Source of the DNA: Deltaproteobacteria bacterium
GTDB taxonomy: Bacteria; Desulfobacterota; Syntrophia; Syntrophales; UBA2210
Direction of reading: 5' to 3'
Length of the DNA: 28,815 nucleotides
NCBI GenBank assembly: GCA_019313735.1
Contig: JAFDAR010000008.1
Span: 1-28,815, forward strand
In this document: piece by piece, positions 1 through 28,815 of the stretch
Numbering within the stretch: position 1 is the first letter of the stretch
How the letters are laid out: the number at the start of each line of letters is the position of its first letter
Position numbers and translations under genes: made by a program
Notes under the pieces: generated by a model
What the model saw: the letters and a program-made list of their open reading frames with translations, nothing else
Database searches by the model: none
What the model was told of the DNA's origin: nothing

Positions 1-38
1 TCGATCAAAGGGGAATACTGAGGATTACCGTTGGAAGT

Positions 39-103
39 GTAGTAATTCACCGGACTTTAATAAGCGAAGCGTTAAAAGTTCCGGTGGAATGATTTAGTTA
101 TGT
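39..103 (-). other. integron attC-like recombination site, R' end missing
   Basis: On the minus strand, 2 nt after the TAA at 106-108: ACATAAC (R'', 97-103), TAAAT, CATTCCA-CCGGAACTTTTAA, loop CGCTTCGCTTA, TTAAAGTCCGG-TGAATT, ACTAC. The left arm has unpaired extra bases as expected for attC. The expected GTTRRRY at 32-38 is replaced by ACTTCCA. Confidence 0.65.
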
Positions 104-105
104 TT

Positions 106-225
106 TTAACTATATTTTCCAACTGGGTAAATTGTAATTACGATACCAACACCTAAAGCAGATACCCGTTTGACCAACTCTGGTGTAGCACGGAGAGCAA
201 ATCTATGAACTGGTGAACAGGAACA
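106..225 (-). pseudogene. 3' remnant of a small cassette-like gene (C-terminus reminiscent of DUF4279)
   Basis: Open frame ...FALRATPELVKRVSALGVGIVITIYPVGKYS* ending just before the attC-like site. The upstream part of track ORF 106..303 is MITE sequence. Family resemblance is from memory only. Confidence 0.3.
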
Positions 226-269
226 TGAGACTGACGCAGAAATTGGGCAAAATGGGACGTTATGCAAAG
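226..269 (+). mobile_element. truncated right-end fragment of the 142-bp MITE
   Basis: tgagactgacgcagaaattgggcaaaatgggacgttatgcaaag matches the right end of the copy at 5163-5304 almost exactly. Confidence 0.85.
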
Positions 270-1094
270 TCCATATCTCCAGATGTGTCACCATTTTTTT
301 CATTAATCTTTTCCCTTAAAAACTTAAATCCGGGAGTAATGTTTTCATCAAGATCCATTGGCATAAGAGAATTGGCCGGATAGTCCGCCGGTTTTGAAAA
401 GATTTTCAAGCGTATAGAAAACAAGGTTCGCCGGCATGCCCACTGCCATTTCATGCTCTGAGATTCCTGCAAATGACCGGTCTCCCGCACCGGGGAGAAT
501 CACCTGCGGTATTTCCGTTACAAAAGGAATCAGTCCCCCCTTCAGGCATGTTTCTCCGAAACCTTCAAACGTAGATGATGGAGCATGAAGATGCTCATAG
601 CTGAGCGCCTGAATGATATGGGTAAGTTGAACCCCGTCTCCGTATACAAGAACTGAATCCGGTATGTCATACGCTTCATGAAGGGGAGAGCAGATAAAAC
701 CGATATATCCCATCATTCTTCCAATATCTTTTGTTGCAAGAAGCTTTGCGCTTGCCTCAAAACGTCTCTTTTCTGATTCAAGATCCTTGTGCCATCCTTG
801 TCTGACTTGGCTTTCAAGTAGGTCTTCGAGAGATATATCAACCCATTGATGTCCGGCTGTTGCAGGAGTACAGAAGTTGTCGTCAGCTGTCATTGCAATT
901 GTGGAACCGGCGCGGCGTGCCTGTGTTATTGCCTGGCAGAGTGCCATTTTTCTTCCAAATGCCGATGGCCGCATGGCACCATCGGGAATCTCGTCCTTTG
1001 ATTTAATGTATTTTATTGCGACCGGATATGTTGACAAGTGTAGTTTATGATAAAGTTTATTTCCCGCTTTCTGATAGTTCGTTAAATCAGTCAA
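260..1094 (-). pseudogene. DUF169-family protein, frameshifted near the C-terminus
   Basis: AAGGAGG RBS then TTG at 1094 (MTDLTNYQKAG...YPVAIKY...ALCQAITQAR...FCTPA...CLKGG...PGAGDR). The frame breaks after LFKTGG (~384) and the protein-like tail YPANSLMPMDLDENITPGFKFLREKINE continues in track ORF 260..490. Confidence 0.7.
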
Positions 1095-1180
1095 ATCAGA
1101 CCTCCTTGTACACAGCTTAATTTGTATTAAAATCGCTATTAAAAATAACAATTAATATACTTGGCAGGTATTTTCCGAAC

Positions 1181-1210
1181 TTTCGTGAAATCCTACTTTA
1201 TTTCACGAAA
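1181..1210. repeat. 11-bp perfect inverted repeat (operator or REP-like remnant)
   Basis: tttcgtgaaat-cctacttt-atttcacgaaa, upstream of the DUF169-like gene. A similar arm (tttcgtgaaagt) occurs at 14377. Confidence 0.5.
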
Positions 1211-1279
1211 AATGAAAACAGAAAATTCCATTATAAAATCAACTCCAATGAATTTTCTCCATTGGGTATTTTGAGGTAT

Positions 1280-1430
1280 GTAATTCTGCTTTCCATCCTT
1301 TAATGGCATCGGAGAATGGATTTCCCGATGTCTTTGTGTTTTTACTTGCCTCACGCCGCGCAGATCTGCCGCCGGATTTCTTTTCCCGGGAAGTTAAAGA
1401 ACAACAAAGCGCTTGCCGTGTTTGATCAGC
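1280..1430 (-). pseudogene. tex: second, diverged remnant of the tex 3' tail
   Basis: Translates to ...SREKKSGGRSARREASKNTKTSGNPFSDAIKGWKAE, homologous in DNA and protein to RREAGGKTSENPFYDTLKEWKTN* at the end of the tex remnant at 2399-2530. Confidence 0.6.
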
Positions 1431-1446
1431 TTTGGTATTGTGCTCC

Positions 1447-1553
1447 CAAGGTACGCGAAATTTTCCACCGCAGTAATACACAGAGTATTTTGAGGATTAA
1501 AAATTGAGCGCAACTCAGAGATTGAGTAGAAGGAAGCCTTTTGTAAAGGTTTC
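1447..1553 (+). mobile_element. diverged, left-truncated relative of the 142-bp MITE
   Basis: caagg..gcgaaatttt..gtattttgaggattaaaaattgag...cagagattg...ttgtaaaggtttc is colinear with the MITE consensus. No left TIR or TSD is recognisable. Confidence 0.7.
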
Positions 1554-1574
1554 GTATGGATGGAGGAAATGTAA

Positions 1575-2366
1575 ATGAAAAGGTTATTAGTGTTTTTTAT
1601 ATCTCTGTTAATGGTTTCTGCTTTTTCTCTTGTGTGCAGCGCAGATCAGCAAGGGGAGTTTTTTGTAAGTGAAGATATCAAAAGTGAAAATATCAAAACG
1701 GTATTTGATCTTCTCAAAGAGACAAAAAAGAAAGTCGATGCGATTAACGACTACACCTGTACCTTTTATAAGCAGGAATACGTTGATGGCAAAATACTGC
1801 CGCGGGAAGTCATCTATATGAAGTTTAAGAAGCCACTTTCGGTTTATATGAAGTGGATTGGCGAGGCGAAAAGCGGACTCGAGGTTATCTTTAGCAGAGG
1901 TTGGAACGATAACAATTTGATGGCGCATGAAGGTGGTTGGTTAATGAAAAACTTTGTCGTAAACCTTACCCCCACAAGCAGGATGGCAATGAAGGGAAAC
2001 CGCCATCCGGTCACAGAGACAGGCTTTGCTACTATTGTCAACCTTATTGCCAAAGATATGGAGAGGATAAAAGCGCCTTCTGCCTCGGAGGTAAGATTTG
2101 TGGAAAAAGGAATGCAAACAATCTACGGGGTTGAAAGCTATTGCTTTGAGTTCCAACTGCCAAAGCACAAAGACCCCACATTTTACGCCTATAAAGTGCT
2201 GATTTGCATCAATATAAAAACATATTTGCCCAACAGGGTACAGGTGTGGGATATGGTGGACGGGAAGATGGTGCTTGTGGAAGATTACGGCTATGCAAAT
2301 GTAAAAACAAATGTTGGCTTAACGGATAGAGATTTCTCTCCTGACAATCCTGAGTATGAGTTTTAA
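1575..2366 (+). CDS. exported DUF1571 / LolA-like lipoprotein-sorting fold protein
   Basis: GGAGG RBS and signal peptide (MKRLLVFFISLLMVSAFSLVCSA). Motifs DYTCTFYKQE, KFKKPLSVYMKW, NRHPVTETGF, LPNRVQVWD, NVGLTDRDFSPDNPEYEF are typical of DUF1571 proteins as I recall them. Confidence 0.75.
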   Translation: MKRLLVFFISLLMVSAFSLVCSADQQGEFFVSEDIKSENIKTVFDLLKETKKKVDAINDYTCTFYKQEYVDGKILPREVIYMKFKKPLSVYMKWIGEAKSGLEVIFSRGWNDNNLMAHEGGWLMKNFVVNLTPTSRMAMKGNRHPVTETGFATIVNLIAKDMERIKAPSASEVRFVEKGMQTIYGVESYCFEFQLPKHKDPTFYAYKVLICINIKTYLPNRVQVWDMVDGKMVLVEDYGYANVKTNVGLTDRDFSPDNPEYEF

Positions 2367-2398
2367 CCTGCGAGATGTAGGCAGATTCCGGATGGAAG

Positions 2399-2999
2399 CT
2401 AATTTGTTTTCCATTCTTTCAGGGTGTCGTAGAATGGATTTTCCGATGTTTTTCCACCCGCCTCACGGCGCGCAGGCCTGCCGCCGGGGGTTTTCCCCGG
2501 GAACAGTGTCTTTGTCCCGTCTGCCGTGCGGTTCCATCGGATTTGAACGCATGGAAAGCGAGATGCGGTTTCGTTTTATATCAACATCCATCACCGTTGC
2601 CTCGATTCTCTGATTTACCTTTACAATGAGACCTTTGCATAACGTCCCCTTTTGTCCAATTTCTGCGTCAGTCTCAAATTTTAATCCTCAAAATATCTAA
2701 TATATTCCTATGGTTAAAATCTTCGCCTTCCTTGAACTTGAACAAAATTGAACATTCTGCAAAGGTCTCACAATATCATGGGGATTGCGAACAAGCTTGT
2801 CGGCCAGTGCGCTGATATGCACGAGTCCGTCTCGGTGAACCCCGATATCTACAAAGGCGCCGAACGCGGTCACGTTCCTTGCAATGCCGGGCAGTTTTAC
2901 TCCCACCTCCAGATCCGCGATTTTGCTGACGCCCTCAGTGAAGGTAAAAAGTTCAAACTGCTCGCGCGGATCACGGCCGGGCTTCGCGAGTTCCATCAT
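2399..2999 (-). pseudogene. tex: Tex (S1 RNA-binding transcription accessory protein), C-terminal remnant split by a MITE
   Basis: [11 protein letters not shown]...[28 protein letters not shown]...NPHDIV, then MITE, then VKVNQRIEATVMDVDIKRNRISLSMRS. A further frameshift near 2490 precedes the tail ending TAG at 2399-2401. The large N-terminal part is absent. Confidence 0.9.
2628..2769 (-). mobile_element. 142-bp MITE copy A
   Basis: Perfect 12-bp TIR GAGACCTTTGCA/TGCAAAGGTCTC. 5-bp direct repeat ACAAT at 2623-2627 and 2770-2774. Confidence 0.95.
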
Positions 3000-3002
3000 T
3001 AT

Positions 3003-3066
3003 GACTGGATTTCGGTGAAGGCCGGAATGACAGGAAACGGTGTTTTGGGACTTTTTACGAAGCCAT
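3003..3066 (-). repeat. half of a REP/RS3-like intergenic element
   Basis: Minus strand: atggcttcgtaaaaagtcc...gtcattccggccttcaccgaaatccag (hairpin of the GTCATTCCGGC..GCCGGAATCCAG type), truncated where the tex remnant begins. Confidence 0.6.
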
Positions 3067-3071
3067 AATTC

Positions 3072-3722
3072 TTAGCTGAAGGGCATAACATATCTGTACA
3101 TCATCCAGAAATGTGAAAAGGTTCCCATCATGACAAAGACATGGAAGATTTCATGGAACCCGACAATGCGGGGCCAGGGATCGGGTCTCTTAATTGCATA
3201 GATCACAGCGCCTGCGGTATAAAACAGCCCGCCAATGAGCAGCCATGTCACCCCCCCGAGATGAAGGGTTTTTATCAATGGCCATATGGCAACAATGGCC
3301 AGCCACCCTGTACCGATATAGATAAGGGTGTAAAGCCATCGCGGAGCCCCCATCCAGAAAACCTTCATGAGTATGCCGCACGCGGTCAATCCCCATATAA
3401 CTCCGAACAGGCTCCATCCCCAGGCGCCTCTCAAGGGAATAAGACATATAGGTGTATAGGTGGCGGCGATAAGTATAAAGATCATCATGTGATCGATCCT
3501 TCGCAGTCGCTGTGATGCCTCTTCCGAAACGGGCAGCCAGTGATACAGGGTGCTCGCCGTATAGAGCAGGATCATTCCCGCTCCAAAGATGGAGAAGGCT
3601 ACTATGTGCATGGGTTTGACAGGGTGAGTAGAGCCCCATATCAGGAATATCAACCCTGTAATAGCAAGGATAATGCCTATGCAATGTGTAAGTCCACTGA
3701 TCGGATCTTTCAATTTTGTCAT
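3072..3722 (-). CDS. hemolysin III / PAQR family membrane protein
   Basis: THCIG, STLYHW, RRIDHMMIFILIAATYTP and GFHEIFHVFV motifs, about 7 TM segments. Start taken at ATG 3722 after a GAGG RBS (track start 3737). Confidence 0.93.
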   Translation of the reverse strand: MTKLKDPISGLTHCIGIILAITGLIFLIWGSTHPVKPMHIVAFSIFGAGMILLYTASTLYHWLPVSEEASQRLRRIDHMMIFILIAATYTPICLIPLRGAWGWSLFGVIWGLTACGILMKVFWMGAPRWLYTLIYIGTGWLAIVAIWPLIKTLHLGGVTWLLIGGLFYTAGAVIYAIKRPDPWPRIVGFHEIFHVFVMMGTFSHFWMMYRYVMPFS

Positions 3723-3778
3723 GTTACAGCTCCTCACGCGGCTTGCAAAAGCTTCCCATTGGTGGGAGAATAGCGCGC

Positions 3779-4003
3779 TTAAAATGCCGGCAAACTAATG
3801 CGGATCTGCGGGCTGAACCCTGCAATGCCGAAAATTGATACTATTGTACTTTCGGGCATGTTGTCAATTGTAAAAATCAATGGTTCTTCTGTAACACGGA
3901 TCACAGTTTTATGTTCGGCTTTGATGGTTTGATATTTGATAAGGATGGTTCTCCCCATAAAATGCATTAGAATTAGAGGGAAACCTCCAGAAAGCACTTG
4001 CAT
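3779..4003 (-). CDS. possible small hypothetical protein or remnant
   Basis: Open frame of 74 codons with a protein-like tail (KTVIRVTEEPLIFTIDNMPESTIVSIFGIAGFSPQIRISLPAF). No family or good RBS recognised. Confidence 0.25.
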   Translation of the reverse strand: MQVLSGGFPLILMHFMGRTILIKYQTIKAEHKTVIRVTEEPLIFTIDNMPESTIVSIFGIAGFSPQIRISLPAF

Positions 4004-4073
4004 TATGTCCCTATTATTATAAAAGTATCGGAAAATTATAGAATATTTATTCGAACAGGAAAGGAAATAAAGA

Positions 4074-5084
4074 ATGCGGATAACACAGGGGAAATGGTTC
4101 TACATATCGGTTGTGATTATAATCATGGCATTGTTTGCCATACAAGCGTGCAAGAAGAAAGCGGCAAAGCTCCCGGAAGGCACTATAGCGGTAGTCAACG
4201 GAGCAGTGATCACACAGGAAGATCTCGATACGGAGCTGTCCATGGCGCAGCAGCAATTTGCTGATCAGGGTCAGCCAGACGATGAACAGCTCGCGGAGAT
4301 CAAAAAGAATCTCTTCGAGGGTCTTATCGCCCGTAAGGTGCTCTATCAGGAGAGTCAGAAAAAGGGAATAGAAGTGGACGGTGCGACCATCGATAAACGT
4401 CTTGCGAGTATGAAAAAACAATTTCCAAAGGAAGATGATTTCAAAAACATGCTGAAGAAGATGAACCTTACTGAAGATGCCCTGAATGCCCAGTTGCGTG
4501 AAGGAATGGCAATCCAGAAACTCGTAGAACAGGAAGTTATAAGCAATATCGAGATATCGGACAAGAATACGAAGGATTATTACGATGGGCACATGGATCT
4601 CTTCAAGCAACCGGAGAAGATCCGGGCAAGCCATATCCTTGTCAAGGCTGAATCGGGGGCGGATGAGTCCGTTAAAGCCGAAGCCCTTAAGAAGATCAAG
4701 AAGATACAGAAAGAGCTGAAAGCGGGTGGAGATTTTGCTGAACTTGCCAAAAAATATTCGGAATGTCCCAGTAGCGCCAAGGGTGGTGACCTTGGCTACT
4801 TCGGACGAGGACAGATGGTAAAACCCTTTGAAGAGGCGGCTTTCTCCCTGAAACCGGGAGAGATAAGCGATATAACCGAAACCAACTTTGGCTATCATCT
4901 GATAAAAGCCGGGGATAGAAAACCCGAGGTCATAACCGATTACAAGGATATTAAGGAAAGACTTAGCCAATATCTGAAACAGATGAAGACCAAGGAAGAG
5001 GTGGGGAGATATATTGAAAGTCTGAAGGAAAAGGCAAAAATAGAACGATTTCTTCCCGAAGCGAAAAAACCCCGACTCAGCTAA
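4074..5084 (+). CDS. SurA/PrsA-like parvulin peptidyl-prolyl isomerase (lipoprotein)
   Basis: Signal peptide with Cys (IQAC), AVVNG SurA-N domain, parvulin domain ASHILVK...FAELAKKYSECPSSAKGGDLGYF...MVKPFEEAAF...FGYHLIK. Confidence 0.92.
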   Translation: MRITQGKWFYISVVIIIMALFAIQACKKKAAKLPEGTIAVVNGAVITQEDLDTELSMAQQQFADQGQPDDEQLAEIKKNLFEGLIARKVLYQESQKKGIEVDGATIDKRLASMKKQFPKEDDFKNMLKKMNLTEDALNAQLREGMAIQKLVEQEVISNIEISDKNTKDYYDGHMDLFKQPEKIRASHILVKAESGADESVKAEALKKIKKIQKELKAGGDFAELAKKYSECPSSAKGGDLGYFGRGQMVKPFEEAAFSLKPGEISDITETNFGYHLIKAGDRKPEVITDYKDIKERLSQYLKQMKTKEEVGRYIESLKEKAKIERFLPEAKKPRLS

Positions 5085-5162
5085 ATGAATCACGTCACAT
5101 GACCAGCTTATCTGCTGACAGGCGATTTATCCCGGAGTGATTTAATCTCAAGATGATGAAGC

Positions 5163-5304
5163 GAGGCCTTTACAGAATGTTCAATTTTGTTCAAGTTCAA
5201 GGAAGGCGAGAATTTTAACCATAGGCATATATTGGATATTTCGAGGATTAAAATTTGAGACTGACGCAGAAATTGGGCAAAAGGGGACGTTATGCAAAGG
5301 TCTC
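5163..5304 (+). mobile_element. 142-bp MITE copy B
   Basis: 8 mismatches against copy A by manual alignment. 5-bp direct repeat GAAGC at 5158-5162 and 5305-5309. Confidence 0.95.
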
Positions 5305-5340
5305 GAAGCATGCTTGTGTATTTGCCACCATTGTCAAAAT

Positions 5341-5372
5341 AAAAAAGGAGGTTGGTTTCTTATCCAACCTCC
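5341..5372 (-). terminator. Rho-independent terminator of the tRNA transcript
   Basis: Stem ggaggttgg/ccaacctcc with an 8-nt loop, followed on the minus strand by a T6 tract, 13 nt after the tRNA CCA. Confidence 0.8.
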
Positions 5373-5385
5373 CTGATATTATTTA

Positions 5386-5460
5386 TGGTAGTCCCACGGG
5401 GGATTGAACCCCGGTTTCCGGCGTGAGAGGCCAGCGTCCTAACCGCTAGACGATGGGACC
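5386..5460 (-). tRNA. tRNA-Glu(CTC)
   Basis: GGTCCCATCGTCTAGCGGTTAGGACGCTGGCCTCTCACGCCGGAAACCGGGGTTCAATCCCCCGTGGGACTACCA. Full cloverleaf, anticodon loop CT-CTC-AC, encoded CCA. Confidence 0.96.
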
Positions 5461-5461
5461 A

Positions 5462-5530
5462 TGGCTGGGGACAGGAATCGAGCCTGGGCACATATTCCAG
5501 AACCACGAGTCTTATAGATAGACGACCCCA
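5462..5530 (-). pseudogene. degenerate tRNA-Gln(CTG)
   Basis: TGGGG...CCCCAGCCA acceptor ends typical of tRNA-Gln, D-stem GTCT/AGAC, loop TT-CTG-GA, T-arm CCAGG-CTCGATT-CCTGT. Only 69 nt, 5-bp acceptor stem, broken anticodon stem. Lies 1 nt upstream of tRNA-Glu. Confidence 0.75.
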
Positions 5531-5558
5531 CAGTGAAAATCGCCTTGAACTGGCGGTA

Positions 5559-5585
5559 ATTAGACAAATAACACTGAAAAGTCAA
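5559..5585 (-). promoter_or_regulatory. possible sigma70 promoter of the tRNA pair
   Basis: TTGACT ... TCTAAT on the minus strand about 30 nt upstream of the tRNA-Gln remnant. Spacing (15 nt) is suboptimal. Confidence 0.35.
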
Positions 5586-5724
5586 GACTTATTTAGCGGT
5601 TGTTCCTTATACTTCAATATCTGGAAGGTTTGATGTGTGATTTCAACCAAGAAACAATTATTTGCGGGGGGGGCGCTTTGTATTTTGCATCATTACCTCT
5701 TACTCGAAGAATTGTAGAATTTTC

Positions 5725-5754
5725 TTGACATTAGATCAAATTTGTAATTATGTT
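5725..5754 (+). promoter_or_regulatory. sigma70-type promoter of the yceD-rpmF-fab operon
   Basis: TTGACA-N18-TATGTT, ending 38 nt before the yceD start. Confidence 0.55.
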
Positions 5755-5792
5755 GCATTCTTTTTTTAGGCATATCTTTAACAGGACAGGCT

Positions 5793-6335
5793 TTGCAGAT
5801 CAACATCTCAAATATTCCGGAAGAGGGGTTGAATCTCCGGTTCTCTAAAAGTGGAAAATGGTTCCACCGGTTACTGCCGATGAATGCTGATTCTGGTTTT
5901 TGCGTGCGGAACATTGACATGCAATGTTTTGTTGAAAAGGTCTTGAAAAATGTGTCGATCAATGGCAGAATCGCCGCCGGAGTTGAACTTGAGTGCTGCA
6001 GATGTCTGGAAAAATTTGACTTTCCCGTGGAGATTGAATTCAAATACGTTCTCATGCCCGCTGATAATCTGAAGAAAGACGAACTGGAACTGACATATAA
6101 AGACCTGGAATGCAGTTATTATGAAGGTGATATAATCGATCTGGGTCAGATTGTAGTCGAACAGATTGTCCTGCAGGTTCCGGTTAAACCCCTTTGCAAT
6201 GTTTCCTGTAAGGGGCTTTGTCCCGTCTGCGGGATAAACCTTAATATAGAGGAGTGTAATCACGAAACGCAGCAGATAAGCAGTCCATTTGCTGCGTTAA
6301 AAAATTTTAAGACAAAAAAGAAAGGTAGTTGTACT
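5793..6335 (+). CDS. yceD: YceD/DUF177 family protein, no stop codon, reads in frame into rpmF
   Basis: TTG start. ECCRCLEKF, IDLGQIVVEQIVLQVPVKPLCNVSCKGLCPVCGINLN..C and SPFAALK motifs. The ORF continues to 6512. Confidence 0.88.
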
Positions 6336-6512
6336 ATGGCGAATCCAACCAATAGACATTCGAGAACAAGGAGAAATAAGAGAAGGACTCACGATACCCT
6401 TAAAGCTGTCACTACCTCCGTATGCTCACAATGCAGTGAACCAAAGCTGCCCCACCGCGCATGTCCCCATTGTGGTTTCTACAAAGGGCGTGAAGTTATT
6501 TCCGTTGAATAG
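6336..6512 (+). CDS. rpmF: 50S ribosomal protein L32 (Zn-ribbon form)
   Basis: MANPTNRHSRTRRNKRRTH...CSQC.EPKLPHRACPHCGFYKGREV. Own ATG at 6336. Confidence 0.95.
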   Translation: MANPTNRHSRTRRNKRRTHDTLKAVTTSVCSQCSEPKLPHRACPHCGFYKGREVISVE

Positions 6513-6548
6513 ATTTTCCCGGAGTATGTGTTCTAAGGGCGAAGAATT

Positions 6549-7502
6549 ATGGATAACTTAGGCATAGTCTTTCCCGGTCAGGGTTCACAATACGTTGGAA
6601 TGGGAAGGGAACTGTACGAAGGATTTAAAGAAACAAGGGAAATCTTTGCGGAAGCGGAGGAAGCTCTCAACACCGACCTCGCGAAACTTTGCTTTGAAGG
6701 GCCGCAGGATGTCCTCGATCTGACGCCAAACACTCAAACGGCAGTATTGACAGTGGGCGTTGCTTTCTACAGGGTATTTGAAAAGGAAATAGGCATAGAG
6801 CCGGAGGCCATGGCGGGACACAGCCTGGGAGAATATGCCGCTCTCTGTGCCTCAGGGGCCATCGATTTTTCCGATGCCGTTAAACTTGTATATGCAAGGG
6901 GACGATACCAGCAGGAAGCGGTGCCTCAGGGCAAAGGCTGCATGGCTGCTATTATTGGCCTTGACAGGGGATCTGTTGAAGAAATATGCCAGAATGCGGA
7001 CAAAGCCCATGGAGTGGTCGCGTTGGCGAATATCAACAGCCCGGGTCAGTTTGTTATCTCCGGTAACACTGCAGCAGTTGAAAAAGCCATAGTGTTGGCA
7101 AAGGGGAAAGGCGCCCGGATGGGTGTCAAACTCCCCATAAGTGTTCCCTGCCACTGCAACCTCCTGGACGAAGCGGCAGAAAAACTGGAAAAAGATCTTG
7201 ACCGTGTCTCAATAAGGAACTGCAGGGTAAAGGTAATACCGAACTTTGATCCGGAAGCTCTGCATTCAATAGACACTACCAGAAAACTCCTGGCAAGGCA
7301 GTTGAATTCCCCCGTAAGATGGCAGGAAACTGTAGAACGGATGTACAAAATGGGGATAACGACTGTGGTCGAGATAGGGCCGAAAAGGACTTTGTCAAGT
7401 CTCATAAAGAGGATAGACAGGCGTATTAAAACCCTTAATATAGAGGATATCGCCTCTCTGAAAGCAACAATGGATTTCTTTAACGGTGACGAGGCGGCAT
7501 AG
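6549..7502 (+). CDS. fabD: malonyl-CoA:ACP transacylase
   Basis: FPGQGSQYVGMG, catalytic GHSLGEY, ANINSPGQFVISG, SVPCHC, VRWQE, EIGP. Confidence 0.96.
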   Translation: MDNLGIVFPGQGSQYVGMGRELYEGFKETREIFAEAEEALNTDLAKLCFEGPQDVLDLTPNTQTAVLTVGVAFYRVFEKEIGIEPEAMAGHSLGEYAALCASGAIDFSDAVKLVYARGRYQQEAVPQGKGCMAAIIGLDRGSVEEICQNADKAHGVVALANINSPGQFVISGNTAAVEKAIVLAKGKGARMGVKLPISVPCHCNLLDEAAEKLEKDLDRVSIRNCRVKVIPNFDPEALHSIDTTRKLLARQLNSPVRWQETVERMYKMGITTVVEIGPKRTLSSLIKRIDRRIKTLNIEDIASLKATMDFFNGDEAA

Positions 7503-7523
7503 ACTCATGTTTTTTCGTGTCAG

Positions 7524-7539
7524 TCCCGACGAGTCGGGA
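7524..7539. repeat. TCCCGAC-NN-GTCGGGA mini-hairpin
   Basis: tcccgac-ga-gtcggga, 21 nt after the fabD stop. Family also at 8394, 18816, 19719 and 26401. Confidence 0.7.
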
Positions 7540-7633
7540 TTACGGAGTGTTTAGCCTGTGATTTTGTCGCTCTGGGAGGAAAATACCGGCAGGGCGTGCA
7601 AACGAAATCATTCTTGAAAAAAATAAGGTATAT

Positions 7634-8395
7634 ATGAAAATGTCAGGCGGAAAACCTCTGGATGGGAAAATAGCGCTGGTAACGGGTAGTTCGAGGGGGA
7701 TTGGAAGAGCCATTGCGGTGGAGCTTGCCCGCGCGGGGGCTTTTATCTTCATAAACTATGTCAGAGGTGAAGAGGCGGCCCGCAAGACGCTGAAGATTAT
7801 GGAGGACCGGGGGGACAAGGGAAGTCTGCTGAGTTTTAACGTGTCGGATTTCGATGCCGTTCAGGATGCCATAAGGGGCATAACGGAAGAAAAAGGCAGA
7901 ATCGACATCCTGATAAATAATGCCGGTATAACTTTAGATGGTATATTTGTAAGGACAAAGCCTGAAGAGTGGGACAATGTCATAGACATAAACCTCAAAG
8001 GGGTTTTTAATTGCTGCCGAGCCGCAACCAGATACATGATGAAACAGAGATGGGGGCGGATCGTAAATATGACCTCGGTAGTAGCCCTGTCCGGGAATGC
8101 CGGACAGGTGTGCTATTCCGCATCCAAAGCGGGGATTGTGGGATTGACGAAGTCCCTGGCCAGGGAACTGGGTTCAAGGAATATATGTATCAATGCCGTC
8201 GCGCCGGGATTCATTGAAACCGATATGACGGTGTCCATTGGGGAGAAGAGCAGGGAAAAGGTAATAGACCAGATACCGCTGGGAAGAACGGGCACGCCGG
8301 ATGACGTTGCCGGTGTTGTGGCATTCCTGGTTTCCGGGAAGGCCGATTATATCACCGGGCAGGTGATACACGTCAATGGTGGACTTTACATGTAG
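7634..8395 (+). CDS. fabG: 3-oxoacyl-ACP reductase
   Basis: TGSSRGIG, INNAGIT.D, YSASKAG, NAVAPGFIETDM, ITGQVIHVNGG. Confidence 0.96.
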   Translation: MKMSGGKPLDGKIALVTGSSRGIGRAIAVELARAGAFIFINYVRGEEAARKTLKIMEDRGDKGSLLSFNVSDFDAVQDAIRGITEEKGRIDILINNAGITLDGIFVRTKPEEWDNVIDINLKGVFNCCRAATRYMMKQRWGRIVNMTSVVALSGNAGQVCYSASKAGIVGLTKSLARELGSRNICINAVAPGFIETDMTVSIGEKSREKVIDQIPLGRTGTPDDVAGVVAFLVSGKADYITGQVIHVNGGLYM

Positions 8396-8413
8396 TCCCG
8401 ACTTGTCGGGACT
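8394..8413. repeat. TCCCGAC-NN-GTCGGGA mini-hairpin
   Basis: agtcccgac-tt-gtcgggact overlapping the fabG TAG. Confidence 0.75.
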
Positions 8414-8468
8414 GTTTTGAGATAAGTATTGTGACATGTACTTTGAAATACAATTAGGAGGAAGCTAA

Positions 8469-8714
8469 ATGACAGTTAATGTCGATGAAAAGGTAAAAGA
8501 GGTTATTATTGAACAGTTGAACATAACAGAGGAAGAATGTGTGCCCGATGCCTCATTTATAGATGATCTTGGGGCCGACTCCCTCGACATAGTTGAACTG
8601 ATTATGGCTATGGAGGATAATTTCAGCATAGATATATCGGATGACGATCTGATGAAGATACGCACAGTCCAGGATATTGTTGATTATATAAAGGAAAGAA
8701 TGTCACAGTCATGA
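8469..8714 (+). CDS. acpP: acyl carrier protein
   Basis: [27 protein letters not shown] phosphopantetheine motif. Confidence 0.97.
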
Positions 8715-9958
8715 TGTCAAGAAGACGGGTTGTGATAACAGGGCTTGGTATTGTAAGCCCCCTGGGTAATTGCCTGGAAGATGCATGGAAGGGGATATGC
8801 TCCGGGAGGTCCGGTATTGCGGAGATTACCAGGTTCGACACAACCGGATTCAAGACAAAAATAGCGGGTGAATTAAAGAATTTTGATCCCCTGACCTTTG
8901 TAGATTCCAAGGAGCGCCGCAGGCTGGATGATTTCATCATCTATGCCCTGGCGGCTTCAGAGATGGCGTTGAACGATTCCGGTCTGGTGATAGATGACAG
9001 AAATGCAGAGAAGGTGGGTGTTATATTGGGTTCAGCGATAGGGGGCCTGTCCACCATGGAGAAGGAAAAGGAGACCATCCTCAACCTGGGACCGAAAAAA
9101 ATGTCCCCTTTTGCGATTCCGGCGGTATTGGCAAACCTTGCTCCGGGGCATGTATCTATACGATTTGGCGCCAAGGGTCCCATAAGTTGTGTCGTGACGG
9201 CGTGCGCCTCGGGCAATAATGCCATCAGCGACGCTTTCAGAACCATAGCCTGCGGTTACGCTGACGCCATGATAGCGGGTGGTACGGAGGCGGCCGTCAC
9301 CCCTCTTACAATAGCAGGATTCAACGCCATGAGGGCGATATCAACCAGAAACGAGGAACCGGAAAGGGCGAGCAGGCCATTCGACAGAGACAGGGATGGA
9401 TTTATCGTAAGTGAGGGATGTGGCATATTAATCCTTGAAGAGTTGTCCCATGCCCTTGAAAGGGGTGCCAGGATACATGCCGAGATTGCCGGAACAGGGT
9501 CAACCAGTGATGCCTTTCACATGGCGGCCCCGCCCCCTGGGCATGCGGGAGCAGTCAGATGTATGCGGCTTGCCCTGCAGGACGCCGGGATGGAACCCAC
9601 AGATATCGATTACATAAATGCGCATGGCACATCGACGCCTCTCAACGACATATATGAGACGGACGCGATAAAAAAGGTCTTTGGCGGATACAGCGGGAAA
9701 CTTGCCGTCAGCTCGACAAAGTCCATGACAGGTCATATGCTGGGCGCCGCGGGTGGTGTTGAGGCCATCTTTTCTGTCAAGGCTATACAGGAGGGGATTG
9801 TACCCCCGACGATAAATCTGGACAATCCGGATCCGGAATGTGACCTGAATTATACACCACACACGGCGCAACGCAGGAAAATCAGGGCTGCCATGTCGAA
9901 CACTTTTGGATTTGGCGGCGTAAATTCGGTTGTTGTGTTTAAGAAATTTGAAGGTTAA
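8711..9958 (+). CDS. fabF: beta-ketoacyl-ACP synthase II
   Basis: RRVVITGLG, catalytic [35 protein letters not shown]. Confidence 0.96.
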
Positions 9959-10100
9959 AAGACCTTTGCACAATGTTCAATTTCGTTCAAGTTCAAGGAA
10001 GACGACAATTTTAATCGTAGGGATACATTAAGTATTTCGAAAATTAAAATTTGAGTCTGACACCGAAATTGGGCGAAAGGGGACGTTGTGCAAAGATCTC
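9959..10100 (+). mobile_element. 142-bp MITE copy C
   Basis: About 22 mismatches against copy A by manual alignment, no indels. 5-bp direct repeat GTTAA at 9954-9958 (contains the fabF stop) and 10101-10105. Confidence 0.93.
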
Positions 10101-10116
10101 GTTAAGGGGACTCATC

Positions 10117-10551
10117 TTGAAGATCATTATAGGCTCCGATCATGCCGGATTTGCTTTAAAGGAAGCGCTCAAGGAGTCTTTCGGCGGGATGGTGGATGTT
10201 GGCACTTACAGTGAGGACTCTGTAGATTATCCCGATTTTGCCGCCATGGTGGCTCGCGCGATCTCTTCGGGAGAATTTGAGAAGGGGATTCTCATCTGTG
10301 GCTCCGGAGTGGGCATGTCAATAGTAGCGAACAGATTTCCCGGTGTAAGGGCCGCCCTCTGTACTGACACCGATACAGCCCGCATGAGCAGAATGCATAA
10401 CGATGCTAATATACTCGTCCTCGCTGGAAGACACACGGACGTGGAAACGGCGATAGCTATTGTCAAGGTGTGGTCCGATACTGAATTTGAGGGTGGGCGC
10501 CACCAGAGGCGGCTCGACAAGATAAAAAATATTGAGGGGGAAGATAAATAA
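10117..10551 (+). CDS. rpiB: ribose-5-phosphate isomerase B
   Basis: AAGGGG RBS and TTG start. [39 protein letters not shown]. The track's extra 22 N-terminal residues come mostly from the MITE. Confidence 0.95.
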
Positions 10552-11807
10552 TGTCCGTTTTGTGGAATAGAGATCCGGAAATAGCCCGGGCTATACTTGA
10601 TGAAACCAAAAGGCAGGCCGGCAAACTCGAGCTCATTGCCTCGGAGAATTTTGTAAGTGAGGCGGTGCTTGAGGCCCAGGGTTGCATTATGACGAACAAA
10701 TATGCGGAAGGGTATCCAGGCAAGAGATACTACGGCGGGTGCGAATTTGTCGATGTCGCGGAAAACCTTGCCATAGAGCGCGCAAAAAGACTCTTCGGCG
10801 CCGATCATGTAAATGTTCAGCCACACTCCGGAAGCCAGGCAAATATGGCGGTCTATTTCGCCACACTCCAGCCCGGCGATACTGTTCTGGGAATGAATCT
10901 CTCCCATGGCGGGCATTTGACACATGGAAGTCCTGTAAATTTTTCAGGAAGACTTTATAATGTCGTTTCGTACGGTGTGGACAAAGAGACGGAAACCATA
11001 GATTTCAACGAGGTCGAAGATCAGGCCAAAAAGCATCATCCCAAAGTTATTGTCGTTGGCGCAAGTGCCTACCCAAGGACCATTGACTTTGAGGCATTCA
11101 GAGAGATCGCGGACAAAACCGGAGCGGTTATCATGGCGGATATCGCTCACATAGCGGGACTCGTCGCTACAGGTTTGCACCCATCTCCTGTTCCTGTTTG
11201 TGAATTTGTCACATCGACAACTCACAAAACACTGCGCGGTCCGAGGGGCGGGCTGATCATGTGCAAGGAAGAATTCGCCAAAACATTGAACAGCCGCGTT
11301 TTTCCGGGAAGCCAGGGCGGACCTTTAATGCATATCATCGCGGCCAAGGCGGTCGCATTTAAGGAGGCCCTTGAACCGGAGTTCAGAGATTACCAGCTTC
11401 AGATTGTGAAAAACGCCAAAGCCCTGGCAGAGGCCATGACAGACGAGGGACTTCGCCTTGTCTCCGGAGGCACCGATAACCACCTGATCCTGATAGATTT
11501 AACTGACAAAGGCGTTACTGGAAAAGACGCCGAAGCCGCACTCGACAGGGCAGGGATAACCACAAACAAAAACGGCATACCATTTGATACAAAGGGTCCC
11601 ATGATCACCAGCGGCATAAGAGTTGGCACACCCGCCCTGACGACGAGGGGGATGAAAGAAGAGGAAATGAGGAAGATAGCACACCTTATGGCTCACATTA
11701 TTGATGATGTCGATAATGAAGACCATATAAAGGAGGTCAGAGAAGAAGTAGGCTCCCTGTGTGAAAGATTTCCCCTTTACAAAAACAGGATGGAAGAACA
11801 CATTTGA
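10551..11807 (+). CDS. glyA: serine hydroxymethyltransferase
   Basis: [35 protein letters not shown] lysine motif [25 protein letters not shown] coupling to rpiB. Confidence 0.97.
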
Positions 11808-11843
11808 CATCGTGGTGAGTGGCTGAATAAGGAAACGCGGAAT

Positions 11844-12302
11844 ATGAAGCACGAAACACAGACCGGGCGTCCTTCCTGGGATCAATATTTTATGGACATT
11901 GTTGAACTTGTGTCGAGGCGTTCCACATGCCTGAGACGCAAGGTTGGAGCTGTCCTTGTAAGGGACAAGCGAATGCTGGCAACAGGCTACAACGGGCCGC
12001 CTACCGGAATAAGACACTGCGCGGAGGTCGGTTGTCTGAGAGATAAGATGGGTATACCGTCAGGCGAGCGGCAGGAGCTGTGCCGGGGACTTCACGCTGA
12101 GCAGAACGCTATCATTCAGGCTGCTCTTCATGGCGTCAGCACGAAAGACGCGACGATTTACTGCACTAACCACCCGTGTATAATATGCTCCAAGATGATC
12201 ATAAATTCCGGGATAACCGCCGTCATCTATAAGGATGACTATAACGATGATCTTGCCAAAGAGATGCTGAAAGAAGCGGGTATAAAGGTGAGAAAATTAT
12301 GA
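11844..12302 (+). CDS. dCMP deaminase / ComEB-family Zn deaminase
   Basis: [36 protein letters not shown]. Confidence 0.92.
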
Positions 12303-12757
12303 ATTGTCCCTTCTGCTCCAACGCAGAAAACAGGGTTATTGATTCGCGGGTAAGCAGAGACGGCAACGCGATACGAAGGCGGAGAGAATGCCTGAAATGC
12401 AAGAAACGATTCACTACCTACGAATATGTTGAAGATGTTCTTCCCGTGGTGGTGAAAAAGGATGGCAGGAGAGAGTCCTTTGACAGGGGCAAGATCTTTT
12501 CAGGGATAAAAAAGGCGTGTGAAAAACGCCCGATCAGCATGGAAGCTATAGAACAATCAGTTGACAGGATTGAGCAGGAGTGTCAGGAATCTCAGCTGAA
12601 GGAGATACCCACTCACGTTATAGGTGAAAAGATCATGGAGGAGCTTCATGCTCTGGATGGAGTAGCCTATGTAAGATTCGCGTCTGTGTATAGAGAGTTC
12701 AGGGACGTGAATGAATTTATAGATGAGCTGAAAGGTTTTCTCAAAAAGGACAGGTAA
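12299..12757 (+). CDS. nrdR: transcriptional repressor NrdR
   Basis: MNCPFC...VIDSR...IRRRREC..C..RFTTYE, ATP cone, [13 protein letters not shown]. Confidence 0.97.
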
Positions 12758-13331
12758 TGTTTACCGGTATTATTGAAAGTGCAGGCATTGTAAAAGGGAC
12801 AGCCAGAAGGGGAGAGGATGTCCTACTTAGCATAAGCACATCAATGGGGCTTGGCGATATCAAGGTAGGCGACAGTGTGGCGGTAAGCGGTGCCTGTCTC
12901 ACCGTTGTTGAAGTTATGGATGGCAGTTTTTCGGCGGATGTTTCAGCGGAAACCCTTGCAAAGACAACCCTGAAGGCGTTGAAGATCGGGGACAGGGTCA
13001 ACCTGGAGAAGGCCCTTAAATTGAATGCTTTCCTTGGTGGACATTTTGTGCTGGGGCATGTCGATTGCGTCAAGAGCAGGGCAGGTATATCGTACAAAAA
13101 GGTTCTATTGCGGTGGACGGTATCAGCCTTACTGTCAATAAATATGAAAAAAACAGATTTTATGTTAATATTATTCCTCACACCACTCGGGAGACAACGC
13201 TTGGGTCAAAGAAGGCAGGCGACCAGGTCAATGTGGAGACAGACATCCTGGGAAAATATGTGGAACGATTCGTCCATCCCGACAGGGGAATCGATGAGGA
13301 TTTTCTGTCGAAGCATGGATTTTTTAAATAA
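12757..13331 (+). pseudogene. ribE: riboflavin synthase (alpha chain) with internal deletion and frameshift
   Basis: MFTGIIE...GACLT...VNLEKA...GGHFVLGHVDC in one frame to ~13071. The second repeat RYIVQKGSIAVDGISLTVN...IIPHT...VNVETDILGKYV is in another frame. Roughly 25 linker codons appear missing. Confidence 0.88.
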
Positions 13332-13370
13332 CGATGTCAGAGAAAAATAGATAAGGATAAGAGGAGCAAG

Positions 13371-14367
13371 ATGGTTAGTACGATACAAGAGGCCATTGAA
13401 GATATAAAAAACGGCAAGATGGTTATACTGGTTGACGATGAAGACAGGGAGAATGAGGGTGATTTATGCATGGCCGCGCAGTATGATATTGGCAGCGGTT
13501 GCCGACGATGCAAAGCCCGACGATCTGGTAAGTCCGGGACATGTCTTCCCCTTACGAGCAAAGAAAGGAGGTGTCCTGGTCCGGACTGGACAGACCGAGG
13601 GATCCGTTGATCTGGCCAGACTGGCGTATCTGAAACCAGCGGGCGTTATCTGCGAGATCATGAAAGAGGATGGTTCCATGGCGAGAATGCCCGACTTGGA
13701 AATCTTCGCTGAAAAACATGGCATCAAAATTGTCACAGTTGCCGATGTTATAGATTTCAGAATGCAGCATGAACGCCTTATAAGAAGGGTTGCCGAAGCG
13801 ACGCTTCCCACCAGATACGGTGGGGAATTTAAGATTATCGTCTATGAAAACGATGTGGACGAAATGAAGCATATAGCTCTCGTCAAGGGTGATATACAGC
13901 CCGAGGACGAGGTGCTTGTCCGGGTGCATTCCGAGTGCGTTACCGGTGATCTCTTCGGGTCGCTACGTTGTGATTGTGGTGACCAGCTTCACAAGGCCAT
14001 GGAAATGGTGGACAAAGAAGGAAAAGGTGTCATAGTGTATATGCACCAAGAGGGGAGAGGGATCGGACTCGCGAACAAGATAAAGGCCTATAATCTGCAG
14101 GATCATGGAAGGGATACCGTCGAGGCGAATCTTGAACTGGGGTTCAAAAATGATCTCAGAGATTACGGAATAGGAGCGCAGATCCTTGTTGATCTGGGAG
14201 TCAGAAAGATGCGCCTGATGACGAACAATCCCAAAAAGATTGTAGGGGTTGAAGGGTACGGTGTAAAAGTCGTGGAGAGGGTTCCCATCGAGATCAGGCC
14301 GAACGAGAACAACATTCGCTATCTGAAAACAAAGAAGGATAAGATGGGGCATTTACTGGAAATATAA
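13371..14367 (+). pseudogene. ribBA: bifunctional DHBP synthase / GTP cyclohydrolase II with large deletion and frameshift
   Basis: [13 protein letters not shown]...[16 protein letters not shown] (37 aa) jumps at ~13483 to ILAAV..PGHVFPL...GQTEG...ICEIM and GCH-II VRVHSECVTGD..GSLRCDCG..QEGRGIG...RDYGIGAQIL. About 70 codons of RibB are missing relative to typical ~400-aa RibBA. Confidence 0.9.
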
Positions 14368-14370
14368 CAA

Positions 14371-14470
14371 TGATAGTTTCGTGAAAGTCTGATTCTGATC
14401 ACTTTCGAAACAATAACTCACCCGAATCTGTTGTGACCGAATCGCCAGTCAGCTTTTTGCAAAACCGTCA
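14371..14470. repeat. degenerate ~100-bp inverted-repeat-bounded intergenic element
   Basis: Left tgatagtttcgtgaaagtc, right gctttttgcaaaaccgtca. Related to ttcgtaaaaagtc arms at 3049-3066 and 18916-18934. Confidence 0.45.
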
Positions 14471-14491
14471 GAAATGAATGGAGAACCTGTT

Positions 14492-14956
14492 ATGCCGAAA
14501 ATCATAGAGGGAAAGATCGTTGCCAAAGGACTCAGGTTTGGTATAGTAGCCAGCCGATTTAATGATTTCATCTGCGGAAAACTCATAGAAGGGGCGCTGG
14601 ATGCCCTGAAAAGATCGGGAGGGGATGAAAAAGACATCAGTATCGTGAGGGTTCCAGGCGCCTTTGAGATACCGCTCGCGGCAAAGAAGCTTGCAAAAAG
14701 CGGCAGCTTTGATGCGATTATATGCCTTGGAGCCGTAATAAGAGGTGCCACTCCCCATTTTGAGTATATAAGTTCTGAGGTGTCTAAAGGCATCGCACTC
14801 GTGGCATTGGAAACAGAAACGCCGGTTGCTTTCGGTATCATTACATCTGACACGATAGAACAGGCTATAGAGAGGGCTGGAACAAAATCAGGCAACAAGG
14901 GATGGGATGCCGCGATATCAGCCATCGAAATGGCCAACCTTTTTAAGTTGTTGTAA
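14492..14956 (+). CDS. ribH: 6,7-dimethyl-8-ribityllumazine synthase
   Basis: [49 protein letters not shown]. Appears intact. Confidence 0.96.
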
Positions 14957-14977
14957 TTACTATCCGAACCAGAGGAA

Positions 14978-15400
14978 TTGATGGGTCACAGAAGGAAGGC
15001 AAGAGAGATTGCCCTGCAGGTTCTCTATCAGGTTGATGCTTCGAGAATCGATGTTGATGAAGCAATAGAGCTCTTCCGGGATGGCTTCGGAATACCGCAG
15101 GAGTTGGCTGAATTCTCCACGCAGTTGGTAAAATGTACCCTGGATCATATTAAAGAAATAGATGCTCTTATAAGAAATTGTTCCGAACACTGGTCACTGG
15201 AACGTATGCCGACGGTGGATAAAAATATCCTCAGAATGGCGGTTTACGAATTCCTGTACTGCGACGATATCCCCCCGAAGGTGACCCTGAACGAAGCAAT
15301 TGACATAGGGAAAAATTATGGTTCGGACAACTCGGGTTCTTTTATAAATGGCATTCTTGATGCCATATATGCGAAGCTCTGGGGAAAAGATGAAAATTAA
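14978..15400 (+). CDS. nusB: transcription antitermination factor NusB
   Basis: RRKAREIALQVLYQ, WSLERM..VDKNILR, KVTLNEAIDIGK.YG...SGSFINGILD. Confidence 0.96.
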   Translation: MMGHRRKAREIALQVLYQVDASRIDVDEAIELFRDGFGIPQELAEFSTQLVKCTLDHIKEIDALIRNCSEHWSLERMPTVDKNILRMAVYEFLYCDDIPPKVTLNEAIDIGKNYGSDNSGSFINGILDAIYAKLWGKDEN

Positions 15401-15962
15401 GGTATTGTCGGAATCGTTGGATGGGTTGGCATATGATGGATTGGCCTTGGGATTCTTCTCTGATGAAAGGCCTCCAAGGGGGTATTGCGGTCTTGCGGAT
15501 TGGCGCCTGAACGGTCTGATATCAAAGCTGATTGTGGAAGGCAGAATCACCGGTGCCTTCATGGAGAAGACCCTCGTCTTTTCTAATCATCGGACACCTT
15601 CCTCAAAGATATTCCTTATGGGCCTGGGAGAATCAACTCAATTGACATATGAAAAATTATATGCGGCGGGATCCACTATCTCGCAAACGCTGAATGAGAT
15701 AGAATGTGCCGACTTAGTCTTTGACATCCCCTGCTCCTGCAGATGTAATCTGGAGGTACCCAGGATGACGGTGGCAATGATATCGGGAGTATTCGATTTC
15801 TGTGATCGGGAACAGAAGGATATAACATCCGACATGATAGTGCTGAGTGACAAGAACTTCTTTGATGAAGTCGTCCTGGGAATGCATGAGTTTAAGGTAA
15901 GCGTAAAGGACAGAGTTGCGGTTGATATAATAGATCAGGCTGCATCTGTGAGGGTTTTATAG
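15390..15962 (+). CDS. stand-alone peptidase M17 (leucyl aminopeptidase) N-terminal-domain-like protein
   Basis: LALGFFSDERPPRG..GLADWRLNG.IS...G.F.EKTL...KIFLMGLG resembles the M17 N-terminal domain. No catalytic C-terminal domain. Overlaps nusB by 11 bp. Confidence 0.7.
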   Translation: MKIKVLSESLDGLAYDGLALGFFSDERPPRGYCGLADWRLNGLISKLIVEGRITGAFMEKTLVFSNHRTPSSKIFLMGLGESTQLTYEKLYAAGSTISQTLNEIECADLVFDIPCSCRCNLEVPRMTVAMISGVFDFCDREQKDITSDMIVLSDKNFFDEVVLGMHEFKVSVKDRVAVDIIDQAASVRVL

Positions 15963-15964
15963 AA

Positions 15965-17332
15965 ATGAGAGTCATCGTCATAGGGGCCGGGGAAGTCGGT
16001 TATAATATTTCAGATATTCTCTCTAAGGAGGGGAATGATATAGTTATTATCGACAAAGATGAAGAGTGCCTGAAGAATATCTCCGAGAATCTGGATGTGC
16101 AGACCATAGTGGGCAGTGGAAGCAGCCCGCAGGTGCTGAAAAAGGCAAAACTGAGTCAGGCCGAGATGGTTGTTGCCGTTACCGATAGTGATGAAACCAA
16201 CATAGTGGCATGTCTCCTCGCTTCCGCTCAATCAACGTCCCCATTCAAGATCGCAAGGATAAGAAACCCTGACCTGAACAGGGATTCCGCTCTCTTCGAT
16301 AAGGATCATCTGAACATAGACCTCTGTATAAACCCGGAAAGAGAAGCGGTGAATGACGTCATCAACCTCATGGAATACTCGGGAGCTTTGGAGGTTATAG
16401 ATTTTGCCGGAGGCAGGGTCAAACTCGTATCATTCTATATAGATCCGGATTGTGTTGCCATAGGGAAAAACCTGCAGCAGCTCAGGGAGATATATGGTGA
16501 AGGTGTCCTTATTGCCTCTATCACGCGTGGAGATGAACCTATCATACCCTCCGGGAAGACAGTGATCAAAGAAAAAGACCATCTGTTTGTATTCGCCAGA
16601 TCAGAAGATGTAAGAGATGTGCTCAGATTCTTCGGCAAAACAGCAGAACCTTCAGAGAGGGTGTTTATCCTGGGTGGAGATGACATAGCTCTCATGCTTG
16701 CGGAGTTGCTCGAAAAAAAGGGGGTTGACACAATAAAGATTATCGAAAAGAGGCAGGACAGGTGCGAAATGCTTGCCTCCAGGCTGAACAGGACCATCTG
16801 CCTCCATGGAGACGGGACAAGCCAGGACCTGCTCAAAGAAGAGAACATACAGGATGCCGATTACTTCATCGCGGCTACAAGTGATGAAGAGGCGAACATC
16901 CTGGGCGCTCTCCTGGCAAAGCAACTCGGAGCCAAAAAAGTCATATCGCTTGTCAATAAAGCCGACTACAACCATCTTGTTCCCATGATAGGCATCGACG
17001 GTGTTATGAACCCGAGGCGTGCCACTATCGGCAAGATACTGCACTTCATAAGAAAGGGTAAGGTCATCTCCGCGACACCCCTCGGCGATGAAAAGGCGGA
17101 AGCAGTTGAATTCATCGCACTTGAAACATCCGATATAACGAACAAACCTCTGAAAGATATCAAATTTCCAAAGGGCACCATTATCGGGACAATTACCAGA
17201 GATGATGAGGTGATAATTCCCGGAGGCGATTCCGTTATACTTCCGGGAGATCACGTTATACTGGTGGCTCTCCGTTCTTCAATTCCGCAGATCGAGAAGA
17301 TCCTTGCGGTCAAGCTGGATTATTTCGGATGA
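15965..17332 (+). CDS. trkA: Trk potassium uptake NAD-binding subunit
   Basis: 455 aa, two RCK_N/RCK_C repeats: VIGAGEVG, AVTDSDETN, LHGDGT, TSDEEANIL. Confidence 0.95.
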   Translation: MRVIVIGAGEVGYNISDILSKEGNDIVIIDKDEECLKNISENLDVQTIVGSGSSPQVLKKAKLSQAEMVVAVTDSDETNIVACLLASAQSTSPFKIARIRNPDLNRDSALFDKDHLNIDLCINPEREAVNDVINLMEYSGALEVIDFAGGRVKLVSFYIDPDCVAIGKNLQQLREIYGEGVLIASITRGDEPIIPSGKTVIKEKDHLFVFARSEDVRDVLRFFGKTAEPSERVFILGGDDIALMLAELLEKKGVDTIKIIEKRQDRCEMLASRLNRTICLHGDGTSQDLLKEENIQDADYFIAATSDEEANILGALLAKQLGAKKVISLVNKADYNHLVPMIGIDGVMNPRRATIGKILHFIRKGKVISATPLGDEKAEAVEFIALETSDITNKPLKDIKFPKGTIIGTITRDDEVIIPGGDSVILPGDHVILVALRSSIPQIEKILAVKLDYFG

Positions 17333-18780
17333 ACGCAAGAAATATACTATATATCCTGGGGACCCTTATTCTGTTTCTGGGGCTTACCATGCTTTTCCCT
17401 CTGTTTTGCTCTCTTTACTACGGAGAGGGCGATTTCAGCGCCTTTGTCTACTCATTATTAATAACCTCCAGCATTGGCGCGCTGCTCTATTTTCTGTTCA
17501 GGCCGGTTAACGGAAAGATAAGCCTGACACACAAGGAAGGATTTCTCATTGTTGCCACGGGATGGTTCCTCGCCGCGGTATTTGGTTCTCTCCCCTATAT
17601 GATACAAGGTGTGCTGCCCCAGTTCGGCGATGCCTTCTTCGAATCCATATCAGGCTTCACCACTACAGGGGCCACTGTAATCACAAACATAGGAGATCTT
17701 CCCCATGGGATACTTCTCTGGCGCTCACTGACACAGTGGCTGGGGGGAATGGGGATCATTATACTATCCATCGCTATACTACCCCTTCTCGGAGTGGGGG
17801 GGATGCAGCTATATAAGGCGGAACTGCCCAGTCCCGTGAAAGACAAGATTACTCCACGCGTGGCAGAGACAGCGCGTACACTGTGGATAGTTTATATCAT
17901 CATCTCCATAGTTGAATTTATCATGCTGCTCACGGGGAAAATGGATGTATTCAACGCCATCTGCCATACATTCACCACGATGGCCACAGGCGGATTTTCC
18001 ACCAGCGACGCCGGCATCGCGCAGTTTAACAGCGCATACATAGATGGTATCATTACATTCTTCATGCTGGTCGCAGGAATAAATTTTACTCTTCACTACA
18101 GCCTTATCACAGGGAATTTCAAGGCCATCCTTAGAAACAGTGAACTGCGCCTGTACCTTGGGATTATTCTGACCGCCGTAATAATAGTAACCATCAGTCT
18201 GAAACAAAACTCAGTCTACGAAGCGGGGGGATATCTGCGGTATGCCTCATTCCAGGTGGTTTCCATACTGACGACTACAGGTTTTACCACCGCCAACTTT
18301 GATAACTGGCCGTCTCTGTCAAAGATCATTCTCCTGGTGCTGATGTTTATAGGCGGGTCAGCGGGTTCCACGGGCGGAGGCATGAAATGTCTCAGGATAC
18401 TCCTCATCTTGAAGTATATCTATAAAGAACTCTATGGACTTGTTCATCCTCACGCGGTAACCGCGGTAAAACTTGGCAAAAGGATAGTGTACCCAGAAAC
18501 CATGGCAAGCATATGGGGATTTTTCATGCTGTATCTTATGATGGCCGTTGTCGCGTCCATCATTCTGACCATGCTCGGTCTGGATATGATGACGGCATTT
18601 TCGTCCGTTGTCGCAACTATCGGGAATGTGGGTCCCGGATTCGGCGCTGTCAACCCCTCGGCAACCTACAGCGAGATACCCTACCTGGGCAAGTGGGTCC
18701 TTTCCTTCTGCATGCTTGCCGGGAGGCTTGAGATATACACGGTCATAATCCTGCTGATTCCCGAATTCTGGAAGAAATAA
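17329..18780 (+). CDS. trkH: Trk potassium uptake membrane subunit
   Basis: FFESISGFTTTGAT, QWLGGMG, ATGGFS, TTTGF, FIGGSAGSTGGGMK, GNVGPG, MLAGRLEI. Confidence 0.95.
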   Translation: MNARNILYILGTLILFLGLTMLFPLFCSLYYGEGDFSAFVYSLLITSSIGALLYFLFRPVNGKISLTHKEGFLIVATGWFLAAVFGSLPYMIQGVLPQFGDAFFESISGFTTTGATVITNIGDLPHGILLWRSLTQWLGGMGIIILSIAILPLLGVGGMQLYKAELPSPVKDKITPRVAETARTLWIVYIIISIVEFIMLLTGKMDVFNAICHTFTTMATGGFSTSDAGIAQFNSAYIDGIITFFMLVAGINFTLHYSLITGNFKAILRNSELRLYLGIILTAVIIVTISLKQNSVYEAGGYLRYASFQVVSILTTTGFTTANFDNWPSLSKIILLVLMFIGGSAGSTGGGMKCLRILLILKYIYKELYGLVHPHAVTAVKLGKRIVYPETMASIWGFFMLYLMMAVVASIILTMLGLDMMTAFSSVVATIGNVGPGFGAVNPSATYSEIPYLGKWVLSFCMLAGRLEIYTVIILLIPEFWKK

Positions 18781-18788
18781 GAGAAATC

Positions 18789-18901
18789 GTAACTACTTAT
18801 GTAGTCAGGCTGAAATCCCGATTCAAATCGGGAAAGGCTGAAGATACCCGAAAAACACGATTACCGCACTTTAAGCAGAGAAACGGCCAGGTTCGAGTTA
18901 C
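18789..18901. repeat. GTAACT-type intergenic repeat containing a mini-hairpin
   Basis: Starts gtaactacttatgtagtcagg (cf. gtaactactcacgtagtcagg at 19695), contains tcccgatt-ca-aatcggga (18816-18833), ends agttac. Confidence 0.5.
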
Positions 18902-18967
18902 TGTTGTTCCAAATGTGACGCTCTCGTAAAAAGTTTTTTCGGAGCGAATCCAAGCATTTTCAAGAGT

Positions 18968-18991
18968 GGGGACAGGTTTAAACCTGTCCCC
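18968..18991. repeat. perfect 24-bp palindrome between convergent genes
   Basis: ggggacaggtttaaacctgtcccc is its own reverse complement. Confidence 0.85.
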
Positions 18992-19007
18992 GATTATCCT
19001 GCTCGGG

Positions 19008-19634
19008 TTATTTAAAGAGCAGAATGCCGATGATTGACAGTATAACCCAGCGAAAAAAATCGATTAGGGGATTCAGAACACCGAAGTAGAGCAAGCCGAT
19101 TATAATAAAAAAACCGTAGGGCTCAAGCCGTGAAAGCGCGTACTGAAAACGATGAGATAAAAATCCCATAAGAATCTTAGAGCCGTCAAGGGGCGGGATC
19201 GGGATCAGGTTAAACGCCGCCAGTATGATATTGATCTGGGCCATATAGTAAAGCATCATCCCCGTGGGGCTATGCTCAGATGGTGACAGAAATTGCAGCA
19301 GGAAAATAGCAACAAAAGCAAGCATCATGTTGACGACAATTCCTGCTGAGGAAACAAATATCAACCCTTTCCGACTTTCACGCAGATTGGCAAAATTTAC
19401 GGGAACCGGTCGCGCCCATCCGAAGCCGAAGATAAACAGCATGAGCGTCCCAACCGGGTCGAGATGCTTCAGCGGATTGAGGCTCAACCTGCCCATCTCC
19501 TTGGCGGTGGGATCTCCCATTCTGTAGGCAACCCATCCATGGCCCAGCTCATGAAGGATAACCGAGTACAAAAGCGGTACAGCTATCAAAATAAAGGTCA
19601 GAGGATCTTTAATTAAAAGATTGATCAATCCCAT
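19008..19634 (-). CDS. site-2 protease (peptidase M50) family membrane metalloprotease
   Basis: LHELGHG (HExxH), GDPTAK..GRLSLNP..HLDP, FGWARPVP, AAFNLIPIPPLDGSKI. Confidence 0.94.
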   Translation of the reverse strand: MGLINLLIKDPLTFILIAVPLLYSVILHELGHGWVAYRMGDPTAKEMGRLSLNPLKHLDPVGTLMLFIFGFGWARPVPVNFANLRESRKGLIFVSSAGIVVNMMLAFVAIFLLQFLSPSEHSPTGMMLYYMAQINIILAAFNLIPIPPLDGSKILMGFLSHRFQYALSRLEPYGFFIIIGLLYFGVLNPLIDFFRWVILSIIGILLFK

Positions 19635-19694
19635 CTATTCACATCCTCCTTCCAGTATGTTGTCCTGTCAACCACGCTCAATATAAGAATGTTG

Positions 19695-19733
19695 GTAACT
19701 ACTCACGTAGTCAGGTTGTCCCGACAAGTCGGA
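19695..19733. repeat. GTAACT-type repeat end plus TCCCGAC mini-hairpin
   Basis: gtaactactcacgtagtcaggttg-tcccgac-aa-gtcgga. Confidence 0.55.
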
Positions 19734-19883
19734 ATTAGACTAAAGGCCAAAGAGACCGTTAATAGAAAATGGGCTGGGTATCGCGAATAGAGATGGTTTC
19801 TCGGCAACTGAGGGCTCAGCTAAAGCCGGTTTTACACCCCGGGGATCTCGTATGATTCGATCCGGTCGAACCTCCGTGTTCTT

Positions 19884-21524
19884 CTATGCCGCGTACTTGC
19901 GCACGAATTCTTCCACCAGTTTGAATTTTTGAACCTTGCCGCTGGCGGTCATGGGAAAGTCGGTAACAAACTCCCAGTAGCGGGGTATTTTGTGGCGGGC
20001 AATTTTGCCCTGGCAGTAGGCCACCAGATCATCCTCGCATGCAGTCTGTCCCTCGTTCAGCTTGATCACAGCCAGTAGCTGTTCCCCGTATTTCTTGTCG
20101 GGAATCCCTACGATATAAATGTCGTTGATCTTTTCATAGCCGTGGAGAAACTCCTCGATCTCGCGTGGATAGATATTTTCGCCGCCCCTGATGATCATCT
20201 CCTTGATACGACCGGTAACCTTGAAATAGCCGGCCTCATCCACAATGCCCAGATCACCCGTGTGCAGCCAGCCTTCAGCATCGATGGTATCCCGTGTAGC
20301 CTCTTCCATCTTGTAGTAGCCCTTCATCACGCAGGCGCTGCGCGTGACTATTTCACCCTGGGTATTCGGCGGCATGGTTTCACCGCTGTCCGGGTTCACA
20401 ACGCGGCCTTCAATGCCGGGGAGCAGACGTCCCACCGTCGACACCCGCAGCTCAACCGGATCGTCGCGCCGGGTCATGGTCATGACCGGCGAAACCTCGG
20501 TTTGACCAAAGGCGATCACCACCTCGGGGCAGTGCATGCGCTTGCGAACCTGGTCCATTGTTTCCACCGGACAGGGCGCCCCGGCCATGATACCGGTCCG
20601 AAGCGACGACATGTCATAGTTGTCGAAATCCTCGTGGTTGAGCATGGCGATGAACATAGTGGGCACACCGTTTATGGCAGTGCAGTGCTCCTGTTCGATA
20701 TACTGGAGAGCCTCGAGGGGGCTGAAGTATTCGAGCACAACCATGGTAGAGCCGTGATAGACGCTGTTGAGTGTGCTCATTACGCAACCGAAACAGTGAA
20801 ACAACGGCACCTGGATCAACAGGCGGTCATCCGGGGTCAGGCCCATCACATCGCCTACCATGCGGGCATTATTTACGATATTGTAGTGGGTGAGCATGAC
20901 TCCCTTGGGAAAACCTGTGGTACCGGAGGTGTACTGCATATTGATGGTGTCGTGGACATCCAGAGAGACCATGCGCCGGTCCAGATCCTGGTCGCTGATG
21001 TTGGCCCCCAACGCGACCACGTCGGCAAAGGAATTCATGCCCGGAGTCTCGGTGCGCTCTCCGATATAGACAATATTTTTCAGCTTCGGAAGTTTCTCAG
21101 ACTGAAGCATCCCCGGGGAACAGGAATCCAGCTCGGGAAGCACAGTCCGGATGATCTCGTAGAAGTTCGCGTCGCGATATTGTTCCATAAACACCAGAGT
21201 GATTGAGTCGGACTGGCGCAGGATATATTCAAGTTCGCTCGATTTATAGCTTGTGTTTACGGTGACGAGCACCGCGCCGATCATACTGAGCCCGAATTGC
21301 ATATAGACCCATTCCGGCAGGTTAGTTGTCCAGACCGAAACAGGATCACCTCGCTTGATCCCAAGGGCCATGAATCCCTTGGCCACTGAGCGGCAATGAG
21401 CATATAACTCGGCGTAAGTTAGTCGAATTGAACTCTGGGGATAGATCAGTCCATCTGCTTCTGGTTGCCGCTGCGCTGTGTCTTTTAACAAGTCTCCGAT
21501 GGTTGACTCTTTAAATCCTGTCAT
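19884..21524 (-). CDS. AMP-binding acyl-CoA synthetase (fatty-acid/aromatic CoA ligase family)
   Basis: MQYTSGTTGFPKG, VPLFHCFG, FGQTE, GWLHTGDLG, GRIKEMIIRGGENIYP, TASGKVQK. ATG at 21524 after an AAGGA RBS. Confidence 0.93.
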   Translation of the reverse strand: MTGFKESTIGDLLKDTAQRQPEADGLIYPQSSIRLTYAELYAHCRSVAKGFMALGIKRGDPVSVWTTNLPEWVYMQFGLSMIGAVLVTVNTSYKSSELEYILRQSDSITLVFMEQYRDANFYEIIRTVLPELDSCSPGMLQSEKLPKLKNIVYIGERTETPGMNSFADVVALGANISDQDLDRRMVSLDVHDTINMQYTSGTTGFPKGVMLTHYNIVNNARMVGDVMGLTPDDRLLIQVPLFHCFGCVMSTLNSVYHGSTMVVLEYFSPLEALQYIEQEHCTAINGVPTMFIAMLNHEDFDNYDMSSLRTGIMAGAPCPVETMDQVRKRMHCPEVVIAFGQTEVSPVMTMTRRDDPVELRVSTVGRLLPGIEGRVVNPDSGETMPPNTQGEIVTRSACVMKGYYKMEEATRDTIDAEGWLHTGDLGIVDEAGYFKVTGRIKEMIIRGGENIYPREIEEFLHGYEKINDIYIVGIPDKKYGEQLLAVIKLNEGQTACEDDLVAYCQGKIARHKIPRYWEFVTDFPMTASGKVQKFKLVEEFVRKYAA

Positions 21525-21678
21525 GTTGAGATTCCTTTCTTGAATTGATATCTTCCTTTTCACTTGGTGTGTTCAATGATCAGGACACGCTATACAATCA
21601 AAAGATATATCACAAGATTTATTTTACCGTTCAGGCCTGGCTATCTGTCCAGATATCTCTGTGTCCCAGCGCCGGTAC

Positions 21679-22602
21679 CTATTCACGGGCCTTCAAGGCC
21701 GCGTAAATCCTCTTGTGAGTGGTAGCGGGCAGGCCCAGTCTTTCGGCCTCACGGACTATGAATTCGACAAAAGTTTCTATTTCCGTTCGCTTTCCCTTTT
21801 CAAAATCCATCTGTAGTGATGTTTTAGCCTCATAGGGAAAGGCCCTGGCCTTCTCGATGGTTGATTTCTTGATGTCCTCAGGAAAATCTACACCATATGC
21901 CCCGGCAAGAGCCAACAGTTCCTCAAGGAGGCTGTCCATGAGTTTCATGCCCTCCCTGTCCTCCAGAAGCCCTCCTATGGTGGTGTTAAGAAAGGTCGTC
22001 GCGTTCGCTAGAGGAGAAACAAAGAGGTATTTCTCCCACGCGATATTGTTGATATCGGTTCTGTACCACGCGTCGATATCCGCTTTCCGGAATATATTCT
22101 CTATACGTGTCCCGTCAGCTTCGTCATTCGTTTCACTCCCGAAGAACATCTTGCATGAACCACCGGTCTGCTGACAAACGCCGGGCCGCACGATATGAGA
22201 CCCGATATACACACACCCGTTCCATATCCTGCCCTTATCGAGAACTGACTTCAATTTCTCCGCGTTATCCACCCCGTTCAGCACGGAAATGACGACGGTG
22301 TTTTTACCTGTGTTGGGAGCGAGCAGTTGCGCGCTTTCAGTGAGATCATAGCCCTTGACGCACAGGAGGATGATATCGAATATACCGCAGTCCGACGGGC
22401 TGTCGGTTGCCAGATCGGGCCTGGCTGTGAAATCTCCCGTTGCTGCGCTCATCACCTGCAGTCCGTCTGCCTTTATAGCCGCCAGGTGTGGCCCTCGCGC
22501 TATGAAAACAACTTCAACATTTTCATCACCGGCATAACCTTTTGCCAGCATGCCTCCATAATAACCGCCTACACCGCCTATTCCCATTATTGCTATCTTC
22601 AT
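21679..22602 (-). CDS. panE: 2-dehydropantoate 2-reductase (ketopantoate reductase) family
   Basis: MKIAIMGIGGVGG, LCVKGY, LNGVDN, WEKY, TSLQMDF..GKRTEIE. Start taken at ATG 22602. Confidence 0.88.
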   Translation of the reverse strand: MKIAIMGIGGVGGYYGGMLAKGYAGDENVEVVFIARGPHLAAIKADGLQVMSAATGDFTARPDLATDSPSDCGIFDIILLCVKGYDLTESAQLLAPNTGKNTVVISVLNGVDNAEKLKSVLDKGRIWNGCVYIGSHIVRPGVCQQTGGSCKMFFGSETNDEADGTRIENIFRKADIDAWYRTDINNIAWEKYLFVSPLANATTFLNTTIGGLLEDREGMKLMDSLLEELLALAGAYGVDFPEDIKKSTIEKARAFPYEAKTSLQMDFEKGKRTEIETFVEFIVREAERLGLPATTHKRIYAALKARE

Positions 22603-22620
22603 CTGAATATCTCCTTTTAC

Positions 22621-22647
22621 GCGTTCCCGCTCAGAGCACGGGAGCGA
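22621..22647. repeat. degenerate REP-like hairpin (GCGTTCCCACGCAGAGCGTGGGAAC type)
   Basis: gcgttcccgctcagagcacgggagcga in the CGGC-panE spacer. Confidence 0.4.
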
Positions 22648-22742
22648 AGTGAAGATTTCTCCGGCTCCACGCTGCGCGAACACTTTCCATTATTATCCCG
22701 ACACGTCGGAACAATGAAGGTTTTAACGGGACTTGCCTCGCA

Positions 22743-23195
22743 TTAATCATAGGCCAGGCGAAGCTTTTCATCCATCAGTGTCAGCTGAATGATCTGTTTC
22801 CACTCAGGATTATTCCATGTCCCCAGTTTATCATGCATAATGAGGTATTTTTGAGGTATGGGATGGGTGCCATAGACCACTTCAACGCCGCATCTCTTTT
22901 CGATAAAATCATGAAAATAGGTGATATAAGGACACGGTGGATATCCCACAATCAGTCCGGTGGCAAGGTGTATCACGCTTGCCCCGTTTCTCGTCATTTC
23001 ATCCACGGCATATTCGACATTTCCCCCGGGACATCCGTCGCAGGTAGTATAACCGACGGCCTCAACTTCCATATTCCTGTACCGGCTGAAAGCGCCCTCT
23101 CTGTTTCGCAGTGCCCTGAAACATTTTCCGCCAGCGCATCTGCGGTAACGGTCACAGATGATTATTCCGATCTTGATTTTTTCACCCATTTTCAT
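22743..23195 (-). CDS. CGGC-domain protein (putative metal/Fe-S binding)
   Basis: KIGIIIC...CAGGKC...REGAF...YTTCDGCPG...IHLATG...YPPCP...VVYGTH. Confidence 0.88.
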   Translation of the reverse strand: MKMGEKIKIGIIICDRYRRCAGGKCFRALRNREGAFSRYRNMEVEAVGYTTCDGCPGGNVEYAVDEMTRNGASVIHLATGLIVGYPPCPYITYFHDFIEKRCGVEVVYGTHPIPQKYLIMHDKLGTWNNPEWKQIIQLTLMDEKLRLAYD

Positions 23196-24301
23196 GCTAC
23201 CTCCTCATCTTTTTTTACCACGCAATATATCCCCTTGCCTTCAAGCCCTGGACTGAAACACAGATTGTCTGATTTGCACTGCGCTTTTCGGAGATCCCCG
23301 GCCTTCCAGCGATTGATCAGGTCTGGTTCTCTGATTAAAGGGCGACTCATGGAGATATAATCCGCCACCCCGTCTTCCACAAGTTGTTCGGCGACTTCAA
23401 TGGACCGCATGCCGCCGACCAGGATCAATGGAATGTCTATCTCTTTTTTGAAGGCGCTCGCCTCTTCCCTGAAGTAGGCCTCTCTGTCCTGAGAATTGAT
23501 CTTTGATCGGCTGGGAGACAGCCTGCCGCTTGTAAGCATGCCTCCGCTCAGCTCAATCGCGTCGAGACCGGCACCGGCCAGCAGACGCGTGACTTGAAGA
23601 GATTCCTCCAGCTCCAGCCCGTTCTCCACGAAATCCCGGCAGTTCATCTTGATCAATACCGGATAGTCTTTGCCCACAGCCTCTCTGACTGCGTGGCACA
23701 CTTCGAAATGAATCCGGGCCCGGTTGTGAATACTTCCTCCATATTCATCCCGGCGTTTGTTAAATGCGGGGGAGAGAAACTGACTTAGCAGATAGCCATG
23801 GGCGGAATGAATCTGAACCCCGTCAAAGCCTGCTGATCCGGCCCTCCGGGCCGCGGCGGAAAAGCCCTCAACAATTTCCCTGATATCCAGCGCCGTTATT
23901 TCCTTTCGCGGTGATTCTGCCGGCAACCCATCGAAGTCTGAAACAACCAGAGGAGGCTGTCTGGTTAATTGCGCGGATGTAAAACAACCGGCATGGGCCA
24001 GTTGGGCTATGATCCTGCCGCCACACGCGTGAACCGCGGCGGTCATCTCCTGAAGTCCGGGGACGAGTTCATCGGTGTAGATGCCAAGCTGCCAGGGGCT
24101 TGCCTTACCCTCCGGCCGGACATACGCGTGACCGCCTATAATCAGGCCCACGCCACCTCTGGCCAGGGCGGCCATTGTCTCAATCAGTTTCGGTGTGACA
24201 GCCCCATCATCGGCGGCCATTCCTTCCCACGTCGCCGATCGAACGAATCGATTCGGCAAATTCATGCCATTTATCGCGCTGTCTTCAAAAAGTTTGCTCA
24301 T
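23192..24301 (-). CDS. NADH:flavin oxidoreductase (old yellow enzyme family)
   Basis: LPNRFVRSATWE, GGVGLII.G, QLAHAG, GFDGVQIHSAHGYLLSQFLSP..N.R.DEYGG, SRPLIREP. The real start is probably ATG 24301 (MSKLFE), not track start 24418. Confidence 0.92.
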   Translation of the reverse strand: MSKLFEDSAINGMNLPNRFVRSATWEGMAADDGAVTPKLIETMAALARGGVGLIIGGHAYVRPEGKASPWQLGIYTDELVPGLQEMTAAVHACGGRIIAQLAHAGCFTSAQLTRQPPLVVSDFDGLPAESPRKEITALDIREIVEGFSAAARRAGSAGFDGVQIHSAHGYLLSQFLSPAFNKRRDEYGGSIHNRARIHFEVCHAVREAVGKDYPVLIKMNCRDFVENGLELEESLQVTRLLAGAGLDAIELSGGMLTSGRLSPSRSKINSQDREAYFREEASAFKKEIDIPLILVGGMRSIEVAEQLVEDGVADYISMSRPLIREPDLINRWKAGDLRKAQCKSDNLCFSPGLEGKGIYCVVKKDEEVA

Positions 24302-24341
24302 ATCTTTCCTCAACGGTCCCGGGCTGTAAAATTTATGGTTA

Positions 24342-24362
24342 TTCTCCAATTTAGTTGGAGAA
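24342..24362. promoter_or_regulatory. candidate operator palindrome
   Basis: ttctccaa-tttag-ttggagaa, 40 nt upstream of the oxidoreductase start in a divergent intergenic region. Confidence 0.35.
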
Positions 24363-24596
24363 GATGGTCCAAGGATTTGGTTTCTAATGTAATCCAGGAT
24401 TGTCTTTCTTCCTTTCACTCGACCCTTGAACCCTCTAATATTAATTGTAGATAGCGCACTTATTTTGTCTTAATTAACTGCAACTAATCGAGAGATGATT
24501 TAAATATATATTGTAAGTTTGACCCCAGTTTTACTTTCGTGGTAAGCAAAGTCAAGGAAAAGATGGTATTAATAATCAAGGAGGCATGGTTAACCT

Positions 24597-25549
24597 GTGA
24601 GAAATATATTACGGTTCGTACTTCTCGGAACCCTCTGTCTTGTATTGGGGGGCTGTGGCTTATTCATAAAACATATTCCTCAGGGCCAGATCATGTATCC
24701 AACCCCGATGGATCATTTTATCAAGGTTGGGGATGTGAATTTTCACTACCGGGAATATCCCGGAAAGGGTGAGGATGTATTCCTCCTCCACGGTTTTGCC
24801 TCCTCCACTTATACATGGGAGGGTGTGGCGCCATGTCTTCAGAAGCGGGGCTATCATGTCTGGGCGCTTGATATGAAGGGTTTCGGGTGGTCCGATAAGC
24901 CGGAGGGAGCGAAGTATGACCCCATCACCCTCATGGAAGAAGTTAATCAGTGGATGGATGTGATGGGTATCGAGGATGTAACATTTGTAGGTAATTCACT
25001 TGGAGGTGCTATCGCGGTGGTCATGGCCATTGAACACCCCGAGAGGATAGGGCGCATGATTCTGATAGACGCGGCCTCTTACAACCAGACAGAGAGGCCT
25101 CTTATTGTAAGGATGGCAGGCCTGCCGTTTTCACGCGGCTTCGCGAAACTCTTCTTTGGCCGCTGGGCAAGGTATTCTATCATCCTGACCGCGTGACAGA
25201 AGAAAAGGTAGACGCTTACTATAAGAGAATGTGCACCCACGGCGCGCTGGATGCCCAGACATCAGTGGCAATGTCCCTGGACTTTGGCATATTCGAAAAA
25301 TATACAAGACGCATACCTGAGATAAAAGCGAAGACCTTGATCATATGGGGGAGGGAGGATAAGTGGATACCCCTTAAAAACGGTCTCAGATTCAGGAAAG
25401 AGATTGCCGACTCCACTATTGTGGTGATTCCTGAGTGCGGTCATATACCGCAGGAGGAATATCCTGAGAAAACCGCGGGACTGATAGCCGATTTTATGCA
25501 GAACAAACCTGTCGATGATTCGGGCATACCGGTGGGTAAAAACAAGTGA
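24597..25549 (+). pseudogene. alpha/beta hydrolase (lipoprotein) with deletion and frameshift
   Basis: Lipobox LGGC, LLHGFAS, DMKGFGWS, nucleophile GNSLGG. The frame breaks after FFGRWA (~25170) and resumes VFYHPDRVTEE...IIWGRED...CGHIPQEE. Confidence 0.88.
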
Positions 25550-25573
25550 ACTCCCGTTCCTCCGCAGGAGTGA

Positions 25574-26298
25574 TTACACTGTCATGGTCTCAAAGGGACG
25601 AATCATTCGTATTTCAGCCCCGGGTGCACTTCCGGATACCCGCTTGAGAAACCCCGGCATATCCTATAGTGAAAGGGGATGATGACCTTTGGCTGCAATA
25701 TCTCCGGAAGGCGGTTGCAATATTCAGGGATCTTCGTCCACCCCGGAACGCACATGAATAGAACATCGCAGCGATGCCCCTCGACCTCCGACTCTATAAA
25801 ATTCGCGCTTCCGGCGTGCATGAAGACAACCCCTCCCATCTCCAGCTTCGGCATATAGACATCGCCGAGCCTGTAGTCACTAGCCTTCATCGGCAGACGG
25901 TTTTCAGGGTTGATCTCGCCGGTATAGGGTACTTTCCCGAAAAGAACCAGGCCATGCCTTGACCGGATCATGGTAACCGCCGCGCCCCCCGGCAGCTCAA
26001 CCCGCTCACCCCCTTTGCACACGGTAACAATGCCGGGTTTCCCATACATGGCCATGAGCGTCTCAAGGCTGTTACTCCCAATCAGCGGACATTCAAGGCG
26101 CTTTGCGAATTCAGGAATGTCCGATAATCTGCCCGGCAGCCTCTCGAGATAGCGGTCTATCACGTCTGGCTTCGGCTTTGGGCGGCCAAAGAAGGATTCG
26201 AACTTTCCGGGTCTCGAATGGTAGGGGTCTATCAATACGGTTTTCCCGCCTTCAGTAAACTCAACCCCCGCGGCGCCGGTCCAGCGAATTTTTACCAT
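25574..26298 (-). pseudogene. MBL-fold metallo-hydrolase lacking its HxHxDH motif, C-terminal frameshift
   Basis: IRWTGAAG...VLIDPY...HAGSA...VIIPFHY. The sequence jumps from LPGRLS to DIPEF at ~26121 where HxHxDH is expected. A second break at ~25665; the tail DMPGFLKRVSGSAPGAEIRMIRPFETMTV* is in another frame. Confidence 0.78.
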
Positions 26299-26326
26299 GA
26301 ATGCACCTCCAACTGATTTTTTCAGT

Positions 26327-26418
26327 GTAACTCAGGTAGATAGGCTGTAGGCTGAAGTCATTAAAATTATAATACCAAAAAACTAACAGCCTTCAGCCTG
26401 ATCCCGACTTGTCGGGAT
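26327..26418. repeat. GTAACT/AGGCTGAAG-type repeat plus TCCCGAC mini-hairpin
   Basis: gtaactcaggtagataggctgtaggctgaag...cagccttcagcctg-atcccgac-tt-gtcgggat, abutting the radical SAM stop. Confidence 0.5.
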
Positions 26419-27835
26419 TATTCCCCTGTGGACATGACAAAGAACGGGGCGTGGTTCGATGTGAACACAGGAGGGTCTCTCCGCAAAATAGCCTGGATAA
26501 CGGGATTTCTTCTGAACTCGCGATCCAGAAACCGTCTGACATGCTTTCTGTCCCACCCCCCGGGATGTCTGAACTGCCTGTAGAGGGTCAGATCGCCGGA
26601 ATAAAAATCCTCTGTATCCAGACCTGCCGCGTCCGGGCCATAGGCGGGCATATTGAATATTGCAAGGTTTTTCGCCTCCCTGTACGTCTCGGCGGGGGTT
26701 CCAAAGAGGAGATATATGTAGGTGCCTATGCCGACATCCCTGAGGTTTTTCAGCGCCATGGATGCCTCTGTCAGATCAATGCCTTTATCTAGCGCGTCGA
26801 GAACAGACTGATCCCCCGATTCGAGGCCGATCTTCAGCATGACGCACCCGGAACGTTTCAGGCTCCTGCAGAAGTCAGGGTCTGTCAACCGGCGGGTTAC
26901 GCGCGCAAATCCGTACCAGGGGATACCGGGGGGATTGTCGACTATGGCTGTAAGTAGCGCCGGGCTCATCGCGTTATCGAGAAAATGTATGAGGCGGGGG
27001 TTGTAGCGTTCGATAAGGCCCTCAATGTCGGAGATCGACTCATTCACTGGAAGGGGAGAATAGAAACTACCCTCGGCCTTCTCCGGGCAGAAGGTGCACC
27101 GGCTCCAGTAGCAGCCGCTTGACGCGCTGTAAGGGAGGACAAAACCCGGAGACAGGTAGGCAATCCGAGTATGTCAAGGAGGGGGTCCTCGCCCGGCCCC
27201 GCCACCATGTTGTCAACAAGGCCATCAAACGGGTTCCTCCAGCCGGGGTTACTGAGCCATGATGTCACAAGGCCTCCGCCCAGAACCAGTCTTGCGTCCG
27301 GGCAGAGCTTTTTTATGAGACCGATCATGGAAAAGGTCGGAATGGCCTGGCTCAGATAGTTCAGCGAAATTCCAACAACGGAAGGCTCTTTATCCTCGAA
27401 AACAGCCGACAGTCTCTCCATAAAATAACCGTAAAAAGGACTTGTTTCCGGTTGCTCCGATGTCCTTATGAGATCGGAACTTCTGAGAGGGGAGAGGCTG
27501 AAATCCTGATAATTCGCGAGGCCGACAGCCACACCATGAGCGCGCGCGACCTAATTGAGGACGTGGTTTATATCATTCACCGCCCGGCTGTAGCGGTCTA
27601 TATGCCTGTAGAGATTTGGGTGCAATAGCGCGGAAACATTCGAATCCAGATGTCGCGATGCCCGCCTGGACCACGTATCGTCAGCCTCGACGGGACATCT
27701 CAGGAGAGTCATCAGACCTTCAAGATTGGCATCCAATACGCGGCAGCGAACGTTATGTTTCCCCAGCATCCCCAGGAGATTTGCGATTCCCGCGGGCGGC
27801 TCGCAGGGTCTTACGACTGGTTTAGTCAGAGACAT
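26418..27835 (-). pseudogene. B12-binding-domain radical SAM protein, multiply broken
   Basis: PCEPPAGIA N-terminus, in-frame TAG at 27551-27553, B12-binding-like VGISLNYLSQA...LVLGGG...GPGE, frameshift at ~27162, then YLSPGFVLPYSASSGCYWSRCTFCPEK (CxxxCxxC), FLDNAMSP, GLESG, YLLFGTPAET. Confidence 0.88.
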
Positions 27836-27896
27836 CTATGATAAGATTTGTCAAGGGAAAACGGAGGTTTTCCCCATTCAGGCTGGTCGGGGGGTC

Positions 27897-27980
27897 GGGG
27901 GTCAGGTCTTGCAATAACACATTTAAATGAGTTGCTCGATGTCGTACAGATGGAATGTGTTATTGCAAGACCTGACCCCC
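27897..27980. repeat. 84-bp element with perfect 27-bp terminal inverted repeats
   Basis: gggggtcaggtcttgcaataacacatt (27897-27923), 30-nt spacer, aatgtgttattgcaagacctgaccccc (27954-27980). Confidence 0.9.
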
Positions 27981-27983
27981 ATC

Positions 27984-28812
27984 TTACCCATCAACCATTC
28001 CCGTCAGCTCTTCCCATCTGCGGTCAGCCAATTCCTGGGCCGCATTGACTGCTTCATCGGTTATATAGCGGAACCGTCCCTGAGCTTTCATGTATTTCGT
28101 AGATCGGGAAGACCTTTGACTGTGTGGCCATGCGGGAGATCTTGATTGAATCAGCGGAATCAATCTGCCAACCGGGAGGACATGGTGACAACATATGGAT
28201 AAACTTTGTGCCTTTAATGGAGCGGACTTTCCTGAACTTCGTGTATATATCAGCCGGATAGGCCACCGACGCCGTGGCCATATAGGGAATACCATGGTTC
28301 AGCATAATCTTTTCAATATCTTTTTTCGGTTCCTCTTTGACTGCTTCACCCGGTGTTGTGGTTGTCCATGCGCCCGCGGGTGTCGCGCCGGAACGCTGTA
28401 TGCCGGTATTCATGTATGCCTCATTGTCGTAACAGACGTAGAGGATGTCTTCGTTTCGCTCAGCGGCTCCCGAGAGGGCCTGCAGACCGATATCAAAAGT
28501 GCCGCCATCCCCGGCCCATGCCATGACAACAGTATCTTCCTCTCCCCTGATATCAAGAGCGGCGCGTACACCTGATGCCGCGGCTGCAGCCGTTTCAAAG
28601 GGGACATGGAGAAGCGGTACCTGTGAGGCCGAATAGGGATAAGCACCTACAATAACGCTCATGCAGCAGGCGGGCAGAACGATAACCGTGCGTCGGCCCA
28701 AGCCCTTCAAGGCAAGTTTCATCGCCAGCGAGGCGCCGCACCCCTGACACGAGAGTACGCCGGACTGCCACAATTCTTCTCCGGTCATCACATCGCGTGG
28801 TATTTCTATCAT
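27984..28812 (-). pseudogene. 2-oxoacid:ferredoxin oxidoreductase beta subunit (PorB/PadI-like), frameshifted near the C-terminus
   Basis: SCQGCG, PACC, AGDGGTFDIGLQALSG...YDNEAYMNTGIQRS (TPP motif), SPCPPGW. The frame breaks after FPIYE (~28095) and the tail YMKAQGRFRYITDEAV...RWEEL is in track ORF 27984..28295. Confidence 0.85.
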
Positions 28813-28815
28813 CTT

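Follow-up and report, generated by a model that had tools for sequence, protein, structure and literature searches.

In a working attC site, the bottom strand folds into a hairpin whose paired R and L boxes are bound by IntI. The extrahelical bases of the L'' arm tell IntI which strand is held, and IntI cuts between the A and the C of the AAC triplet in R'. IS1111-attC elements and group IIC-attC introns both target attC sites. According to the published description, the extrahelical bases are found close to L'' on the bottom strand, and the AAC of R' is where cleavage occurs (PMC5027507). Where attC sites, alone or in clusters, occur without an integron integrase, they are termed SALIN or CALIN (bioRxiv 10.1101/2022.09.11.507474), and IS1111-family elements target one end of attC sites (PMC11187229).

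Here we analysed the first 28,815 bases of contig C289 (hereafter the window), so that position 1 is the contig start. The assembly (G000) is a MAG of 1.76 Mb in 335 contigs and 87% complete; own-genome searches covered these contigs, and the relatives compared were 151 genomes of the order, 38 genomes of the family and 13 genomes of the same genus. What the window holds at 45–103 is probably left over from an integron attC of the kind that this Syntrophales genus uses. Like an integron attC (PMC5027507), the site shows a stop codon with an RYYYAAC-type R'' right behind it, an unpaired spacer of 6 nt, a stem in which L'' and L' pair imperfectly, and a variable loop, but unlike one it has no GTTRRRY R', second spacer or cleavage site. 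Much as in SALIN and CALIN loci, one attC-type site would accompany one or two cassette-like genes far from intI, with integron remnants elsewhere in the genome, and the array may have entered at a secondary site that contains GTT and lies downstream of a promoter-like repeat. Unlike in those loci, the only attC is truncated, so that a standard caller would miss it, and the putative insertion point, ...AATTG/TT (1149/1148), recurs in a conserved 200-nt block and is not a random GWT site. Taken alone, a dead attC of this kind would be a fairly ordinary fossil of gene-cassette traffic; the recurrent blocks that flank it are the more interesting part.

Anatomy of the hairpin at the contig start

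On the minus strand, the first 1.3 kb of the window reads as a conserved block, G/TT, a DUF169 gene, a MITE stub, 113 nt, a truncated attC and a conserved unit, with the following features:

1150–1285 (about), minus strand: repeat1146, part of a conserved block of ~200 nt (single copy in the MAG, multi-copy in relatives)
348–1151, minus strand: DUF169 gene (PF02596, E 1.6e-38)
217–272 (about), minus strand: terminal fragment, about 55 nt, of a 142-bp MITE family (compared by eye with the full copy at 2628–2769)
104–216, minus strand: 113-nt stretch between the MITE fragment and R'', with an ORF tail
108–106, minus strand: TAA stop of that tail, 2 nt before R''
45–103, minus (top) strand: probable attC-derived site (from folds, models, identity to L047 and uniqueness)
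103–97, minus strand: R'' box ACATAAC
96–91, minus strand: 6-nt spacer TAAATC
90–72, minus strand: L'' (5' arm) ATTCCACCGGAACTTTTAA, 19 nt, with extra C, A and T
71–61, minus strand: 11-nt loop
60–45, minus strand: L' (3' arm) TTAAAGTCCGGTGAAT, 16 nt
1–44, plus strand: inner 44 nt of a conserved 66-nt unit (whole unit: consensus CACCTACTAACAAATGATT followed by window 1–44; alignment A1)

The elements on which an earlier, sequence-only reading had founded its proposal of an attC-like site, namely a TAA, ACATAAC 2 nt further on and an imperfect hairpin with extra bases, are all present on the minus strand. ACATAAC agrees with the RYYYAAC form of R'', with A at one Y position, and the same word is R'' in L059, the first attC next to an intI that matches TIGR02249 in the same-genus genome G002. 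The imperfect hairpin spans 45–90. As single-stranded DNA, the minus strand folds at -11.2 kcal/mol (z -3.5; 0 of 200 shuffles equally good) and the plus strand at -10.8 kcal/mol (z -2.7), the latter with an unpaired T, G and one A, all on the 3' arm. Because the extrahelical bases lie near L'' on the plus strand, the plus strand is the bottom strand by the definition in PMC5027507, and the extra bases of the L'' arm stand on the strand and arm expected of an attC, as had been proposed.

At the other end of the hairpin, L' stops at 45, and the place expected for the R' box is occupied by TACTACACTTCCA, which belongs to the conserved unit; the 45/44 junction holds no GTTRRRY box, no second spacer and no cleavage box. 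Compared with L047 and L049, in which L' likewise ends in ...TGAAT, the window is without the next 10 nt, that is, a 6-nt spacer followed by ATTC or ATTA. The site would thus have kept R'', one spacer, L'', the loop and L', and would be without the second spacer and the whole of R' (~10 nt including the cut site), its hairpin running straight into the 66-nt unit that adjoins attC R' ends in relatives. Since the cut site is absent, the site could not be cut and the DNA upstream of it would be fixed in place; it is predicted to be a truncated, dead attC derivative and not a functional member. The earlier proposal that R' is gone and the cassette immobilised therefore holds in substance, but simple mutation of the box does not describe the loss, as R' and its adjoining spacer are absent together at the unit junction.

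We built two covariance models, R1 trained on five unit-adjacent sites only and R2 on 16 sites, both distinct from the IntegronFinder model. Window 31–103 scores 17.4 bits with R1 and 15.6 bits with R2, which lies below any calling threshold; the genome-wide E is ~6, making the site the ninth-best match and not significant by covariance score alone, and for a single pre-specified place p is roughly 6e-4 (E ~6 rescaled from 3.5 Mb to about 300 nt). In the model alignment R'', the spacer and both L arms fit, and the second spacer and R' fall unpaired on the unit, with R' placed on ACTTCCA with non-pairs; the score is low because the spacer and the R' box are missing. The half made up of R'', spacer and L'' is identical at 22 of 27 positions to the attC of L047 (G002:C83; p about 0.0015), and the two share a bulge pattern of 4 bp, C, 5 bp, A. 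L047 was the one significant match in nine pairwise comparisons, similarity to the eight other attC sites not being significant. The attC reading is thus largely supported by comparison and not by score: what stands of the original proposal is ancestry, from the R'' word, the bulges, the identity to L047 and the position beside the unit, whereas the score is weak and function falls away. A regex-plus-folding attC finder, run on the genome, was discarded as far too unspecific, with 313 'strong' candidates mostly in coding DNA.

A weak covariance score and an absent R' box are also what an ordinary intergenic stem-loop would give, for example a transcript stabiliser or terminator that follows DUF169 or a gene beyond the contig's left end, with its attC likeness a coincidence. 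RYYYAAC-like words are frequent in AT-rich DNA, and the plus strand has a mildly T-rich tail past the stem. However, a scan of 1–1600 for intrinsic terminators on both strands did not list the hairpin, and the minus-strand tail after the stem, TACTACAC, contains no T-run. The hairpin occurs once in the 1.76-Mb assembly, where it matches only itself and all other blastn-short matches are chance matches of at most 17 nt, so it does not behave as a REP- or MITE-type repeated hairpin. Its bulges are placed as in the L047 attC, it stands exactly beside the unit as the attC sites of relatives do, and the genome carries other attC sites and an intI remnant; we therefore consider a coincidental stem-loop unlikely.

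Integron traces in the MAG and its relatives

True intI genes are found in G002 (two copies) and G005, where they score 433–448 bits on TIGR02249 (cut-off 265), and the attC ACATAAC...GTTATGT closes the first cassette next to the intI of G002. Although not trained on it, R1 recovered the intI-adjacent attC L059 at 36 bits, together with three sites (L063) in an array beside another intI fragment (G002:C94). Across the 16 sites the R and L helices covary, with 81% of cells paired versus 19–42% when the partner is slid. In the MAG itself R1 gave 34 bits on C111 and 28 bits on C238, each site standing behind a short ORF as in a cassette, and R2 added the site on C21 and the second site on C185. 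The attC-family sites of the MAG, all complete, and its intI remnant are:

C111:10003–10062, minus strand: attC-family site
C281:677–735, plus strand: attC-family site
C185:4119–4177, minus strand: attC-family site
C185:5907–5980, minus strand: attC-family site
C238:1561–1618, plus strand: attC-family site
C21:7602–7663, plus strand: attC-family site
G000:C176:4710–4898, minus strand, at the contig end: intI remnant, 55/63 residues (87%) identical to residues 16–78 of G002 IntI

Short cassette-like ORFs end just before the attC on C111, C185 and C281, and the organism thus carries cassettes on several small contigs. In the intI remnant the match stops after residue 78 and unrelated sequence follows; its attI and any array would lie past the contig end. 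No intact intI was found in the 87%-complete MAG, and the own-genome search reported no TIGR02249 match on contig C289. The sequence-only reading had proposed a search for further attC sites and an intI gene, and had set against itself the lack of a covariance-model score, a genome free of other attC sites and intI, and a hairpin that recurs genome-wide after ordinary operons. None of these fully applies: the hairpin does not recur, and other attC sites and an intI remnant are present. A dead site such as the window's is of use chiefly as evidence that cassette exchange by integrons extends to syntrophic Desulfobacterota, where cassettes are left behind at a distance from the integrase.

In the complete Syntrophales genome G011, an N-terminal intI remnant lies at 478.6 kb, followed on the opposite strand by at least four attC matches at 484–495 kb (G011:C1:478620–495000; OY761459.1). 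The locus is a sedentary chromosomal integron whose integrase has decayed.

The conserved unit at the R' end

The contig start falls inside the 66-nt unit, copies of which are 90–98% identical in G013, G004, G002, G005, G011, G023 and G017; no second copy of window 1–44 was found in the MAG. Among the relatives' copies, the unit abuts the R' end of a strong attC hairpin in 6 of 12 that could be assessed and of a weak one in 3 of 12, and the window's hairpin holds the same place beside the unit as these homologous attC sites. Read outwards from the unit, the relatives have [T/G]A[A/G][C/T]G, a variable hairpin and then GTTAGGC, GTTATGC or GTTAGGG; on the other strand this is R'' (GCCTAAC or GCATAAC), spacer, L'', loop, L', spacer and GTTA or ATTA joined to the TAC of the unit. 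The corresponding junction in the window is ATTCA, unlike that of any relative. In four or five of the unit-adjacent sites the base before TT is A and not G, which is odd for an IntI crossover.

The constancy of the unit at one fixed R'-region point of many different attC sites would also be accounted for if the site in the window were a true attC that had lost its R' end to the insertion of a small attC-targeting mobile element, in which case the unit would be that element or its end and not an array boundary. The unit has 5-bp inverted termini (TACTA...TAGTA), and the inner GTTA and outer GGTG could make a GTTAGGT R' box. The locus resembles the IS1111-attC elements ISPst6, ISKpn4 and ISPa25 (PMC11187229) in having a foreign conserved sequence at a fixed point of the attC end and in the association of an IS110/IS1111-superfamily element with this locus type. 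Unlike in those systems, the 66-nt unit is not an IS end: the insertion point of the element is TTCAC-CT-ACTAAC at the unit's outer edge, outside the attC. IS1111-attC elements are recognized by a DEDD transposase with a downstream non-coding region, whereas in L066–L071 the non-coding region lies upstream of the transposase gene. The full-length copies at these loci overlap the outer edge of the unit by 9–10 nt, ending ...GGTAyCT/ACTA just within it; most unit copies have no transposase nearby, and no transposase or larger element is consistently attached to the unit. At 62 nt without structure the unit would be very small for a mobile element, and in G050 and at loci of the L090 type the sequence that resembles the unit is no more than the DNA preceding a promoter (in G050 and another subfamily, a promoter and an ncRNA candidate). 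Destruction of R' by such an element appears quite improbable on this evidence.

Several related assignments of the unit were rejected. It is not the right end of an IS1111-attC-type element, as the full-length IS ends about 55 nt earlier; nor is it a structured RNA or an attC, as it folds no better than shuffled sequence, indeed worse, and matches no Rfam family. Nor does the unit form the terminal inverted repeats of a transposon, as no inverted repeats were found in the window, L041, L043 or L044. An IS110 transposase on C26 of the MAG, considered as the left neighbour of the window, belongs to a different element and has no join to it.

The IS110-family element is ~1.25 kb long, encodes a transposase of 329–333 aa, and is found in L066 (G013:C14) and L067–L071 (G050), where it is inserted at TTCAC-CT-ACTAAC, at the outer margin of the unit or of a sequence resembling it. 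In the long non-coding region upstream of its gene, TTCACCT and TTTGTT(C)AGTA resemble guide segments for both strands of this target. L042 (G005:C128:18598–19177) is a copy of an IS110-family element without its 5' half.

Were the unit the opening 66 nt of a non-coding cassette that recurs, the array would continue to the left of the window, much as the sequence-only reading had allowed. In favour of this, the attC is always followed at once by TTATAC or TTCTAC as the start of the unit, a cassette-start-like sequence (TTRRRY), an attC-like hairpin lies 27 nt beyond the unit in L048, and a conserved hairpin of ~110 nt lies just outside the unit in L041, L047 (copy a) and L050. However, the 110-nt hairpin is bounded by GTTAGTA ... 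TGATAAC, in the reverse of attC polarity (GTT... first, ...AAC last), R1 and R2 find no attC beyond the unit, and mostly ordinary chromosomal genes (GlnS, MoxR/DUF58, GNAT) follow on its outer side in relatives. In the window the cassette-like content lies to the right, in the DUF169 gene (348–1092/1151), and a leftward array is very improbable.

Beyond the unit in L045 (G004:C48), positions 6474–9043 carry a ribbon-helix-helix gene, a gene for a 417-aa replication-protein-like product and a tyrosine recombinase gene. The region is a small integrative element adjoining a two-cassette array.

The DUF169 gene and the recurrent block before it

The DUF169 gene probably starts at a TTG near 1092, after AAGGAGG. 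No orthologue was found in the 13 same-genus genomes, and proteins 50–64% identical occur in other genera of the family; given its absence from the same genus and presence in other genera, we regard DUF169 as an accessory gene, and it is likely to be a cassette gene. Upstream of it, the minus strand of repeat1146 ends in ...TATATTAATTG, with G at 1149, followed by TTA (1148–1146) and variable DNA. All 13 copies of repeat1146 fetched from relatives end at the same base, after which come TT and cassette-start-like DNA (TTAGGT, TTATGT, TTAGCT), a ribosome-binding site and a gene. The attC models match downstream on the same strand for 8 of the 13 block copies, with clear arrays in L088, L089 and L091, and the ...AATTG/TT boundary just past which DUF169 begins is the one that precedes the attC-bearing cassettes in these three loci. 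Some block copies precede ordinary genes with no attC found, as with MarC in L084, and in the complete genome G011 the strong attC matches cluster by the intI remnant and not at the block copies.

Repeat1146 resembles attI and attG sites in that it ends in G/TT, is followed by cassette-like starts and has attC downstream on the same strand; unlike an attI or attG, it is multi-copy, has no adjacent intI and bears no similarity to the intI-linked attI of G002. Homology to that attI was rejected, as blastn gave no match, and an alignment to the attI of G005 was at most suggestive. We regard repeat1146 as a candidate for the point where arrays start or for a secondary integration site, equipped with a promoter or leader. 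In the preferred reading of the window as an attC remnant, DUF169, the MITE stub and the 113 nt would make up a one- or two-cassette array without an integrase, of SALIN or CALIN type, that was later damaged by the MITE insertion and, presumably, by deletions.

The order of block, one or two genes, attC and unit is found in L041, L043, L044 and the window. We tentatively suggest that the two conserved blocks, one ending in AATTG/TT at 1149 and the other the unit at 1–44, form a multi-copy, integrase-less cassette-acceptor platform in Syntrophales, a speculative reading that we regard as rather unlikely as a whole. Its promoter-bearing repeat may in some copies be preceded by an ncRNA gene of ~130 nt, its fixed G/TT may be a dedicated secondary site (attI-like or a hot attG) loaded by a distant IntI, and its outer edge may be the programmed target of the IS110-family element. 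A search of the 38 family genomes for an empty platform, in which repeat1146 would run directly into the unit, found none, and one metagenome scan gave just 8 chance AT-rich matches. Small arrays in several related genomes start at an identical base of the ~200-nt block, and at four loci, the window included, they also end at the unit. If the block is a preferred integration site, it would illustrate in nature how cassettes spread to genomic (attG) sites, as has lately been proposed, and a repeatedly used site of this kind would give a handle on how attI sites arise.

The ncRNA gene candidate is ~130 nt long, with a TTGACA-type promoter and a strong terminator (AAAGCCCTG...CAGGGCTTTTTT), and matches no Rfam family. 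In L087, L089, L090 and L091 it lies between unit-like sequence and repeat1146. In G050 (L067, L068, L070) it follows unit-like sequence with no block seen right after; among the G050 loci L071 alone has a block-like end, about 0.9 kb downstream.

Between DUF169 and the attC remnant, the MITE fragment that had been noted at the left edge is real: 226–269 has 37 further matches in the assembly and corresponds to one end of the genome's 142-bp MITE. The ORF at 106–303 has 65 codons and runs through this fragment, so that at most about 37 codons (216–106) could stem from an older coding sequence. A cassette-like gene remnant had been read into 106–225, with DUF4279 as a possible family. The 41 codons that adjoin R'' have no Pfam match, to DUF4279 or otherwise; tblastn in the 151 genomes of the order gave nothing below E 0.006, and no relative was found among the longer proteins of a 5.8-billion-protein set. 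Nothing in these searches shows that the stretch would once have been coding. Further into the window, 1447–1555 is a diverged copy of the 142-bp MITE family, and 1281–1392 is 75% identical to 2400–2503, another short repeat.

Follow-up and report, generated by a model that had tools for sequence, protein, structure and literature searches.

The 28.8-kb window analysed here (the whole stretch of DNA presented, 28,815 nucleotides long), which comes from an assembly that is probably of Syntrophales/Smithellaceae origin, contains three complete copies of a 142-bp MITE, each with its own 5-bp target-site duplication, and the ends of the element make it very likely that these non-coding copies were mobilised in trans by the transposase of an IS5-family clade, acting through a 5-bp staggered cut.

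Copy A lies on the minus strand at positions 2628-2769, within a Tex-like gene remnant, at its S1-domain end, and is flanked by ACAAT at 2623-2627 and again, exactly, at 2770-2774. Copy B, on the plus strand at 5163-5304, is intergenic, is found 84 bp away from a tRNA gene (5389-5460, minus strand) and is bordered by exact GAAGC repeats at 5158-5162 and 5305-5309. Copy C, also on the plus strand (9959-10100), separates fabF (8711-9958) from rpiB, with GTTAA at 9954-9958, where it includes the fabF stop codon TAA, and an exact second GTTAA at 10101-10105. The preliminary description, made by eye, had given these same coordinates, lengths and 5-mers, all of which are exact, and its hand counts of 8 differences between copies A and B and about 22 between A and C were reproduced by the computed comparison (8 and 22, respectively); with 22 differences also from copy B, copy C is the most diverged of the three. 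The two partial copies that it listed are real as well: a truncated fragment at 226-269 (plus strand), which corresponds to element positions 94-137, is 98% identical and is devoid of both tips, and a decayed, old partial copy at 1447-1553 (plus strand), which corresponds to positions 36-142, is 71% identical and ends in a degenerate right tip (...TTTGTAAAGGTTTC).

The terminal inverted repeat consists of ~37-nt arms with 81% complementarity, which start with GAGACCTTTGCA and are almost perfect in their outer 12 nt; the tips begin with GAGACC, and at one end GAGACCTTTGCA extends to GAGACCTTTGCATAAC. The internal dyad symmetry reported earlier is real and forms part of a larger structure, the whole 142-bp element being one long imperfect hairpin (z-scores on folding of -3.1 for DNA and -6.3 for RNA). 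No gene is contained in the element, in agreement with the lack of coding capacity previously claimed, and the listed open reading frames that overlap the copies all continue into the flanking DNA. Thus, the features by which a MITE is recognized are found together, namely a small non-coding element with terminal inverted repeats, a 5-bp duplication, dispersed copies, and ends in common with an autonomous, transposase-carrying element.

That the copies have moved is seen at the orthologous sites of related species. The site of copy A is empty in at least six of them (G009, G013, G005, G010, G012 and G002), where a single 5-mer, in the sequence-diverged form ACGAC, lies within an uninterrupted Tex S1-domain reading frame; in the window itself, the Tex-like minus-strand frames on the two sides of copy A rejoin (...NPHDIV|KVNQRIEATVMDVD...) if the insertion is taken out together with one of its 5-mers. 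The site of copy B is empty in at least five related species (G009, G013, G005, G001 and G008), with a single GAAGC in G009, and the fabF-rpiB junction is without copy C in 13 of 13 related species, five of which have a single GTTAA. The preliminary description had looked to such genomes for a possible refutation, in the form of 5-mers already present twice where the element is missing; the relatives have one 5-mer per orthologous site. The three window copies are real insertions accompanied by 5-bp duplications. In no sequencing run did the match to the words sampled around copy C exceed 9%.

The assembly, which is metagenome-derived, amounts to 1.76 Mb and is fragmented (335 contigs, 6% contamination), and several copies lie ~110 bp from contig ends, so that the repeats could be taken as assembly or binning artefacts, or as immobile segmental duplicates with flanks that are similar by chance. 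However, the window copies are placed inside a 28.8-kb contig, have unique flanks and carry their own exact 5-bp duplications, the family occurs in many independent assemblies, and the clean empty sites in up to 13 independent assemblies refute such a reading, the probability of which is negligible.

The search of the whole assembly suggested in the preliminary description yielded ~30 full-length copies. An exact 5-bp duplication, for which the chance expectation is ~1 in 1024 per copy, flanks 17 of the 30; the 13 copies without a perfect one include six with one mismatch and three with duplications of 4, 6 or 8 bp, the latter being a small correction to a uniform 5 bp. The 12-mer end occurs 41 times in the assembly versus 0 for the reversed control, and many genomes of the order likewise have an excess of exact matches to it (as many as 134 in one genome, versus 0-2 for the reversed control). 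Given the ~30 full-length copies and the enrichment of the 12-mer, this repeat family is far beyond chance. Furthermore, a sample of 251 genomes from the order includes 25 with the same element (94-98% identical), and these belong to five taxonomic families. Copies lie in either orientation, both between genes and inside gene remnants. The target-site logo built from 16 exact sites gave no clear consensus; the choice of target is loose and any preference weak.

The partner clade was recognized among IS5-family elements of the same order, which are 1.37-1.5 kb long, encode transposases of 352-389 aa and have the same 12-16-nt ends starting with GAGACCTTTGCA. The IRL-like end of the MITE is identical in 16 of 16 nt to many left ends of these insertion sequences, and its IRR-like end is 83% identical over 36 nt to that of an element in G229, whose genome falls in the same taxonomic family. 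The transposases of the clade match Pfam DUF772 (PF05598) and DDE_Tnp_1 (PF01609), one of them (L112) scores 177.6 bits with NCBIfam NF033581 against a cut-off of 140, and D150, D257 and E307, which are among the invariant columns of an 11-protein alignment, are candidate catalytic DDE residues. The insertion sequence that carries L112 had no match in the plasmid collection. In two sets of full IS5-type elements, an exact 5-bp duplication flanks 22 of 62 copies and 6 of 13, respectively. Hence, the very end sequence of the MITE bounds intact IS5 elements of the same order, and these also make 5-bp duplications.

Members of the IS5 subgroup, as tabulated in ISfinder/TnPedia, are ~1.0-1.5 kb long, have ends starting with GA/G and produce a 4-bp duplication. 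The partner elements are alike in size, in their GAG... ends, in the DUF772 and DDE_Tnp_1 domains and in scoring above the NF033581 cut-off, but differ from the subgroup in that the full elements make duplications of 5 bp rather than 4 bp. The preliminary description had seen the 5-bp duplication as a misfit with IS5 and had left the partner without a name. There is no conflict with the IS5 assignment, because the matching IS5 clade itself makes 5-bp duplications, and the partner can now be named at the level of the clade, i.e. 1.4-kb IS5-family elements. As for the ends, said to resemble those of IS5/IS1182, the likeness holds for IS5, in that intact same-order IS5 elements bear the same ends.

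A transposase gene bounded by the MITE ends, which the earlier reader had proposed to look for, was thus found at clade level in the order and not in the assembly or its congeners: tblastn with 13 clade proteins gave no hit at E <1e-3 in this assembly, nor did the gene turn up in 13 congeneric species or in the genomes with the highest copy numbers (G051 and G069). All of these genomes except G011 are fragmented metagenome assemblies, in which multi-copy insertion sequences are often missing, so that this result does not amount to absence of the partner. No direct parent element was identified either, because similarity to the sampled elements (62+13 full elements) ends after 16-36 nt; as judged from this comparison, the sampled insertion sequences are not the source of the internal part, and the element counts as a 'type II' MITE.

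Several other candidates were set aside. The genes retrieved with PF01609 and PF13701 from the assembly and four related species (L028-L045) are without GAGACC ends; they include an IS1380-like 528-aa gene on contig C50 and an IS1182-like 560-aa gene on contig C73. The best NF033581 hits (L084, L094, L096 and L097) belong to a different IS5 group, also without ends of the GAGACC type. In G094 and G121, pairs of tips spaced by 3.5-4 kb do not delimit one element each: the former (on C229) holds a decayed IS5 copy, which was the lead to the partner clade, and the latter (on C62) holds ordinary genes. Solo GAGACC tips in the genomes of the genus are mostly chance 12-mers or belong to other MITE variants.

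The type of end is known from other bacteria. It has been published for the IS5-family elements ISNme1 and ISPg1 and for the MITEs BrickBuilt, MITEPgRS and ATR (PMC4596501), with GAGACCTTTGCAAAA as the end of ISNme1, GAGACCATTGCA and TTCAAAGGTCTC as the left and right ends of ISPg1, which are near-identical to the MITE end, and GAGACCTTTGCA as the end of BrickBuilt copies (PMC4596501, Table 2). The ISPg1 transposase, of the IS5 family, has 361 aa (PMC9328147), to be compared with 352-389 aa in the partner elements. The terminal 12-mer of both ISNme1, from Neisseria meningitidis, and ISPg1/IS1126, from Porphyromonas gingivalis, matches the MITE end, but the host here belongs to the Syntrophales (Thermodesulfobacteriota), whereas those systems are found in Neisseria and Bacteroidota, respectively. 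IS1126 makes 5-bp duplications. ATR is a type II MITE, the inside of which is unrelated to its parent, as is the case of the 142-bp element. BrickBuilt, in contrast, has a leader/minisatellite/tail layout instead of a full-length hairpin, and its reported flanks are of 2, 4 and 5 nt, whereas those of the 142-bp element are mostly of 5 bp.

A 5-bp duplication is also the hallmark of Tn3-family transposition, and Tn3-family terminal repeats are ~38 bp long and start with GGGG. The copies might, therefore, be TIMEs, moved by a transposase of the Tn3 family or of another 5-bp-duplicating family, with the match to IS5 ends being coincidental, a reading to which the failure to find an IS5-type partner in this assembly would also be congenial. 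It is, however, very improbable: the tips start with GAGACC and not GGGG, i.e. the ends that define TIMEs are lacking, they match in 12-16 of 16 nt the ends of dozens of intact IS5 elements that themselves make 5-bp duplications, and ends of this type have been published as those of the IS5 family. The likeness to TIMEs, Tn3-derived miniature elements outlined in PMC4133298, is that they too are non-autonomous, are mobilised in trans and have 5-bp duplications; the difference is in the tips, which are of the IS5 and not of the Tn3 type.

The picture of a non-autonomous element served in trans by a DDE transposase of low target specificity, already drawn in the preliminary description, is therefore supported by the shared IS5-type ends, the empty sites and the duplications. 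From the sequence comparisons, we infer that it was the IS5-type clade, rather than another enzyme, that moved the window copies, and that the clade was present in the lineage when they moved. An IS5-type transposase, supplied in trans, would bind both tips of the MITE, which would then be excised or copied and integrated where the target had been cut with a 5-bp stagger; repair of this cut would generate the 5-bp duplication.

The interior of the element raises a separate question. The ~110-bp hairpin body is ~75-80% identical to the body of other mobile elements found here, and around this same body the tips are of the IS5 class (5-bp duplication), of the ISNCY type (6 bp), of the IS1182 type and of a fourth class, for which no partner was identified and which has a 6-bp target, ATNNAT; three of the four classes were seen to be mobile. 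For the tip class fam2, only MITE-sized pairs were found in place of a partner, in 10 of the 13 related species, and L090, an IS1182-like gene of 575 aa in G094, is a weak possible match. A second type of body was likewise found under two tip classes and, conversely, a 121-bp MITE (L013) combines the GAGACC tips with another interior. Across sub-families, both partners have changed in a compensatory manner in 15 of the 36 stem pairs.

These observations could be read as the signature of a hairpin that is mainly functional, either as a structured RNA or as a cruciform in the DNA, serving as a terminator, as a stabiliser of mRNA or as the precursor of a small RNA in the way suggested for ERIC or Correia elements, with the tips being only the base of the stem, and of which the spread and conservation would reflect a role at the level of the host. 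The strong z-scores of the full-length fold, the 15 compensated stem pairs and the conservation of the body across families with different tips speak in its favour, but both the functional hairpin and the host-level explanation of its spread are unlikely. In palindromic DNA, inter-arm repair is another possible source of compensatory changes, the tips equal the ends of insertion sequences, the duplications show transposition, and copies occur in either orientation, within gene remnants as well as intergenically. No Rfam family was found at the gathering score, the only hits being miRNA-precursor-like ones of 16-22 bits against thresholds of 90-140; in the window, the tRNA was the only match above that score. 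Moreover, no window copy is a conserved regulatory site, because the related species lack the element at each of the three positions. ERIC and Correia-type repeats, which are small, palindromic, dispersed and transcribable as hairpins, resemble the 142-bp element in shape; they differ in that a partner IS clade, duplications and empty sites are documented for the latter. An additional function alongside mobility is possible.

A tentative proposal, to which we give somewhat less than an even chance, is that the spreading unit is the ~110-bp hairpin body rather than the tips, i.e. a cassette that repeatedly gains new tips and moves horizontally across families; the data suggest that bacterial MITEs can be modular. 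Such a cassette would be driven by whatever transposase is available and might favour transposition, e.g. by bringing the two tips together, or benefit the host. New tips may be gained by template switching at a short AGAATG-like motif beside the tips, during gap repair. A conserved MITE body under exchanged ends has been reported for the CMITE families of the coral Acropora (Wang et al. 2010, PMC2872659), with the same body-conserved, tip-varying pattern that extends here across four tip classes. CMITEs are, however, eukaryotic and linked to piggyBac, whereas the tips described here are tied to the bacterial IS5, ISNCY and IS1182, and the duplication lengths differ. In the literature searched, no bacterial report was found of a hairpin body reused under several unrelated IS ends.

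A jumping element that borrows an IS5-type transposase is ordinary biology. In practical terms, a large part of the repeats, and of the points at which contigs break, in assemblies of the Syntrophales/Smithella type is explained by this element; in annotation, it gives warning of split genes and of spurious extensions at the N terminus, the Tex remnant being a case in point. For the classification of insertion sequences, the data document an ISPg1/ISNme1-like IS5 clade with duplications of 5 bp, not 4 bp, whose members occur widely among syntrophic and sulfate-reducing Thermodesulfobacteriota. Finally, reuse of the body under unrelated IS ends, if true, would mean that a part of the MITE other than its tips is under selection, and that the tips are exchangeable.

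The three copies of the miniature element (MITE) in the window are each 142 bp long and lie at 2628-2769 (copy A, minus strand), 5163-5304 (copy B, plus strand) and 9959-10100 (copy C, plus strand), within exact flanking 5-bp direct repeats of ACAAT, GAAGC and GTTAA, respectively, as the preliminary description had it. The two partial copies that it listed are likewise borne out, one at 226-269, with 98% identity to element positions 94-137 and without either tip (i.e. the outer end of the terminal inverted repeat), and an old one at 1447-1553, with 71% identity. The full copies differ pairwise at 8 (A-B), 22 (A-C) and 22 (B-C) positions, matching the earlier hand counts of 8 and about 22 for the first two pairs. 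The terminal inverted repeat returned by a repeat finder measures 37 nt with 81% complementarity, its outer 12 nt being GAGACCTTTGCA, and the element folds as one hairpin spanning its full length.

Copy A interrupts a Tex-like gene in its S1 domain, and the gene reads in frame (...NPHDIV + KVNQRIEATVMDVD...) after deletion of the copy and of one 5-mer. The gene, of which a 3′ remnant only is present (window 2386-3071, minus strand), is short of ~1.8 kb of its 5′ part with respect to G009, a related species of the genus in which that segment sits between homologous blocks, and it may, therefore, have been dead already before copy A inserted. The insertion point of copy C is exactly the fabF stop codon, which is retained because TAA lies within the duplicated GTTAA (window 9954-9958), and the fabF-rpiB spacer is extended from a few bases to ~150 bp through this copy.

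The 5-bp repeats at the three copies are true target-site duplications. The fabF-rpiB junction is without the element in all 13 genomes of related species of the genus, 5 of which carry a single GTTAA there (...GAAGGTTAAGGG...), and copies A and B are missing at orthologous sites in related species, with the 5-mer position present once; relatives carrying the 5-mers twice without the element, the pattern named beforehand as refuting the observation, were not encountered, and the observation as a whole is confirmed. Thus, the three copies inserted after the species split from the sampled relatives, and the empty sites also rule out that the copies are an assembly artefact. Across the assembly to which the window belongs (G000, 1.76 Mb in 335 contigs, 87% complete, the window being contig C289), BLAST finds 65 MITE loci, 30 of them full length; an exact 5-bp duplication is present at 17 of these 30, with one mismatch at 6 more, while 4-, 6- or 8-bp repeats flank 3. 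No clear target consensus emerges among 16 exact sites, and some copies fall within long open frames once the empty site is reconstructed.

The outer 12-mer of the window MITE is that of the P. gingivalis BrickBuilt copies, which end in GAGACCTTTGCA, and ends of this type have been published for the IS5-family insertion sequences ISNme1 (GAGACCTTTGCAAAA) and ISPg1 (GAGACCATTGCA and TTCAAAGGTCTC) (Klein et al. 2015, Table 2, PMC4596501); ISNme1 is the proposed parent of ATR, a Neisseria type II MITE (PMC4596501), and the transposase of ISPg1, also of the IS5 family, has 361 aa (PMC9328147). Thus, neither the end type nor the kind of element is new; the window MITE adds a member from a new group of hosts. 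ISPg1, also named IS1126, has been described with 5-bp duplications, which would fit. Tn3-type miniature elements have the 5-bp duplication in common with the MITE but differ in their tips, and Rfam gave no match for it. By itself, the MITE is an ordinary, clean bacterial example.

No tip pair at insertion-sequence spacing was found in G000, and none of the DDE transposase genes of this assembly and of four related species carries the MITE tips. Across the order (251 genomes), scattered genomes are strongly enriched in the exact 12-mer tip (up to 134 matches per genome versus 0-2 for the reversed control), and the DNA between the tips varies by lineage. The lead to the partner was a decayed element of G094, where the left tip is followed by a broken gene matching DUF772, DDE_Tnp_1 and the IS5-family model NF033581, with which the order was then searched. 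The decayed element is also interrupted by a ~400-bp insert with a small candidate GIY-YIG nuclease open reading frame, judged by eye (L072:709-978, minus strand; G094:C229). The search returned many intact genes of 352-389 aa inside elements of 1.37-1.5 kb, of which the left end, on the upstream side of the gene, is GAGACCTTTGCA[C/T]AAC and the right end GAGACCTTTGAA or GAGACCTTTGCA, with exact 5-bp duplications in 6 of 13. A scan with one genome per species added 79 loci, hosted by Syntrophales, Smithella, Smithellaceae, Syntrophaceae, Desulfobacterales, Desulfosarcina alkanivorans and strain NaphS2, and exact 5-bp duplications flank 22 of the 62 in which both ends and flanks are readable.

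The MITE ends are non-equivalent, one matching the left end of these insertion sequences at 16/16 nt and the other 83% identical over 36 nt to the right end of an element in G229, a genome of the window's taxonomic family. Beyond those end matches no similarity to the sampled insertion sequences was found, so that the inside of the MITE is not derived from any of them. No partner transposase gene turned up in G000, among its congeners or in G051 and G069, the two genomes with the most copies, and, most of these assemblies being fragmented, this is to be read as 'not found' and no more. At clade level, the probable partner is identified as ISPg1/ISNme1-like IS5-family elements making 5-bp duplications, and the earlier interpretation of a non-autonomous element mobilized in trans by a DDE transposase is supported.

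The 142-bp element occurs in 25 of the 251 sampled genomes, across five taxonomic families, and in those of other families (G051, G085, G069 and G108) its identity is 94-96% to copy B and up to 98% to the consensus. Such high identity across families speaks against vertical descent and for horizontal movement or bursts from a conserved master copy. In G057, which belongs to another of the order's families, a ~350-bp GC-rich palindromic element lies between the same tips (L074-L083; ~50 copies), and many contigs break at it, 40-170 bp from the contig end. Minimal palindromes of 20-37 bp, in which two GAGACCTTTGCA tips adjoin almost directly, are also found (G121:C243:5179-5198, G051:C14:16750-16778, G051:C6:3357-3393 and G000:C97:742-780), and could be the smallest mobilizable units or landing pads for acquiring new bodies. 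A different repeat, a perfect palindrome of 24 bp (GGGGACAGGTTTAAACCTGTCCCC) with ACTGGTACA and, in two cases, a ~125-bp repeat after it, adjoins MITE half-copies, each severed near the middle (G000:C162:2288-2500, G000:C54:9282-9400 and G000:C304:1880-2037), with a candidate further copy placed by the first reading near window 18968; it looks like another repeat family inserting into, or recombining with, MITE centres.

The hairpin body is found under other tips as well. An HMM of element positions 23-120, run on G000, detects 62 body loci, ~33 of them with the GAGACC tips of the window MITE; between other tips, the body is ~75-80% identical. These are fam2 (GATTCTGTTGATT[T/A]ATG; 11 copies, 6-bp duplication of the form ATNNAT), fam3 (GTGTCCATCCAGAAATG; 2 copies, 6-bp duplication) and fam4 (GGAGGCTGTCCGAGAAT; 4 copies, no clear duplication), and body homology starts, at either end, directly inside the outer 12-17 nt, beside a short common AGAATG-like motif. 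The fam3 tips surround, in G010 of the same genus, a 1679-bp element with a 6-bp duplication, CAACTA, and a protein of 457 aa that fits the ISNCY model NF033593 (425 bits versus a cut-off of 325); fam4 tips surround a 1852-bp IS1182-family element (NF033551, 404 bits versus a cut-off of 270); for fam2, no partner was found, the only pairs being MITE-sized ones in 10 of the 13 congeneric genomes. Mobility extends to the fam2 and fam3 copies: one fam2 site is occupied in G000, G013 and G010 and empty, with a single 6-mer, in G012 and G005, and G010 and G009 have an empty site for one fam3 copy. At G000:C63:9119-9456 (L219:501-838), a fam3 element lies 55 bp from a GAGACC-tip element; G010 and G009 have neither at the orthologous site, which hints at a local hot spot for insertions.

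Double, pair-preserving changes affect 15 of 36 stem pairs (17 elements, four classes), three consecutive UA-to-AU swaps among them; these compensatory changes are no proof of a role as RNA, because in a DNA palindrome the same pattern would result from repair between the arms or from selection favouring a DNA hairpin that aids transposition. A copy in G133 (L208, G133:C158:3847-3988) with GAGACC tips has fam2-like bases at several covarying body positions and appears to be a mosaic, or recombinant, of two body lineages. A second body, with a GTCATTTCGA...CGAAATGAC core (L013:3098-3218 in G012:C281, G000:C98:1795-1960, G000:C121:3871-4030 and L211 in G093), occurs under both GAGACC and fam3-like tips, the former in some genomes and the latter, GTGTCAATCAAGAAATG, in G000, so that body/tip shuffling is wider than one body. 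Tips might be exchanged by template switching at the shared AGAATG-like motif during gap repair. The literature searched gave no bacterial report of a conserved body under varying tips; a precedent is provided by the coral CMITEs, which are better conserved inside than at the tips (PMC2872659). It is this hairpin body, shared under several insertion-sequence tip classes, that deserves specialist attention.
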